Below, one piece after another: positions 1 to 64,000 of a DNA stretch of 64,000 nt. Position numbers and translations under genes: made by a program. The notes under the pieces are model-generated. The model was given only the letters and a program-made list of their open reading frames with translations. It had not been told where the DNA came from and made no database searches. Position 1 is the first letter of the stretch. Each line of letters opens with the position of its first letter. The stretch is from an uncultured Planctomycetaceae bacterium (GTDB taxonomy: Bacteria > Planctomycetota > Planctomycetia > Planctomycetales > Planctomycetaceae), in NCBI GenBank assembly GCA_963813715.1, contig CAWFAK010000007.1, forward strand, positions 992,001 through 1,056,000. The letters run 5' to 3'.

Positions 1-800
1 GTCCAGGCTGCTCATCTCCGCCTGTTCGGGGCTCATGTAGAGCGGCGTGCCGATCATCTCGGCGAAGCGCGTGAACAGCGTCTCTTCCGTGAGCTGCTGG
101 TTGATCGCCTTGGCGACGCCGAAGTCGATGACCTTGGGGACCGGGCGGCCGTCGAGCAGCGTGATCAGGATGTTCGACGGCTTGATGTCGCGGTGGATGA
201 CCCCCTTCTGGTGCGCGTGCTGCACGGCGCGGCAGACGTCCACAAACAGCGCAAGCCGCTCGTGGACGGCCAGATTGTTCTTGTCGCAGTAGTCGGTGAT
301 CGGCACGCCGCGGACCAGTTCCATCACGAAATAGGGGCGGCCGGAATCGGTAACCCCGGCGTCGAGCGCCCGGGCGATGTTGGGATGGTCCATGAGGGCC
401 AGCGCCTGCCGCTCGACTTCGAACCGGGCCAGCACCGTCCGGCTGTCCATGCCCGGCTTGATGATCTTGAGCGCCACGCGGCGGCGGACCGGAGCGTGCT
501 GGTCGGCCATGAAGACGACGCCCATTCCCCCCTCGCCGATTCTTTCCAGCAACTTGTAGGGGCCGATCACCATCCCTTCTTCGCCGGCATCGGCTTCATG
601 GAGACAGGTCGCCGCATCGCGGGCTGGTCCGTTCAAGAAGTCGCCGACTTTGAAGTGGGCGTGAACCAAGCTGTCAATTTCCGGCGCAGTTGATCGTTCG
701 GGCCGCAGGCCTGGTCCAGGTAGGCCTCCCGGGCGGCGGCATCTTCGATATCGATCGCCCGTCCGAAGATGGTCTTGGCGTCGCTGCTCGGGGCGTTCAA
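1..800 (-). CDS. Ser/Thr protein kinase, N-terminal part (runs off window; frameshift ~680)
   Basis: Manual translation: TTG start, [20 protein letters not shown]..., [43 protein letters not shown]. Close paralog of 2113..5670. Confidence 0.9.
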
Positions 801-921
801 GTCGGCATCTCCGAGAGTTCTCTTGGACCGTCCCAGCTGAATTGACGGGTGCGAAGTGGGATTTCGCCCTCAAACAAGGCGAAACGAGCATCGCGTTCCA
901 GGTGGTCCTACCACTGCTCTT

Positions 922-951
922 CAATGCGACAAACAAGGTCCAAGGCTGACA
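922..951 (-). promoter_or_regulatory. Putative ECF-type promoter TGTCAG-N13-TTGTCGCATTG upstream of kinase 1
   Basis: Same bipartite motif and spacing occurs at 5699..5728 upstream of the paralogous kinase. Confidence 0.6.
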
Positions 952-957
952 CGAAAT

Positions 958-1530
958 CTACGGAGTTTCCTTCTCCGGGCCGTCGAGACGTTTTGCCAGC
1001 CAGGCTCGAGCGAAAGCCCAGTCGCGATAAGCAGTTCGGGCAGAGATTTCCAGTACGCTGGCGACCTCTTCGAGCGTCAGACCTGCGAAAAAATGCAGCT
1101 TCACCACCTGTGCCGCCTGGGCATCGACGGTTGCCAGACCGTCGAGCGCTTCATGCACCGACAGCACCTCGTCCTCAGGCGCAGCGGCAACCAGATTCAA
1201 TTCGCCGGCGTCGGCACGCTGCCGTTCGCCGCCGTGCTTGAGTCGCTTTTTACGCCGCGCTTGCTCGACCAGAATCCGCCTCATCGCCTCGGCAGCCGCC
1301 GCGAAAAAATGCCCGCGCCCATCCCACTTTTGCGGCGATTCGACGCCCACGAGTCGCAACCAGGCCTCGTGGACCAACGCCGTCGCCTGCAAAGTCTGCC
1401 CAGGCTTCTCTTGGCCCAGCCGGATGGCCGCAAGTTTCCGCAGCTCGTCATATACGAGCGGCAGCAGCTTCTCGGCCGCGGCCGGATCGCCCTTGTCGAT
1501 TGCGGAAAGGATTCGCGTAACGTCGCTCAT
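958..1530 (-). CDS. ECF sigma-70 factor, planctomycete type (TIGR02999-like)
   Basis: MSDVTRILSAI...LLPLVYDELRKLA...TLQATALVHEAWLRL...AAAAEAMRRILVE...YRDWAFARAWL. Directly upstream of a kinase gene. Confidence 0.92.
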   Translation of the reverse strand: MSDVTRILSAIDKGDPAAAEKLLPLVYDELRKLAAIRLGQEKPGQTLQATALVHEAWLRLVGVESPQKWDGRGHFFAAAAEAMRRILVEQARRKKRLKHGGERQRADAGELNLVAAAPEDEVLSVHEALDGLATVDAQAAQVVKLHFFAGLTLEEVASVLEISARTAYRDWAFARAWLAKRLDGPEKETP

Positions 1531-1832
1531 ACTGGCTCCAGGGAACGTCGAAGACGATCCCTGAGAATAGAGGCATGCCAGTTGCCGAATCCACCGAATT
1601 CGTCTCGCGCTGCCGCTTACCACCAGTCGAAGTCTGACGAACCCTCATCTAAAAAAGATCCAATAAAGGTTCCTCAGATTGAACGCCCCGGAAACCACGA
1701 GTTTCTGAAACTCGGTCGCCACACGTCCGAATTCGCATCTGTCCGGAACCGGACAAAGTGCGCGACGGAGAGCGCCGTGCCCGCAATTAGGTCGTATTTC
1801 GGGTGCTTCGGGAAAACGTATGAGTTGATGAC

Positions 1833-2095
1833 AATAACGGACCTCGCATCCAATACACCTTCCCTGCGATTGGTTCGCCCAGCAGGTTCTCGAGACGGGC
1901 GAGATGCCGATCCATCGCCGCCAAGTCCTCCTCAAACCGCCTGAGCGATTACAGCGATTGAGCCTTGCGGGAATCACATTAAATGACAAGTCGATCGCTC
2001 TCCAATCGGTGGCGGTAGGCGAGATCCGCGTCCAGACGTTGTAAGGCCCGCTGGAGCCGATATGTGCCCGAGACATCGTATTGGACAAAGCCGCG
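1833..2095 (-). pseudogene. Gene remnant with two in-frame TAA codons
   Basis: Frame reads RGFVQYD...RLESDRLVI*CDSRKAQSL*SLRRFEEDLAAMDRHLARLENLLGEPIAGKVYWMRGPLL. Protein-like, but no start codon. Confidence 0.4.
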
Positions 2096-2112
2096 CCGAA
2101 AAGTTCCCACGC

Positions 2113-5100
2113 TTAGTTTGTGTCATCGACTCGCCATAGGCGGATCTGATTCATGCCGTCGGCGGTGACCAGGCTGCCGTCCGCTCCGAAGGCCGCGCGC
2201 CAGATGGTCTCCGGCAAGATAAACCTCGTCAGTTCCTCACGCGTGGCGACGTTCCAAAGGGTGAGCGTGGGCCCGGCGATCGTGACGAGCGTTCTGCCGT
2301 CCGGCGACCAGGCAAAATGGCCGACGTCGCCGACTAGCCCGTTCGGCTCCCAAATCGGTTGGCCGGTCAGCGCATCCCAAATCCGCAGCTGCAACCGATC
2401 CCGCCCGGCGTACAACGTCCCATCCGGCGAAAGGCTGCCGCTCGAGAGGACCCGGGCATCGTTTGCAAACGGCTGTGCGAGCCTGAGCCGGGCTTGCTCG
2501 CGCCGCGTGTCGACGTTCCAAAGCGTGATTGCACTGCCGGCGATCGTTGCTAAGGTTCGACTGTCTGCTGCGAACTTGAGCTGGAGCGCTTCACCGGGGA
2601 GCCTGCCAAGTTCGGCCAGCGTGGACGGGTTGCGGAGCACGACGGCCTGCTCGTTTTTCGAACCGGTCGCCGTTGCGAGAATCCGACCGTCCGGTGAGAA
2701 ATCAATCGCTCCGCCATCAGATGCGTGGACCCGGGATTGCCACTGCGCAGCTCTGATGTTCCACAGCGAAAGCCGCTGAGAACCAGCCAGGGCGAGCATG
2801 CGGCTGTCTCGAGAGAAACACACCTGTCCGATCGGCCCGTCGTCGATTTCGAGCTTGCCGGCTTCCCGATTTTTGATGACGTCCCAGAGCGCGGCCATGT
2901 GATCTCCAGGCTTCGCGAAGAAGACGAAGTTCCCGTCAGGAGAGGTTGTCGTCGTCGTGTCTCCGGGGGAACTCGTCACCTGAAATTGCGCGAGTTCGCG
3001 GCGGCTGGCCAGGTCCCAATGCCTCACATCCCTGCGCGGAGGCATCCCCGTCTTCAGTCGCGATTCGAGAAACACGCTCTTGCCGTCGGCAGCAAGACCG
3101 ACCTTGACCGGATAAAAGGCCACGTCCCCCTCAATCGTATCCGGATCGGGTTCGGGCACGATCTTCCAGCGCCTCACGATTCCGTCCGCGGCTCCCGAAT
3201 AGAGCCACTGGCTGTCGGGCGAAAAAATGAGCGCACTAATCCCGCTGGCGTGGCCCTTGAAGATTGCCGTTTCCTTGAAGGTCACCGGATCCCACACGCG
3301 GATGGTCCCGAATTTGTCCCCGGTTGCCAGCAGTTTTCCGTCGGGCGAGAATGTCAGGGCGTTGACCTGACTGGGGAATCCGTCCAGCTCGGTCAGCTTC
3401 TTGCCGGCCTTCCAGTCCCACAATTCCACAACATGCGGCTCCGACCCACGATGGCAAGCCAGGAGCGTCCCATTGGGTGACAACGCCAGGGCAAAGCTCC
3501 ACCGCTTCGGATCAACGTGCTTGAACTTCATGGACCCGGTCGTGAGATCCCAGACCATCGTCGTTGGGCCAACCTGCCAGGCGACTGCCTTTCCCTCCGG
3601 GCCGAGTCGCGCCATTTGAAACGCCGCGCGAGTCATGTGCGGATCGCTGGCGTATGGGTCCAGCGTCCTCTGCTCGCGCCCGTCGGCCGTGTTCCAGAAG
3701 GCTAGTCTGCCGTCCACGGTCGCGGCCGCCAGCGTCGAACCGTCCTCCGAGAATGCGGTCGACCCAAACTCGTAGACCGTTTGGTTGAAGCGGCCTGCCG
3801 GCCGTTCGTTTCCCGTCGCAACATCCCAGAACCGGAGGCTGAGGGTCGCGGATCGAGGCGTTATTTGCCCCTGTGTCGACCTGCTCGCGGTGACGACGGT
3901 TGACCCATCGGCGGAAAATGCCAGGCCGCCGGCCGAAACCTGAGGAATGCTCAGCCGCAGCACGCCGGTCGACGCGTCCCAAAGTCCCAAGGTGCCTTCA
4001 TCACTGGCCGTCGCCAGCGACTTGCCGTCCGGCGAGAGCCGCAAAGCGAGAACGTCGGATTTCGTGTCGAACAAGCGTCCTTTTTGAAAACGGTCGCAGA
4101 GATGCTGGAGGTAATGCCACTCGAAGCCGCGGATTTCCTCCTGGCCCGGTCGCGGTCGATGGCGATCGAGGACCTGTTGAACACGCTCGACGTTTCCGTC
4201 CCGAAAAAAGATGAACGCGCGGTTCATGTCCGAAACGTACAGCGTGTGCCGCAAGTCTCCGAGTGTTTTTTGGAGCTTTTGATTCGCGTCGGCGACATGG
4301 TCGCGCTCCCTGCGGGTTTCCTCCCGCGCCTGCGAAGCCTCCAGCTCGTTATTCTGCGCGATGTGCTCGGCAACGGTCGCGCGAAACGCCTGCCAGGTGC
4401 TGGCGACGGAGCCCAAGACCAGCAACACCAGAAAGGCGCAGCCGATTCGCAGCGCCGTCCGATTCTTATGGGCCAATTTCCGGAGTCGATAGCCCGCGCC
4501 GGGGGGACCGGCCTCAACGGGCTCGTCATTGAGATAGCGCTCGATGTCGCGGGCCAGGCCGTTGGCCGTCTCGTACCGCCGCGTGCGGTCCTTTTCGAGG
4601 GACTTCATCGTGATCCAGTCGAGATCCCCGCGAAACATCCGCGAGAGCCGTGCCGGTTCGGTCCTGCGCAAGGCAGCGATCGCCGGCAGCGTATCGGTGG
4701 AGCGGGAGAGCCGCGTGCTGGGCCGCGGCGGTTCTTCCTCCCGAATGATGCGGATCAATTCCCCGTAGGCCGCCTGCGACAGGCGCTTGCGGTCGAACGG
4801 CGTGCTCCCCGTCAACAGCTCGTACAAGAGCACGCCCAGCGAGTAGATGTCGCTCCGCGTGTCCACGTCGAGGCCCGACATTTCGGCCTGCTCCGGGCTC
4901 ATGTACAACGGCGTCCCGACCATTTGCGCGAAATTTGTGAACAGCGTCTTCTCGGTAAGTTGCTGCGTCGTGGCCTTCGCCACGCCAAAGTCGATGATTT
5001 TGGGCACCGGACGGCCGTCGTGCAGGGTCACGAGCACATTCGTGGGCTTGATGTCGCGGTGAATGATCCCTTTCTGATGGGCGTGCTGGACCGCCTGGCA

Positions 5101-5670
5101 GACCGGGACGAACAACTGCAATCGCTCTCGCACGGACAGGTTGTTTTGGTCGCAGTATTCTGTGATCGGAATCCCGCGGACCAACTCCATCACGAAGTAC
5201 GGATGGCCGGCCGAGGTGGCCCCCGCGTCGAGCACTTTGGCAATATGGGGATGATCCATCAGCGCGAGCGCCTGCCGCTCGGCTTCGAAACGGGCAATCA
5301 CCTGCCGCGAATCCATGCCCGGCTTGATGATCTTGAGCGCGACGCGGCGGCGGACCGGCTCCTGCTGGTCGGCCATGTAGACGACGCCCATGCCGCCTTC
5401 GCCGATCTTCTCCAGCAGCTTGTAGTGGCCGATGAGCGTCCCCGCGCGGCCCAAGTTAGATTGGTCGAGCAAGGTCGCCACTTGTTGAGCGGCGGGCTTC
5501 TTCAAGAATCCTTCGGCTAATTGATGGGCTCGGAGGAGCGTGTCGACCTGGGCACGAAATTGCGGATCGGTGCCGCAGGCCCGATCGAGGTACGCGCCGC
5601 GCGCGGCCGCGTCTTCAATCTCGATCGCGTGTCCGAAGACAGTCTTGATCTCGTTTTCAGGCGGATTCAT
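2113..5670 (-). CDS. Ser/Thr kinase with one TM segment and C-terminal WD40 repeats
   Basis: Intact 1185-aa ORF with all kinase motifs, hydrophobic IGCAFLVLLVLGSVASTW segment, EIRGFEWHYL linker and many FSPDG...WD repeats. Confidence 0.95.
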   Translation of the reverse strand: MNPPENEIKTVFGHAIEIEDAAARGAYLDRACGTDPQFRAQVDTLLRAHQLAEGFLKKPAAQQVATLLDQSNLGRAGTLIGHYKLLEKIGEGGMGVVYMADQQEPVRRRVALKIIKPGMDSRQVIARFEAERQALALMDHPHIAKVLDAGATSAGHPYFVMELVRGIPITEYCDQNNLSVRERLQLFVPVCQAVQHAHQKGIIHRDIKPTNVLVTLHDGRPVPKIIDFGVAKATTQQLTEKTLFTNFAQMVGTPLYMSPEQAEMSGLDVDTRSDIYSLGVLLYELLTGSTPFDRKRLSQAAYGELIRIIREEEPPRPSTRLSRSTDTLPAIAALRRTEPARLSRMFRGDLDWITMKSLEKDRTRRYETANGLARDIERYLNDEPVEAGPPGAGYRLRKLAHKNRTALRIGCAFLVLLVLGSVASTWQAFRATVAEHIAQNNELEASQAREETRRERDHVADANQKLQKTLGDLRHTLYVSDMNRAFIFFRDGNVERVQQVLDRHRPRPGQEEIRGFEWHYLQHLCDRFQKGRLFDTKSDVLALRLSPDGKSLATASDEGTLGLWDASTGVLRLSIPQVSAGGLAFSADGSTVVTASRSTQGQITPRSATLSLRFWDVATGNERPAGRFNQTVYEFGSTAFSEDGSTLAAATVDGRLAFWNTADGREQRTLDPYASDPHMTRAAFQMARLGPEGKAVAWQVGPTTMVWDLTTGSMKFKHVDPKRWSFALALSPNGTLLACHRGSEPHVVELWDWKAGKKLTELDGFPSQVNALTFSPDGKLLATGDKFGTIRVWDPVTFKETAIFKGHASGISALIFSPDSQWLYSGAADGIVRRWKIVPEPDPDTIEGDVAFYPVKVGLAADGKSVFLESRLKTGMPPRRDVRHWDLASRRELAQFQVTSSPGDTTTTTSPDGNFVFFAKPGDHMAALWDVIKNREAGKLEIDDGPIGQVCFSRDSRMLALAGSQRLSLWNIRAAQWQSRVHASDGGAIDFSPDGRILATATGSKNEQAVVLRNPSTLAELGRLPGEALQLKFAADSRTLATIAGSAITLWNVDTRREQARLRLAQPFANDARVLSSGSLSPDGTLYAGRDRLQLRIWDALTGQPIWEPNGLVGDVGHFAWSPDGRTLVTIAGPTLTLWNVATREELTRFILPETIWRAAFGADGSLVTADGMNQIRLWRVDDTN

Positions 5671-6647
5671 GCCGGCATCTTAGAGTGGATCTTCCCTGCA
5701 ATGCGACAAGTGAGGGGCGGGCCTGACAGGAATTCTACGAGGTTGTCTGCCCCGGGCCATCGAGCTGCCTCGTCGGCAACTCGTATAACAGCCTGAAATG
5801 ACCAGGCTCTCGCGTAAGCCGGAGCCGCTACGTACTCCGCAACGACAGGCCGAGCGAATCGGCCGAAGCGCTCATGGCCTGGCCGGCGAAGTCGCGGAAC
5901 TGCACCGGGGAAGCCAGCCTTGTCACACGCTAACACGGCCGAGTTCGCGCTCTGTCGTTTGAACGTCGTGCGGCTCCGCCAGCCGCGAACGGCGCCGACG
6001 GCCAGAAAGCCCGTGCCCAGCAGGCAAAGGCTCGCGGGTTCGGGAGTCGACTTCGGGACGTCGATCGGTCCCGAGAGCGCGTACAAGGATTGGGGATTGG
6101 TGTCTATGAATTCGCCAGCAACCAACCAGCCGTCGGTCGTGTAGGGCTCGCCGTATTGCGCAATGGGGTCCGTAGGGCTCAACCCTCCTAGATAACCGGT
6201 CCAGACGAGTGTAAAGCCTTCCGTGCCGTTCTGAGTGATATTGGGCGTCGTATCGAGAGTAGTCCCAAAAGTACTTGAGTAAAGTCCTGCATCTGTCAGC
6301 AACTGCCCGGTCACAGTTTAGACGGGAATGCCGGGAACCGAGCGCGCGTTCGTGGCGGGGCTATTAAACCCGGTCGAGGCGAGGGCATGCCAGTCGGCTG
6401 CCGGATCGAGGGCCGCGAGTGCCGGAGTGGCTTGCGATTGCACAAAACTGTTGTACGTGCTGATATCGGGAGCTCTGCGCCTGGATAGCAACTGCCGTCT
6501 CGAAGAGGATCTCATACTGCATGGTGCCCGCTGAAAACTCGTCGGCGGCAAAGGATCTGCCACGAGTCGACCGGCCGACAGTGCGACTGCCGCTGCCGAG
6601 AGCAGGCTCAAGGAGACGATTCGTGCTTCGAACTGTGGGTCGCGCAT
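5667..6647 (-). pseudogene. PEP-CTERM sorting-domain protein (frameshifts ~6530/6480, in-frame TAA at 6318; true end probably ~5930-5970)
   Basis: Signal-like LLSAAAVALSAG; C-terminal TPEPASLCLLGTGFLAVGAVRGWRSR. ORFs 6318..6680 and 5667..6314 are in frame across one TAA. Confidence 0.75.
5699..5728 (-). promoter_or_regulatory. Putative ECF-type promoter TGTCAG-N13-TTGTCGCATTG upstream of kinase 2
   Basis: Matches the motif at 922..951; ends 28 nt before the ATG at 5670. Confidence 0.6.
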
Positions 6648-6837
6648 CGCCTCGATTGGGCCGGTGAACTTCTTGGGCAATTGCTCTTCGTTTCGTTGCC
6701 CTCTTTAGCGACGGCCGGAAAATGGGCCGCGTAGCTAGACTTGGGTGGGCCGTCGAGCCGAAAATAGTGCCCCTTGGTCGGAAGGATTCGCAAGTCCCAG
6801 ACGGATTCACGAATCGCAGAGACGAAGAGGACGATTC

Positions 6838-8853
6838 ATGAGCAAAGTGATGCACGAAATGCCCGCTCGCGGCCTGGCTCTCTTGGCAGCCGCGGCCGGG
6901 TTCTTTTTGGCGGATGTTCAGGCGATTGCCGCTGAGGTCGCGGGCAACGTCCAGATCGCCCGCAGACCGGTCGCCGGCTCGACGGTGACTCTCTACGTGG
7001 CCGGTGACGGTGCTCCCACGAAGTTGGCCCAGGGTGAGACCGACGAGAACGGCGCATTCACACTTCACGCTGGACGAACCTCGGGAGACGCCGTGCTTTA
7101 CCTGGTGGCCAAAGGCGGCACGCCCACGGCCGGCGGGGCAAAGGCGGCCAACGATGCCCTCGTGTTGATGTCGCTTCTGGGAACCTCGTTGCCGAAGTCG
7201 GTCACGGTGAACGAACTCACCACCGTCGCCTCGGCATTCACCGCCGCCCGCTTCATCGACGGGGAAGCCATCTCCGGCAAGCCGCTGGGATTGAAGATCG
7301 CCGCCGGGAACACGCCAAACCTGGTGGATCCTGCAACGGGCGGCTGGGGCAACGTGTTGCTGGATCCACTCAACAGCACACAGACGACGGCCCTCGCGAA
7401 CCTGAACACGCTCGGCTCGCTCGTGACGGCTTCCCTCACCGTGGCGGACGGCGAGTGGCGTGCCCGCCTCTTCAAAGCCGCAACGCCGATCGGCGGCGCG
7501 ACACCCAAGAACACGCTCGAAGCAATGGCTGGCATCGCTCGCACGCCATGGGCCAACACGAAGGAACTCTATGCGTTGTTCAACGAAGCCTACCCGGAAC
7601 TCAAGGACGGCGAGCGGCGTGCCGCGCCGTTCGTGCCGTATCTCGTGTGGACCCCGCCCGACTTCGCGCTCAGTCTCTGTTTCGCGGGCGGCGGAGTCTA
7701 TTCCCCCGGTCGGCTCATGTTCGATGCAGAAGGCAATCTTTGGAGCGGCCAGAACTGGATGGCCGGCTCGCAGTCCGGCGTCATCAAGAGCATTGGCGGC
7801 GGCGTCGCCAAGTTAAGTCCCAACGGCAAGGCGCTCTCGCCGCCAATCACTGGCTTCACCGGCATGGGCATCGACGGTGTCGGCTGGGGCACAGCGGTCA
7901 CGCGCGAGCATGTCTGGGCGTCCAGCTTCAATGGCAAGTTCCTCGTGATGGATTTCGAGGGTCGTCCCGTCGCCGGCGAGAGCGACCTCCCCTTCAAAGA
8001 GAAACTCCTCGGACTGATGGGCATCGGTGTCGCCGCGAACGGTGACGTCTGGATCGCCGACGGCGCCGGTAATCAGTTGCTCCATTTTCCCGGTGGAAAC
8101 GTGAAGGCGGGGCGGATCGTCAAGGTCGCGGGGTTGCGGTCCCCCTTTGACATTGTCATCGACCCGCAGAATCGCGCTTGGGTCAGCAACTCCCAATCCG
8201 ACACGGTCGTCCGCTTCCCGATTGACGATCCTTCCAAGACAGAGACTTTCCGCTGCGGGATCAGCGTCCGCGCCCTTGCGTTGGACTCGAAGGCCAATGT
8301 CTGGGTTGCGAGCAACACATCCCTGGATTTCCCGATGCCGAAAATCCCCGACGGCGCGTCCATCATGAAGCAGTTTGAAATGATGGGGGCAGCCATGCTG
8401 AGATACCCGAAATCCACCGGTGTGATCCACATGATCCGCCCTGATGGCACCCAGCTTGCGCCGCAGGGTTTGACCGGCCACGGCGCCATCGACATTCCGT
8501 GGGGGTTGAACATCGATGGCAACGACGATGTGTGGATCGGCAACTTTTCGCCTCGCAACCGCAGCGTCGCGCTGATGGCCGGTATCGACACGAAGGGCCA
8601 TCCGCCGGGCACGAAGCCAGGCGACGTGATCCACCTGTTCAAGAGCGGTTCCATCCAGTCGCTCACCGACGTGTCCATCGACCCGGCCGGCAACGTCTGG
8701 GCGGCGAACAACTGGAATGATCCAAGAGCAGCGGTCGAGCCGAACCCGGCCAGCGCCACCTCAACCTGGGGCGGAGGGTCGGGCATCACGGTCATCTATG
8801 GCGTCGCGGCTCCGGTCCAGCCGCCGCGCATGGGCAAGGTGCGCCAGCCGTAA
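6838..8853 (+). CDS. Secreted protein with C-terminal NHL/Vgb-like beta-propeller repeats
   Basis: Signal peptide; repeats FDAEGNLWSG, VAANGDVWIAD, IDPQNRAWVSN, LDSKANVWVAS, IDGNDDVWIGN, IDPAGNVWAAN. Confidence 0.8.
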   Translation: MSKVMHEMPARGLALLAAAAGFFLADVQAIAAEVAGNVQIARRPVAGSTVTLYVAGDGAPTKLAQGETDENGAFTLHAGRTSGDAVLYLVAKGGTPTAGGAKAANDALVLMSLLGTSLPKSVTVNELTTVASAFTAARFIDGEAISGKPLGLKIAAGNTPNLVDPATGGWGNVLLDPLNSTQTTALANLNTLGSLVTASLTVADGEWRARLFKAATPIGGATPKNTLEAMAGIARTPWANTKELYALFNEAYPELKDGERRAAPFVPYLVWTPPDFALSLCFAGGGVYSPGRLMFDAEGNLWSGQNWMAGSQSGVIKSIGGGVAKLSPNGKALSPPITGFTGMGIDGVGWGTAVTREHVWASSFNGKFLVMDFEGRPVAGESDLPFKEKLLGLMGIGVAANGDVWIADGAGNQLLHFPGGNVKAGRIVKVAGLRSPFDIVIDPQNRAWVSNSQSDTVVRFPIDDPSKTETFRCGISVRALALDSKANVWVASNTSLDFPMPKIPDGASIMKQFEMMGAAMLRYPKSTGVIHMIRPDGTQLAPQGLTGHGAIDIPWGLNIDGNDDVWIGNFSPRNRSVALMAGIDTKGHPPGTKPGDVIHLFKSGSIQSLTDVSIDPAGNVWAANNWNDPRAAVEPNPASATSTWGGGSGITVIYGVAAPVQPPRMGKVRQP

Positions 8854-9318
8854 AATCCCAATGGTTTTAGCGGCCGGCCCGAAACCCGCCGATCGCGGAG
8901 CACTCGTAAACGTTCGATTTACGCCGTACCCCGACGAGACTTTTCTCGGTCGTCGCGCCGAGCGCGACTCCGCGATCATGTCTGAGTTTTCGGCACGCGG
9001 AGCGTGTGCCGAAAAACGTCTGAGTTTCCGGGGCTTGCTGAAGCGTCACTTATCGGTCGGGCCTGTTGAAAAAAGGATGGGAGTCGTGGGGGCCCAGATA
9101 CGATTGGTTTTGAGCTGCTAACAGCGGTGTCCCGTCCTCAAGAAAGGGCGACTCATCCTCTGCCCAGAATCGCTCGAGCACCGTTAATCGGCCAGAGTCC
9201 CGTGCGACCAAGCTGTTTGGATCATCGATCGCACGCTCGATCTCGCGGACGACTCATCGGGTGCGGCGCGGCCCAGTATGAAATTCCGGATTTGGTCGCA
9301 GTTGAGTTGCACGTCCGG

Positions 9319-10470
9319 TTAAGCGCCCGCCCGTCCTGATTGCGCTGCGATTATTTTTGCCTTGGTGGGCAGCGAAAATCGGAAGGTTGATCCGATCCCC
9401 TCCTTGCTGTCGACGGTCACCTTTCCACCATCGGCCTCGGTAAACGTCTTCACGATAGCGAGGCCCAATCCCATTCCACTTTCGTTTTCTGGATCGGTTT
9501 CTCCCTTGTCGAAGATGTTTGCGAGAAGCTCTTCGGGGATGCCCGCACCATTGTCGCTGACCCAGCACTCAACGGCACCTTCCGTATCCAGTTCACGGGC
9601 TCCAATGATCACCTCTCCGCGTGGCGTGTACTTGATGGCGTTGGCAATCAAGTTTTGAAAGACACGCCTCAATAATCCGGCGTCTGCATAGATCATCAAG
9701 TCGTCGGGCACCTTGTTGATCAGCCGAGTGCTGGCGGTGCCTGCCACCGGATGGAGATCGTGAATGAGGCCCTCGACGAGCGGCCACAAATCAAACTCCC
9801 GCCGCTCTACTTTGATCCCGACTTCAGTCTGGAGGTTCGTGTTTTCCTCGAGCACCTTGTCGACCAGCTCTTCGAGATGCCGCACATTGCGACGCAAGGC
9901 TTTCAACATCTGGGCCGTTTCGGCATCGCTGGTGCCTCGTTCGGCGAGCGTCAGCTCCAGGACCCTCCCCGCGAGTGAGATGGCGTTCAGCGGAGTTCGG
10001 AGATCATGTGCCACAAAGGCGAGATACTCTTCCCGGCGCCGCTGCACCTCCAGCGCACGCTGAGTGGCGTAGGCCTGCAATGCCAGGCCGATCGCATGGT
10101 CGAAGACCCGGTTGAGAATGTGGAAAGGCTTCCCTTGCAGTTTCAAGCCGTTTTCGTCGGCAAGGTCGTGGATGCAGCCTCGCAGGATGTTGTACTCCGC
10201 AACGACCTCTTCAATATCAAATGCGTCTTAGACGCGTTGCAGGCCATGAGCCGGAGGACCGCTGTCACTAAGCGCTTCCGGAATCGTCTGGTCAGAATGC
10301 GATTCGAGGGCCCGAGCTAATTCGCCAAGCACTCCAGGCATGTGATCGTTGAGCGTCGGGATGTCCAGGTGCCGCGCTGAAGGGAGTTCCCGCACTTGTT
10401 GACGCCATCGCGAGAGTAACGCTAGGCCTTCCTGCTTGATGAGCGCGGCCAGTTTGTCCAGATCCTTCAT
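9319..10470 (-). pseudogene. Cytoplasmic sensor histidine kinase (RsbRD-N-like N-terminus, HisKA, HATPase), interrupted by in-frame TAA at 10228
   Basis: AHDLRTPL, NLIANAIKY, DNGAGI, GMGLGL. ORF 10228..10470 continues in frame after the stop: QRV*DAFDIEEVVAEYNILRG. Confidence 0.85.
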
Positions 10471-11090
10471 GGTACTTAAACCTCAGGCTGATTCCGTCCA
10501 GCGACCTATTGCGCCCTATTCTCCGACATCGGACGATCTAATGAGAGGGATCGGGAGAACTTCGGGCTCTCCCGCCCTCCCAACTCAGGATGTCCTTGTA
10601 AGCCATTACCAGATGAACCGAATCGCAAACGCGGCAGGTGGTCAGACGAAGATTGTGGCCAGTTCGACCGAGCCCAATCGACTCATCCCAGGCGCTCGGT
10701 CGGCGCCCGCATGCTCGAGCGCCGGTATTTTTTCTTCTGACGGGGGGACGACGTCTCGGACCGGATTGAGGAAGCGGCGAACTGCCGATTTGGCAGATCA
10801 ACCCTGAATTCAGACTTCTGCCAGGGCCGCAGGGAATGAGCAGCAAGAGTCAACGTATCCGTTCTAAGTTTCAGTGTCTCTGGAACTTCCTCTCAGCCGG
10901 ATCAGAGCGGCGACAAAGCTGGGTTTGACAGTTTACGATTCGGCATGCTGGTTGCTTGTTTCTGGCGCGTCGCCGCCAGGCAATCTGCATCCGAGCCTCG
11001 GCGATAGTGGGCATACCTACAACCGCCCATTCACGACGTTGAAAATCGGCTGCATTCTTGGTTGAACGTTGCAAGGAAAGGAGAAGCACA

Positions 11091-11552
11091 ATGCTGTCCA
11101 CTCTGGCTCATCGTTTGGAAACGCAGTTTGCCAACCCGTTCGCAACACTCTACCGGGAAATGGCAAGCCAGGATTTCAGCGACGGACAGACCGCGCCTTT
11201 GCGGTCGGGATTCGGATGTCTCTCTTTGTGGGAAGATGGGGACCACGTCTACCTCGATGTGGACGTCCCGGGATTGACGATCGAAGAGATCGAGCTCGTC
11301 ATCGAAGACGGCAAGCTTTGGATCCGCGGTGCGCGCCGTCCGACGCCGCGCGGACAGAAGTGTTGGCGTGACGAGCGATTCTACGGAAATCTCGAGCGCG
11401 CCGTCGTTCTTGGGGACTCCGTCGATACGGACAAAATCGAGGCCGCGCTGGCGAACGGGATCCTGTCCATCACGGTTCCCAAGAAATCGGGAGCGAAAGC
11501 GCATCGCATTCCGATTCAGAGCAACTCGATGCGGATTTCGCATACGAGCTGA
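11091..11552 (+). CDS. Hsp20/alpha-crystallin family protein
   Basis: DVPGL, ERFYGNLER, ALANGILSITVPK; AGGAG RBS upstream. Confidence 0.9.
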   Translation: MLSTLAHRLETQFANPFATLYREMASQDFSDGQTAPLRSGFGCLSLWEDGDHVYLDVDVPGLTIEEIELVIEDGKLWIRGARRPTPRGQKCWRDERFYGNLERAVVLGDSVDTDKIEAALANGILSITVPKKSGAKAHRIPIQSNSMRISHTS

Positions 11553-11722
11553 GCGCGAATTCTAAATGACGTGGCGGCGGACCCGGCTGAGCGAATCCTC
11601 GTCGGTGTCTACCCGGCGGCGCTTCAGCCGGTTCGCTCCGCTGCCGCAACCTGATGCTGCATGGGTAGAACCGCTGCGCTTACGCGCGTTCACGACTGTC
11701 GCCAAAGAGGAGAACGAGGCCA

Positions 11723-12037
11723 ATGATTGCCGTGCTTGAATGTGGGACGGACCGTAGCGCGCACGAGCCTGCTCGCACGGTCCGGGTTCGATTGGGATCC
11801 GGTTCGAGCAAAATTTGCGCGAGCTGTTGGGAACAAGCAACGCGTTTGCGACGGCAGCTACACCGGCAGGGCTGGATCTGCACGTCACCTTCTCCGAACG
11901 TTGACCAAAACGAATTCACGTTTTTTGTGGCCAAGGGTCCAGCGGCCGTCCGACGCGACCTGCGCAGCGACTTGGAGTCGCTTTCGGAAATCGACTTTAT
12001 GTTCGAGGAAACTTTATCGAGTTTTGCCAGTCGATGA
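11723..12037 (+). CDS. Hypothetical protein
   Basis: GAGGAG RBS before ATG; 104 aa with a CxxC. Confidence 0.5.
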   Translation: MIAVLECGTDRSAHEPARTVRVRLGSGSSKICASCWEQATRLRRQLHRQGWICTSPSPNVDQNEFTFFVAKGPAAVRRDLRSDLESLSEIDFMFEETLSSFASR

Positions 12038-12300
12038 CATGCGCTGCTCGCAATGATCGATTGCGGCTGGCCGACGACGGCGATCTGACTTTTCCCGCTT
12101 GGGGATCAGAGCAAGCCACTAACGACTGACGCAGCTTCAGGGACGCGTTGCCAAAAATCAACGTCGAGACTGGACCAACTAGTGCTCTCAATTGCTTGGC
12201 GCGCCTCTAGCTCGAGATACCGTTGGAATGCGTAGCCGATTGGCCGAGGTGACGCTCTCGCTCTTGTTGTCTGACCAAAGCCCTCTTCGGGGAGCCTCTC

Positions 12301-12567
12301 ATGAATCCGTCTGAGAAGTCGATGGCAACTCTGCGTCGCGAAGCAGCCGTAGTGGGTTTCTGCGCACCTGTCTGTTTTTTGGCCGGCACGGCGGTCGGTC
12401 TGGCCGCACAACTGAAACTCATGCATGCGAACCTGAGCAACGCTCTGTTCCAGACGTTCTTGGTTTGCGGGCTAATCGCGCTCGGCCACAGCCAGCTCGC
12501 GAGTCGCGTCTGGGCCATCGCCCACACTTTGTCGGCCGCGGCTGTCGACGCGAAGGTGTCCGAATGA
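12301..12567 (+). CDS. Small hypothetical membrane protein
   Basis: GGGAG RBS; two hydrophobic segments. Confidence 0.45.
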   Translation: MNPSEKSMATLRREAAVVGFCAPVCFLAGTAVGLAAQLKLMHANLSNALFQTFLVCGLIALGHSQLASRVWAIAHTLSAAAVDAKVSE

Positions 12568-13065
12568 ATGACCGCCCCGTCGCCTGAGCGAACGTTGGCT
12601 GACCCTGTCCTGCCAAGGCAAGCTGCTTGGGCCCCCCGTACTGTCAGTTTGCGGCGAAACGAGTCAAAACTCCTATCTGGAGATCCCCACAACCCCTTGG
12701 CGAATCTCAGAACCGCTCACCCGAAGGGAACTGCCGGCTCGCGCGACGAGCCTCGTAGCGGGGCGCTGAATGCGGCCAAGACGAGCACCGTCAAGGGCTG
12801 GCAACAAACCCGGACCTCGATAACAGTCCATCGCCTCAGGCAAAAGCAGTTCCCGGCGTTGTCAGCCTTTGCCACCCACGGCTGTAAGAGCCTGTCGGAC
12901 GTGTTCCTCCGAAGCGAATTGCGCCGAGAAGATGTGTTGGATGGCCGATCCAGTTCGTGCCGCTGGTCTGGCGCTCGCTAGAAAGAAGGTATGAGCGTCG
13001 TAGGCGATTTCACGTAGGGAAGCTTGCGCTTGCCTGTTCGGCGCTGCCCGATCACCATTTCGGGC

Positions 13066-13296
13066 ATGCCATTCATCGTCAAAGCAACCGGACGCGCAGG
13101 GTTCGTCTGTTGGCTGGGCGCCGCAGATGAGGCCGGTTTTCGTCCGCTTGCACCTCGCAAGATGGCAGACTTTTTCCTGACAGTCCAGGGTGCGCACGAC
13201 GCGATTGCCCTCCTGCCGCGGACATTCGAACACGTGGGGTGGGCCTTCTCCGTCGAATCGGCCGACCAATTGAGCCGTCCGACGGTGAGAATGTAG
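13066..13296 (+). CDS. Small hypothetical protein
   Basis: MPFIVKATGRAGFVCWL...FSVESAD; globular-like composition, unlike the overlapping junk frames. Confidence 0.5.
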   Translation: MPFIVKATGRAGFVCWLGAADEAGFRPLAPRKMADFFLTVQGAHDAIALLPRTFEHVGWAFSVESADQLSRPTVRM

Positions 13297-13336
13297 CTGA
13301 AAGACACCGATCCTGTGCCCCGGCAAGCCGGCGCAG

Positions 13337-13705
13337 TTACTGCCGTGCTTCGAGCTGAAGACCTCCCCACCGGCGCACATTCGCCGCGGCGACTCTTACA
13401 AGACGCGCCAACAGTGGGATTTCTTCCAAGAGATGCTGCCTACGCCGGCAAGCCTTCAAGAGCTCTTCTGCGCGATGAACCAGCACTGGATCACGCCCGA
13501 TTCGGATCGTCCGCTGGACCAGGCAACCGTCCTCAAGTCGTTCGTAGTACCGCAGCCGCCAGACGTAGCCGCCCCGATCCCATTTGCGGCAGATGTTTCC
13601 TTGCGTCCAGAGATGCGGCGAGGCTGCCAAAATCCGCCGTTTGATGTCACTCCAGCGGATTTTGAGTTCGGCCGAGGGCGCTGCGGAGGCCGTAGTGGAT
13701 TTCAC
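13337..13705 (-). CDS. Basic hypothetical protein
   Basis: AAGGAGG RBS; start overlaps the upstream stop; VWRLRYYE motif. Confidence 0.55.
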   Translation of the reverse strand: MKSTTASAAPSAELKIRWSDIKRRILAASPHLWTQGNICRKWDRGGYVWRLRYYERLEDGCLVQRTIRIGRDPVLVHRAEELLKACRRRQHLLEEIPLLARLVRVAAANVRRWGGLQLEARQ

Positions 13706-14232
13706 GACTCGCTCGCCTCCTTGCGGTGCTCCCGTTTGCCCGAGTTGGCTGATACCTGAATTGAAGTTTCATCGTCTGACGCCGGGGCGGCAGTGCATCC
13801 ATTCAACCTGTGAGACTGGGCTCTCTTACGCTCGCTTTTGGAGCGCCTCGTCTCTCCGCCGTTACACCGACATCTCTCGTTTTTGAGCTCCTTTTCGCGA
13901 GCCAGCTGCCAGAGCCGAGCACTGGCGGCCTGCGACTGGCACAATTCGGCCAGATGGCTCTGCATGGACATGAGCGGTCCCAGGACCGAATCGAGGACAT
14001 TCGACTCAATTTCCGACGGACCGCGGTGATTATGCGCGTCCGTGCTCTGGACCCGTTGCAGCAACGTGTATTGAACGCGCAGGGTCAGATACCCGGCCAC
14101 ATTCAGCATCATCCGAAAGAACTCGGCAGACAACTTGGCCGAATCCTTTCGGGACGCGACGTCGATGGCCCGGAACAGCTGCGAGAAAGCATCGGCGTGT
14201 TTTGTCTCATGCCAGGGCGTCTCGAGGATCAA
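13702..14232 (-). CDS. Helical hypothetical protein, probably 5'-truncated
   Basis: Helical composition; coupled to 13337..13705; no RBS at the TTG. Confidence 0.5.
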   Translation of the reverse strand: MILETPWHETKHADAFSQLFRAIDVASRKDSAKLSAEFFRMMLNVAGYLTLRVQYTLLQRVQSTDAHNHRGPSEIESNVLDSVLGPLMSMQSHLAELCQSQAASARLWQLAREKELKNERCRCNGGETRRSKSERKRAQSHRLNGCTAAPASDDETSIQVSANSGKREHRKEASES

Positions 14233-16543
14233 TCAGTTGCCGGCCTCTCCAAACCGCCTTCGGAACAGGCTTCCGCAGTTTGCGATGTCGAGATCAACCC
14301 TCCCGACGCGCAGCTCTCGGTCGATCCCTCCTTGGCGTCCATTTCCGGAGTTGGATCCCGGCGTCGCGTCGTGGTGCCTCATCCGACGCTCAATACGTCA
14401 ATTACGCTCGTCGCTACTGCCGAGGGCTTTCAGGAACTGCGTCGAGAGGTCAATTTGCGGCCCGGCGGCGCGGAGTCGATCGCGTTGAAACTCGAGTCGA
14501 TTCCCGGATGGTCGAAATCTGTGCTCGATACTGGCAAGCCGCTGCCCGGGAGTGGCACAACGACCCCGCCTGACAGCACCGACAGAACGCAGGCTCAGGG
14601 CGCCATCGAATGGAAACTAGTTTCGACGATTGGGAACAGCGGGTCGGATATCTACGGCCTCGCACTGAATCATGACGGCTCTCGCGTGGCGGCGGGCGGG
14701 GCGGACCGCACGCTGCAAGTTTGGGACGCGCGAACCGGCGCTCTCAAAGCACGAGTCGAGCGACCGAGCGAAGTCGGCAGCGTTGCTTACTTCAAAGACA
14801 GCAAGAGATTGATGTGTAGCGTCGGCCGCGAACGAAGAGTCGAGGTTTGGAAGGAAAGTGCTCTCAGCCTCCAACACCGATCGGTGGCCGCAGGTCGTAG
14901 AGGGTCAAATCGCAATTCATCAACGTCATCGCAGCCATGGATCCAGTTCACAAATGATCCGAATCAAGAATTGTGGCGAGCAGTCTTGAGCCCGGACGAA
15001 AGACTCGTGGCCACTGGTGGAAACTCAGGAATTGTCACGATCTGGGAGGTCGCTACTGCCAAACCTCTTCGCCAGGTTCTGCAAGGTCTCGGCGAGAATG
15101 CGAGTCGCGAGCAGCCGGCGCCTCGGCCGACTGCCGGTAGTCGGTTCAGACGTCGCCCATCAGGTCGGTCGTCCCGACCACAGCCCCTTAGTTCGGCTAA
15201 ACCAGGTGCAGCCATTCTCAGCCTAGCATTCAGCCCTGATGGGAAGCAGCTGGCCTGCGGCGGTGAGTCCGGGGTGATTACTCTGTGTAACGTCGTCACC
15301 GGCGAAGCGCAAGCGAAGCTGGAGGGCCACTCTTCATCGATCTTACAGTTGGCTTACAGCCGCGATGGGCAGCATCTGGCCTCTTTAGGCAGTGATCGGA
15401 CCTTACGCCTTTGGGACACTAAGCAACAAAAGGAATCGCAAACCTTCGACACAGGGGTGGGTGAGGCGATGGCCGTCAGTCCTGCCGGTAGGTGGATCGC
15501 AGTAGCCGGAGACGACAATTCGGTTCGCATTTGGGACATCGAGAACCCAAAGGACTTTTCAGTGTTGGGGCACGGCGTGAATGTCACTCACCTCGTCTTC
15601 AGCGCCCAGGGTACGCGGATCGCAACTGCGGACCGCGATCGAACAATCAGGGTTTGGGACCTCCACTTCGCAAAGCCGCCCCAGCCCGACTCAACTTCAG
15701 GGACACTGGCGGCGACTACGGCCATCCCAACGCCCAAACAATCTGTCGGTGCTGTCGACAGTGGCGGGCCTTTCGCAGGCAAGCAAGCCGGCCAGCGTCT
15801 CGATAACGGGTTAGGCATGGGTTTCGTGTGGATCCCGCCTGGCGAATTCAAAATGGGAAGCGCAATTGGCCCCGATCACCAGAAAAACGAGCCCCAGGTC
15901 AATGTCAAACTGTCCGGCGGGTTTTGGCTGGGAAAATGCGAGTTAACACGAGCCCAATGGCAGCTGGTGATGAAGACGACTCCGTGGAAAGAATTGACGG
16001 ACGATCTCAATCCAGTCAGCGGCGACAACTATCCCGTGACGCATGTTACTTGGCAAAACGCGATCGATTTCTGTAGGAAATTGACAGAGGACGAGCATAG
16101 AGCTGGACGGCTCCCGCCTGGTTGGGAATTTGACCTTCCGACGGAAGCTCAATGGGAGTATGCGTGCCGGGCCGGAACGACGACGCCCTACTATTGCGGT
16201 AATACGTTTGACAAGCTGAAGGATTCGGCTTGGTTCAAGGGAAACATCCAAAACGAGTTTGATCGCCACGCTCAGCTGGTAGGGTCGAGGGAACCCAATC
16301 AGTGGGGCCTCTACGACATGCACGGAAATGTCTCCGAATGGTGCCGTGACTGGTATGCGCCAGATCCTGCGCGGTGGTTTAGATCCCGAGGTGTCGTCTG
16401 GAAGCGGTCGAAGGGTCATACGCGGCGGCAATTGGCGGTCCACTGCCGAGAATGTTAGATCGGCCTATCGGATTGGTGCCAATCTCGAGACGCGGAACTC
16501 CGCTGTAGGCTTCCGCGTGGCCGCAGTCCCCGTACGCAAGTAG
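14230..16543 (+). pseudogene. 5'-truncated protein with PEGA-like region, WD40 repeats and FGE-sulfatase (SUMF1/EgtB-like) domain; frameshift ~16370
   Basis: WD repeats; IPPGEFKMGS, LPTEAQWEYACRAG, PNQWGLYDMHGNVSEWC, VIRGGNW, GFRVA. ORF sequence before ~14230 is the antisense of another gene. Confidence 0.8.
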
Positions 16544-16580
16544 TCGTTCTCTCCGACCCATAATTGAGGGCCTTGGCCCC

Positions 16581-17330
16581 TTGAGCGATCTTTGGATCGG
16601 GCTATCGATCGGTAACGGCCGTTACAGGGTCGCCTCGAAGCTGGGCGAAGGTGGCATGGGCAGCGTCTATCGCGCCTGGGATGCCAATCTCCAGACCGAC
16701 GTCGTGGTCAAAATGCCACACGCTAATGCCCAAGATCCGGAACCGACCGCACGTTTCGCGAGAAGCCAGTTCGCTCGTAAAGTTGAGCCACCCCCACATC
16801 GTCAAGATCGTCGATTTCGCCGAACAAGCTGGGCAGCCGTTCGCGGTGATGCAGTTTCTGTCGGGTGGTAGTCTGGCTACGCGACGGGAGACTTCGAGTG
16901 CCGGCCTCCGCTACCAATCGCCCGACTCGCTGAAGGATTGGCTGCCGGACATGGCCAAGGCGTTTGACTTTGTGCACGCCCGGGGCTTTCTGCACCGCGA
17001 CGTTAAGCCGGCGAACATCCTCTTCGATGAATATGGCAATGCGTTTTTGAGCGACTTTGGGATCACCAAATTTGCAGTCGCCCGCAGGCCGCGAACTCCG
17101 GAAAGAGTTTGACGGGCGCAGGGATGGTCCTCGGAACTCCGGAATACATGGCGCCCGAGGTGATCCTGGGGCAGTCCGCCGACGGCCGTCTTGATCAGTA
17201 CGGCCTCGATCGCCAAATCGAATCGTCTGCAGCACGTCGCGCTCGAAGATTCGTCGAGGAAAACAATGCCCAAAGAGAGTATTGGGCGGATGACCTGATC
17301 GAACCGCATCTCGGCGCTCCCCGCACGTAA
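16581..17330 (+). pseudogene. Truncated Ser/Thr kinase (frameshifts ~16760, ~17100)
   Basis: LGEGGMGSVY, HPHIVKI, HRDVKPAN, DFGITK, GTPEYMAPE. Homology ends after DQYGL (subdomain IX). Confidence 0.8.
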
Positions 17331-17463
17331 CCCGGCCCGATGCTCTCGCGGAACGGGGGTCCATCAGGAAAAGGCTGAATGTGAAGGGGCACCCAGCAAC
17401 CGATTGAATGTTGTCCGCGCGCAAGTACAATGGCGTGCGCTGGATTCTCGGCAGCCGGGCCCC

Positions 17464-18821
17464 ATGACGAGTCGACCGGTCATCTTCATCTCCGCAACGA
17501 GCGATATCCGCTCGGCCCGCGATTTGGTGGGCAAAGTCCTTTACTCGATGGGCTACGAACCGGTCTGGCAGGACATCGAACCGACCGACGGCGGCGAGTT
17601 GCTCGAAGTCCTCCGCCGGCGGATTGCGCCCTGTGCGATGATGGTGCAACTGGTCGGACAGCGTTACGGCGCCGAGCCACCGCAACCGACCGCCGAGTTC
17701 GGCCGGGTCTCGTACACGCAGTTCGAAGCGCTCGAGGCGGAACGGGCTGGCAAGAAGGTGATCTATCACTTCCTCGACGAAACTTTTCCGACCGACCCGG
17801 CCGCATCGGAGCCGCCCGAGCTGACTTCTCTGCAGACGGCCTACCGCCAGCGACTGAAAGACGCCAACCGGTTGCGACACGGCGGGATCGCCAGTCCCAC
17901 CGACCTCGAGCTGTCGATCCGGCGCCTTTCCGACGACCTGGCAGCGCTGCATCGTGAGGTGACGAAGCCGCCGGCAATTCTGTCCCGCGTCGAAGCACCG
18001 CGAATTCAAGTCACTTACGAGACGCAGCACCCGTTGAGCGCGGAAATTGACAACCCACCGTCCCCCGTCGATGAGAACGTGCAGTTCACAGTGTACCGGC
18101 CTCACGCGATCAAGCCTGGTCGGTGGGAGACCCTGTTGGCCTTCGCGCATCTTTCGGATGCCGCCCCGGCGACGAGGACCAGCCGCACCCCCTGGACGAA
18201 TTGGAGCGACAGGCCCGGGTCGCATTGGGAGATAAGCGAGATTCTTACGACGCGCGCACCCAGGACAGCTCCGCTGGTATTCCCCGCGGCGGCCTGATCA
18301 CCTTTGTTCCTGATGTTGCCGGCGTGGAGTTCAACCCGGCTTGCTGCGCCTTCAAGTGGCTTGAAAGCGTCCACCGCGAGGAGTTCCGTCTCAGGGCAGC
18401 TGAACCGGCAGACCGGCAGATGCTCCGGGGGAAAATGAGCGTATTCCTTGGCGCATTGCTCGTGGCCGACATCACCCTCATGTTACGCGTGGACTCGGGC
18501 GCACCAGCGTCCGCGCCGAATGCTGCTTCCGCCTCAGAGGAGACCGTTGAGATCAAAGACCTCAAGCATGGCGTATTGACGTACGCTCTACTGGCTGGCC
18601 TCAAGGCGGTCGACGAAGGGCCTCTCACCGAGAAGTCCGTCCAACCCAACAATCCCGAGCGCGTCGTGGGCGTGCTCGATTGGTTTAGCTTCGCCAGCGG
18701 TGAAGTGCCGCGGCTGACAAAACGATTCACAGGTCAGGAGCAGGAAGTGCAGATGCGCAGCGAAGGGACGAGTTTTCCCGTTCTGCCGCTTGAGGGCAAT
18801 TACGCTGCACCTTTGCGCTGA
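17464..18821 (+). CDS. Chimeric protein: DUF4062-like domain, unknown domain, C-terminal caspase (C14)-like fragment; frameshift ~18165
   Basis: IFISATSDIRSAR...LVGQRYG...SYTQFEALEA; DENVQFTVYRP; LKHGVLTYALLAGL...VPRLT...QEQ. No N-terminal caspase half. Confidence 0.6.
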
Positions 18822-19220
18822 GGCGTCGCGCCGGGTCCCTCGAAAGGACTGGGGCGGTGGTTAGTCCGCTCCCCGGCGTCCGAACGATTTCCTCGCGAAG
18901 ACCCGTCCCTGCCAGTCTTCGCGTGATGAGTCGCTGATACTCGAGTGCTCGCAGAAGACCTGAGCTGCCTCCTCCAACCTACCGCTTCCCACGAAAAAGC
19001 CCGCGGCGGACCCACGCGGATTCGGGGCATGTTGCTAGGGATATGGCAAAGGCGCTCCGCGACGTTGACGACTTGTCGCCCCGGCAAACGCCCGGTACGG
19101 CCGAACGGTCCTCTGCAGAGGCGCCGCGGCCGTACCGGGTGTTTGCGTCTCGCCAGGTCGCCCTGGCGCATTGGGGAGCTTGCGAGCTTTCTTCCGATTC
19201 CACGCTCGGGCGGCCCGACA

Positions 19221-19865
19221 TCAAGCCGTCGCCATTGATGTCAGAGCTCCATCGGCCAGCTCGCCTACGAACCGGTGCCAGTTCGCACAAAGCTCCCCGC
19301 GCAGCTGGCTGATCCGCGCTGCGGAAACCCGGAACATTTGGGCCACGCTGCTGGTCGTCTCACCAAGAGCCAATTTCTCGGCGAGCTGCCGATCCCGCGT
19401 AGGTAACGTCTTAAGCCAATCGGCAAAATCGACCCGTGTTTCCGCGATTTGAGCCGGTCCTGCCGTCCGGTCCTCAACCAGAGCCTCGCGCCAGTCCCCG
19501 ATCCGCTGATTAAATCCGTCGAGGCGCTCAATCCTGAGACCATTCGCCAAAACGGCAGACCCCGACATGATATCCCGACGATTGCTCCGCGAGCCGAGTC
19601 GCCGGCCAGCGCGGACCTTCCGGATCGCAAATTGTGCGAGCGGCGTGGCATAGACGAGAGCCGACTTGCGCCTCTGGCATAGCCGCACGAACAGGTTGTA
19701 GGCCTGCGCGATGACCTCTTGGATCAGCTCGTCACGGGCTTCGACTCGAATTCGCCGAAACGCAAAATTGGCCTGTTTGCGGATCTCCGGCAGCATGCTG
19801 AGGAACTTGTCGTTCCGACGGCGTGACGCAGGCTTTCGTTTCGGGTTCGTTGCGATTGCGATCAT
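19221..19865 (-). CDS. Sigma-factor-like protein with C-terminal HTH
   Basis: RDELIQEVIAQAY (region-2-like); LPTRDRQLAEKLALGETTSSVAQMFRVSAARISQLR (region-4-like HTH). Confidence 0.7.
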   Translation of the reverse strand: MIAIATNPKRKPASRRRNDKFLSMLPEIRKQANFAFRRIRVEARDELIQEVIAQAYNLFVRLCQRRKSALVYATPLAQFAIRKVRAGRRLGSRSNRRDIMSGSAVLANGLRIERLDGFNQRIGDWREALVEDRTAGPAQIAETRVDFADWLKTLPTRDRQLAEKLALGETTSSVAQMFRVSAARISQLRGELCANWHRFVGELADGALTSMATA

Positions 19866-19878
19866 TGGGCTACCCTTC

Positions 19879-19911
19879 AAAAAAAGGGACCGCCCATGTC
19901 CGGGGCGGTCC
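19879..19911 (-). terminator. Intrinsic terminator within the 5' leader of the sigma-like gene
   Basis: GGACCGCCC/GGGCGGTCC 9-bp stem followed by C and T7 on the minus strand, 13 nt before the ATG. Confidence 0.65.
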
Positions 19912-20760
19912 TGTTCCAAAGAACAAAACCGCCCCGGCGACACACCAGGGCTTCAGATCGAGAACACGGTCAGGTCAATCAGAAACGCTGACCGAGCCGG
20001 GCAAAACGAAACGACCCGCTGCCTGGCTGGGATGGCCGATCAGCGGGCCGAAAACTACGTCCACGAGGGGGCTGTCAGAGCTACGATGGCCCTCACCTCA
20101 CTTTAACACGCAGGATCGCTGAATTTAGGAGCGCGGAAGTACCCGGGCCGATGTGACTCGATAGATTGTTCAAATCCGTGTGGGCTCAATCGCCTGACGC
20201 GAACGCTCGGACAGAATGAGCAAGGCTGGGACCGCGGCGGAAGACAACGCTTGCAAGCAATCACGCGCGGGACGCCGCTCGATCGAGGGGCCTACGACAA
20301 CGGTGCGCCCAATCGCGTGAATGGAGTCACGCGCACCGGCTGCAGTTGTCCGCGATCAGCCGGCAGATCGGTTGCCTTGCTGGACACGATGTCCGCCAAC
20401 ACTAATTCCTGGGCTGCTGCAATCGCGCGATCGCGATGGAGGTTGTTGAGCGGGCCGACTGATCGACCAGGCCAAGTCCAGCCGATCCGTTCGCACGCTC
20501 CTGAGGCTCTGGCGGGGTCTGGGACGTGAGCTCTTAGATCAGGGCGATCGAAGGGACGTCGGGAAAGCGGCGCACGATTCACAGTTGATCTGGCAAAAAA
20601 GTGCGTCCGATAGCCACTACCATTTTTACCACTTAGCTCCTCGAATACCACGATTTCTTGCGAGATAATCGCGACGTTTGCAACGGTATGCAATGAGCGA
20701 TACCATGCTCGAAATCTATTTGCCCTCCAGGGTTTTGTGGCTTTTCGGCGGGACTCTCAG

Positions 20761-20808
20761 ATCGGTCTTCGGAACCGAGGGTTGGGGGTTCGAATCCCTC
20801 CGAGTGCA
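20761..20808 (+). mobile_element. 3' half of tRNA-Arg(TCG): att-like duplicated site of an integrated element
   Basis: Anticodon arm TCGGT-CTTCGGA-ACCGA, T-arm GGGGGTTCGAATCCCTC, acceptor 3' strand CGAGTGCA. The 5' acceptor strand (GCACTCG) and D-arm are absent. Confidence 0.8.
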
Positions 20809-20980
20809 CTTGTTTTACCGCTCCAAACGCGGCGTAACTGTAGTTCCGCGAGGTCCTGGACAACCGGTGGTGTTGCCCGTATTGCGAAGGCGAGCGAGAG
20901 CTCTTTCGACTCAGCAGCACGTGCATTGGCACTTCGCGAGTCGCGGTTAGCATTCTCTGGAAAGCGGCGGACAACTCGTT

Positions 20981-23900
20981 TTATCGAGATCCGCCGCGCC
21001 TTTCGCCTGCGGCGGCGTTCCACTCGGCTTCGATTTCGTCCGGCTTGAGGGTCACGACGACGCCGCTCTCATCAATGCGTTGACCGCTCGTGGCCTTTGC
21101 GAGATGGATCAGTCGCTCACTCGGCGTGCCGTCGTCGAGCGTCCACAAACGAATCACGGCATCTGCGCTGACGGTGACAAGCTGATTTCCCTCGTCGCAG
21201 AAGCCCACAAAGATCACGCGATCGGTATGCTCAAGCAGCGGCGACACTGGCTCACCGGTCGTTGCATCCCACACACGGGCCGTCGTGTCGTTGCTTCCTG
21301 TCGCGAACAAGCTGCCGTCCCCCCGGATGGTGCAACACGTCGCGTCGGCTCGTTGCAGTGGCAGCGTCGCCAGCGGCTCCCCTGTCGGAATGTCCCAGGT
21401 GCCCGCTACGCCGCCTGCCGCGATCGCCGCAAGACGTGTTCCGTCGGCGCTGAATGCAACGCTCGAAGGATTGTTAAGGTTGGCTTGCGCGATGAACTTA
21501 CCGGTGGCCGCGTCGCAGACGATGGCTTGGGTTGACGGCCGAATCGCGAGTAGAAACCGACCATCAGGCGTCAGCCGACAATCGTTGAACTCGCCTTCGG
21601 TGTCGGTGGCGTGAAATTCCGAGAGCAGGTGGCCGGAAACTGCATCCCACAGACAGATTCGAAGACCGCCAGCCGTGTAGATTTTTTGGCCATCGGTGCT
21701 GAACATCGCTCGCTTCAGGCCCTCTCCGTGCCGCAACAGCAAGCGGCCCCGGCCGCCTTGAATCGAAACGACTTGCGCCGTGCCGTCGGAGTTCGCCGCG
21801 ACGAGCGTTGTTTCATCTGGAGAAAGGCTGACGTCGTTCGGCCGCCCGGTTCCGCATTTCACTTCCATTCGTCTGGGTTGCTTCGAGATGTCCCATACGT
21901 CCAGATTGGCATTGTCTCCCGCCAACACCAACGTCATGCCGTCGCGCGCGAATTTCGCGTGACGCGTGCCGGATGAGCCGGTCAGAGCGACCGAACTCAA
22001 ATTCGGCGCATTGAGGTCGCAAAGCTGCGCCGTTCCCTGAGCGCCCGCGAGCAAGAGCCAATGTCCATTTGGGCTGAGTTGCACAATCGATAAAGCGCCC
22101 AGGTCCGCGCAGCGATGCTCGACCTTGGAGGATCCGCCCAGGTTCCACTGGCGGAGAAAGCCGTCGAACCCGGCGGTCAAGACATGGTGCTCGTCATCGG
22201 TCAGCTCCGCCCAGGTGATTCCGTTGGCACAGTCAAACGGCGCTGCAAGCAAAGTCCCGGTCGTCAGATTCCAGACGCGCACGGTCTTGTCGAGGCTCCC
22301 GGTCACAAGCGTCTTCCCGTCTTTCGAGAACGACAGCGTCGAAACGCGTTGCTCATGATGGAGGTCACCCGGCAGGGCGCGCTGGGTTTGCAGATTCCAA
22401 ACGTGCACGCCGCCATCTCGGCAGCCAGCGGCTAACCGTGTGCCGTCACGACTGAATGCGATATGGAGGACGGAGCTGCTAGTGCGGAACTCGAATTTCT
22501 GGGCGCCGGACTTTACGTCCCACGCTCGGACAGCGCCGTCATTGCCGGCCGAATAAAGCAAGTCGCTCTTCGGCGCGAATCCGACACAATTGACCGGTTT
22601 TCCACTTTCGTGCTTTAGTGCCGCGACCTCGGTCGCGGTGACGACCGCCCAGACGTGTGTCGCGCCGTCGTGACAAGCAGTCGCAAGAAGCGAACCATCT
22701 GCGCTGAACGCCAGGTTCTGGACGTCGGATGAATGAGGAAGGATTGGCCCGCGCGGTCTTCCCGTGGAGACGTCCCAGAGCCGTACAGCGCCACCGTGCG
22801 TTGCCGATGCGAGGAGCCGGCTCGTCGGATCGAAGCACATCGCCAGAGGCGCCTTGTTGCTGTCAAGGATGAGCGGATTGCTCGCGAGCGAGGACGTCGG
22901 CCATACGCGGATGACCGCATCATTGCAGAACGTCGCAAGCAGATTTCCGTCGGGGCTGAATGCGCATTGCCAGAGGCCATCGGGATGTTGTAGGACGACT
23001 GGGGAACCAGCAGGGCTGGCGAAATCAAGCACCGTCGCCGCCTTGGAGGCAGTCGTGATCGCGAGCAGAGATCGGTTTGGACAACGCGCAACGGAATTAA
23101 TAGCTCTGCCCAGGAACCAAGTATGGGCCAGGCGCGATGTGTCCATCGCTGTGATCAATCGAACACGGTGGACGGACCTGGAACGCTCACTGGCCGGAAC
23201 TTGATTCAGTGCCGCAGCAAACCAGGGAAGCGCGTGCCTCGGATCGCCCCCTTCCAGGGAAGTGATTCCCTTTGAGACAAAAAGTCTTTCCCGGCTCTCG
23301 CGGTCAGCCTCTTCTGCTCGCCGCGCAGTTTCTGCTTGCTCGGCAAGCCGCTGGTTGGCATTTTCGACTCGACTCGTATAGACGGCGTGCGCAACCGGGA
23401 AGCTGAGCCCCAACGCCACGGCGACGGCAACCAAAATGGCTGTCTTTGGACGTCGTCGGGCCCAGCGACATCCTCGTGCAACCAGTGAGATCGGTCGTGC
23501 TTGGACTGGTAGTCCTTCCAGGAATCGCGTCAGGTCTTCCTCGAGCTCGCGCCGACGCGTAGCGGTCCCGAGGCAGCTTATGCATGCACATAAGGCAGAT
23601 TCTTGCCAGGTCCATCGGCACAACGCGATTCTCCACGCTTGGCGAACGTGGTTCTGCATGGATCACCTGATGCAGGACGCTTTGCACGTTGCCCCGAAAT
23701 GGTCGCTCACCTGTCAACAGCTCGTAGAGGACTACTCCCAGGCTGTAAACGTCGCTCCGCGCATCGACGCTTTTGCCCTCCGCTTGTTCGGGGCTCATGT
23801 AGGCCGGGGTCCCCAGAATCGTCCCGGCGACGGTGATCAACGCCTCCCCCTCGCGCCGGGCCAGGCCGAAATCCATCAAAAACGGCTCGCCGCGTTCGTC

Positions 23901-24820
23901 GAGCATAATGTTCGCCGGCTTGACGTCACGGTGAATCACACCGCGCTCATGCGCGTATTGCAGAGCATCGGCCAGGATACGCACAATTCTTGCAGCCTCC
24001 CGCGGCTCGAATTGGCGGGCAGCCAGGGTCTTGCTCAGCGTCTGACCGCGAACAAATTCCGACACGATGAAGGGCTGCTCGCGCGTCCCTCCGACTTCGT
24101 ACACCGAGACGATGTGCCCATGATGCAAGGCCGCCGCGCTTTGCGCCTCGCGAATGAATCGCTCCTGCTCCCTCTCGGATCCGAGGACGCCTTCTCGGGG
24201 CACTTTGATCGCGACGACTCGCCCAAGACCGGTGTCAATCGCGCGAAAAACAGTGCCGAAGCCCCCCTGCCCGACGGCATCGACCAATCGGAAGCGGCCC
24301 AACGTGCCGGCCGGGATGCGAGCCTCGCTCGGTGCGTCGCGACCGGAGACGGTCGCACCGGAAAAGCCCTTATCCGAAACGCCCGGCGCTGTCGAACGCG
24401 TGGCGCCGATGACAGACAAATCGGCGCCACTGGCGGCTGTTTCCAGCGCTGCCCTGCTCGAGCGCTCGCCCACGTCGCGAGGTTCAGAACCGCTCACCAA
24501 CTCAGCCGCGGCGTTGCTTACCGCCGACATGGGGCCGACCCGCCAGGCGCCTCGATGCGCAACAGCTGGAGGATGACCTGCTCGAATACTTGGAGCTCGG
24601 GAAAGTCGCGCAGGTAATCTTCAGTGCGCTGGGGATGACCGTCTCTCAGGCGGAAATCAAGGTCGATGACGACAAGCGCCTGTAACAAAGCACTGCGCCG
24701 ATGACCCGCTTGCTCGCAATAGTCGTCGATAGCCGGACACTCGCCGCGCCGCCAAGCGTCTTCGAATCGCTTGACAGCCTGGTCGATGTCAACCGCGGAG
24801 ATGGGTGCTTCGGATGACAT
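20981..24820 (-). CDS. Ser/Thr kinase with TM segment and WD40 repeats (frameshifts ~24550, ~23550)
   Basis: N-terminal IDQAVKRFEDAWRRG...YLRDFPEL domain; [35 protein letters not shown]40 array. Confidence 0.9.
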
Positions 24821-25200
24821 GCACAGTCTTCGCAAACGACGATTCGGATCAAAGGACGCGCCTCGGAGCCCGCTGCGCCTTCCGTTCACTCCAACCGTCG
24901 GAATGTCCGTCGGCTCAATAATACCGAGGCGGCTCTTGATCCTGTTCTGAATCTGGGAAAGCGGGACGGCAATCAAAGCATAAACAAATACCCATTTATG
25001 CCAAATTGGGCAGTTTCCCTGGTTGTTTTAGCTGCCTGCCTCCTTGTACACTATCGGAAACCCAAGAGCCGTTCTCGAATCCGTGTGGTATCGCACGTGC
25101 AAAGATAGGGAGCCCGGTGCTCAAAAACCGGAACCCAGCGCCTACGCTGAGCTTGATTTCCAGACTTGTGTTCCCTTCCGCCATCTGTGAGGCTCCAGCC

Positions 25201-25410
25201 ATGCACCTTCCGCTGCAAATGACGGCCGTCCCAAGAAGCCGGAGGGCCCTCTCTGTGCCTCGAACCGCGCAATCGTTGAACCACGTGCGTCCCAACGCCC
25301 TTCAACAGTGTCTCAACCATTTGACATGTTGTACCTGCTCAGGGAGCGATCAGTACGCGTGTTGCTCGACGGCATGCACGTGCAACAACGGCGTACCGGG
25401 GTGTGCTTAA
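25201..25410 (+). CDS. Cys-rich putative precursor peptide (69 aa)
   Basis: MHLPLQMTAVPRSRRALSVPRTAQSLNHVRPN + ALQQCLNHLTCCTCSGSDQYACCSTACTCNNGVPGCA; 9 Cys, all in the last 33 aa. Immediately upstream of the PatA-like protease. Confidence 0.75.
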   Translation: MHLPLQMTAVPRSRRALSVPRTAQSLNHVRPNALQQCLNHLTCCTCSGSDQYACCSTACTCNNGVPGCA

Positions 25411-25573
25411 CAGGGGAAGCCCATCCGCGCGTCGTGCGCCGTACAGTCGCGGGGCTGTTAACAAGGAATCAGCAGCAACGGTTGATCAAGCGGTTTTCGC
25501 CGCATAGCGCGCTTCGCCCGGGACGGCAGCGCAAACCTCGCATGGCTGCCCTAGGCTCCTGGCGTGTCGAATC

Positions 25574-27645
25574 GTGGCCTTTCTGGTTTCTCAAAAACGC
25601 GGCGATCGCCTCGGGACGTCCCAAACCGGGCAACTGGCCGTCGAGCACATTCCTGGATTAACGAAGCTGTGGGCCGCGACCAGCGGCGCCCCCGAAATTC
25701 ATGTCGCGATCTTGGATGCGCCGGTCGATCGGGCCAATCCCTGCCTGGCAGCCGCGAGGATCGATCAAGCCTGGTTGGGAGAGCAGACGCACTGCTCTTC
25801 GCACGGAACCGAAGTCGCCAGCGTGATCTTCGGGCAGCACGACTCGGCCGTGCGGGGAATCGCGCCGGGCTGTCGCGGAATCAGCATTCCCATTTACAAG
25901 TGCGATCCCGTTCGCTCTCCCGCGACGAATCAAGTGCAACTGGCTCGCGCGATTCATGAAGCCCTGGCGGCCGGCGGCGCACGTCATCAACGTGAGCGCC
26001 GGACAGTTGGTTCCCTCTGGCATCGCGGAGCCCGAGTTAGCGGCAGCCGTCCGCGCCTGTGCTTCGGCCGGAGTTCTGATCATCGCCGCCGTCGGAAACG
26101 ACGGTTGCGACTGCCTGCATGTGCCGGCCGCACTCCCCTGTGTTCTGGCCGTCGGCGCCATGCGATGGGACGGCAGCCCGGTGCCGGGCAGCAACTGGGG
26201 ATCCATTTACCAAACGCAGGGAATTTTGGCCCCAGGTGAGAACATCGACGTCTGCGGTGCGAACGGACAGCCGATGTCGCGGACGGGATCGAGCTACGCG
26301 ACGGCCATCGTCGCCGGCGTGGCGGCCTTGCTGCTCAGCCGAGAACTCAAACTGGGGCGTTCTCTCCGACCACTTCTTGTTCGCAAGGCCCTGCTAAGCG
26401 CAGCCGACCGATTGGCTCGTGCATCCGCCGACGAAAGGCACCGTTTTCTCGCTGGTCGTTTAGATATTACGGCAACAACGATCTTCCTCGACACCTGGAG
26501 CAACACCATGTCCGATAGCATGAATCTCGACCTGCCCGGTGAAGGCATCTCCGACGGAGGCGCCCCGTGCGACGCCGTGCCCGTCAGTATCCAGCCCTCC
26601 GCCGAGCGAAACGTCGATCCTCCGCGGCTGACGCAGCCTGGCATCTTGCCGACGCAACCGGAACGCCAGGAACGACGCACGAACGCCGTCGAGCCCTCGG
26701 CATGCTCCAGCTGCCGCGGCGAACGTCAGTTGGTCTATGCCCTGGGACGATTGAACTACGACTTCGGCAGCGAGGCCGGCTTGGACGCATTTAAGCAGCG
26801 GATGCGCCATCTGCGACTTCCCGGATGCGATGATCCCAAAATCTTCTGGGAAAATGCGAACCCACTCGATGAACGGCAGTTGAAGATTTTCCTCGGCGCC
26901 ATTCCCGAACAGGAAGCAGATGCGTGGATCTCGGCCCTGCTTTGGACCTTGGAGGTCGGCGGATTGCCGCTCTACGTCATTCGGCCGGAAGGCCCACAAG
27001 CGTCGGTGGCCTACAGGAGCCTCAAGGATTATTACTTTGAGCAATTCCCAACGCACACGAAGCACGAAGAGGCGGAAAACAAGGGGGAACACCAGCACCA
27101 TCAGCAGGACCAACACCAGCAGCAAGCCCCACAAGAGTGCGCAATCGCCGAACAAGTTGGCGTTCCAGGTATCATCGCGGGCCAAGCAACGCTGCATAAC
27201 GGTCTGCGCGTGCCGGCGATCAACCCAGACCTACGGGCCCTCTGCAATTGGAATCGGCATTGTTTGGTCACACAAGTTTTGGGGGACGCACCGGATGCCG
27301 CGCTCAAAGAGTCGCTGGAGGAGTTCCTGGACCACCTCTACTTCGAGTTGCAGAATGCCGGCCTCACCTCGCGAGACCGATCCCTGAATTACGCGGCGAC
27401 CAACCTCGCCGAACCCAAGAAGATTTTCGTCAAAGAGCTCAAGAACAAACACTCACTGGATTCGATCGGCGCCGAGCGCAGCAAACTCTGTCGTCCCGGC
27501 TCCGATTGTTGGGACGTCACGCTGTCGTTCTTCGACCCGAAGAATCCGCTGCACACCGTGCGACTCGGTGCACCGTTACACCATCGATGTCAGCGAGGTG
27601 CTTCCCGTCACAGTCGGCGAGATCCGTTCCTGGAAGACTCGGTAA
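25574..27645 (+). CDS. PatA/PatG-family cyanobactin-type S8 protease with PatG_D/PatG_C-like C-terminal domains (frameshifts ~25975, ~27565)
   Basis: IPGLTKLWA, AILDAPVD (Asp), HGTEVAS (His), GNDGCDCLHVPAA, TGSSYAT (Ser); LVYALGRLNYDFGSEA; RDRSLNYAATN; CRPGSDCWDVTLSFFDP; TIDVSEVLPVTVGEIRSW. Confidence 0.9.
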
Positions 27646-27672
27646 CGAAACTTGCAAACTGACGGCTGAGGT

Positions 27673-27693
27673 TGGGGCGTAGGCGACGCCCCA
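27673..27693. terminator. Hairpin between convergent protease and radical SAM genes
   Basis: TGGGGCGT/ACGCCCCA 8-bp stem; no clear U tract. Confidence 0.35.
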
Positions 27694-27726
27694 TTGGCCG
27701 GTTTGGTCAGCGCGGCCGGCAACGGC

Positions 27727-28857
27727 CTACGGGAAGAGCTGCGCATACCGCTCGAGGCGATCCGAGCTCGCCAGGCGGCGGAAGATTTCGGGGAAAAGTG
27801 CCAGAGAAATCTGGCACTCCACCTCATCAATTCGCTCTAAGCCCGATCGGGCGAGACACGTGCCTCCGCAGAAGCTGCGCCAATCGCAGTTCTGGCAGGG
27901 ACTGAGACTGGCCGTCGAGCGGCCGCGGATCGTGTCGGCGATCGGGCTGTCGAGGGCGGCCGCGATTCCGTCGCGCTCCATGTGGCCCAACGAGAGGGTG
28001 CGGTCGCCGATGCAGTCGCACGACTCGATCGTCCCGTCGACGCTGATCGAAACGAGGTCCCGGGCCGCGCCGCAGCCATCGCGCAGACACATGCTCCGCC
28101 GATCGCCCGAGAGGACGTTGCGCAGATAGCGCAAAACCGGCGCGACGGTCATCTGGTCGAACTCGCCGGCCTCCACCGCGTCGAAGAGCTCGAAATACGA
28201 TTGGATGACGACGTCGGTGTCGGGAGCAAAATGGGGCATCTGTGTCGCGCGGCCGAGCGGCTGGAAGAGCGTTGCGTCCCAGTGCTTGATGCCGAGGTCG
28301 CGCATGTAGCGGGCCGTCTCGAGCAGTCGGGCGGCGTTCGTGGACGTGACCGTCGTCAGCACGGCGACTTTGGCCAACAGGCGAGGGTTCGAGCGCAGAG
28401 CTTTTTCGATCTCGTCGAACCGTCCCCGTCCCGAGTGATCGACGCGGTGCCGATCGTTGAGGGCGGCCGGTCCGTCGAGGGAAACGCCGATCGAGACCCG
28501 GTTCTCGAGCAGGAAGTCGACGGTTGCCGGCGAGAAATGGCGGCCGTTGGTCTGCACCGAGAAGCGGACCTCGCGTTCTGCCGCGCGGGCGGCTTCGCAC
28601 GCGAAGGGAACGAGCGCGCGGATCTGATCGATGGCCAGAAGCGGTTCGCCGCCATGAAACAAGATTTTGAGGACGGGGCCGGAGCGGGCCAGCGAATCGA
28701 CGATCGCCTTTCGGGCGACCTCGTCCGACAGGCGACGTGAATAGTTCTCGGCCCGAAAGTCGTAGCAATAGTCGCAGGCCAGATCGCAGAAACCGACGAG
28801 CTTGAGGATCAGCGTGTTGAGCGAGCCCGATCCCGCGTTCAATGAACCCGGACGCAC
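27727..28857 (-). CDS. Radical SAM/SPASM-domain protein, probable peptide maturase
   Basis: CDLACDYC, FHGGEPLL, QTNG, GVSLDGP...DRHR; SPASM cysteines MCLRDGCGAAR...ESCDC...CQNCDWRSFCGGTC...EC. Confidence 0.92.
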   Translation of the reverse strand: MRPGSLNAGSGSLNTLILKLVGFCDLACDYCYDFRAENYSRRLSDEVARKAIVDSLARSGPVLKILFHGGEPLLAIDQIRALVPFACEAARAAEREVRFSVQTNGRHFSPATVDFLLENRVSIGVSLDGPAALNDRHRVDHSGRGRFDEIEKALRSNPRLLAKVAVLTTVTSTNAARLLETARYMRDLGIKHWDATLFQPLGRATQMPHFAPDTDVVIQSYFELFDAVEAGEFDQMTVAPVLRYLRNVLSGDRRSMCLRDGCGAARDLVSISVDGTIESCDCIGDRTLSLGHMERDGIAAALDSPIADTIRGRSTASLSPCQNCDWRSFCGGTCLARSGLERIDEVECQISLALFPEIFRRLASSDRLERYAQLFP

Positions 28858-28878
28858 ACCTCCCTGGCAGCCGGCTCC

Positions 28879-29178
28879 CTATTGGTCCCGAATCAATCCC
28901 GAGTTTCGCAGGGGATCGAAGAGCGGCGATCGCTCGAGCGCAGGGTCCTCGAAGCCGCTCGACTCGCAGGCGTCGAGAAATTCTTGGACCGCGCCCACTG
29001 ACTGGACCCTGACCATCACCCAGCTGCCGCTGGGCGGGTGGAGCAAGAGGGCAAGCTCGTCGCTCAGGCGGCGCTCGCGAATCGGGCGCAGAACGCGATA
29101 TCGCGGCGGGGCACCCAGCACGGGAAGCGGCGACAACGAGGGCATCGCAATCGTCCCCAGTCCTGACTCAGTGCTCAT
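28879..29178 (-). CDS. Putative RRE/PqqD-like protein (may be the N-terminal domain of the radical SAM enzyme)
   Basis: 99 aa; three strand-like segments, then helices ending LRNSGLI. ATG overlaps the upstream stop (ATGA). In frame with the rSAM gene across one TAG. Confidence 0.6.
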   Translation of the reverse strand: MSTESGLGTIAMPSLSPLPVLGAPPRYRVLRPIRERRLSDELALLLHPPSGSWVMVRVQSVGAVQEFLDACESSGFEDPALERSPLFDPLRNSGLIRDQ

Positions 29179-29450
29179 TCCTGGTCGACGTTCTTCATCC
29201 AAATCGACATGAAAGAGAGCCCTTGCGGAACCGCGCTGGCTTTCACAATGGCGATTTCCTTGACGTCAAACTTAGACGTCGCGGCAGAAGTTAACCGGCC
29301 GATTCCGTGGAGCACATCGCGACTCACATCGTCGGCGATCGCGTCCGGGACGATGATCGTGACATTGTCGTCTGTGCTCGGACTCACGGTGTCGAGCGAT
29401 GTCTTCTTGTCTTTTTTCCCCTTTTTGCCCTTCTTTTTCTTTTTCGACAT
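29175..29450 (-). CDS. Lys-rich small protein P1 (91 aa), putative RiPP precursor
   Basis: GAAAGGG RBS; MSKKKKKGKKGKKDKK...VTIIVPDAI...FDVKEI...GLSFMSIWMKNVDQE. Translationally coupled to the RRE-like gene. Confidence 0.75.
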   Translation of the reverse strand: MSKKKKKGKKGKKDKKTSLDTVSPSTDDNVTIIVPDAIADDVSRDVLHGIGRLTSAATSKFDVKEIAIVKASAVPQGLSFMSIWMKNVDQE

Positions 29451-29460
29451 GCGAGGCCCT

Positions 29461-29527
29461 TTCCCGGTTGTGGAGCCTGGTCGTTGAACCTGGTTGCGGA
29501 CTCTGGTTGTCGGACCTCCGTTGTCGT
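29461..29527 (-). repeat. Five degenerate 12-14 nt tandem repeats (consensus ~CCGACAACCAGRGT)
   Basis: Minus strand: ACGACAACGGAGGT CCGACAACCAGAGT CCGCAACCAGGT TCAACGACCAGGCT CCACAACCGGGAA. Confidence 0.6.
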
Positions 29528-29563
29528 GTTCTCTCCATTAAACGCGAGTTGCCTGCCCCGATG

Positions 29564-31862
29564 CTAAGGGGATTTTGCGGCGGATGCCAGCATTGTTTTG
29601 GCCTCATTGTCGAGGCCGGTCAGCTGGCCCGGGGTGAGATGCTCCTTTTGTTTCCAGGCTTCGGCCTTCCGATAGAACTCTTCGGCCCGCGGTTTGTCGC
29701 CGAGCTTCCACCAGGCCATGGCCGCGTAGTACCAATCGAAGCCGTCGCCGCCATCCCGCAGGATCATCGACTCGTCGAGCGAAGCGACGGCCGACCGAAA
29801 ATCGCCCGCCCGGTATTGGGCGACACCCAACGTGTTCCAGTAATTGGCATTTCGCGGCGACATGTCGACCGCCTTGTGCGCGAGGGCGATCGCTTTTTCC
29901 GGATTCCGGATCTTCGGATCGCGATTGTTCGCGAAGACCCAGGCCATCCAGGCGTGCGGATCGGGGTTGGTCGGATCGACCTCGGCGGCGCGCTGGAGCC
30001 ATTCCAGCTCGTGTGGAACGTCGGACCTGAGTTCGTACTTCGTGCCGCACTCGGTGCAATAAAGCGAGAGTTCGCGCTTGTATTGAGAGTTTTCGGGATG
30101 CCGCTCGACGAGGCGTTTGCTGATTTCGATCGACTTGCCGATCGAGCGGAGCGAGGCTTCGATGTCGCTGAGGCGCGGACTCGGCGCCGGACACGTAGTA
30201 GTGAAGGCCGGCAAGATCGTGCGAAAAACCGGCGACGTCGGGATATTGGTCAGCCAAATCCTGCCAGACGTCGCGACTACGCTGCAGAAGCTCCACTCCG
30301 TCGCTGCGGATTCGACGGGCCGCTCGATTTGCGGTTCACATAGTGCGGAAAGCGAAACAGCCCTCCCCTCAGAGGTTCGAGGTCCGCCAGGCCGGCCCCT
30401 TGTTGCCGCAATTTCTCCAGACCGGCGAGGCCCTGTTCCATCTCGGTCTGGGCCTCGTCGGGCTCGCCGTTGACGAGATGTAACTGCCAAAGACGAAAGT
30501 GCGTGGCCGCGACCTCGGCCGCCAGAGCCGGACTCTCGGCGTTTTGAGCGAGAAACTTCTGATAATAGTCCATCGCCGTCGAGACCAGCTCGCGGCGTAG
30601 CGGCTGCACTCCCGGCTCGTCGAGCAAGGGATTGTCGCTGATCGCGGCGAAGTCATCGACCGCGTGTCGGGCCGCCTGCAGGTTAGTCTCGGCATCGACG
30701 CGAGCGTCGCGCTCGCGATCGCGGGCAGCGGCGATCGTCAACGCATCGTACGTCATCACAATGGCAAGCGAGATCGGAACGAACAGAGCCAGGCCGATCG
30801 CCGCAGCCTGCCATGGCTTCCGCTGACACCAGCGCCAAATCCGCTTGGGCCGGCTGGTCCTGCGAGCATAGATCGGTTCCAACCGCAGCCAGCGGTGCAA
30901 ATCATCGGCGAATTCCTGCGCCGTCTGGTAACGGCGAGAGCGTCCTTGTCGATCGCCTTGAGGCAGATCGTCTCCAGGTCGGCCGGGATATAGTTGTTGA
31001 AACTGCGGGGGTTGCGGGGCTCTTCGTTCATCACCCGCTGGATCAGCATCTGGATGTTGCCCCCGAACGGCCGCTCCCCCGTCAACAGCTCAAAGAGCAC
31101 GATGCCCAAGCTGTAGATGTCGCTGCGGCGATCGAGTTCGTGCGAGTTGCCGGCCGCCTGCTCGGGGCTCATGTAGGCCGGCGTTCCGAGAATCTGCCCC
31201 TCCATCGTCAGCGTGACATCGCACTCGGGCCGCAGCGCCAGTCCAAAATCCAGAATTCGCGGCCGGGCGTTCTGGTCAATGATGATGTTCGACGGCTTGA
31301 TGTCGCGATGGACGACGTTGCGCTGGTGGGCGTACTCGAGTCCCTCGGCAACCGCCGCCACAAGCAGCGCCGACTCGCGAAGGGCAAAACGCCGCTGGTT
31401 CATCAGCTTGTCGAGCGATGACCCCAGGACCAGTTCGCTCACAATGCAGGTGCGACCGTCGACCTTGCAAAGATCGAAGATCGGCACGATGGCCGGATGG
31501 TGCAGCTGGGAGGCGCTGCGTGCTTCGCGGGTGAATCGTTGGAATTCGGTCGCGGTCTCCGGGAGCTCTCGTCGCGGCACTTTGAGGGCCACCATCCGGT
31601 CGAGATCCGGGTCGTAGGCCGCGAATACGGTGCCGAAGCCGCCTCGCCCGATCCGATTGATAACCCGAAATCGCCCGACGTTTTTCAGCTCGTCACCAGG
31701 CGACGCGGGCCCTGCGAACTCGGCTGGAACCGGGCCGGTTGGGGCGGTCACATCCTGCTGGAATGCGATGGTCAGGTCGCACTTGGGACAGCGGCTGACC
31801 TGGCCGAATCCCTCCGACGGGATCTCCAGGGGGCTCAAGCACCTGGGGCAGAGCGCTTGCAT
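29564..31862 (-). CDS. Ser/Thr kinase with N-terminal Zn ribbon, TM segment and C-terminal TPRs (frameshifts ~30940, ~30290, ~30190)
   Basis: CPRC...[53 protein letters not shown]. Confidence 0.88.
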
Positions 31863-32313
31863 CAATCTCTCCAGCGGTGAATGGTCGCGCCGACCAAAAG
31901 GCGACGTTCACAATCAGGAGCGAGCGAGATGGTTTTTGCTGCCAGCGGAATGCGTTCGCGTGGCCGTCGAATGCCGCTCTGAGGATTGACGTGCCGGGAG
32001 AGGCGCCCGGGCGGCAAACGAGGATCACTTCAAAGGAAGCACCTTGTGCGGCGCGCCGCCGCAACAGCAGGAGTCAGCATAGCCAGATTGCGGTCGCCCA
32101 TTCCAGTCCCGTCAGCCGACAGGGGCGAATGCGCAGGATTCAGGCCGAAGGACTCGCCTCGCTTCACGTCTTTTTTCGCAAATCGGCGCTCGATCTTGTT
32201 CTCACGGCGCGATAGAACGAAACACGACACCAATGGATCTGACGAGTGGAGGAAAGGAGCATTTCACCCCGAGAATTATTTCACGACCTTCAACTGCAGT
32301 GAAAGGCCCAGCG

Positions 32314-32538
32314 ATGGCAAAGAGAAAGGCGGCATCGAAAAAGGCGGCGGCACCAAAGAACCCAAAAGCGGTCACGGCCCTGCCCCAGGACGTGGTCTTA
32401 GTCTACGTTCCCGACGCGATCTACAATCTCGGCGGCAACATGCAGCAGATGATCGGCGCGATGAACTCTCTCTGGGCCAAATCGTTCGGCGTAAAGCACG
32501 TGTGGGTGGATAACAACAGTACCTGGCCCAACCTGTAG
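32314..32538 (+). CDS. Lys-rich, Trp-rich small protein P2 (74 aa), paralog of P1
   Basis: GAAAGG RBS; MAKRKAASKK...DVVLVYVPDAI...IGAMNSLWAKSFGVKHVWVDNNSTWPNL. Confidence 0.75.
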   Translation: MAKRKAASKKAAAPKNPKAVTALPQDVVLVYVPDAIYNLGGNMQQMIGAMNSLWAKSFGVKHVWVDNNSTWPNL

Positions 32539-32625
32539 TTGCGCACGTCACGCGTGCGTTCTTCGCACACCCCCGCAAAGATTTGACAGCCGCAAGTCAC
32601 CCGTGGATGATGGCTCGGGTGCAGT

Positions 32626-34308
32626 TTGCCTCTGCCTCCGAGCCTTCATTTGCCGGGAGCGGCGACCATTCAATCCAACCGTCGAGGATTCTTGCAGAGC
32701 AGTTTGCTGGGTGCGGCGGCCGCGTTGCCGCTGGGCGCCTCGGCCGAGACGAAGGGCGGAGCGAGTCGCCCAGCGGACAAGTCGGCCGACCGTGTCGAGC
32801 CCTTCGAGTTGGACGAGCTGACGATCGCCGATTTGCAGCAGGCGATGCAATCCGGCAAAGAGAGCGCGCGTTCGCTCGTCAAGAAATACCAGGCGCGAAT
32901 CGAGGCCGTCGACCGCAAAGGCCCCGCGCTCAACAGCGTGATCGAAGTCAATCCGGACGCGCTCGAGATCGCCGAGGCGCTCGACCGGGAACGCTCGGCG
33001 AAGGGAGCGCGGGGTCCGCTGCACGGAATTCCCGTCCTGATCAAGGACAATATCGACACCGCGGATCGGATGCATACGACCGCGGGCTCGCTCGCGCTCG
33101 TCGACGCCCGTCCGCCGGAGGATGCGTTTCTCGTGCGGCGTCTGCGCGAAGCCGGCGCCGTCATCCTGGGCAAAACGAACCTGAGCGAGTGGGCCAACAT
33201 CCGCTGTAGCTATTCGACCAGCGGTTGGAGCGGCCGCGGCGGGCTGACCAAGAATCCCTACGCGCTCGACCGCAATCCGTGCGGGTCGAGCTCCGGCTCC
33301 GGAGCGGCCGTGGCCGCCAGTCTGTGTGCCGTGGCTGTCGGGACCGAAACCGATGGATCGGTCGTCAGCCCCTCCTCGGCCAACGGTATCGTCGGCATGA
33401 AGCCGACGGTCGGCCTGGTGAGTCGCACCGGTGTGATTCCCATTTCCTACTCGCAAGACACGGCCGGCCCGATGTGCCGCACCGTCCGCGACGTGGCCAT
33501 TCTGCTCGGCGCACTGGCCGGCAGCGATCCGGCCGACAAGGCGACCACGGACGACAAGCGCAAGGCTCTGGCCGACTACTCGAAGGCTCTCGATCCTCGC
33601 GGTCTCAAGGGAGCGAGGATCGGCGTCGCGCGGAACTATTTTGGTTTCGACGACACGGTGGACGCGGTCCTCGGCCACTCGCTCGATGCCCTGAAACACG
33701 AAGGCGCGACGCTCGTCGATCCGGCCGAGATTCCCAACATGGATAAGGTCGGCGAATCGGAACTGACCGTCCACCTGTACGAGTTGAAGTCCGGCCTCGC
33801 CAACTATTTCGCCCGGCTCGGTAAGCACGCGCCGATGAAGTCCTTGAAAGACGTGATCGAATTCAACGAGAAGCACAAATCTCACGAGATGCCCTATTTC
33901 GGACAGGACTTGTTCGAGAAGTCGGTGAAGAAGGGCTCGCTGCAAAGCTACGAATATCAGGAGGCCCTGGCCCGCTGCCGCCGCCTGGCGCGCACCGAGG
34001 GGATCGACGCGACGATGGACAAGTTCAAGCTCGATGCGTTCGTCGCGCCGACGCTCGGACCGGCCTGCCTCACCGACCTGGTCGTCGGCGATCGCTGGCG
34101 TGGCGAGGCGTCGACGGCGGCCGCGGTTTCCGGTTACCCGAGCATTACCGTCCCGGCGGGATTTATCTTCGGCTTGCCGATCGGCCTGCTCTTTTTCGGC
34201 CGGGCCTGGAGCGAAGCGACGCTCCTCAAGCTGGCGTACGCCTTCGAGCAAGCGACCAAAATCCGCAAGCCCCCGCGGTTCTTGCCCTCGGCCGAGCTGA
34301 CCGCCTAA
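32626..34308 (+). CDS. Amidase-signature family enzyme with Tat-like signal (start uncertain)
   Basis: SNRRGFLQ; GPLHGIPVLIKDNI, GKTNLSEWAN, GSSSGS, GTETDGSVVSPS. Confidence 0.92.
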   Translation: MPLPPSLHLPGAATIQSNRRGFLQSSLLGAAAALPLGASAETKGGASRPADKSADRVEPFELDELTIADLQQAMQSGKESARSLVKKYQARIEAVDRKGPALNSVIEVNPDALEIAEALDRERSAKGARGPLHGIPVLIKDNIDTADRMHTTAGSLALVDARPPEDAFLVRRLREAGAVILGKTNLSEWANIRCSYSTSGWSGRGGLTKNPYALDRNPCGSSSGSGAAVAASLCAVAVGTETDGSVVSPSSANGIVGMKPTVGLVSRTGVIPISYSQDTAGPMCRTVRDVAILLGALAGSDPADKATTDDKRKALADYSKALDPRGLKGARIGVARNYFGFDDTVDAVLGHSLDALKHEGATLVDPAEIPNMDKVGESELTVHLYELKSGLANYFARLGKHAPMKSLKDVIEFNEKHKSHEMPYFGQDLFEKSVKKGSLQSYEYQEALARCRRLARTEGIDATMDKFKLDAFVAPTLGPACLTDLVVGDRWRGEASTAAAVSGYPSITVPAGFIFGLPIGLLFFGRAWSEATLLKLAYAFEQATKIRKPPRFLPSAELTA

Positions 34309-34467
34309 GGCGGCGCGAGTCGCGATTTTGTCCGAAATGTCGCACGGGGAACTGCCTTCGCGGAAACAAACGGCAACGGGCCACGCGTCTTAATTGTCGG
34401 CGAAATCATCCCGTTATCGCGGCGCGGGAGACTGCTAAGCCAGACTCCCGGTGATGGAGCGGTTGTT

Positions 34468-36592
34468 ATGTCGAGGCTCCGTGCGGTTTCGTTTCTCGTC
34501 GCCTTAATTCGTTCTGCCGTGATCCGCTGTGCTCTGATCCCGTGTGCCCTGGTTTCGTGCGCTTTGATCTTGGCGGCCGGCCGGGCGCAAGCGGCTGACC
34601 CGCCGGCTCCTCCGGGCGGCGCACGGCTCACCTTTCGCTTCAAATCGGCCAATCCGCCCATTCGCACGGGCGCCCCCTTCTCCGTCGACTATGTCTTCAA
34701 TTCGACCTTTGCCGACGTGCTTACAGGCGAGCTCGAGATCGAGTTCGTGGAAGATGACCGCATTAACCTGCGCCTGCGCACCGACCCGATCGCCGTCGCG
34801 AGCGGAAAGAACTCTTATCATCTGCTCCTGCCGCCGACTGCCGCCCGTCGCGATGCGGCGGCCTTTTCCGTGCGAGCTCGGTTCCATTCGTCGAAAGGCG
34901 TGTTCGATCTCGGCAAGCACGACCTGCTGGTGCCGATGCACGATGCCCGCCAATTCTTGATCGCCGCTCCCAATCTCTCGCGGAACACCGTCGCGCGATT
35001 AGCCGCCCAGCTACGGCTCGACGCCTTTCGGCCCACGGATAACAACCTCCACCGAGCCGATTTGTTGACACTCCCCACCGAGGTCGACCTTCCGAATATG
35101 CCCATGCAGGCACTTGGCCTTTACCCATTCGACCTGCTGCTCTTAGCGGAGGACGGGTTCAGCCGCCTGTCGGCCCGGCAGCTCGAGGCGGTCTCCGAAT
35201 GGGTGGAGCAAGGAGGCCGCGCCGTGATCGTCCCGACCGGCGTACTGACGCCCGCGCACACGAGCTTCCTTGACCGAATCACGAGCCACGCCGCCGCTCC
35301 GGGAAGCTTCAACCTGGACCCGCTCGGTCATCTCGAAATCGACGAGACCGTGTCGAAGGCGTCGATTCTTCGCTGTCGTTTTGGATTCGGACGCGCGCTG
35401 GTCTTGCGCGCCATGCCCGAGATCAAGGAAGACGGCAGCATGAACGGAATCAGCGCCCCCGAGTGGACGCGGGCGGTCTGCTACATCTGGAACGTTGACC
35501 CAAGGCAGACGCAGAACATTCTGAATACTGGGATTTGGATCCCGCCGCCCAAGCCCAAGTATGAACTCGACCTCAGCCCCTTGCGGCCCCTCGAATTCGC
35601 GACAGCCAGCAGCCTGCGACAGCTGCTGTTCCCCCGGACAGTGCGAGTGATGCCCTTTGGCGTCGTCGCCACGATCCTGGCATTGTTTCTCCTGGCGATC
35701 GCGCCGGGCGATTATTACCTCTATGGACTGCTCCGCCGCTGGCCGATTCGGTGGATCGCCTTTCCCGCCACGTGCCTGGCTTTCACGCTGGGCACTGTCT
35801 GGATCGCGGGAAACTACACCGGCCGGGTCGATCATCGCACCGAGCTGGTGATTGTCGACCTGGGCGAAGACGGCAAGCCGCTACGGACGTCACGCATCGA
35901 GCACGTATTGACGGCCCAGACGCGGCCGGTGTCACTCGAGCTGCACAACACTCTCTTTGCCCTGACCGACGTACAACCGTCGACGACTCCGACTCAACGG
36001 GACGAATTCGGACGTCCCCAGCCGACGAACCTCGACGACGATCTCGATCTGCGCGAATCGTTCACCGTTCCGAGCTACGCGGGAACGTTGCCGTCCAACT
36101 TCTCGGTCACGCGGCCGTCCCGTCAGTGGTCACCCAGCATGCACCGCGTGACGCGACCCGGCGCGGATGTGACCGTCCCGCCGATCGCCTGGTCGGAACT
36201 TGATTCCGTCGATTTGTCCTCCGATCGCGGCCGGAAGCAACTGCTCGACTCGGTGCGGCGGGCGGCACCGGAATGCGATGTGTTTTTGGAAAGCTCCGAG
36301 CGAGTGTATGCCTCCCTCGGCAGTGGACCTTTTCTGGAACGCAGCTGGCACCGCGAGGGCTGGGAAGGCGTGCTGAAGACTTTGGCCCGGCGCGGCGAGG
36401 GGGGGCTGTTCTCGATCATTTCGCACGTGGCGCCCAGCGGTGCTGGCGATCTGGAGGATCTCGCCGTCCTCGGTCCCGATCCGCCTGACCATTGGCTGCT
36501 GCAGGTGGCTCTCCATCAGAGACAATGGCCTGGTGGTCTTCCGCAAGATGTTCCATCCGAAATTGAAGCCTCAATCGGGACGCGACCGATGA
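34468..36592 (+). CDS. Exported/membrane protein associated with the ABC module (frameshift ~36520)
   Basis: Signal peptide; GATase-like segment DLLLL...VSEWVEQGG; two TM segments. Corrected stop overlaps the ATPase ATG. Confidence 0.7.
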
Positions 36593-37546
36593 CCGAGCTG
36601 ACGAAAACTCCTGTCCCGATGGTCGACATCCGCAACTTATGGATCAAGTATGGATCGTTCATCGCCGTGCGGGGCATCTCCTTCAAGATTCCACGAGGCG
36701 AAGTTTTCGGTTTCATCGGACCCAACGGCGCCGGCAAGTCCTCCACGATCCGCGTGCTCGCCACGCTGCAGCAGCCGAACGCGGGCTACGCGCTGGTCGA
36801 CGGCGTGGAGGTGCGGCAGGACCCGATGAAGATCCGCCGCAAGATGGGCTACATGCCCGATTCGTTCGGCCTCTACGAAGGGCTGACCGTCCGCGAATAC
36901 CTCCATTTCTTCGCGGCCGCCTACGACACTCCCGAGGAGCGGCGCGATCGCCTCGTCGACGACGTGCTTGGCACTCACCGACTTGAGGTTCAAGCTCGAT
37001 TCGCAGGTCGACGGCCTGTCGCGCGGTATGAAGCAGCGGCTGGGACTGGCGCGCGTGCTGCTGCACGACCCGGAGCTATTGCTGCTCGACGAGCCGGCCA
37101 GCGGCCTCGATCCGCGGGCCCGCATCGAAGTCCGGGAGATCCTCAAAGAACTTTCGCGGATGGGCAAGACGATTCTGATCTCCAGCCACATCCTGCATGA
37201 GCTGTCGCAACTGTGTACGCGGATCGGCATCCTCGAGGCCGGGACGCTATTGACCGAAGGCTCGCTCGAGGAGATCTACCATCGCCTCGGCCTGATGCAG
37301 CTTGTCCATGTGCAGGTGGTCAGCGGCCCGCAGGAACTGGCCGCGCACCTGGGCAGCATCAACGGGGTGGAATCAGTGGAAGTGCAGGCCGATCGCCTGT
37401 CGATCCGCGTCCGCGCCGAATTGCTTCCGCCCGAGGACCTGCTCGATCACATTCGCGCGTTCGGCGCGCGGGTGCGCATGTTCCAGCCGGAGGCCATGGA
37501 ACTGGAGACAGCCTTCATGAAGTTGACCCAGGGGACGACGGCGTGA
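36589..37546 (+). CDS. ABC transporter ATP-binding protein (frameshift ~36970)
   Basis: GPNGAGKS, LSRGMKQR, LLLLDEPASGLD, SSH. Confidence 0.93.
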
Positions 37547-37567
37547 ACCGGCTGTCGGAATAGAGCG

Positions 37568-39288
37568 ATGAACCGCCGACTCAAGTTGCCGCGAATGCCG
37601 CGCCTGCCGATCCTGTCCAAGGATCTGCTGGAGCGGGCCTCGCGGAAGCGGACGTACGTCATCCGCTTCCTCTACGGCTTGGCGCTGTTCGTCGCCGCCT
37701 GCACGTTGTTCTACGGAAATATCGGCGTGTCGGCCGAGGCCGGCGAAGCGCTGGGCGCGGAGCGGCCCATTTTCGCTGGCTGCTGGGCTTTCAGCTGGTT
37801 GCGCTCTATGTGTTGGTGCCTATCATCACGGCCGAGGCCATCGCCGGCGAAAAGCAGCGAGACACCCTGGCCCTGTTGCTGGTCACGACGCTGACGCCCC
37901 GGCAAATCATTCTGCAGAAGTTCGTCGCCCGCATGGCGTCGGTGCTGAGCTTTGTCTGCCTGTCGTTCCCCCTGTTGGCAATCACCTACACGTTCGGCGG
38001 CGTGACCCCCGCGGAGCTCGTCGACGGGATGATTCTGTTGGTGATCGTCTGTCTGCATTTAGGCGCAGTGGCCATTGCTTGCTCGGCCTATTTCCAGACG
38101 ACGGCCCAGGCTCTCGCGGCCACTTACATCGCCAGCATCTCCTTTCGCTTCTGCTGTTTTGGCGGCATGGGGAGCCCGTCGGGCCCGGGCAACGTGGTCG
38201 GCTCGATCTTGGCGCTGATCTCCATCTTTGTCTGCCTCATGATGGCGGGGCAGTTTCTGGTGGACCGCGCCTTTGTGCAATCGCGGAATTATCTGCTCGA
38301 ATGCTTTCGCGCCCTCGACCGGGTCTTCGAGCAGATGAACGTGGTGACCGGCGGCGTGGTGCTCGTCCGCGATCGCGGGTTCTTGCCGCGGAATGCCCCG
38401 ATCCGCTGGCGTGAAACGCGGAAAAAATCGCTCGGCACCTTCCGATACTTGTTTCGCGTCCTGGCGTTGCTCGAAACCCCGATCATTTATTACGTCCAGC
38501 TGGTTCGCCTCACGCCCGGCTCCCGTGTTGGTGACTACGGGCTCACGAAGCTCTTGTACGGGCTCTGGCTCGTGGCCGCGCCGCTCGTGGCCGTGCATGC
38601 CGCCAGCGTGATTTCGGAAGAGCGGTCGCGCCAAACGCTCAGCGTGCTGCTGACGACTCCCCTCTCCTCGATGCGGATTCTCGAGGAGAAGCTCTCGGGC
38701 GTGCGGCGACTGTCCGCCGTGCTGATGGTCCCCTTCGCCAGCATCTTTCTCTTCGTCACGTGGTGGAATTCGCGTCCTTCGGTCGATTATCTCGTGCTCT
38801 CCGCACTGACCGTGGTGACTTATCTGACGCTCATCCAGTGGACGTCGCTGGCGATCGGCCTGCGGTTCCCCAACCAGCTGACGGCCATCGTCGGCGCTGC
38901 GGGGTTGCTCGGCCTGTGGGTCGGCGGCTTGCAGGCCGGCGCGCCCCTGTTGAATTACTTGAATATCGACGCCCGCGGATTGGCCGAGGCGTGTCGCACG
39001 CTCAGCCCGATCGACATGATCACCCGCACGCAAAGTTCCGCCGAGACGGGGCTCGGCCCCAAATGGCCCTCTCCGTGGGAAGCGTCCCGGCTGGCAACGA
39101 TCGCGCACTTCAGTTTCTACGTGGCCTTGGGGCTGGTCATCCAGCTCTGGTGTCGGCTGAATGCCGATCGTTACCTCGGCCGCATTCCCCAGCCCGGTTC
39201 CCCCGCCATCCGCTGGCTGCCGTGGACGTCGCGTGACTCCTCGGACGTCGTGCCGGCCGGTCTCGATCTCAACCCTGAGCACGGGTGA
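37568..39288 (+). CDS. ABC-2-type permease with duplicated domains (frameshift ~37760)
   Basis: AIAGEKQRDTLALLLVT and VISEERSRQTLSVLLTT motifs; many TM segments. Confidence 0.85.
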
Positions 39289-39453
39289 ACCGATTACGGT
39301 TGCCGACCCGATCACGGTTGTTGAACGACCGACCGCCGAGGGGATTGTCCGGCTCGCGGACCGTCGGTAGAGTTGGCCTCGACTGGGGCAATCGCGCGGG
39401 CGTCGCGCGGCCGCAGGCTCTCCAGCAGGCTGCCTAAATAGGGGACATCGACC

Positions 39454-39754
39454 ATGTACGACATGAAGAACCTGACCAAGCTCAAGAAGATCGGCGAGTT
39501 GGCCCCCGAGGCCTTCAAGGGGTTCATGGCCTTCGACGAGGCGGCCTTCAAGGACGGAGCGATCCCCCTCAAATATAAGGAGATGATCGCAGTTGCCGTG
39601 GCACTCACGACCCAATGCCCTTACTGCATCGAGATTCATGCCAAGCGGGCGAAGAAGGCCGGCGTCACCGAGCAGGAACTGGCGGAAACCACGCTGGTGG
39701 CGGCCGCGCTTCGCCGGCGGGGCGCTCACGCACGGCACGCACACCATCGACTGA
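39454..39754 (+). CDS. Carboxymuconolactone decarboxylase/AhpD-family protein (frameshift ~39715)
   Basis: KYKEMIAVAVALTTQCPYCIEIH. Confidence 0.9.
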
Positions 39755-39772
39755 CTCCGCGTCCGGTGCCTT

Positions 39773-41722
39773 TCACGCCGTCGGCTCGTCTTCGTTGACG
39801 ACTTTGGGGGACGGCTTGAGGTCGAACTGGCCGATCTTCTCGGCCGTCACGACCCTGAGCAGCGTGCCGACAATCCCGGCGTCCTGATCGTTGCCGGAGG
39901 TGAAGACCTGTCGCGGCACGATCGGCTGCCGGCTCTTGGACAAGAACTCCGAAATCACGGAGAGCGCGTAGAGTCGCGGGTCGCCGAACGAGGCCACTTT
40001 CTTCAACAGCACCTCGGCCTCGGCCTGGCCGATCCGCGCGACGCGTTCGCCCTCGCCTTGTCCCTCGAGCGCCCGCCGCTTGGACTCGGCCTCCGCGATA
40101 ATGATTGTCTGCTCCGCCTCCTTTTTCGATTTCGACAGGTTGGCCTCCGCCTGGTTCGTAATCACGTTGATCCGCACCTGCGACTGCGACAGCTCAACCT
40201 GCATGTCGGCTTTGGCGCGGGCGTCGTTGAGTTCCTGCTGCTTCGCGGCCGCTTGTTGTTGACGCGCGAACGTCTCGATTTGCTCGGTTGCCAGTTGCCG
40301 CTGCCGGAGTTGGTCGAGCAAATCCTCGATTTTGCCGTCGGCCGAGGCTGTCTCCGGCTTGCCGATCAGCACGTCGACGCACTCAATGTCGAAGGCGAGG
40401 AACTTCCGTTTGAGCTCTGCGCGGGCCTCCTGCTGGATGACATCGCGTTCGTGGATCAACTCCAGCATCGACCGACGATGGGCAATGTCGCGGAAGTAGG
40501 CCGACAACATCGGGTCGAGCGTCTGCGTGATCAGCTGCTTGACGTCGCCAAACCGCTGGATGACGCTGGGGGCCTTCTCATAGTCGATGTGCACCACCAC
40601 GCTTAAGGGCAGCGTCGGCTCGTAGGCGTCCTTGGTGACGAGGTCGATCGAACGCAGGCTTTCGTCATAGCGGTGTCCCTCCGATTTGCCCGTGATCCAG
40701 TGGAGGACGAAGTTCGTCGTCGGCACCAGCACCACCGAGCCGGCGTACGTATTAAACGGATACTTGCCCGGGCCCAGCGGCTTGGCCCGCACGCCGCGCT
40801 CACCTTCCTGCACGCGCTCACCGTGCCGAAAGTCAATTCCGGACAGGTCGTGCCCCTGCAGCCCGTAGTAGGAGACCACGACGCCGACAAAGCCGATCGG
40901 GACAATCTTCTTGTCGATCAACTCAATCGTCGCGAACCAGCGGTTGATGAAATACGTGCCGTCGATGAGCGGCGCATATTGTCGACCGCGGCAGCCGCCT
41001 GCCCGCAGGAACGCCTCTGGGTCCTGGTAGTTGTTGTGAAAATTCGGATCGTCTTTGCTCAAGCCGACCGGCGGCGCGATGATCTCGCTCGACGTCAGTG
41101 ACGGTCCGTCATGGCACGTCACAATGCCGATGTTGTCCTGCTGCGCACCGATGACGACGGGAGAGAATCCGTCGACTGACTTCAGTACCGTCTGCCAGCT
41201 CTCGAGCGTGCCTCGGTCCTGTCCCAGGTGATAGACACCGTCCTGCGTGAGCACGTAGAACTGGGCCAGGTTGATGGCATACACGCCTTCGCGGAGGATC
41301 ATCCGCTGACGGCCCTTCTGGCCGCCGTTCTTGAAGAACAGCGCGGCATCCTGAAAGTTATTACAGTCGACAACGCGTCCGAGCGTCTGGCCCGATTCGA
41401 GCGGCAGACCGTCCCGCGCAAAGACGTAGCCGATGCAGCCCTGCTTGATGGTGACGAGCGGCAGCTTGTGGACGCGGTACTGCCAGCGCCAGTAACCGAC
41501 ATGCAACCCACCGCGCAAGAGCCCCGCCTGGTAGCCGGCCCGGCCGTCGGTCGCGATGAGGTGTCCGCCGCCGAGCGAACCACTGGCCGACCAGAGCTTT
41601 TCCACAATGCCGACGCAGCTGTTGGGAATTTGGCGCACCGCGCAGGCACTAAAGAGTATCGCGGCCGCCGGAAGTCCCGCTGCCGTACCGAGAAGCACCC
41701 AGGTCCAAAATGAAGAGTTCAT
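39773..41722 (-). CDS. SPFH/band 7/flotillin-family membrane protein
   Basis: N-terminal TM segment; repeated GxxGRQ/PGKY units; TKDAYEPTLPLSVVVHID; coiled C-terminus with EAE/GEGE motifs. Confidence 0.85.
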   Translation of the reverse strand: MNSSFWTWVLLGTAAGLPAAAILFSACAVRQIPNSCVGIVEKLWSASGSLGGGHLIATDGRAGYQAGLLRGGLHVGYWRWQYRVHKLPLVTIKQGCIGYVFARDGLPLESGQTLGRVVDCNNFQDAALFFKNGGQKGRQRMILREGVYAINLAQFYVLTQDGVYHLGQDRGTLESWQTVLKSVDGFSPVVIGAQQDNIGIVTCHDGPSLTSSEIIAPPVGLSKDDPNFHNNYQDPEAFLRAGGCRGRQYAPLIDGTYFINRWFATIELIDKKIVPIGFVGVVVSYYGLQGHDLSGIDFRHGERVQEGERGVRAKPLGPGKYPFNTYAGSVVLVPTTNFVLHWITGKSEGHRYDESLRSIDLVTKDAYEPTLPLSVVVHIDYEKAPSVIQRFGDVKQLITQTLDPMLSAYFRDIAHRRSMLELIHERDVIQQEARAELKRKFLAFDIECVDVLIGKPETASADGKIEDLLDQLRQRQLATEQIETFARQQQAAAKQQELNDARAKADMQVELSQSQVRINVITNQAEANLSKSKKEAEQTIIIAEAESKRRALEGQGEGERVARIGQAEAEVLLKKVASFGDPRLYALSVISEFLSKSRQPIVPRQVFTSGNDQDAGIVGTLLRVVTAEKIGQFDLKPSPKVVNEDEPTA

Positions 41723-42018
41723 ACGCCACCTCGGAATGGGAGTTCGTGCGGCGTCATGGCCGCGAGTACCATCGGGCTCACAACGAGCGCTGTGCCTCAA
41801 TGGCTCAAACTGCTGCAAACCATGAAGGCACAGCAGTTTGCATTCGCAAATCGCGCGAAATCCGTTCGCCCAGGCGGGAATTGTGCTCGCCTCTGAACGT
41901 CCACTGATTCGTTGGCGGGCGGCCCTTGGCATGATTGACGCGGCGCGGCTGACCGGCGTATTGATGAGGGACGCCGCGGATGGATGTTGAGCCACAATTT
42001 CTCGCGAAAGGCACTCCG

Positions 42019-43125
42019 ATGCAGTTCAAACGCGCTCTGGCAGGGGTCGTTGTGGGTGCGATGCTGGCGACGGCCGCCTGCGCCGCCAGCCAAAAATCCG
42101 AACACGGAAAAGCCGAGCTCCGCTCCGCCGGACCTCTGGCTTTTGGGCCGCACGGGGTCTTGTTCATCGGCGATCCCAAGGGCGCGGCCATCTTCGCCGT
42201 CGAAACGAACGACACGGCTACGACCAATGGCGCCAAGCCGTCGGTGAACGTCGACGGACTGAACGAAAAAATCGCCTCCCTGCTCGGCACCAAGAGCGAG
42301 CAGATTCGCATTCAAGATGTGGCCGTCAACCCGGCGAGCGGCAAGGTTTACGTTTCCGTCTCCCGAGGACGTGGCCCGGACGCGCAGCCGGTGCTCGTTC
42401 GGGTCGACGCGACGGGCAAGGTTGACGAATTCGCGCTCGACAACGTGACCTACTCCAAGGCCACGCTGCCCAACCCGCCGGAAGACAAAGAGACCGGCGC
42501 CGGCCGCCGACGGATGAACAACCGCGACGTGGCCATCACCGATCTGGCCTACATCGACGGTACGGTCGTCATCGCCGGGCTGTCCAACGAGGAGTTCGCA
42601 TCCAACCTGCGGGCTATCCCGTATCCCTTCAACGACGTCAACAAGGGCGCAAACGTCGAGATCTTTCACGGTAGCCATGGCCGCCTCGAAACGCGGGCGC
42701 CGATTCGCACGTTCGTGCCGATTTCGTTCGGCGGCAATCCGCAGATCATCGCCGCCTACACCTGCACGCCGCTGGTCCGCATTCCCATGGCCGATTTGCA
42801 GCCGGGCGTGAAGATTCGCGGCACCACGGTCGCCGAGCTGGGCAACATGAACCAGCCCTTGGACATCATCGCCTATCAAAAGGACGGCAAGCATTTCCTG
42901 CTGCTGGCGAACAAGGCCCGCGGCGTGATGAAGATCAGCACCGAGGGATTGATGAATCGCGAGGGCATCACCAAGCCGGTCCACGGGCAAACGGCCGGAC
43001 AACCCTACGAGACGATCAAGGAATGGAAGGGCGTGACCCAACTCGACCAACTCGATGATGCCAATGCCATCGTGCTGATCGAGCAAAACGGCAAGTCCGA
43101 TCTCCGGACCATGCCTCTGCCGTAA
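42019..43125 (+). CDS. Exported hypothetical protein, beta-propeller-like
   Basis: Signal peptide; SAGPLAFGPHGVLFIGD, GLSNEEFAS, FHGSHGRLETRAPIRT, AYTCTPLV. Confidence 0.8.
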   Translation: MQFKRALAGVVVGAMLATAACAASQKSEHGKAELRSAGPLAFGPHGVLFIGDPKGAAIFAVETNDTATTNGAKPSVNVDGLNEKIASLLGTKSEQIRIQDVAVNPASGKVYVSVSRGRGPDAQPVLVRVDATGKVDEFALDNVTYSKATLPNPPEDKETGAGRRRMNNRDVAITDLAYIDGTVVIAGLSNEEFASNLRAIPYPFNDVNKGANVEIFHGSHGRLETRAPIRTFVPISFGGNPQIIAAYTCTPLVRIPMADLQPGVKIRGTTVAELGNMNQPLDIIAYQKDGKHFLLLANKARGVMKISTEGLMNREGITKPVHGQTAGQPYETIKEWKGVTQLDQLDDANAIVLIEQNGKSDLRTMPLP

Positions 43126-43218
43126 GCGTCGTCATCTCCGGGCGAAACTCCGCACAGATTGAAAACGAGTCGCGCGACGGCGCGCAGCTGTGCGGAGTCG
43201 CGTTGACTCGTTTTTCGC

Positions 43219-44496
43219 GTGGTACGGTCGATGTGGAGCCTCTTGGGGGAAGTCGCAAATCTGAGGGAGTGCTGTCGCCTGTGGCTGGCGGCCGCGCTCC
43301 TTTTCAGTTGCGGTGGTGCGATTGGCACTGCCGGCGACCGGCCCCCGACCGCAGCCATCGCTCTCGTGCCGAAGCCCGCGCCGGACGCCCGGTTTGAAGT
43401 CAGTGGGTTGCCGCCGGAGATCGTGGCCCCGCTCCGCAGACTCGGACCCCGCGACTCCCGCTGGGCGACAATCTTCAGCGTACATGTCGTGACGGCGGCG
43501 ACGGGCAACCAACCGCCGATGCTGGGCACGTACGAAGTCACCGCCGACGGTCTGCGGTTCCGTCCGCGATTTCCTCTCGAGCGGGGGACCGAATACCGGG
43601 CCGTATTCGCCTGGCCGATGCTGGACCGCAACAGTGCTCCGACACCGGCGAAGGCCTCGTTGCGCGTCGTCAGGACGTTCGCCATCCCGGCTGGTCCGGC
43701 TGGTCCGCCGGCACGAGTCGTGGCGATTTACCCCTCGGCGCGCGAGATTCCCGAGAATCTGCTGCGGTGCTACGTGCAATTCTCGGCGCCGATGAGCCAA
43801 GGCAATTCGTATGTTCACCTGCACCTGCGCGACGAGACGTCCAGGACCGACGTCGTCGAGCCGTTTTTGGAGTTGCCACAAGAGCTATGGAGTCCGGATG
43901 GGAAGCGGCTCACGCTGCTGTTGGAGCCGGGACGCGTCAAGCACGACCTGGTTCCGCGTGACCAATTGGGCCCGATCCTGGTCGCCGGTCGAAACTACAC
44001 GTTTTCGATCGATGCCGACTGGCCCGATGCCGACGGGCGACCGCTGGCCGCAACGGGGCGAAAGACCTTTCGTGCCGTGAAGGCCGACGTGCGGCCCATC
44101 GATCCCAGCACTTGGACGATCGAGGCGCCGCAAGCCGGAACGCGTACGCCGCTCTCGGTCCATTTCCCGAAATCTCTCGATCACGGCATGCTCGAGCGTG
44201 TCTTGCGAGTCCTCGGCCCGGAACTCGCGCCGTCCTCTGCCGAGGCATCGGCCGAGCTTGCCGGCATGATCCGCGTGATTGACGAGGAAACCCGCTGGAC
44301 TTTCGAGCCGACGCAGCCGTGGACCGCCGGGCGCTATGTGCTGGCCATTTCGACGCAACTGGAAGATCCGGCCGGCAACAACGTCGGGCGTCCCTTCGAG
44401 GTCGATCTGAATCGAGCGCCGGCTGCGCCGAATGTCTCCGCCGACGTGCGGATCGAATTCCAAGTGCGCAGCCCCAGCCGGACGCGTGTCCGCTAG
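43219..44496 (+). CDS. Exported hypothetical protein with Ig-like domains
   Basis: IYPS...PENLLRCYVQFSAPM, ELWSPDGKRLTLLLEPGRVK, LEDPAGNNVGRPFEVD. Confidence 0.75.
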   Translation: MVRSMWSLLGEVANLRECCRLWLAAALLFSCGGAIGTAGDRPPTAAIALVPKPAPDARFEVSGLPPEIVAPLRRLGPRDSRWATIFSVHVVTAATGNQPPMLGTYEVTADGLRFRPRFPLERGTEYRAVFAWPMLDRNSAPTPAKASLRVVRTFAIPAGPAGPPARVVAIYPSAREIPENLLRCYVQFSAPMSQGNSYVHLHLRDETSRTDVVEPFLELPQELWSPDGKRLTLLLEPGRVKHDLVPRDQLGPILVAGRNYTFSIDADWPDADGRPLAATGRKTFRAVKADVRPIDPSTWTIEAPQAGTRTPLSVHFPKSLDHGMLERVLRVLGPELAPSSAEASAELAGMIRVIDEETRWTFEPTQPWTAGRYVLAISTQLEDPAGNNVGRPFEVDLNRAPAAPNVSADVRIEFQVRSPSRTRVR

Positions 44497-45654
44497 AACG
44501 TGCCGGCGCCGCTCGACGTTCCGTTCTTAAGCGACTGGAATCCCTCGGCCACCGACAGACCCAAAAGCATCGAGCCGAGGACCCGATTGACCGGCGCGAT
44601 GACCTTCGCCAGGAAGTTGTCGGTCGCGATCAGGTCGTCTGCCTGCACGTAGACACGGTCGCCCGGCAGCAGTTGATAGTTGGTGGTTGCCACGCCGTCG
44701 GCCGTGATCGAGCGCCAATTCACGCAGAGGATCTGCGGTCGTCCACCCGTTTCCGGACACGGACGCGCGATCCACACGCGCTTCGAAGAGACCTGCGGCA
44801 ACCCGTTGATCTGCGCGATCGCATCGAGCACGGTCTCGTTGCCGGTGCACGGCAGCCGCACGATCTGCTGACCGTAGCCGCCGCCGTCGGCAATGATGTA
44901 GTAAACCTTACTGTTGTAGGCCATCACGTCGACGCTCACGACGGGATTATTCAAGTATTGTGAGAGATGGGTTTCGACGGACTGCCGCACTTCGGGCAAC
45001 GTGAGTCCGGCCACGTAAACCTCGCCATAAATCCCCAGCCCGACCGTTCCGTCCGGACGCACCAGGTGCTGCCCCGCGACAACCTGTCGGCCGGTCGTGT
45101 CCGTGAGGACGACCGAGAGCTTCGGATCGCGCAGGCCGCCCGAGTCGTGCAAGTATTTCTCGATGGTGCCCTTGGCTTCGTCGACCGTCAGGCCGCCGAC
45201 CAGGACCTTGCCGTAGACGGCCCCAAGATCCACCGAGCCATCCGATTCCACCTGGTACGGACCGTTGAGGATTTTGGCTTGCAGCTCCGGCTGCTTCGCC
45301 GCCAGTTGCAGCAGGTTGCCGGGTGTTTCCTCGCCGATATCGAGGGGGAGCCCCTTCAAGAGACGGACCGTGACTTGATCGCCCGAGCGAAGCCGCGTAT
45401 CGGCGCCGCGGACATTGTAGACGGCATCGACTAATAAGATGTCAGGCGGCATCACCCGATATGCCGGCAGCGACGTGCGCGCCTGTTCGCGAGGAATCGC
45501 CGGGTCGCACGCGGCAAAGGGATCGGGAAGCGGAGGCGCGGAAGGGTGAAACGCATCCAGCGAAGGCCAGCGACAGCGCGCAGAGCATCAGTCCGCAGCC
45601 GGCACGCACCGGCGACGGCCAATTGTCAACGCGCAGGATCCCTCCATTGTCCAT
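44493..45654 (-). CDS. Polysaccharide biosynthesis/export lipoprotein, Wza-like (frameshifts ~45450-45510)
   Basis: Lipobox-like LAFAGC; VRPDGTVGLGIYGEVYVAGLT; GNETVLDAI; NYQLLPGDRVYV. Confidence 0.88.
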
Positions 45655-46242
45655 CTTCAGTTTGCTTTCGATGGGCAAGCGCAGGTTAGTTTTGGGTCGA
45701 GCTGGAAAGTGAAACTGGCGAGAGGAGCGAGGCGGGTAAAGCGGTCAGCACCGTCGCGCGAAGGCGCTGCGACACGAACCAATCACGGAAGTGGTTGAAG
45801 CCGGCAAGTGACCGAAGTAGGAAGGTAATAGCGGTAGGAAAGTGACCGGCTGAGGAAGAGCCGGGGCAGGAAGCGAGGATCGGTAGGCAGGTGGCTCGGA
45901 ATTGAGCAGGAAGGGGTTTGACTTATATCCCACGGGCCTCGACTTGCCAAGGTCTTTTTGTCAGAGGTCACGCGGCGGCCACAACGAAGGCCGTTTCTTT
46001 TGAGCAGCAAACGCCACCTCGACGCGCGTCGACGGCCAGTTTCGGCTGGCCGAGAACTCGGCCAGACCACGCGCCGGAAACCCTGCGCAAAGCGCGTGAT
46101 TTCGAGGCGCGCGGGACACACTCGGTTGCGATGATCGGCCGATTTCGCCGAAAGAAAAAATACTTTTGAGATTCGATTTGCACGCGTGGATTCCGGCGTC
46201 GAAAGCCGAGGGCCAATGGCAGAGCACCATCAAAACTCGGCG

Positions 46243-46272
46243 TTGACAGTAGCAGATGGTGCATGTCAGAAT
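46243..46272 (+). promoter_or_regulatory. Possible sigma70 promoter for the NusG paralog
   Basis: TTGACA-N18-CAGAAT with TG extension. Confidence 0.3.
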
Positions 46273-46424
46273 CTCACAGCCCTCTCAGCAACGAACGACT
46301 CTCGTTCCGCCGTGCTTCGTCGCGGTCTGATCTCACGTCTGCGATCGAAGTTTGCGAATCGATGTCGTCGTTTCGTCCGTCGGCTGCCTTGAGCCGCTGA
46401 CACCCACACGACACGAGTTTGTTC

Positions 46425-46979
46425 ATGCCGGTACTTGAGCACGAGCCTGCCGTCTGGCCGGAAGATCTCTTTGCGCAACGCGTGAAATTTCCCGGTCCCC
46501 AGCAATGGTGCGCCTATCACGTCCGTCCGCGCGCTGAAAAAGCCGTCGCTCGTCACCTCCGCAGTCACAACATTGCGTATTACTTGCCGCAGATGGAGCG
46601 GCAGCGGCGCTACCAGCGGCGGCTGGTCCGCTCGCGCCTCGTGCTTTTTCCGGGTTACGTCTTCATCCTGGCGCACGACCACGACTCGGCCCGCCGCATT
46701 GAATACAAAGGAATCATTCGTTCGCTGGCCATCACCGATCAGGAGCAATTCGACGGAGAACTGCGTGATATTCATCGCTTGATCCAAGCCGGACAGCCGC
46801 TGACGCGCGAGGAACGACTGCAAACCGGTAGCCTCGCCCGCATTATCCGCGGCCCGCTGACCGGCCTTTGCGGCCACGTTGTGCGCAACAAACGCGGCCA
46901 GAAGTTCGTGTTGCACGTTCAGTTTCTGCAGCAGGGAGTTTCGGTGGCGATCGACGTCGCCAGCATCGAAGCCCTCTAA
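46425..46979 (+). CDS. NusG/RfaH/UpxY-family transcription antiterminator
   Basis: WCAYHVRPRAEK, YYLP, LFPGYVF; KOW-like GSLARIIRGPLTGLCG. Confidence 0.9.
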   Translation: MPVLEHEPAVWPEDLFAQRVKFPGPQQWCAYHVRPRAEKAVARHLRSHNIAYYLPQMERQRRYQRRLVRSRLVLFPGYVFILAHDHDSARRIEYKGIIRSLAITDQEQFDGELRDIHRLIQAGQPLTREERLQTGSLARIIRGPLTGLCGHVVRNKRGQKFVLHVQFLQQGVSVAIDVASIEAL

Positions 46980-47077
46980 TTCACACGACCATCGAGCCCC
47001 GCGATCGAGTCCTCCTCCTCTCCTCTCCCTCCCTCCCGATACACGCCTCGTTTTCCCCCCTCGTTAGGAGTCGAAGC

Positions 47078-47497
47078 ATGCGAAGCGGATGGATCCGCGC
47101 AAAGCGGACCGTGGTCACTCGAAGTGGCATTGTCGCGGGAGGCCTGTTGATCGCGACGGCCGGCGCACCCAATTTGCTGGCTCAGTTACCAGTCGGCAGC
47201 AGTTTTGGCGTTCCGGCCAGCCAGCAGATCAACAATCCGGCCGTGAGCCCGTTCCTCAACCTCGCCCAGCCCGGCATCAATCCGGGGGTGGCCTACCAGA
47301 CGTTGGTTGCACCCCAATTGCAGTTGGGTAACGCCGTCGCGCTCCAGCAGCAGCAAATCGGCCGGTTACAGCAGCTGACGCCGGCGACGGGCCACACGAC
47401 TCCAACGTTGACGGGGGGCGCCATCCTGGAGACGGGCCATCCGACGTCGTTCATGAACACGTTGAACTACTTCCCGCAGCCCAACTTCAAGCACTGA
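47078..47497 (+). CDS. Small exported hypothetical protein
   Basis: AGGAG RBS; signal-like N-terminus; PAVSPFLNL...YQTLVAPQ...TGHPTSFMN. Confidence 0.75.
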   Translation: MRSGWIRAKRTVVTRSGIVAGGLLIATAGAPNLLAQLPVGSSFGVPASQQINNPAVSPFLNLAQPGINPGVAYQTLVAPQLQLGNAVALQQQQIGRLQQLTPATGHTTPTLTGGAILETGHPTSFMNTLNYFPQPNFKH

Positions 47498-48682
47498 GTC
47501 CGAAGCTGACTTTCACTGCGTCCACGCTCGACGGCCCGGTCTCGCAAAAGACTGGGCCATTTTTGTTGATTGGAAGAGGGCCAGCCTCTGGCGCAACTGC
47601 CGGAATGAAAAATGCCCTTTATTTTGCGAACATTACGGAAATGTTTTCGCCAAGCCATACAACAAACACGACTGGTGATACTGGGCAAACTAAACAGACT
47701 GCGGTCACCCCCGTCCCGACGTCGCATCAAAGCGGCTTGACGAACAAGCATGAAAATTTGTAAACCACCGCGCTGTCAAAATGCGTCGAATGAATTGACT
47801 TTTTTGATTACGAAGACGAAATAGACCTTCTCGGAGACTGGTTAGCAACTTCTCGGTGCCTCGCCTCGGCCCGCACTGAATCGAGTCAGGCCGAAACGCG
47901 TGCGACGCATGAGCTATCGCCGCACGGGGTAACCGAACAGGGCCAAGCTTGCTGCAGAAACCGCTCGAGCGAGAGGGAAGCCGTTCCCATCGCATTCGCA
48001 CGGAGTTGTGTTCGGGCGTTAGGAGTCCAGCAGGCATGGGCCATTGGTCGGCGCGAAGCGACGCGTGGGCGAGATGGGAACAAGCGGGCGTGCCGGGTTC
48101 CGCGCGCCACGTCAATAATTTCGGCAACACATCACCGTTGCCGCTCGGGGCTCGCACGGTGCGCTGTCACGACGGCGCGCGAGCATGTGATCAAGCGCCG
48201 CACAAGTGCCCTTCGCACACGCGCTGCGGCTCGATGCCCCGCGAACCGATGTTGCCAAATTGCATCATCCGTTTTTTCACCTCCCAGGACGTGCCAACAG
48301 GCTTGGTTCTTCGGGATATGCGGGCACTCGCTGTGTTGATCTTTCGCTGCATCTCCTCAGTTTTCCGAAAACTGCCAGATTCCGCTCGTATCGGCCGCTC
48401 AGCCGAGTTCACGTGGCCTAGCTTTGGGATGGAAGGAGTTTAACCGCGCGAAGGGACGTCTGCTTCAGCCTGCGGAACCACGTGCCGCAAAGTCCAAGCA
48501 GTGTCCCGAACGGTCGGCTTCACGTCTGCCAGTCGGCAATCCACGCAACGATCGCTGGCCTGGTTTGAGTTGTCACGGAAAAACTCGAACCCGGCAACAA
48601 CACCTCTCCGCATCGTGTTTTCTTCGCATCGTGTGTCGAGTGCCGTTGCGTGTGGAATTCTCTCGGGCCTGAGGGATGACTC

Positions 48683-51600
48683 ATGATTTCTCCTTGGCGT
48701 GCAATCTTGGCTCGCCTCTCGAGTCCTCGGCGCTCGGTCGGGCGTGCGCGTCGCCGCGCACGGTATCCGGTCGGCCGCTCGCTCGAAGGATTGGAATCAC
48801 GACTGCTCCTCAGCGGGACGCCGCCCAGCATCCCGAACCTGCCCTATAACGACAGCAATCTGTCGCCGCCGGGACTGCAATCCGTAACGACGATGCCCGA
48901 TCTGCCCGTGTTCAACGTGAAGAACTACGGAGCAACCGGGAACGGCACCACCGACGACACGGTCGCCATTCGCGCGGCGATCTCCGCGGCCGAGAACGAC
49001 GGCGGCGGCATCATCTTCTTCCCCGCCGGCACGTATGCCGTCGACATGCAGCCGGGAGACACGGGGACCTGGGGCAACGGCAGCGCCTACCCTGTGATCT
49101 TCCCGCTCACCTCGAGCAATCTCGTCTTCATGGGCGATGGGCCCACCCAGTCCATCCTGTCGGGTTACATGCCAGGGCTCAAGAACCCCGTCACCAACTG
49201 GAACTTGACCGGGAATTCGTATGACCCGATCAGCCGCTTCGGCATGTTCCGCATCGATTCGACCAACAGTGCGATCAACAACGTCCAGTTTCGTTCGCTC
49301 GGAATCACGGGCAACCTCGGCTGGACGGGCAATTACGACGTCGGCGGCGTCGCCGCGACAGGAGACGGTTGGGACCTGTCGAGCAAGGGAATCGCCTTCG
49401 ACGGCGCCAATGACATCAGCAATATCCTGATCTTCAACGTCGACATCTACGGCTGGCGCGGTGAAGAGATCTATGGCGGCGGCAGCGACGTCGGCTCGGT
49501 CTACATCGTCAACGACGATCTCTACGGCACCGATGGCGATGCTATCAGCATCTCCGGCAACGTGTTGATCGACAATACGACGATGGGCGGCACGTCCACG
49601 GGCGACGACGTCTACAACGGCATCGAGGATTTCTCGCTCGGCGCCCCGCAACAGACCACGGTCGAAAATTCGATCATCAGTGTCAGTTCCGATCCCTCGG
49701 CCGTGCACGGCTACGGCATCGCCTACCTGGGCCTGCCGACTTCGTCGCTGACGGTGACGAATACCCAGCTCGAGAACAACGACATCGCGATTCTGTATTC
49801 CGAGGTCGCCAGCAACGTCATCATTCAGGACAACACGTTCACGAACAACAACGGCGGCATGATCGATTCGATCCTGGGACTCTATCCCCAGTATCCGACC
49901 GGCTTCAGCGACTTTCTGATCGACGGCAACACGTTCAACGATTCGGGAGCCGCCTTCGTCAGCCAGTTCTACAGTCCCTCGACCAACTCCTTCGACAACC
50001 TGGTCATCCGCAACAACACGGTCGAAAACGGCAGCGTGCTCCTGAGTGGCGGCTATTACGGGCCGGCCTGGTCGAATTTCATCGTCGCGGACAACACCAT
50101 CGGCACGGGCGGCGGCGACATCAACAACACGTCGGACATTCAGGCCGACAACTACGCCATCTGGAGCGACAACTCCTACGCCAGCGGCTCGTCGAACGGC
50201 TACGGCTCCAGCTATGCCGTGCAGATCAACGACGCGAGCACCGAGACCACCACGTCGATCACGCCGATCACTCAGGTCACCGTGCTCGAAGGGAACGAAA
50301 CGACGAGCGGCTCGCAGTACGTGTCGATTCCGCTGGCTTCCAACTATTACCCCGTCGGGTTCGAAACGACGTTCATCGCGGGCCCCTATTCGCCGGGGAA
50401 CTGGGTGCTGCCCGCCAACTCGTTCTGGAATACGTGGACCAGCAACATCCCCGTAGGCACCGCGGGTGTGACGATCCAAATGGGCGCGAACGGCCTGTTC
50501 AGCGTCGTCCAACCCAGCTCGACCAAGCTCGCCTTCGCGCAGTCACCGACCACGGGCACCGCCGGACAGGCCCTGTCGTCCGTGTCCGTTGACGTCGAGA
50601 ACTCGAGCGGCGGCATCGTCACCAGTGACAATTCGTCGGTCGTGCTGACGCTGAGCGGCGGCACGTTTGCCAATGGAGCCACTTCGATCGTGGCGCAAGC
50701 CGTCAACGGCGTCGCCACATTCAGCAATTTGATTATCGACGCGGCCGGCGGCTACACTCTGACCGCAAACGACGGCGAGTTGACCTCTGCCACCTCGGCT
50801 GCGCTCACGGTCAATCCGGCCGCGGCCAGCACCCTGGCATTTATCGTGGCTCCCTTTGCCGGCTTCACCGGCCAGGCGCTTTACCCGGGCGTCGAAGTGG
50901 CTGTCGAAGATCAGTTCGGCAACGTAATCACGACCAATTCGTCCACGGTCACGTTGGCCCTGAGTAGCGGCACTTTCTCGACCGGGACCGCGTCGACCAC
51001 CGCCCAGGCCGTGAACGGCATCGCCACCTTCAGCAGCCTGACTTTGAATAACTCCGGCAACTACACGCTGAGCGCCAGCGACGGCTCGCTGACCGGGTCC
51101 ACTTCGAACAGCATTTCGATCAGCCCGTATCCCACGACGACCGGCGCTTCGAGCAAGCTGGCCTTCACGCAGACACCGACCAGCGGCACAGCCGGCACGG
51201 CCCTGGGAACCGCCGTCCAAGTGTCGGTGGAAGACGCGAACGGCAACGTGGTGACAAGCGACACGTCCACCGTCACGCTGACGCTCAATGGCGGCGTCTT
51301 CACGGGGGGTGGGACGACCGAAACGGTCCAGGCTGTCTTCGGCGTGGCCACGTTCAGCAACCTGATTATCGACACCTCGGGCAACTTGACGTTCAGTGCT
51401 TCCGACGGTTCGCTCACGGGGGCAAGCTCTTCGACCGTCGCCATCAGCGCGGGCCCGCCGACGAAAATCGCCTTTATGCAGACGCCCTCGAGCGGCGTGA
51501 TGAATCAATCGCTCAATCCGGCGGTCTCCGTGGCGGTGGAAGATCAGTTTGGCAACGTCGTCACTCAGAACAATTCATCGGTTTCAATCCTCGTTTCGAG

Positions 51601-54600
51601 CGGGCCCTCCGGCTTCAACAGCTCGAGCACGACTTCGGTCACAGCAGTCAACGGCCTCGCCACCTTCAACAATTTGTCATTTGGGTCGGTGGCGCACTAC
51701 AATCTCTACGCCAGCGACGGCTCACTGAGCGGCGCCGGATCGTCGAGCATCAACATCACGGCGACCGGAACGAACAAGCTGGCCTTCTCACAAGCGCCGA
51801 CGTCGGGAACGGCCGGACAGTCGCTCAGCCCGGCCCTGCAGGTCTCCGTCGAGAATCAGAGCGGCTCGGTTGTCACCAGCGACACCACGACGGTGACCCT
51901 CACGCTCAGCGGCGGAGTCTTCGCCAGCGGCGGCACGACGGTCACTGCGCAGGCCGTCAACGGCGTGGCCACTTTCAGCAGCCTGGTCATCGATGCGGCT
52001 GGCTCTTACAAGCTGACCGCCAGCGATGGTTCCTACACGGGCGCGACGTCGAGCAGCATCACCATCAGCCCGGCGACGGCCAGCAAGCTGGTGATCACAC
52101 AGGCGCCCACCACTGGCACAGCAGGGCAATCCTTGGGAACGGCCCTCAAAGTGTCGGTCGAAGACACTTTCGGCAACGTCGTGACCTCGAACACCTCGAC
52201 AGTCGCCGTCGCCATTGCCAGCGGTCCCGGCACGTTTGGCAGCGGCAGCACGACGTCGGTGGCCGCGGTCAACGGCGTGGCCACGTTCAGCAATGTCTCG
52301 CTCGCGGCCGCGGGGACTTATACGCTGAGCGTCACCGACGGTTCGCTGACGAGCGCCACCTCCGGCAGCATCGTCGTGAGCGCTTCGTCAGCCGCCAAGC
52401 TGGCGATCAGCCAATCACCCACGACGGGCACGGCCGGGCAGGCATTGGGCTCTGAAGGTTTCGGTCGAAGATTCGTCCGGCAACATCGTCACCTCCAACA
52501 CCTCGACCGTGACGGTTGCCATCGCCGGCGGCCCCGGCACCTTCGCCAGCGGCAGCACAACGTCCGTGGCGGCAGTCAGCGGCGTTGCGACCCTCAGTAA
52601 CTTGATCTTCGACACGGCCGGAACCTACACCCTGAGCATCAGCGACGGTTCGCTCACCGGCGCGACGACCGCCACGATCACCGTCAGCCCGGCCGCCGCG
52701 AGCAAGTTGGCCGTCACGCAGACACCGGCCACATCGACGGCCGGCCAGGCACTCGCGGCACTCCTCGTTGCGGTGGAAGACGCGTTCGGCAACGTCGTGA
52801 CATCCAATACGTCGACGGTCGCGCTGGCCGTCGCCAGCGGGCCGGGCTACGCGGCCAGCGGCAGCTCGACCTCCGTCGCCGCGGTCAACGGTGTCGCCAC
52901 CTTCACCAATCTGACCTTCGACACCGCCGGCACCTACTCACTCAGCGCCAGCGACGGTTCTTTGTCGGGTGGCACTTCGAACAGTTTCGTGGTGAATCCG
53001 GCCGCCGCCAGCAAACTGCTGATCACGCAGACGCCGACGACGGGCACCGCCGGAGGCGCTTTGGCAACCGCTCTCAAGATCGCGGTCGAAGATACGTTCG
53101 GCAACACGGTCACCTCGAACTCCTCATCGGTCGCAATCACCGTGGCCAGCGGCCCCGGCAGCTTTGCCAGCGGCAGCACAACTTCGGTCGCGGCGGCCAG
53201 TGGCGTCGCCAGTTTCGGTAACCTGTTGTTGGACACAGCCGGAACTTACACGCTGAGCGTGAGCGACGGCTCACTGTCGGGTGCTACAACCGGCAGCTTG
53301 ACCATCAGCCCGGCCGCGGCCAGCAAACTGGCGATTACGCAAAGTCCGACTACCGGCACCGCCGGCGCTGCGGCGACACTCAAAGTCGCCGTCGAAGACG
53401 CGTTCGGCAACGCCATCAGCTCCAACTCCTCGACGGTTTCGGTTGCGGTTGCGAGCGGGCCCGGTGGCTTCGCCAGCGGCAGCACGACCTCGGTCGCGGC
53501 CGCGAGTGGCGTCGCCACGTTGAGCAATTTGATTCTCGATACCGCCGGAACCTATACCTTCAGCGTCAGTGACGGCTCGCTGAGTGGAGCCACATCGGGC
53601 AGCCTGTCGATCAGCCCGGCCGCCGCCAGCACGCTTTCGATCGTACAAACACCGGCCGGCGGGACCTCCAACCAGGCGTTGAGTCCGGCCCTGCAAGTCG
53701 CGGTCAAGGATCAATACGGCAACGTCGTCACGGGGAACGCGTCGACGGTGACGGTCGCCATCGCGAGCGGCCCGTCCGGGTTCGCCAGTGGCAGCACGAC
53801 GTCCGTGGCGGCGGTCAACGGCAACGCCACGTTTAGCAACCTCGTCCTCAGTTCGACCGGCACTTATACGCTGAAGTTCAGCGACGGCTCGCTCACCACC
53901 GCAACTTCCGGCACAATTCCGGTGAGCGCGTCGACCGCCACTAAGCTGGCCATCACCCAATCGCCGACGACGGGCACCGCCGGCCAGGCTTTGGGGACAG
54001 CCCTCACCATCGCCGTCGAAGATTCGTTCGGCAACCTGGTGACATCGAACACGTCGACCGTCAGCATGACGATCGCCAGTGGTCCGGGCACGTTCGCCAG
54101 CGGCAGCACGACGTCGGTCGCCGCGGTCAACGGGGTGGCCAACTTCAGCAACCTGCTCTTCAATACGGCGGGAACCTACACGCTGGGTGTCAGCGATGGC
54201 TCACTGACCGGCGCCACGACGGCCACGATTACGGTCAGTCCGGCGCGGCCAGCCAGCTCGTCGTCACGCAGGCCCCGGCGACCGGCACGGCCGGCCAGGC
54301 CCTCGGCACGGCGCTCAAGGTCGCCGTTGAAGACGCGTTTGGCAACACCATCAGCTCCAACGCCTCGACGGTCTCCGTGGCTGTTACGAGCGGCCCCGGC
54401 ACCTTCGCCAGCGGCAGCACGACCTCGCTCGCCGCCGCGAGCGGCGTTGCCAGCTTCAGTAACCTGATCTTCAACACGGCCGGCAGTTACACGCTGACCG
54501 TGAGCGACGGTGCGCTGACCGCGGCAACCACAGGCAGCTTCACCATTAGCCCGGCCGCCGCCAGCAAGCTGGCGATCACGCAGACGCCCAGCAGCGGCAC

Positions 54601-57600
54601 GGCCGGCCAGGCGCTCGGTACGACGCTGCAAATTGCGGTTGAAGACGCGTTTGGCAACGTCGTCACCTCCAATACGTCGACGTTGGCCGTCATTGTGGCC
54701 AGTGGTCCCGGCAGCTTTGCCAGCGGCAGCACAACCTCGGTCGCCGCGGTCAATGGCGTAGCAACCTTCAGCAACCTGGTCTTCGACACGGCCGGCAGCT
54801 ACACGCTGAGCATCTCCGACGGCTCTCTCGCCGGCGCGACTTCGACCAGTTTCACCGTCAGCCCCGGCGCGGCCAGCAGGCTGTTGATCGTCCAGACGCC
54901 GTCGAGCGGAGCAATCAATCAGGCGCTCAGCCCGGCCCCGGAAGTGGTGATCGAGGACCAGTTCGGCAACGTCGTGACCGGCAACACATCGACGGTCACG
55001 ATCGCGATGGCCAGCGGGCCCGGCGCGTTCTCGAGCGGCAGCACGACCTCGGTCGCCGCCGTCAACGGGATGGCCACCTTCAGCAATCTGATGCTCAACA
55101 CCGCGGGCAACTACACCCTGAGCCTGAGCGACGGCTCGCTGACGGGCGCAACCTCGGGCAGCATCACCATCAGCAACGCCTCGACCGCCACTCAGCTGGC
55201 GATCGCCCAGGCGCCGACGTCGGGAACGGCCGGCCAGGCGCTGGGCACGGCCCTCTCGGTTGCGGTGGAGAACGCCGCCGGTACCACGGTCACCTCGAAC
55301 ACTTCGACGGTCACCGTCACGGTGTTGAGCGGACCGGGCGGATTCGCCAGCGGCAGCACCACGTCGGTGGCCGCGGTCAATGGCGTCGCCAGCTTCAGCA
55401 ACCTGATGTTCAACACGGCCGGCACGTATAGGCTGAGCGTCAGCGACGGCTCCCTCACCGGTACCACGACCGGCACGATCACAATCAGCCCGGCCGCGGC
55501 GAGCAAGCTCGCCATCACGCAAACGCCGACGACCGGCACCGCGGGCCAGGCTTTGGGCACGAACCTCACCGTCGCGATCGAAGATGCTTTCGGCAACGTG
55601 GTCATGGGCAACAGCTCGAGCGTGACCGTCGCCCTGACGAGCGGCCCAGCCGGTTTCGCCAGCGGCAGCACGACGTCGGTGGCTGCCGTCAACGGTGTGG
55701 CCACCTTCAGCAACCTGATTTTCAACACGGCCGGCAGCTACACGCTGTCGGTGAGCGGCGCTTCGCTCAGCGGCGCCACGTCCGGCAGCTTCACCGTGAG
55801 CCCGGCGGCGGCGAGCAAACTAGTGGTGAATCAGGCGCCCACCTCGGGAGTGGCCGGCCAGGCCTTGAGCCCGAGCCTGACCGTCTCCGTGGAAGACGCG
55901 TTTGGAAACGTCGTCACCGGGAATAGTTCGACCGTGACGATCGCTTCGGCCGGTCCGGCCCGGCTGGCGAGCAACAGCACTGCGTCGGTCGCCGCCGTGA
56001 ACGGCGTCGCGACGTTTAGCGCGCTTTACCTCGACGCGGCCGGCTCGTACACGCTGGGCGTCAGCGATGGCTCCCTGACGGGCACCACAACAGGCAGCTT
56101 CACCGTGAGCCCGGGCGCGGCGAGCCAGCTCTTCGTCTCGAATACCCCGGGCTCGAACACTGCAGGACAAACGCTGAACCCGGCCGTCACCGTCGCCGTT
56201 CAGGACGCTTACGGCAACGCCATCACGAACAGCACCGCAACCGTCACCCTTGCGGTGGCGAGCGGGCCAGGCAGTTTCGCGAGCGGCAGCACACTTTCCG
56301 TCGCTGCAGTCAACGGAGTCGCCACCTTCAGCAAGCTGACTTTGGATACAGCCGGCAGCTACACGCTGAGTGCGAGCGCCGCGTCACTTTCGAGCGGCAC
56401 CTCGGCAGCGATCACGATCAACGCCGGCGCGGCGACCAAGCTGGCTGTCTCGCAGGCGCCCGCGACCGCGACTGCCGGGGCCGCGCTCAGCGCGGCCGTG
56501 ACCGTCGCCATCGAGGACGCGTTCGGCAACACCGTGAAATCAAGCACGGCCACCGTGACCCTCGCCTTGAGCACGGGTCCGGGGACATTTGCCAGCGGCA
56601 GCACCCTGTCGGTGGCGGCCGTGAACGGCGTGGCCACGTTCAGCAACCTGCTCCTCGACACAGCCGGCAGCTACGTCCTAAAGGCCAGCAGCGGCGCGTT
56701 GACGGCGGCCACGTCGAGCGCGATTACGGTGAGCGGCGCGGCCGCCACCAAGATGGTGATCACGCAATCGCCCACGTCCGGCACAGCCGGCCAGGCCCTG
56801 ACAGTGCAGGTGACACTCGAGGATCAGTTCGGCAACGTTGCCACGTCCAACACGTCGACGGTCAGCATTGCCGCCAGCACGGGCCCGGCTGCGCTGGCGA
56901 ATACCAGCACGACCTCGGTGGCAGCGGTCAACGGCGTTGCCACGTTCAGCAAGGTGATCTTCAACACGGCGGGAACTTACACGGTTAAGGTTGCCGACGG
57001 ATCGTTGGCCGCCGTCACGTCGGGCAACATCACGATCGCGGCGGCCGCGGCCAGCAAGCTTGTCTTCACCCAGACGCCGGCCAGCGCCACGGCCGGCAAG
57101 GCGCTCAGCCCGGCCATCAAAGTGGCGGTGGAAGACGCGTTCGGCAACGTCGTCACCTCCAACACCTCGAAGATCACGCTGGTGGTTAACAGTGGGCCCA
57201 ACGGCTTCACGAGCGGCAGCACCACGACGGTGGCGGCGGTCGCCGGCGTGGCAACTTTCAGCAACCTAGTGGCGACCAACGCGGGCAGCTACGTGATCGG
57301 CGCGAGCGACGGCGCTCTAACCAAAGCCGCGTCGTCGAGCATTACTGTGACTCCGGCGACCGCCAGCAAGTTGGTGATCATCCACACGCCGGGAACGGGA
57401 ACGGCGGGTTCGCCTTTGAGCGCGATGCAAGTCGCCGTCGAAGACCAGTACGGCAACATCGTCACGTCGAACACATCGACGTTGACCGTGACTGTCACTT
57501 CCGGGTCATTCGCGACGGGGAGCGCGACGGCCGTAGCCGCCGTCAATGGCGTCGCCACCTTCGCCAATCTGATCCTGGCGACGAAGGGGACCTATACCCT

Positions 57601-57660
57601 CAAGGTCAGCGACGGGTCCCTGACGGCGGCCACGTCGGGCGCATTCTGGTCGTCGCCTGA
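48683..57660 (+). CDS. Giant (~3000 aa) surface protein: LEPR-XLL-type motif, pectate-lyase-superfamily beta-helix, 23 Ig-like repeats (frameshifts ~52450, ~54245, ~57640)
   Basis: LEGLESRLLLS; FNVKNYGATGNGTTDDTVAIRAAI; repeats KLAxxQxPxxGTAG...VEDxFGN...VNGVATFSNL...AGxYTL. Confidence 0.9.
50515..57660 (+). repeat. 23 tandem intragenic repeats of ~310 bp (~103 aa)
   Basis: Counted by the KLA/QLA-type motif that starts each unit. Confidence 0.88.
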
Positions 57661-57780
57661 GCCCGCCACCAGAAGCGATCGTTGCCTGGCGATCACCTCA
57701 ATAGCGTGCGGCCGTCAAGGCGCAGCCGGCCAACGTCAGGCGCACCACCGAGTCAGCCGCGAAGGAGAGGGTCTGGTGGA

Positions 57781-58535
57781 TTAGGCCGACCGGAAGCGGC
57801 GCCAGCCGCAGACGGGGATCACGCAGCACAGCGCCAGGATTCCCAGCTTGAGCGTCCCCGGCGTGGGAGAGACCAGGAAGCTCTGACCCTGGGTGTAGCC
57901 GGCGGGCTGCGAAGAATCGCCCTGCAAGAACGCGCCGCTCTGGAGTGTCGAGTTGGCGGCGGCCGCCAAGAAGCTCGACACGAGGGAGCTTACGGTGCTC
58001 GCGTTTCCGCTGTCGAGTGAGTAGGAGAATGGGCCGGTCGTGCTGCCGCTGTTGGCCAACTCGGTCCAGATTGCCAGCTGCAGAGCGGCCGCATAGTCGT
58101 TGGCCGCCACATTGTGATACGTGGTCCCATTGACCACCAGAGTGGCATACGTGCCGGTGATCTTGGTCTCGCCGTAGGTCTGGTAGAGGTAGTTGACCTG
58201 GCACCGTTATTCAGGGTCGGCACCGTCGCGGTCTGGGTGACTTCGTATTGCTGACCGTTCGACACATCGTGAAAGAGGTCGACGCAGAACGTCTGAAACG
58301 TCTGAGCCGAGCTTGAACTCAATCCGGCTTGCGTGGTCGCGGCCGTGCCCAGGTATTGTCCGGCGTAGTACTCGCCGCCGTTCTCTCCGCCGGGAGCGTA
58401 ATTGAGCGTCACAATGTCGGCCGATTCAACCGGGCCGAATTGGAACCATTCGGGCGAAGCAAGCAGTCGTTCCGGCGCGGAAGCTCCGAGCACCAGCACG
58501 AGAGGCACAATCAGAGCGATCTTAGTGCGCGACAT
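57781..58535 (-). CDS. PEP-CTERM-like exported protein with PTP variant motif (frameshift ~58200)
   Basis: Signal peptide; TFCVDLFH, AALQLAIW; C-terminus SPTPGTLKLGILALCCVIPVCGWRRFRSA. Confidence 0.75.
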
Positions 58536-58867
58536 TGACGTTGGCCCTTTTGTTTTCTTGCCGCCGGTTGATCCGTCTCGCCACTCGCGAAGTACTGAAC
58601 AACCCTAGTTGCCGACTTGTGCCGGCTCTTCGGCGACGCTCCAGATTGCCAAACCCCGATTAACATGTCAAACCTAAACTGGACAAAACGTATACATTTC
58701 CGGAAATTCGTAACTCTCAGCAAGCATTGACTTTTCGTCAGATCGGCTCGACGCTTGGCGTCCGAACGCTCCGCCCGCTGGATCGCTCTCGGAAAGCAGC
58801 ACGAGATGATACTGAACACACGTTTCCACTGTGCCGCGCCCTGCGGGCTACAGTGCCGAAGGAATGG

Positions 58868-61800
58868 TCAACCGCGGGGCGTTTCCAACTGAACTTTCAG
58901 CTCTTCGAAGGTCGAAGCCTCGAGTCGATTGAGACCCGCCTCAGACAGTCCGCTCGTGAGCGCTCGCTTGAACAACGCGCGGGCATCTTCGAGTTGACCG
59001 TGCAGGATCCGGCGCGGGCCAGATGGAACAAGTGTACGGGGGACGCGCCGTCGCTGACGGCCGCTTGCAAGTCGGCGAGAGCGGCATCCGATTGGCCGGC
59101 CGCCAATTCCACGACCGCCCGAGAATCCAGTAGGCTGGTCCGCGGGCCCGACAGCGCGATGGCCTTGCCGACGAGCAATTGCGCCTCGGGCAAGTCCTTG
59201 TTCCGAAGGGCCAGGAGATAGGCCAGGTTGTTGAGAGCGTCGATTCGCGTCCGGTCATCGAGTGCCAGCGCACGGCGGTAGCTGGCTTCTTCCTCGTCGT
59301 ACTGTTCGAGTCGATCCTGGATCGCGGCCAGCGCCACCCAGACTGAGTAAGTCGGTCGGTGCGACGCAACCTCCCCCAGCGATTGCGCCAGCCGAGTGAG
59401 CAGATCGCGATCGGCCAGCGGCCACGTGGTGAGCGCCATACACGCCTGGTCGCGCTCCGCCGGCGAACCCTGCGCACACAAGCGATCGAATTCCGCGAGC
59501 GCCGCGGCACCACGGTCGCGCCGAATCAGAAATTGCAGATGGTCGGCCGATGCATTCTCTCCACGTCCCCCGGTGTTGCGAATCAACGATTCGGCGCGAG
59601 CAAAGAATCGCTCCGCTTCGGCGAGACGTTTAAGCCGCGTCAGCTGGTCGCCACACTCTTCGAGCCGCCGCGACGTTCCGCGACGTCGCGCCGCTTCGGC
59701 GCTTGGGTCGCTCATTTCCTGGTTCAAGGCGCCGACGATTCGCTCGAAGGCTTCGTCGTAGCGGCCTTGCGCCGCCAGGAGCCGGGCTCGCAGATCGGTC
59801 GTGAGAAAATCGCGCGGAGCCAGCGACTCCAGTCGTCGCAACCAGTCGTCTGCCGCGGCTAGCTCGCGTTCTCCCAGGAGGGCATCGATATAAGCGGTGA
59901 GGTGGCGCGGATCCTCGGAGCGCGCGACCACGTCGCGAAAGACCTGCGACGACTTGACCCATTCACCCCGCGCGCAACAGCCGCGCCATCACGATTCGGT
60001 CGTCGAGCGAGAGGACATTGGGGCGCTCGGCCAATCCGTTGAGCGTTTCGAGCGCTCGGTTTCGGCTCTCCGGAGTGGGGAAGGACGCCTGGATCATTGC
60101 CTTGGCCCGGCGATCGGCATCCGAGGCGGTCGGACTCTGCAGATTCTTCTCGATCAGCTCGAGGGCCTGCACATAGTTGGGATAGGTGCCCGCCGCGGCC
60201 AGCGACAAAGCCAGCGTCCGCCGCGCCCACACGACGTTGGCAGGCTGCTTGGCCCCATCGGGGGACGCCAAAAACTCCTTGAGGAGCGACCGGGCCTGAG
60301 ACGCGCGGCGAGCGCGGAGCTTCGTTTCCACAGCCAACCGACGGATGGGAAAGCGATCGGGCGTAGCCTTGAGCGCAGCGTCGTACGTCTTTTCCGCCTC
60401 CTGCACATTGCCGGCGAGCTGATAGGCATAGCCTTCGATTTCCCACGTGCGCTGCGGATCGATGGCGGACAGCGACTGTTTCAACGTTTTCTCGGCCGTC
60501 TCTTTCTTTCCGCTCGACGAATAAAAGGTGATAAGTGCCAGCCACGGCGAGACTTCTCTTGGCGAAATTTGAATCGCCTTTTGGAATGCGGCTTCGGCTT
60601 CGTTCGCGCGGCCGTTGACCCGCAGCAGCTCGCCCAGCAGGATCGCACTGCGATAGTCCTTGCCAGCCGCGGCGGACTTCCGCGCCAGTGCCAGGGCCCC
60701 CTGCCGGTCGCCCATTTGCACCAGAGCCTGCGAGACAACGCTCGTCAGCTCAGCAGAAAACGGCACTTTTTCGTCGATGAGCTGGCGGACGACCGTTTCG
60801 ATCTTCTCATTTTCCTGCCGATCGACGAGCAGGCCCAGCAGCCGGTTCACGACAACCGGACTGCGCTCACCCAGGTCGAACGCGGCCCGATACCTCTCCA
60901 AGGCCGCGTCCCCTTGGCCGCGAGCGTCGGCGATTTGTGCGGCGAGCAGCGGAATCTTCGGCCAGCTGGGAAACCGGGAGTGGGCTTCGTCCAACTGTGC
61001 GATCGCCTGGTCGAAGAGGGCATCGGACTGAGCCGCCAGCGACTTGTCCGCCTTCAGAGCGGCCTCGTCCTTCAGGCGCTTGGCGAGCTCCGCCGACTGC
61101 AACGCGTGGCCGTAATGAGAATAAGGCCCGTTCTGCTCGAGCGCTTCGACCTCAGTCAGCAACTTCGCCAGATCGTCGAGTTTCTCCCGCTGCGACGCCA
61201 GATCGATCAACAAGAGGCGGATTTGCAAATTGGCCGGCTCGGCGTCGGCGACTTTCCGCCAGAGCCGCTCTGCCACATCGTAGTCGGCGACCGAGAAAGC
61301 CAGGCGGCCGATCGGGAAGAGCAGATCGAGCTGGTCGGACGCCGAGAAACCTGGCGCCTCCGCGAGGGACCGCAACTGATCGATGCGCCAACGCCGTGGC
61401 GACGGACAAGATAACCCGCCCGTGCCAACCGCACAGCCACGCTGTCGCCCAGCTGCCGTTGCATCTCGCTCAAGAACCGCTCGGTGTCGTCCCACCGTTC
61501 CAGGCGCGAGGCGAGCGACGTGAGCGCGGTCCACAGCCGCACGTCTTTGGGCGCCTTGTCGATCGCCGCTCGCAACGTTCGCGTTGCCGCGTCGCTTTGA
61601 TCCTTGCCCAGCTCGACCTCCGCCTCGAGCAGTGCGACGTCGACGGAGAACGGCTGTTTGAGAACTTCGCGCAGCTGCGCGTCGATGACTGTCCAATTCC
61701 GCTCGGCGGGGGGCTGTCCGAGCGTCTTCAGAATCGTGAGCCGCAGCAATTCTGCGTCCGTGTGCGCGGGGGCATCAGGACGCTGCCGCAAGCGACGCAG

Positions 61801-63223
61801 CTCGACAATGGCCTCGTCGACGCGGCCCTGAGCGCCAACGTGTCGGCTAGGCCGACTCGCGCGGGCGTGAATTCTGGATCGACTTCGAGTGCCGCCCGAT
61901 AGGCGCCGACTGTCCAGTCCTCGCGCCCGAGGCGCTATAGCACTGAGCGAGCCGCAGCTGAGCGTCCTTATAAAGCTGGGGCCAGCGTTTGAGTTCCCCT
62001 TCGACGGACTCCAGCTCGTGAGTCGCTTCGGCCCATTTCGACTCGATGATGCGGATGCGCACCGTCAGATAACGGACGATCGGGCGAGCCATTTCGATCG
62101 GACGCAAGCGATCGATCAACGTCTGCGCTTGCTGAATGTCGTTCGTTTCCAGGCGCAGATTCGCCAAAGTCCACAGGAGCGCGGGAGCGCCGTCGGTCGC
62201 TTGCAGGCCGCGGCTCAAGCACTCGCACGCCTCTTTGACGCGCCGTTCGTGCAGCTCGATCGACGCCAGCACGAGATAACACTCGGCATTGGTCGGTTCT
62301 TGGCGCGTAGCCCTGTCGGCGTAGTCGCGAGCCTCTTTCACCGCGCCGGCCGCTAGTGCCGCCTGCGCACCGAGCAGCAACGCCGGGCAACTGGACGGCG
62401 CCAATCGGAGCGCCTCTTTGACGTCCGCGGCGACCGCGTTTTGCAAGGTGTCTTCGCCATGCTGCGAATCGGCGGGGCGGGGCAAAGACCCGGTGGCACC
62501 TTTCCTTGAGGCCGAACTCTGCCGGGCGACGAAGACTTGCCGGATTGACGGATCGTCTGCGTGCGCCTGCAGGAATCGCGCGCGAGTAATGTAGGCCTCG
62601 CTCTTCGCGTGGTTCTGCTTCTCGGCCACCATGTTGGCGAGCACGACGACGGCCGCCTGCCCGTCGCGGAGCCGCTCGGCAATGATCAGCGCCGACTGCT
62701 CGTAAGCCTTGATCGATCCGGGATCCTTCTTGATGGCCGTGGCGTAGGCGTCGACGGCCGGCTGCAGTTGCCCCAAGCCTGCTTGAGCGGCCCCGACCTC
62801 TGACCACAACTCGGCGTCGTCCGGATGCGCCTTCAATAGAAATCCGAGCTGGTAGATCGCGTCCTGATAGCGTTCCGCGCGAATGGACGTGTCGACGAGC
62901 CGGCGCCGCGCCTCCTCGTTGGCGGGATCGCGGAGAATGATTTCGCCGAACCAGGCGTGCGCTTCGCCGAACTGACGATCTTCGTACAGCAGGTTCGCGA
63001 GTCGCAGCATCGCTCGCGTGTCGTCCGGCGACATTTGCAGGTAGGTGCGGAAGAATCCAGCCGCCTCCTGGCTGTTGTGGGCCTGTTTGGCGCGCTCGGC
63101 TTCGCGGAGGAAAGCCGTCGATTGGTGTCCGACCTGATAGGCGTGCAGTCCAGAAATGATGAGACCGCCGACGGCGATCGCCACCACCAAGATCAGCAAG
63201 AGTTTGCTATTCAAACGACGCAT
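58868..63223 (-). CDS. Large TPR-repeat protein with N-terminal anchor (frameshifts ~61915, ~61375, ~59975, ~59010)
   Basis: MRRLNSKLLLILVVAI TM segment; many TPRs; ALNNLAYLLA...LLDSRAVV...FHLA C-terminus. Confidence 0.85.
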
Positions 63224-63329
63224 GGGAAGAGTCTGCTGTCAGCTGCGAAGAGCGAGGGGACTTTGGCTGCAAAGAGCCGCGAGGGCGAAGCCGTTGACGC
63301 CGCGGTCGGCGTGCAGGTTCGCGAGCGCG

Positions 63330-64000
63330 TCACTTCCAAGAACGCAGGGCCTTCGAACCGAATCGGCACACGCCGATGACCAACAAGCAAAGTGCTGCAG
63401 CGACCGCGACAACAGCCGCGGGCGACCGCGGCCAGGGCGTCCCCAGGTCGGGTCTCGAGAGAGGAATGTTTTGCAGGGAAGTCGATATGTCGCGATAGGT
63501 CAAAAACAGTTGAATGGGGTTGGCGAACCTCACCATCCCCACGCAGGCGAGATAGAGTGCGCCGTAGAGTGCCGATCGCTGCAGCCAGGACGTTGATCGC
63601 CGTTCGGCCCACGATGCGACCGGCTCGGCCATTCGGCAGAGTTGGGAGGTGGCTCGCTCTCCCACGGCTCGCCACAAACCGCAGCCGATCATTGCCCCGA
63701 ACTCGAGCGCCAGGACATCTCGAATCGACGGATCCCGGAGCGGAATCCAAAACTGCAGAGTCTCCGCGAGGATAGCCAGCAGTAAGCAGCCCATTGCCAC
63801 TGGGATCATTTCGGTCGCGCGGGCGCACCGTTTGGGCCAGGATGTGCACCAGGCAGCCGACCACAAAAATCCGACGGGGATAAATGCCAGCACGTTGGCA
63901 AACGGGTCGAGCGGCTGCGCAGGATCCCAACGCAACGATGCCCACACGCCCTCGAGGCGCGAGTCGAGGTCGGGAGCGGCAAAGATCCAAGGGATCGTCG
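63330..64000 (-). CDS. VanZ-family membrane protein (starts beyond window)
   Basis: DPFANVLAFIPVGF, AETLQFWIPLRDPSIRDV. Confidence 0.82.
   Translation of the reverse strand, partial: TIPWIFAAPDLDSRLEGVWASLRWDPAQPLDPFANVLAFIPVGFLWSAAWCTSWPKRCARATEMIPVAMGCLLLAILAETLQFWIPLRDPSIRDVLALEFGAMIGCGLWRAVGERATSQLCRMAEPVASWAERRSTSWLQRSALYGALYLACVGMVRFANPIQLFLTYRDISTSLQNIPLSRPDLGTPWPRSPAAVVAVAAALCLLVIGVCRFGSKALRSWK

Follow-up and report, generated by a model that had tools for sequence, protein, structure and literature searches.

Which peptide is modified by the radical-SAM/SPASM enzyme encoded in this soil planctomycete, at which residues, and by what kind of bond? These questions are raised by a small operon on the minus strand of the window, the 64,000-nucleotide stretch of DNA analysed in this work. 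The initial annotation had proposed three genes, coding for a Lys-rich precursor, a discrete RRE protein and a maturase of the triceptide/darobactin type, and a product with two cyclophanes, on an FMS and a WMK motif. Our results show that the operon is real and that it contains two genes, not three: one for a 91-aa precursor-like protein (P1) and one for a radical-SAM/SPASM maturase, which together are a candidate pair for a single Trp-Lys cross-link.

The operon codes for P1 and one maturase

The gene for P1 (29450..29175, minus strand), supported by the ORF call, homologue alignments and the AF2 model, ends in a TGA that overlaps the ATG of the maturase gene (27727..29178, minus strand) as ATGA at 29178..29175. 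This coupling, together with the Pfam matches of the downstream 376-aa ORF (27727..28857, minus strand) to Radical_SAM (1.4e-14) and SPASM (3.5e-5), upholds the proposed cluster of a precursor and a radical-SAM/SPASM maturase. What stands of the proposed three-ORF unit is the coupling of P1 to a CxxxCxxC/SPASM enzyme; what falls is the intervening 99-aa ORF (28882..29178, minus strand), which is a part of that enzyme in the same frame.

Translation and comparison with fused homologues define the maturase gene as an RRE-like domain, a radical-SAM core and a SPASM domain in one frame, the sole separator between the 99-aa ORF and the radical-SAM ORF being a TAG at 28881..28879; the genome search likewise gave a match over residues 1-484 with one TAG inside. 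Among the 105 homologues listed at E <= 6e-44, 93 are 426-561 aa long and include the N-terminal part, the other 12 measuring 207-386 aa, and the closest, P0006, is 98% identical and has 485 aa. The N-terminal part is fused in every related locus fetched, as one continuous match in L175, L176, L177 and L180, and no stand-alone relative (54-174 aa) of the 99-aa piece was found among 5.8 billion clusters. The separate RRE protein of the initial annotation is thus better described as a fused domain, and the 99-aa piece should not be counted as a gene of its own. The GGAGG preceding the GTG restart of the downstream ORF stands only 1 nt ahead of it.

The AF2 model of P0006 (pLDDT 89) predicts for the N-terminal domain strands at residues 27-29, 34-37, 42-47 and 52-57 and helices at 58-74, 79-83 and 87-92, followed by a linker to the radical-SAM core (residues 103-119) with pLDDT below 50. 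CteB (5wgg) was the best match in the PDB profile search (hmmsearch 7e-45, profile positions 31-445 on CteB residues 16-438) and the top match in Foldseek (6e-23 over 478 columns). The predicted fold and the alignment with the N-terminal domain of CteB support the name RRE-like, with Pfam PqqD matching 0 of the 33 clade members. In the core (CDLACDYC), the cysteines of CxxxCxxC (C133, C137 and C140) are invariant in 33/33 homologues, and the SPASM columns are invariant or nearly so. These follow the pattern C-x4-C, G-x4-C-x-C, C-x2-C-x5-C-x3-C and a terminal C; the window enzyme reads C-x4-C-x12-G-x4-C-D-C ... CQNCDWRSFCGGTC ... EC, and therefore has the full SPASM cysteine set (C-x9-15-G-x4-C ... 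C-x2-C-x5-C-x3-C ... C). Pfam recognises Radical_SAM in all 33 clade members and SPASM in 28 of them.

The maturase belongs to an uncurated clade

On the window enzyme, every NCBIfam model stays below its cut-off. The best scores, in bits against the cut-off, were those of PapB (152/340) and then QhpD (125/453), with 99/425 for SCIFF and 124/349 for anSME (TIGR03942). The triceptide-type models lie far below their cut-offs (FxsB 105/370, YhhB 106/445, XyeB 62/450, GrrM 71/310), as does DynA (120/450) among the darobactin/dynobactin models (NF038005, NF041298); DarE does not figure among the 25 best families of the window enzyme, and in two relatives its score is 62-69 of 650. In the tree, the enzyme and its relatives occupy one side of a branch (support 99/95, present in 99% of bootstrap trees), and they lie on the QhpD/PapB/SCIFF-like side. 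By these scores and this placement the enzyme is a member of an uncurated group, which we call clade X.

A grouping with the sulfatase maturases had been set beforehand as an observation that would count against the whole proposal. The anSME rows formed a clade of their own (support 100/99), and the AU test rejected a joint clade with p = 2e-74. A joint clade with the FxsB/YhhB/XyeB-like enzymes was also rejected (p = 0.004, for groups named after the tree had been seen); the XyeB-like row groups with FxsB/YhhB, apart from clade X. On sequence grounds, the triceptide/darobactin-type assignment of the enzyme is accordingly abandoned. In triceptide synthases the cross-link runs from an aromatic carbon to the Cβ of the third residue of the motif.

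Clade X extends over planctomycetes, acidobacteria, actinomycetes, alphaproteobacteria, betaproteobacteria, Bacteroidota and Deinococcota. When metagenomes were scanned with the enzyme alignment, L084 was the one close locus, the rest being other radical-SAM families. The literature searched contains no mention of clade X, which may be listed as an uncharacterised cluster in the supplementary network tables of the triceptide and WprB papers. On planctomycete radical-SAM/SPASM RiPPs the same literature offered nothing beyond a general review.

P1 is a conserved, Cys-free protein of an unrecognised family

The AF2 model of P1 (pLDDT 68) and the alignments suggest three parts: a disordered Lys-rich N-terminus (residues 1-20), a strand-helix-helix-strand 'leader' (29-71), in which a strand at 29-35 and another at 65-71 would enclose two helices, and a flexible tail (72-91). 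The translated ORF bears out the initial description of a poly-Lys N-terminus, a tail reading GLSFMSIWMKNVDQE and the absence of any Cys. The database search gave five close homologues, and Cys is absent from the aligned family as a whole (6/6). With the genome G402, of the same genus, P1 differs in 6 codons; since 5 of these differences are synonymous and 1 is nonsynonymous, P1 is under purifying selection.

The precursor family had been described as unrecognised, and indeed neither P1 nor any of 13 related precursors matches a Pfam or NCBIfam model. An ESM Atlas query with a long-type precursor gave no usable match, and a search of genome and metagenome contigs with the P1 alignment, whose pattern is the poly-Lys stretch, gave no loci. 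When searched against one set of 401 genomes from the phylum, P1 and the enzyme were each found solely in the genome of the window.

W-x-K/R is the motif conserved alongside clade X

In the genome contigs, a small ORF lies directly upstream of the enzyme in 13 of 16 clade-X loci, and a precursor was recognised in none of the other three (L014, L017, L018). These 13 ORFs, P1 of the window and three database homologues make up an alignment of 17 precursors from several phyla, in all of which a Trp is followed by K or R at +2; this Trp is the sole invariant column besides Met1, and it and the K/R are the only residues kept universally in clade-X precursors. The profile built from the precursors matched 51 proteins among 1.84 billion representatives, and W-x-[KR] is found at the aligned column in 48 of the 49 matches examined. 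In P1 the motif is W84-M85-K86 (codons at 29193..29201, minus strand), which alignments and profile matches single out as the proposed modification site.

Of the two core motifs put forward initially, WMK has gained ground: W84 and K86 are invariant in 14/14 planctomycete-type sequences, and W-x-K/R is kept clade-wide. FMS, tried as a second core motif, was rejected, neither F80 nor S82 being conserved in the alignments, where F80 is confined to the closest relatives.

The co-occurrence of P1 with the radical-SAM enzyme, suggested as a check in the initial annotation, was found within the genus of the window. A W-x-K tail is carried by six P1-type genes (L174, L175 twice, L176, L177 and L180), each in a locus with a clade-X enzyme, and no clade-X enzyme lies within 16 kb of the two genes whose tails lack Trp (L178, L179). 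In many distant precursors a Cys comes right behind the motif (WTRACC, WSRGC, WAKTTC), while those of L006, L007 and L010 are free of Cys. The strings WTRACC, WAQWTR and TVWRR were searched for in the literature, with no occurrence in what was covered.

A Trp-Lys cross-link is the favoured product

From the coupling of the two genes, the architecture of the enzyme, its clade and the conservation of the motif alongside it, we infer with slightly better than even confidence that P1 and the clade-X enzyme are a working pair, that P1 is bound by this enzyme, and that the pair makes a Trp-Lys cross-link at W84-M85-K86. P1 would serve as substrate for the product of the gene immediately downstream, an enzyme made as one chain of about 480 aa. 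With its structured middle, P1 would dock on the RRE-like domain and so leave the flexible tail in the active site, where the 5΄-deoxyadenosyl radical would abstract a hydrogen from the side chain of Lys86; the resulting carbon radical would add to the indole of Trp84, re-aromatisation taking place via the auxiliary clusters. The end state would be a three-residue carbon-carbon cross-link between Trp and Lys, with a loss of 2 Da.

Such bonds have been described in other systems. WprB joins Trp-C5 to Arg-Cγ at WPR, and precursors with a single WxR/K are reported in its family (PMC11851443); darobactin contains a Lys-Trp carbon-carbon link (PMC9055067). Darobactin and the type A xenorceptides are described as sharing the C-terminal end W-T/S-K/R-S-F (bioRxiv 10.1101/2024.12.16.628070).

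Could the same pair carry out a different reaction? At Trp or Lys, an ether or C-N link, a hydroxylation or an epimerisation could be envisaged, as could a thioether in those relatives that have Cys, with W-x-K/R serving mainly for recognition or cleavage. The nearest curated families and the neighbours in the tree (PapB, QhpD, SCIFF-like) are thioether formers, and the K/R could mark a trypsin-like cleavage site. As many distant precursors have a Cys directly behind the motif, some members of the clade may form thioethers, and in these the W-x-K/R may be a recognition element only, judging from the peptide sequences. However, a thioether cannot be the chemistry of the whole clade, since the P1 family and the precursors of L006, L007 and L010 lack Cys. 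Moreover, Trp and the K/R at +2 are what is kept universally, and exactly such motifs are cross-linked by several unrelated radical-SAM enzymes, as reported in PMC11851443 and PMC9055067. We regard a different chemistry as unlikely.

In sequence, fold and architecture (RRE, radical SAM, SPASM), clade X is closest to CteB/SCIFF, PapB and QhpD-type enzymes, and the CteB 5wgg alignment takes in the N-terminal domain of the clade-X enzyme. The mechanism of the PapB, QhpD and SCIFF enzymes, as their family descriptions also state, is the formation of a bond to a Cys sulfur, an atom that P1 does not offer. SuiB, the solved streptide-type enzyme, appears among the Foldseek matches at ranks 17-22 (E ~1e-15), with TM 0.52 and rmsd 12.7, a much weaker match than CteB. 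In streptide, StrB joins Lys-Cβ to Trp-C7 (PMC11851443); compared with W-x-K/R, the order in its KxxxW motif is reversed and the spacing different.

The closest parallel in the proposed chemistry is WprABC, which is described as having the same W-x-R/K motif in the precursor and a carbon-carbon link from Trp to the side chain of the basic residue (PMC11851443). According to the same description, WprB has no Aux I cysteines (it is twitch-like), needs the separate small protein WprC and comes from enterobacteria, firmicutes and archaea, whereas in clade X the SPASM cysteines are complete and the N-terminal domain is fused; it is by this published description, rather than by Wpr sequence, that the two are set apart (PMC11851443). 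With the DarE/XyeB systems, clade-X precursors have in common the three-residue W-x-K/R motif, many reading W-T/S-K/R, but the precursor here is long, structured and without a Gly-Gly leader end. The triceptide synthases (3-CyFE: FxsB, YhhB, GrrM/OscB, XyeB) follow the same concept, an aromatic-X-X motif cross-linked by a radical-SAM/SPASM enzyme (PMC11499958), and this aromatic-X-X feature is present in our precursors as the invariant W-x-K/R.

The locus is of interest for several reasons. The BamA-targeting darobactins belong to the radical-SAM cross-linked peptides, and to our knowledge every new enzyme clade so far has brought new ring chemistry. Here the system is compact, a 91-aa peptide and one enzyme, and the candidate site is narrowly defined. 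Lying outside the known cyclophane synthases and nearer to the thioether formers, clade X could show how cross-link chemistry switches within the SPASM family. It has no curated model, and the W-x-K/R motif shared by its partner peptides in many phyla makes it a good lead to modified peptides of a new class.

A kinase gene accompanies P1

What is the role of P1 in its genomic setting? Directly upstream lies a Ser/Thr kinase-TPR gene (29564..31865, minus strand; Pkinase and TPR matches), which is in three ORF pieces in the window and a single ORF of 766 aa in L004. A kinase-TPR gene is found directly upstream, on the same strand, of 10/10 P1-type genes examined (window, L005, L174, L175 twice, and L176-L180). 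Head-to-head with the kinase gene is a P1-like paralogue (32314..32538, plus strand), with the Lys-rich N-terminus and the leader-like domain and no W-x-K tail; it is related to P1 by BLASTP (E = 5e-5) and by a profile match (4.6e-31), and its homologues take the same relative place in L174 and L004/L175.

P1-type proteins could mainly be ligands, substrates or regulators of the adjacent receptor-like kinase, the radical-SAM enzyme being an optional tailoring enzyme of a signalling protein and not the maker of a secreted product. The linkage in all ten cases, the persistence of coreless P1-like genes beside kinases without a radical-SAM gene (L178, L179), and the head-to-head arrangement of coreless paralogue and kinase gene in the window, L174 and L175 all fit such a role. 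However, every kinase-linked locus comes from one genus, in which the linkage can also stem from common descent or tandem duplication, and no kinase stands alongside the clade-X loci of other phyla among the part of their ORFs that was scanned. We hold this role to be improbable.

Elsewhere, an LpxL-like acyltransferase is a frequent partner of clade X. With the L180 query no such enzyme was found in the window genome, which at 82.6% completeness may still encode one, and the literature searched gave nothing relevant on acyltransferases or LpxL with radical-SAM precursors. The recurrent acyltransferase and the linkage to kinase genes suggest a biology beyond that of a simple antibiotic. As a speculation to which we give little weight, the W-x-K/R peptides might be a new cross-phylum class in which a Trp-Lys/Arg ring made by their own radical-SAM clade is often combined with LpxL-like acylation, possibly a lipidation near a C-terminal Cys, the modified peptide acting in this planctomycete genus as ligand or modulator of the neighbouring membrane Ser/Thr kinase-TPR protein; if true, this would be a circuit of peptide signal and receptor kinase of a kind not described in bacteria. 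A scan for sigma-70 promoters and terminators gave nothing above chance.

The in-frame TAG is probably not the normal state

The TAG in the maturase gene (28879..28881, minus strand) falls where the RRE-like domain gives way to the disordered linker that leads to the radical-SAM core. Two further soil metagenomes, X1 and X2, yielded almost identical contigs in which three additional G at 28879-28881 give CTCACG (Leu-Thr), matching the 'RDQLTG' of P0006, and G402 reads 'REQGAAC' at this site, free of stops. We conclude that an error of assembly or a lesion confined to this strain probably accounts for the TAG, which would not be the normal state of the gene.

A cluster in decay, with the TAG and the frame breaks of the kinase and of the neighbouring protease all real and nothing made in this strain, would account for one stop and several one-base differences inside 6.4 kb, at positions whose contexts are not clearly homopolymeric; in addition, the contig of the RNA run X11 covers the TAG site and does not show the Leu-Thr insertion, as would also fit an enzyme that is naturally split in this strain. 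Yet P1 is intact and nearly unchanged with respect to G402, and this sister genome breaks the same genes elsewhere while reading through the TAG site, a pattern that fits random assembly errors in two genomes made up of few contigs and of low completeness (82.6% for the window genome, 87% for G402). Furthermore, X1 and X2 read through the TAG, and the X2, X11 and X12 contigs are one base off where the frames of the window break; in the kinase-TPR region the one-base differences from other contigs lie at 30169/30175, 30294 and 30942. Decay of the cluster therefore seems quite unlikely to us. Contigs of the RNA libraries X11 and X12 cover P1 and the enzyme, but also nearly the whole 6.4 kb, and because DNA can be present in RNA libraries this coverage was not counted as expression.

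The three-gene arrangement with a discrete RRE protein, a triceptide/darobactin-type enzyme and two cyclophanes is largely refuted and we hold it to be very improbable: in the window as assembled a TAG does close a 99-aa ORF, this stop sits in a disordered linker where a split could be tolerated and discrete partner proteins such as WprC are described elsewhere (PMC11851443), but the fusion in homologues and related loci, the position of the GGAGG, the variable F80 and S82 and the place of the enzyme outside the triceptide-type clade all speak against it.

A PatA/PatG-family protease in this lineage

Convergent to the maturase gene lies a gene for an S8 protease of the PatA/PatG family (25574..27662, plus strand), split over two frames, with Pfam matches to Peptidase_S8, PatG_D and PatG_C. 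Scored in its two pieces with TIGR03895 (cut-off 421), it gives 401 bits for the 568-aa one and 48.7 for the N-terminal one. The domains S8, PatG_D and PatG_C are common to cyanobactin PatA/PatG; unlike in cyanobactin clusters, no cyanobactin-type precursor or heterocyclase is found here. A PatA/PatG-like protease is present in the window and in L174 (G402) and absent from L004/L175, L005, L084, L176, L177 and L180, for which reason it was rejected as a conserved partner; a role as leader protease is possible in this lineage only. The X2, X11 and X12 contigs have one base fewer at 25976, within the overlap of the two protease ORFs.

P1 and its maturase

Our results show that P1, a Lys-rich precursor-like protein, is translationally coupled to a radical-SAM/SPASM maturase of three-part architecture, that this enzyme and its relatives form a clade (clade X, uncurated), and that Trp-x-Lys/Arg is the sole universal motif of the partner peptides. 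As the initial annotation described, P1 (29450..29175, minus strand) is a 91-aa ORF with the N-terminus MSKKKKKGKKGKKDKK and the tail GLSFMSIWMKNVDQE, without Cys, and its TGA shares bases with the ATG of the following frame (ATGA). The sequence features of the three-ORF unit then proposed are present; the genes are two, one of them interrupted by a TAG. The frame after P1 runs for 99 codons to this TAG (28881..28879, minus strand); beyond it, without a change of frame, comes a 376-aa ORF (GTG at 28857, end 27727, minus strand), which bears CDLACDYC and the full SPASM cysteine pattern and matches Pfam Radical_SAM (1.4e-14) and SPASM (3.5e-5). The 99-aa ORF, previously taken for a separate RRE protein, is the N-terminal domain of the maturase and is fused to it in most homologues: among the 105 listed for the 376-aa ORF at E ≤ 6e-44, 93 are 426–561 aa long and 12 are shorter (207–386 aa). 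The nearest of them is P0006 (98% identical, 485 aa); its N-terminus begins just as the 99-aa ORF does, and it has RDQLTGAGC in place of the window's RDQ(stop)GAGC. No stand-alone relatives of the 99-aa piece were found in a search restricted to proteins of 54–174 aa, and in four same-genus loci (L175, L176, L177, L180) the maturase is one continuous match.

In the AlphaFold2 model of P0006 (33 homologues in the alignment, pLDDT 89), residues 27–98 form four short strands and then three helices, followed by the radical-SAM barrel and the SPASM domain. Since Pfam PqqD was detected in none of the 33 family members, the RRE assignment rests on the fold.

Judged from the sequences compared, the TAG and the frame breaks nearby are most likely assembly errors, because other contigs and relatives read through the TAG site, contigs of other runs differ by one base at several of the breaks, and two genomes break the same genes differently. 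Three additional G at 28879-28881, giving CTCACG (Leu-Thr), are present in contigs from the soil metagenomes X1 (~99% identical) and X2. In L174, from the same-genus genome G402, the maturase is broken elsewhere, at residue 313/314, and the position of the window's TAG reads REQGAAC and has no stop; the same genes are broken at different places in the window's genome (18 contigs, 82.6% complete) and in G402 (20 contigs, 87% complete). When contigs of four public runs were aligned to 25500-31900, those of X2 and of the RNA-library runs X11 and X12 had single bases missing at 25976 and 27563 relative to the window, and single-base differences were seen at 29556, 30169/30175, 30294 and 30942, in combinations that vary among the four runs. 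Several differing bases coincide with breaks in the neighbouring protease and kinase ORFs (25976 in the 25956-26239 overlap, 30294 in the 30277-30490 overlap). The TAG could, on the other hand, be a genuine lesion, or mark a split that occurs naturally within the linker, which is disordered in the P0006 model (residues 103–119, pLDDT < 50): the X11 contig spans the site without the Leu-Thr insertion, and the bases that differ between the window and the other runs have no clear homopolymer context. Taken together, the single-base differences and split genes suggest an error-prone assembly. A kinase-WD40 gene at 20981-24976 likewise seems split into overlapping ORFs. Sequence near-identical to 25500-31900 (about half or more of sampled words) occurs in soil and rhizosphere metagenomes (runs X1-X20) from many separate studies, RNA libraries included, and the organism and its P1 locus seem to be widespread in soils.

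The Trp-x-Lys/Arg motif

We surveyed 16 clade-X loci from species-representative genomes for an upstream small ORF. Their hosts comprise Planctomycetaceae, Deinococcaceae, Sphingomonas, Kitasatospora, Blastocatellia, Bryobacteraceae, Micromonospora, Chitinophagaceae, Streptomyces, Phyllobacteriaceae, Angelobacter, Mycobacterium, Herbaspirillum and one archaeon. A small ORF lies immediately upstream of the enzyme in 13 of the 16, and none was seen in L014, L017 and L018. When these 13 ORFs were aligned with P1 and three P1 homologues, Trp84 was the sole invariant column besides Met1 (17/17), and two positions further on every precursor has Lys (10) or Arg (7). A profile built from this alignment retrieved 51 proteins among 1.84 billion representatives; of the 49 examined (a 1934-aa protein was omitted and P0002 was already known), W-x-[KR] occupies the aligned column in 48, while the remaining one ends before it. 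Within the planctomycete subfamily (14 sequences), M1, K3, K5, P35, L47, W84 and K86 are invariant, which upholds WMK as a motif; FMS, the other half of the core first envisaged, has to be abandoned, as F80 and S82 are not conserved in these sequences.

P1 itself has only five close homologues among 5.8 billion clusters searched, and no Pfam or NCBIfam family matched it. Its AlphaFold2 model (overall pLDDT only 68) has a disordered Lys-rich head, a flexible tail and a predicted structured part consisting of a strand (29–35), two helices (36–41 and 44–57) and a second strand (65–71). The G402 copy differs in 6 codons, 5 of them synonymously. At the C-terminus (29175-29189), the five residues after W-x-K are NVDQE, NVDME, NVGQE or SVADE in P1 and its closest relatives only; the loci seen from this subfamily are those of the window and G402, both with a PatG-like protease. 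These ends loosely resemble AYDGE, the C-terminal recognition signal of PatG.

P1 and the maturase, searched against one set of 401 genomes from the phylum, each matched only the window's genome, and a P1-family match was found in 7 of the 11 other genomes of the genus. In the genus loci fetched, the six P1-type genes with W-x-K tails all have a clade-X enzyme in the locus (WMK in L174, WPK and WHK in L175, WQK in L176, WDK in both L177 and L180), and no such enzyme was found in the 16 kb covered for L178 and L179, whose P1-type tails have no Trp. The linkage of P1 homologues to radical-SAM genes, which the initial annotation put forward as a check, thus runs in the predicted direction in this small, one-genus sample.

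Relationships of clade X

No NCBIfam model reached its cut-off on the maturase. The best scores (score/cut-off) were PapB 152/340, QhpD 125/453, anSME 124/349 and DynA 120/450, with the triceptide-type models at YhhB 106/445, FxsB 105/370 and XyeB 62/450; four clade-X relatives gave the same picture. The best solved relative is CteB (5wgg; hmmsearch 7e-45 over profile 31-445, Foldseek 6e-23 over 478 columns), followed by anSME, ChlB, TigE and SuiB. We built a quick tree of 63 rows and a careful one of 53 (LG+G4, 24 of clade X), with outgroups labelled by NCBIfam, several of these labels being '-like', that is, under the family cut-off, and with no reference rows for StrB, WgkB, WprB or DarE. 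In the careful tree a branch with 99/95 support, recovered in 99% of bootstrap trees, separates clade X from all other rows, and a 100/98 split places the anSME and FxsB/YhhB/XyeB-like rows opposite clade X and the QhpD, PapB, nif11-like and SCIFF-like rows on its side. A grouping of the maturase with sulfatase maturases is rejected by the position of anSME across this split and by the AU test (clade X + anSME, p = 2e-74; groups for both AU tests were chosen after the tree was seen). Nor is it, by sequence, a triceptide-type enzyme, as had been supposed: the corresponding NCBIfam scores lie below their cut-offs, and a joint clade with these rows was rejected (p = 0.004). Clade X is outside the WprB, darobactin, xenorceptide and triceptide enzyme families, being set apart from WprB by that family's described features and from DarE by its absence from the maturase's 25 best NCBIfam families.

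Proposed chemistry

We propose that the structured middle of P1 would bind the N-terminal domain of the maturase, which would then join Trp84 to Lys86 through a radical C–C bond (−2 Da). Comparable bonds are described for WprB, which links Trp-C5 to Arg-C-gamma at WPR motifs and whose family also has single WxR/K precursors (PMC11851443), and for darobactin, with its Lys-Trp C–C bond (PMC9055067). Type A xenorceptides, like darobactin, end in W-T/S-K/R-S-F (bioRxiv 10.1101/2024.12.16.628070), and aromatic-X-X rings are given as the defining feature of triceptides (PMC11499958). The motif of clade X is like that of WprB/darobactin-type systems, yet the enzymes are closest to thioether formers; we therefore keep other chemistries open, mostly for relatives with Cys after the motif, as in the distant precursors with WTRACC and WSRGC.

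We regard the P1 system as adding a new family of precursors and a new clade of maturases to radical-SAM/SPASM peptide modification. With a sharply defined site and an enzyme that falls outside the cyclophane synthases known so far, it is a better lead than most. No curated NCBIfam or Pfam models exist for the enzyme clade or the precursors. The precursor motif strings had no match in the literature searched, though clade X might figure as an uncharacterised cluster in the sequence networks that supplement the triceptide and Wpr papers; on planctomycete radical-SAM/SPASM RiPPs only one general review surfaced.

Neighbouring genes

Directly upstream of P1 lies a Ser/Thr kinase-TPR gene (29564-31865, minus strand). 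All ten P1-type genes examined have a kinase of this kind (C-terminal TPR repeats, ~760 aa) immediately upstream on the same strand, and in L175 the pair occurs twice. This linkage could be functional (peptide and receptor kinase), or a gene order inherited within one genus. Head-to-head with the kinase gene is a P1-like paralogue (32314..32538, plus strand), with the Lys-rich head and leader-like domain and without the W-x-K tail; similar coreless paralogues lie head-to-head with a kinase gene in L174 (12312-12533) and L004/L175 (4479-4766 in L004, minus strand). The window's paralogue contains LWAKSF internally and has TWPNL as its C-terminal end, and the L004 copy has LWAVPF.

Convergent to the maturase lies a PatA/PatG-family S8 protease (25574..27662, plus strand), its gene broken into two frames; in this lineage it may serve to cleave off the leader. 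It lies beside the cluster only in the window, the X2 contig and G402; a PatG-like protease is absent at L004/L175, L005, L084, L176, L177 and L180, which excludes it as a core part.

A gene for an LpxL-like acyltransferase (PF03279 at E 1e-5 to 1e-9, scores weak to moderate; between-loci tblastn as low as 6e-48) stands directly after the enzyme in 10 of the 13 loci from outside the planctomycetes and archaea (L006, L007, L008, L009, L011, L012, L013, L015, L018, L019). Within the genus it follows the enzyme in L177 (8784-9920) and L180 (5348-6403), and directly follows a coreless P1-like gene without a radical-SAM gene in L178 (8177-9316) and L179 (6524-7336); it was not found in the window's genome, at 82.6% completeness. 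Because its presence coincides in the genus with tails ending in Cys (WDKLC, WDKAC, MIVSC, MLASC), these data hint at lipidated peptides among the acyltransferase-bearing loci. Unrelated to the cluster, an 882-aa ORF (13810-16458, plus strand) carries WD40 repeats and, at its C-terminus, an FGE-sulfatase (formylglycine-generating enzyme-like) domain.

Follow-up and report, generated by a model that had tools for sequence, protein, structure and literature searches.

Among the described systems, the closest to the locus analysed here are the cyclophane RiPPs that are made by radical SAM (rSAM)/SPASM enzymes. The WprB paper describes a precursor family with "a single WxR/K motif" (PMC11851443), and the DarE paper describes a link between W3-C6 and K5-C-beta (PMC9055067). 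With respect to the leader part of precursors, nitrile hydratases and Nif11 proteins are described by Haft et al. (2010) as having been "retailored" into precursors (PMC2887384), and structured leaders that engage enzymes are treated in a published paper (PMC12537861) and in a preprint (10.64898/2026.10.04.756588). The RREs, in turn, are characterized as "structurally conserved but sequence-divergent" (PMC12710340).

The customary view of a RiPP cluster is that of a precursor with its enzymes. The locus described here is located in a window of 64 kb (the whole stretch of DNA that was analysed) from an uncultured member of the Planctomycetaceae and, by analogy, probably operates in the manner of a cyclophane RiPP system of the rSAM/SPASM type whose leader is protein-like. 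The locus encodes two small homologous proteins, denoted P1 and P2, on the two sides of a protein kinase gene. P2 is a conserved, tail-less domain paralog and a new type of member within a kinase-coupled family of W-x-K precursors for which no model exists.

The P2 gene and its family

The P2 gene (32314..32538, plus strand) is a real gene that encodes a tail-less (D-type) family member of 74 amino acids, delineated from the ORF, the sequence itself, the homologues, the GC3 values and an AlphaFold2 model. The protein starts with MAKRKAASKK and consists of a Lys/Ala/Pro-rich tail (residues 1-24), a beta-alpha-beta domain (27-67) and the C-terminal sequence S-T-W-P-N-L. The longest ORF listed for this region (32233..32538, plus strand) includes the P2 frame; the ATG at 32314 is taken as the start because all homologues open with MAK[KR]K and the upstream ATG at 32233 is replaced by ACG in two close relatives. 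GC3 reaches 0.78 over the P2 frame and 0.84 over the domain alone, versus 0.55 and 0.42 in the two overlapping frames, with 0.82 in the neighbouring enzymes. Between P2 and its counterpart in the sister species (G002), 4 of the 225 bases are different, all within codons 4-24; codons 25-74 are nucleotide-identical, whereas the spacer between the kinase and P2 matches at only 413 of the 452 aligned columns.

The original prediction attributed to P1 and P2 a common ribosome-binding site and a common upstream 9-mer, and these two elements fared differently. A Shine-Dalgarno-like GAAAGG block is located 7 nt upstream of the P2 ATG (32301..32306, plus strand) and, likewise, 7 nt ahead of the P1 ATG (29463..29458, minus strand). 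The start block to which it belongs, ..CAAC..TGAAAGG(G)CC..ATG over the last ~30 nt, is kept in the upstream regions of all 12 aligned family genes. The 9-mer, AACACGACA, is indeed found 84 nt upstream of the P2 ATG (32221..32229, plus strand) and 71 nt upstream of the P1 ATG (29522..29530, minus strand), and these are its two copies in the 64 kb (0.36 expected; two or more copies in 7 of 100 shuffles), but beyond close relatives it is absent upstream of family genes. Because it is kept only in near-identical relatives, little weight is given to this element. Apart from the ribosome-binding block, no upstream k-mers common to the family genes were found, the recurrent ones falling in the coding end of the kinase; no conserved RNA structure was found upstream of the family genes, and Rfam yielded no match in 29400..32700. 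A palindrome over the P2 ribosome-binding site was considered as a possible family element and rejected, given that the other family genes lack it.

Immediately downstream of the P2 stop codon, there is a hairpin of 8 pairs with a 3-nt loop, followed by TTCTTC (32541..32559, plus strand; fold z of -1.31, which is not significant), that was not called in a terminator scan. This hairpin is possibly a weak terminator separating P2 from the downstream amidase gene, ahead of which a sigma-70-like promoter is located (32583..32611). With the hairpin after its stop codon and the promoter before the amidase gene, neither of them statistically strong, P2 looks monocistronic. The amidase gene accompanies P2 in the window-type lineage only and, for that reason, was left out of the system. 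The region is also covered by contigs from four metatranscriptomic libraries, one of which (an X5 contig) runs from 31745 to 32699 across P2; these contigs are unstranded and of flat depth over all 3.6 kb, DNA carry-over is possible, and transcription of P2 is not claimed.

P1 (29175..29450, minus strand; 91 amino acids) is a tailed (A-type) member that combines the same domain with a tail containing an invariant W84-x-K86 motif. The original prediction proposed, from an alignment of the two proteins with a single gap, that P1 and P2 are paralogs and define a family of small proteins, and both proposals hold. BLASTP reproduces the alignment (15 of 49 positions identical, one gap, E 2e-5). In the shuffle test that had been suggested as a check, the local alignment score was reached in none of the 5000 trials with the whole proteins and in one of 5000 with the Lys tracts removed. 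Comparison of 13 P1-type with 7 P2-type sequences using hhalign gives a probability of 97.6% and an E-value of 3.2e-12 over 67 columns. A full HMMER search with P1 retrieved 12 proteins, one of which (P0013, 2131 amino acids) is a Big_12 Ig-repeat protein and was rejected as spurious; the profile search extended the family to 46 proteins.

The family has neither a Pfam nor an NCBIfam model. P1 shows no Pfam match at E<=0.01 and no NCBIfam match at E<=1; for P2, there is no Pfam match, and the NCBIfam search returned only a model of phosphopantetheinyl transferases at chance level (E 0.13, 12.6 bits versus a cut-off of 150 bits). The NHLP and Nif11 models in Pfam and NCBIfam match neither protein. 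Searches of PDB sequence profiles for the P1-type proteins, the P2-type proteins and the maturase extension (see below) produced chance-level rows only, and fused forms of the family domain were not found among longer proteins, although this counts as weak evidence. A polycationic start of the form M-[AGST]-K-x-K, to which P2 conforms, was detected exclusively in family members in a regular-expression scan of the window and 10 loci, and P33 in the V-P-D strand is nearly invariant across 49 family sequences. Judging by these sequence features, this is a polycationic family without a public model. No account of it was found in the literature on Planctomycete rSAM/SPASM precursors, which is not proof of absence.

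In the unrooted family tree (49 rows, 86 columns), the P2-type proteins form one split with support of 100/99 and a branch length of 1.65. This well-supported separation implies that they are an old subfamily rather than a recent copy of the neighbouring P1, and the lack of the P1 tail, which had been noticed in P2 itself, turns out to be a state kept across the entire clade. The P2-type proteins end 2-7 residues past strand 2, with the exception of P0041, which has ~21 more residues that do not include W-x-K. Conversely, W-x-K is present within the last 22 residues in 34 of the 47 non-P2 members. The 13 members without such a late motif include nine W-less proteins of the G004/G005 type and one fragment; the remaining exceptions are P0016 (W-R-A), P0029 (W-I-N) and P0015, whose W-Q-K is farther from the C-terminus. 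Wherever the context is known, W-x-K (WMK, WHK, WQK, WPK or WDK) stands at the end of the product of the family gene that directly precedes the rSAM gene.

Ten distinct P2-type proteins including P2 were identified, all of them intact, 66-77 residues long, 42-99% identical to P2 and opening with MAKKK or MAKRK. The invariant residues specific for this subfamily include N38, L39, N51, W54, F58, G59, V60 and P72. The three Trp motifs that were highlighted in the original prediction (WAK, WVD and WPN) are all present in the P2 of the window, but only the first of them is conserved. W54 is found in all ten proteins and W-[AS]-K in nine, whereas the Trp of WVD is kept in five; W-P near the C-terminus, in the context S-x-W-P, is kept in eight and W-P-N in six. 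P0028 and P0030 stop at W-P, and in the P0030 cluster the same ending is seen in 3 members on 11 contigs. The protein that departs from W-[AS]-K is that of G010, the most distant P2-type protein with a known context, which has W-A-V and L-P-K and thus no W-x-K at all. The VPD strand is separated from the Trp by ~20 residues in P2 compared with ~49 in P1. A Ser after strand 2 is present in 9 of the 10 P2-type proteins and in 32 of 40 others.

Genomic neighborhood and distribution

Downstream of P1 is the gene for a putative maturase, the main part of which is a radical SAM/SPASM peptide-maturase domain (27727..28857, minus strand; PF04055, 1.4e-14; PF13186, 3.5e-5) with a CxxxCxxC motif readable as CDLACDYC. 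Its best NCBIfam match is a PapB-like model at 152 bits, below the cut-off of 340, and none of the cut-offs of the cyclophane-synthase models was reached (YhhB 106/445, FxsB 105/370, GrrM 71/310, XyeB 62/450, DynA 120/450). The best match among the PDB profiles is 5wgg, aligned from query position 104 to chain position 89. In the window, an in-frame TAG separates the N-terminal extension of this enzyme (28879..29178, minus strand) from its rSAM part; the near-identical metagenome contig L034 has CTCACG at this place. In six other loci, the extension, ~100 residues long, is fused to the rSAM domain. The TGA of P1 overlaps the ATG of the extension ORF (ATGA). The extension shows no match to RRE or PqqD by Pfam, NCBIfam or PDB profile and can be called RRE-like by position only.

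Between P1 and P2 lies the gene of a receptor-type Ser/Thr kinase (29564..31865, minus strand; identified with Pfam), which is divergent from P2 and upstream of P1. It contains Zn-ribbon-like CxxC pairs, the kinase domain, a single hydrophobic segment (about residues 352-374) and TPR. In the window, the kinase is spread over three frames, whereas in L034 it is intact at 766 amino acids; at positions 30175, 30294 and 30942, the contigs from the RNA libraries differ by 1 nt. A further neighbour, convergent with the rSAM gene, encodes a PatA/PatG-like S8 protease with PatG_D and PatG_C domains (25574..27662, plus strand; identified with Pfam) that is spread over two frames in the window and is intact, at 689 amino acids, in L034. 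The frame-shifted copy in the window scores 401.1 bits against TIGR03895, under the cut-off of 421.05. By tblastn, this protease is found only in the window-type loci L033 (G002) and L034 and is absent from the ten other loci searched. PADLOC returned only generic matches to the kinase, the rSAM protein and the subtilase and thus gives no indication of a defence system.

The P1 profile detects the family in 9 of the 12 genomes of the window's genus, to which G007 was added by hand, and in 2 of 401 genomes of a class-wide sample, the second of these being a weak match; the P2-type profile detects its targets in 5 of 398 genomes of Planctomycetaceae, all within the window's genus. Among the genomes searched, the family is found only in this one genus. 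A metagenome scan by the Lys-tract pattern alone yielded nothing, and a second metagenome scan yielded 3 loci.

The constant neighbour of the family is the kinase, a feature overlooked in the original prediction. A family member comes directly after the kinase gene in all 12 loci that carry a full-length orthologue of it (in 10 of 12 genomes), compared with 9 of 12 loci in which an rSAM/SPASM enzyme with the N-terminal extension comes next after the family gene. In G004 and G005, which lack the rSAM gene, a W-less member is located between the kinase and acyltransferase-like and M48-like genes. The context of P2-type genes is known in two independent lineages, namely the window type (G000, G002 and L034) and the group of G010, L035 and L036. 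In both lineages, the P2-type gene and a kinase gene start next to each other and point in opposite directions, a tailed A-type member comes after the kinase, and no more than 4 kb separate the P2-type gene from the rSAM gene, its convergent neighbour in G010. In G003, G006, G007 and G009, the rSAM gene follows the family gene and no P2-type gene is seen, which makes P2 an accessory component; G001 shows the same, but on a contig of just 4 kb that is too short to be informative.

Predicted structure and possible roles of P2

The AlphaFold2 model of P2, built for the monomer from the 49-sequence family alignment, consists of a disordered basic tail, a strand (27-32), a short helix (34-37), a longer helix (43-58) and a second strand (62-67), with a mean pLDDT of 76 and values of 81-89 over residues 21-70. 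W54 and K56 are located inside the long helix (pLDDT about 89) and, in our reading of the model, W54 appears to fall on the hydrophobic spacing M43/I47/M50/W54/F58; W64 belongs to strand 2, and W71 to the less confident end (pLDDT 64). The strands of the P2-type proteins are hydrophobic on both faces (VVLVYV and VWV, versus T-I-T-I-L-V and V-A-I-V in the tailed members), a pattern that fits a buried interface. With a lone strand-helix-strand unit that has a greasy open face, P2 is unlikely to be self-sufficient and would be expected to pair with the sheet of a partner. The ESMFold model of P2 in the Atlas has a pLDDT of 0.47. An ESM Atlas search gave nothing above 0.76, Foldseek retrieved no PDB entry for the P2 model at E<=0.001, and in a wide VIA fold search with the same model the best Z was only 3.1.

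We give roughly even chances to the reading that P2 is a core-less copy of the family recognition domain that acts in trans. The P2 gene would then be functional and transcribed on its own, its product being a tail-less representative of a polycationic, kinase-linked family in which the tailed members including P1 are likely substrates of the adjacent rSAM/SPASM enzyme, as suggested by the W-x-K end encoded next to the rSAM gene and by the overlap of the P1 stop codon with the start of the extension. By analogy with WgkB, WprB and DarE, the chemistry of this enzyme is likely to be a three-residue cross-link from Trp to Lys (W-x-K). Because P2 keeps the beta-alpha-beta domain without a C-terminal core, we infer from this anatomy that it most likely acts in trans, as a competitor, adaptor or partner that would yield no cross-linked peptide. 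Its own partner would be whatever recognizes the domain of P1, which could be the extension of the maturase, the kinase, or else P1 through strand pairing, and these candidates are left unranked. As P2 delivers no core, its effect would be to modulate either the processing of P1 or kinase signalling.

RiPP clusters often carry several precursors, and the original prediction offered a second substrate as one of the possible roles of P2; the domain would dock in the same way as that of P1, and the enzyme would link W54 to K56 or use W71 in S-T-W-P-N-L. We consider this rather unlikely. In its favour, the rSAM gene is within reach of P2 in both lineages, the cores of the tailed members have W-x-K as their invariant motif, and most P2-type proteins keep both W-[AS]-K and the late W-P; the gain of W-A-K in a tail-less paralog could be a compensation that points to a substrate role, and S-x-W-P, which is modelled in a lower-confidence and probably flexible end, could serve as a very short core. 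Motifs of this kind (W-x-K, W-G-K and W-P-R) appear in the respective papers as three-residue rSAM cross-link motifs (PMC11851443, PMC9055067). The case that was originally built on three W-x-[K/D/N] motifs is nevertheless weakened because only W-A-K is kept, with W54 and K56 inside a confidently modelled helix and on its hydrophobic face. The distance between the VPD strand and this Trp is less than half of that in P1, P2 lies outside the operon of the kinase, P1 and the maturase, the G010 protein is without any such Trp motif, and W-P-N cannot be general given that P0028 and P0030 stop at W-P.

The arrangement of the loci could also be taken to mean that P2 serves the kinase rather than the maturase, as a substrate, pseudo-substrate or adaptor, and that the family is foremost one of kinase partners. 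The kinase is the more constant neighbour, the W-less members of G004 and G005 keep the domain where there is no rSAM gene, the P2-type genes abut the start of the kinase gene in both lineages, and the Ser after strand 2 is widespread in the family. Adjacency, however, would be expected equally if the kinase sensed or regulated the peptide. A phosphorylation motif was not identified, and a cytoplasmic P2 could be reached by the kinase domain alone, as the kinase has one membrane segment and its TPR part is probably external; furthermore, this reading overlaps with that of a trans-acting domain, for which the kinase is itself among the candidate partners. On balance, a role confined to the kinase side seems very unlikely. 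The notion that P2 is a decaying, functionless relic of a precursor duplication can be nearly dismissed: it would account for the missing core, for the absence of P2 from most genomes that carry the cassette and for the low ESMFold confidence in the Atlas, but relics would hardly be represented by ten distinct intact sequences in an old clade, with coding-like GC3, a conserved start block and subfamily-specific invariant residues, or by a domain that is nucleotide-identical to that of the sister species next to a diverged spacer.

The trans-acting domain can be placed in a broader scheme, which we regard as unlikely in its full extent, namely an undescribed peptide-signalling circuit of Planctomycetes in which the family is the partner of the receptor Ser/Thr kinase and P2 is a stand-alone leader tuning it. 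In such a circuit, the outward TPR domain of the kinase would sense the matured co-encoded peptide, and P2 would occupy the site at which either the maturase or the kinase binds the leader, as an encoded trans-leader or anti-leader; it would be a living example of the core-less form behind protein-like leaders. If P2 indeed acts in trans, leader domains can live independently, as regulators, decoys or partners, and P2 offers a natural system for leader recognition in trans. A precursor family with an invariant W-x-K, for which no model exists and whose coupling to a receptor Ser/Thr kinase is strict in an uncultured genus of soil Planctomycetaceae, points to an undescribed cross-linked peptide and to a possible kinase-based circuit for peptide sensing.

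Comparison with known systems

As in WprA/WprB (W-P-R), WgkA/WgkB (W-G-K) and DarA/DarE (W-x-K in darobactin), the small gene of the window adjoins that of an rSAM/SPASM enzyme, and P1 and the other tailed members carry a three-residue motif of Trp-x-basic type near the C-terminus. Unlike in those cyclophane RiPPs, the enzyme of the window reaches no NCBIfam equivalog, the PapB-like model remaining the nearest, the leader consists of a polycationic tail and a predicted folded beta-alpha-beta domain, and a receptor Ser/Thr kinase is a constant neighbour. P2 further differs from the cyclophane precursors in the lack of a C-terminal core, and the chemistry proposed for the system of the window is assigned by analogy.

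The maturase extension can be compared with the RRE-containing enzymes, in that its ~100 residues correspond to the ~88 that precede the rSAM core in 5wgg, a structure which we take to be CteB with an RRE as its N-terminal part. With regard to the fold, the strand-helix-strand unit of P2, ~50 residues in size, resembles that of the 4-oxalocrotonate tautomerase family, and several chains of this family are among the tied weak structural matches to the P2 model (Z of 2.5-3.0, rmsd of 3.0-3.6 A, 45-46 residues aligned). The tautomerase units exist only as oligomers, and the likeness is given solely to illustrate that a unit of this kind usually requires a partner sheet, considering that P2 has neither sequence similarity to these enzymes nor the catalytic Pro1 and that the Z values are far below a meaningful level.

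For the relationship between P2 and P1, the nearest parallel is that between the core-less parent families and the NHLP and Nif11 leaders. P1 and P2 have no sequence relation to those leader families, their domain comprises only ~45 residues, and the core-less form, P2, resides inside the same locus; nevertheless, like the parent families and their leader derivatives, P2 and P1 look like a pair of a core-less and a core-bearing form.

Constant and variable neighbours of the small-protein family

The constant partner of the small-protein family is the receptor-type Ser/Thr kinase rather than the rSAM enzyme. A family member lies directly after every full-length orthologue of the kinase, at 12 loci in 10 of the 12 genomes of the genus (L010, L011, L027-L033 and L037); an rSAM enzyme gene comes next in only nine of these 12 loci. 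The amidase gene that follows P2, the tail-less paralog of the precursor-like protein P1, at 32626..34308 on the plus strand is found beside P2 in the window-type lineage only. This gene has its own sigma-70-like promoter (32583..32611) and, by our own reading, starts with a twin-arginine-like signal (..SNRRGFLQSS..).

The genome G010 contains a double cassette (L010:4757-11932; the same in L036) with three family members and a single rSAM gene, in the order kinase2, B-type precursor (WPK), maturase, P2-type gene, kinase1, A-type (P1-like, tailed) precursor (WHK) and two genes for dynamin-like GTPases.

Interrupted frames and maturase starts

Three genes are interrupted in the window: the kinase gene (29564..31865, minus strand) reads in three frames, the gene for a PatG-like protease (25574..27662, plus strand) reads in two, and a TAG at 28879..28881 (minus strand) splits the N-terminal extension of the maturase from its rSAM domain. 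In the metagenome contig L034, which is about 99% identical to the window, the kinase (766 aa), the protease (689 aa) and the maturase (493 aa) are all intact, and RNA-library contigs differ from the window by 1 nt at each of positions 30175, 30294 and 30942. The broken frames are probably assembly errors of this genome or lesions of the strain.

The maturase frames of G010 (L010:7857-9308) and G001 (L011:1079-2506) contain no ATG, GTG or TTG 5' of the conserved start of the extension; the first such codon in the open frame is 45 codons in for G010 and 32 codons in for G001. These maturases may employ an unusual start codon or, alternatively, the extension may be shortened there.

Basic tails, W-less members and C-terminal cysteines

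In the family member of G007 (L037:5889-6209), which ends in W-I-W-D-K-F-C, the basic, Ala/Pro/Lys-rich N-terminal tail is about 45 residues long; therefore, the length of this tail is highly variable within the family.

Members of a W-less subfamily (...QPM[IVL]xSC) are encoded between the kinase and genes for Lip_A_acyltrans-like and M48-like peptidase proteins in G005 (L029:9945-13214) and G004 (L030:6630-9901). Neither locus has an rSAM gene, and this arrangement may reflect another pathway by which the same scaffold is matured. At the loci of the W-D-K-x-C subfamily (L028:9723-12417 and L031:8664-11364), a Lip_A_acyltrans-like gene of the same kind as in the W-less loci follows the rSAM gene. 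Because three subfamilies end in cysteine (..QGC, ..KLC and ..VSC), there is a hint that this C-terminal residue is modified.
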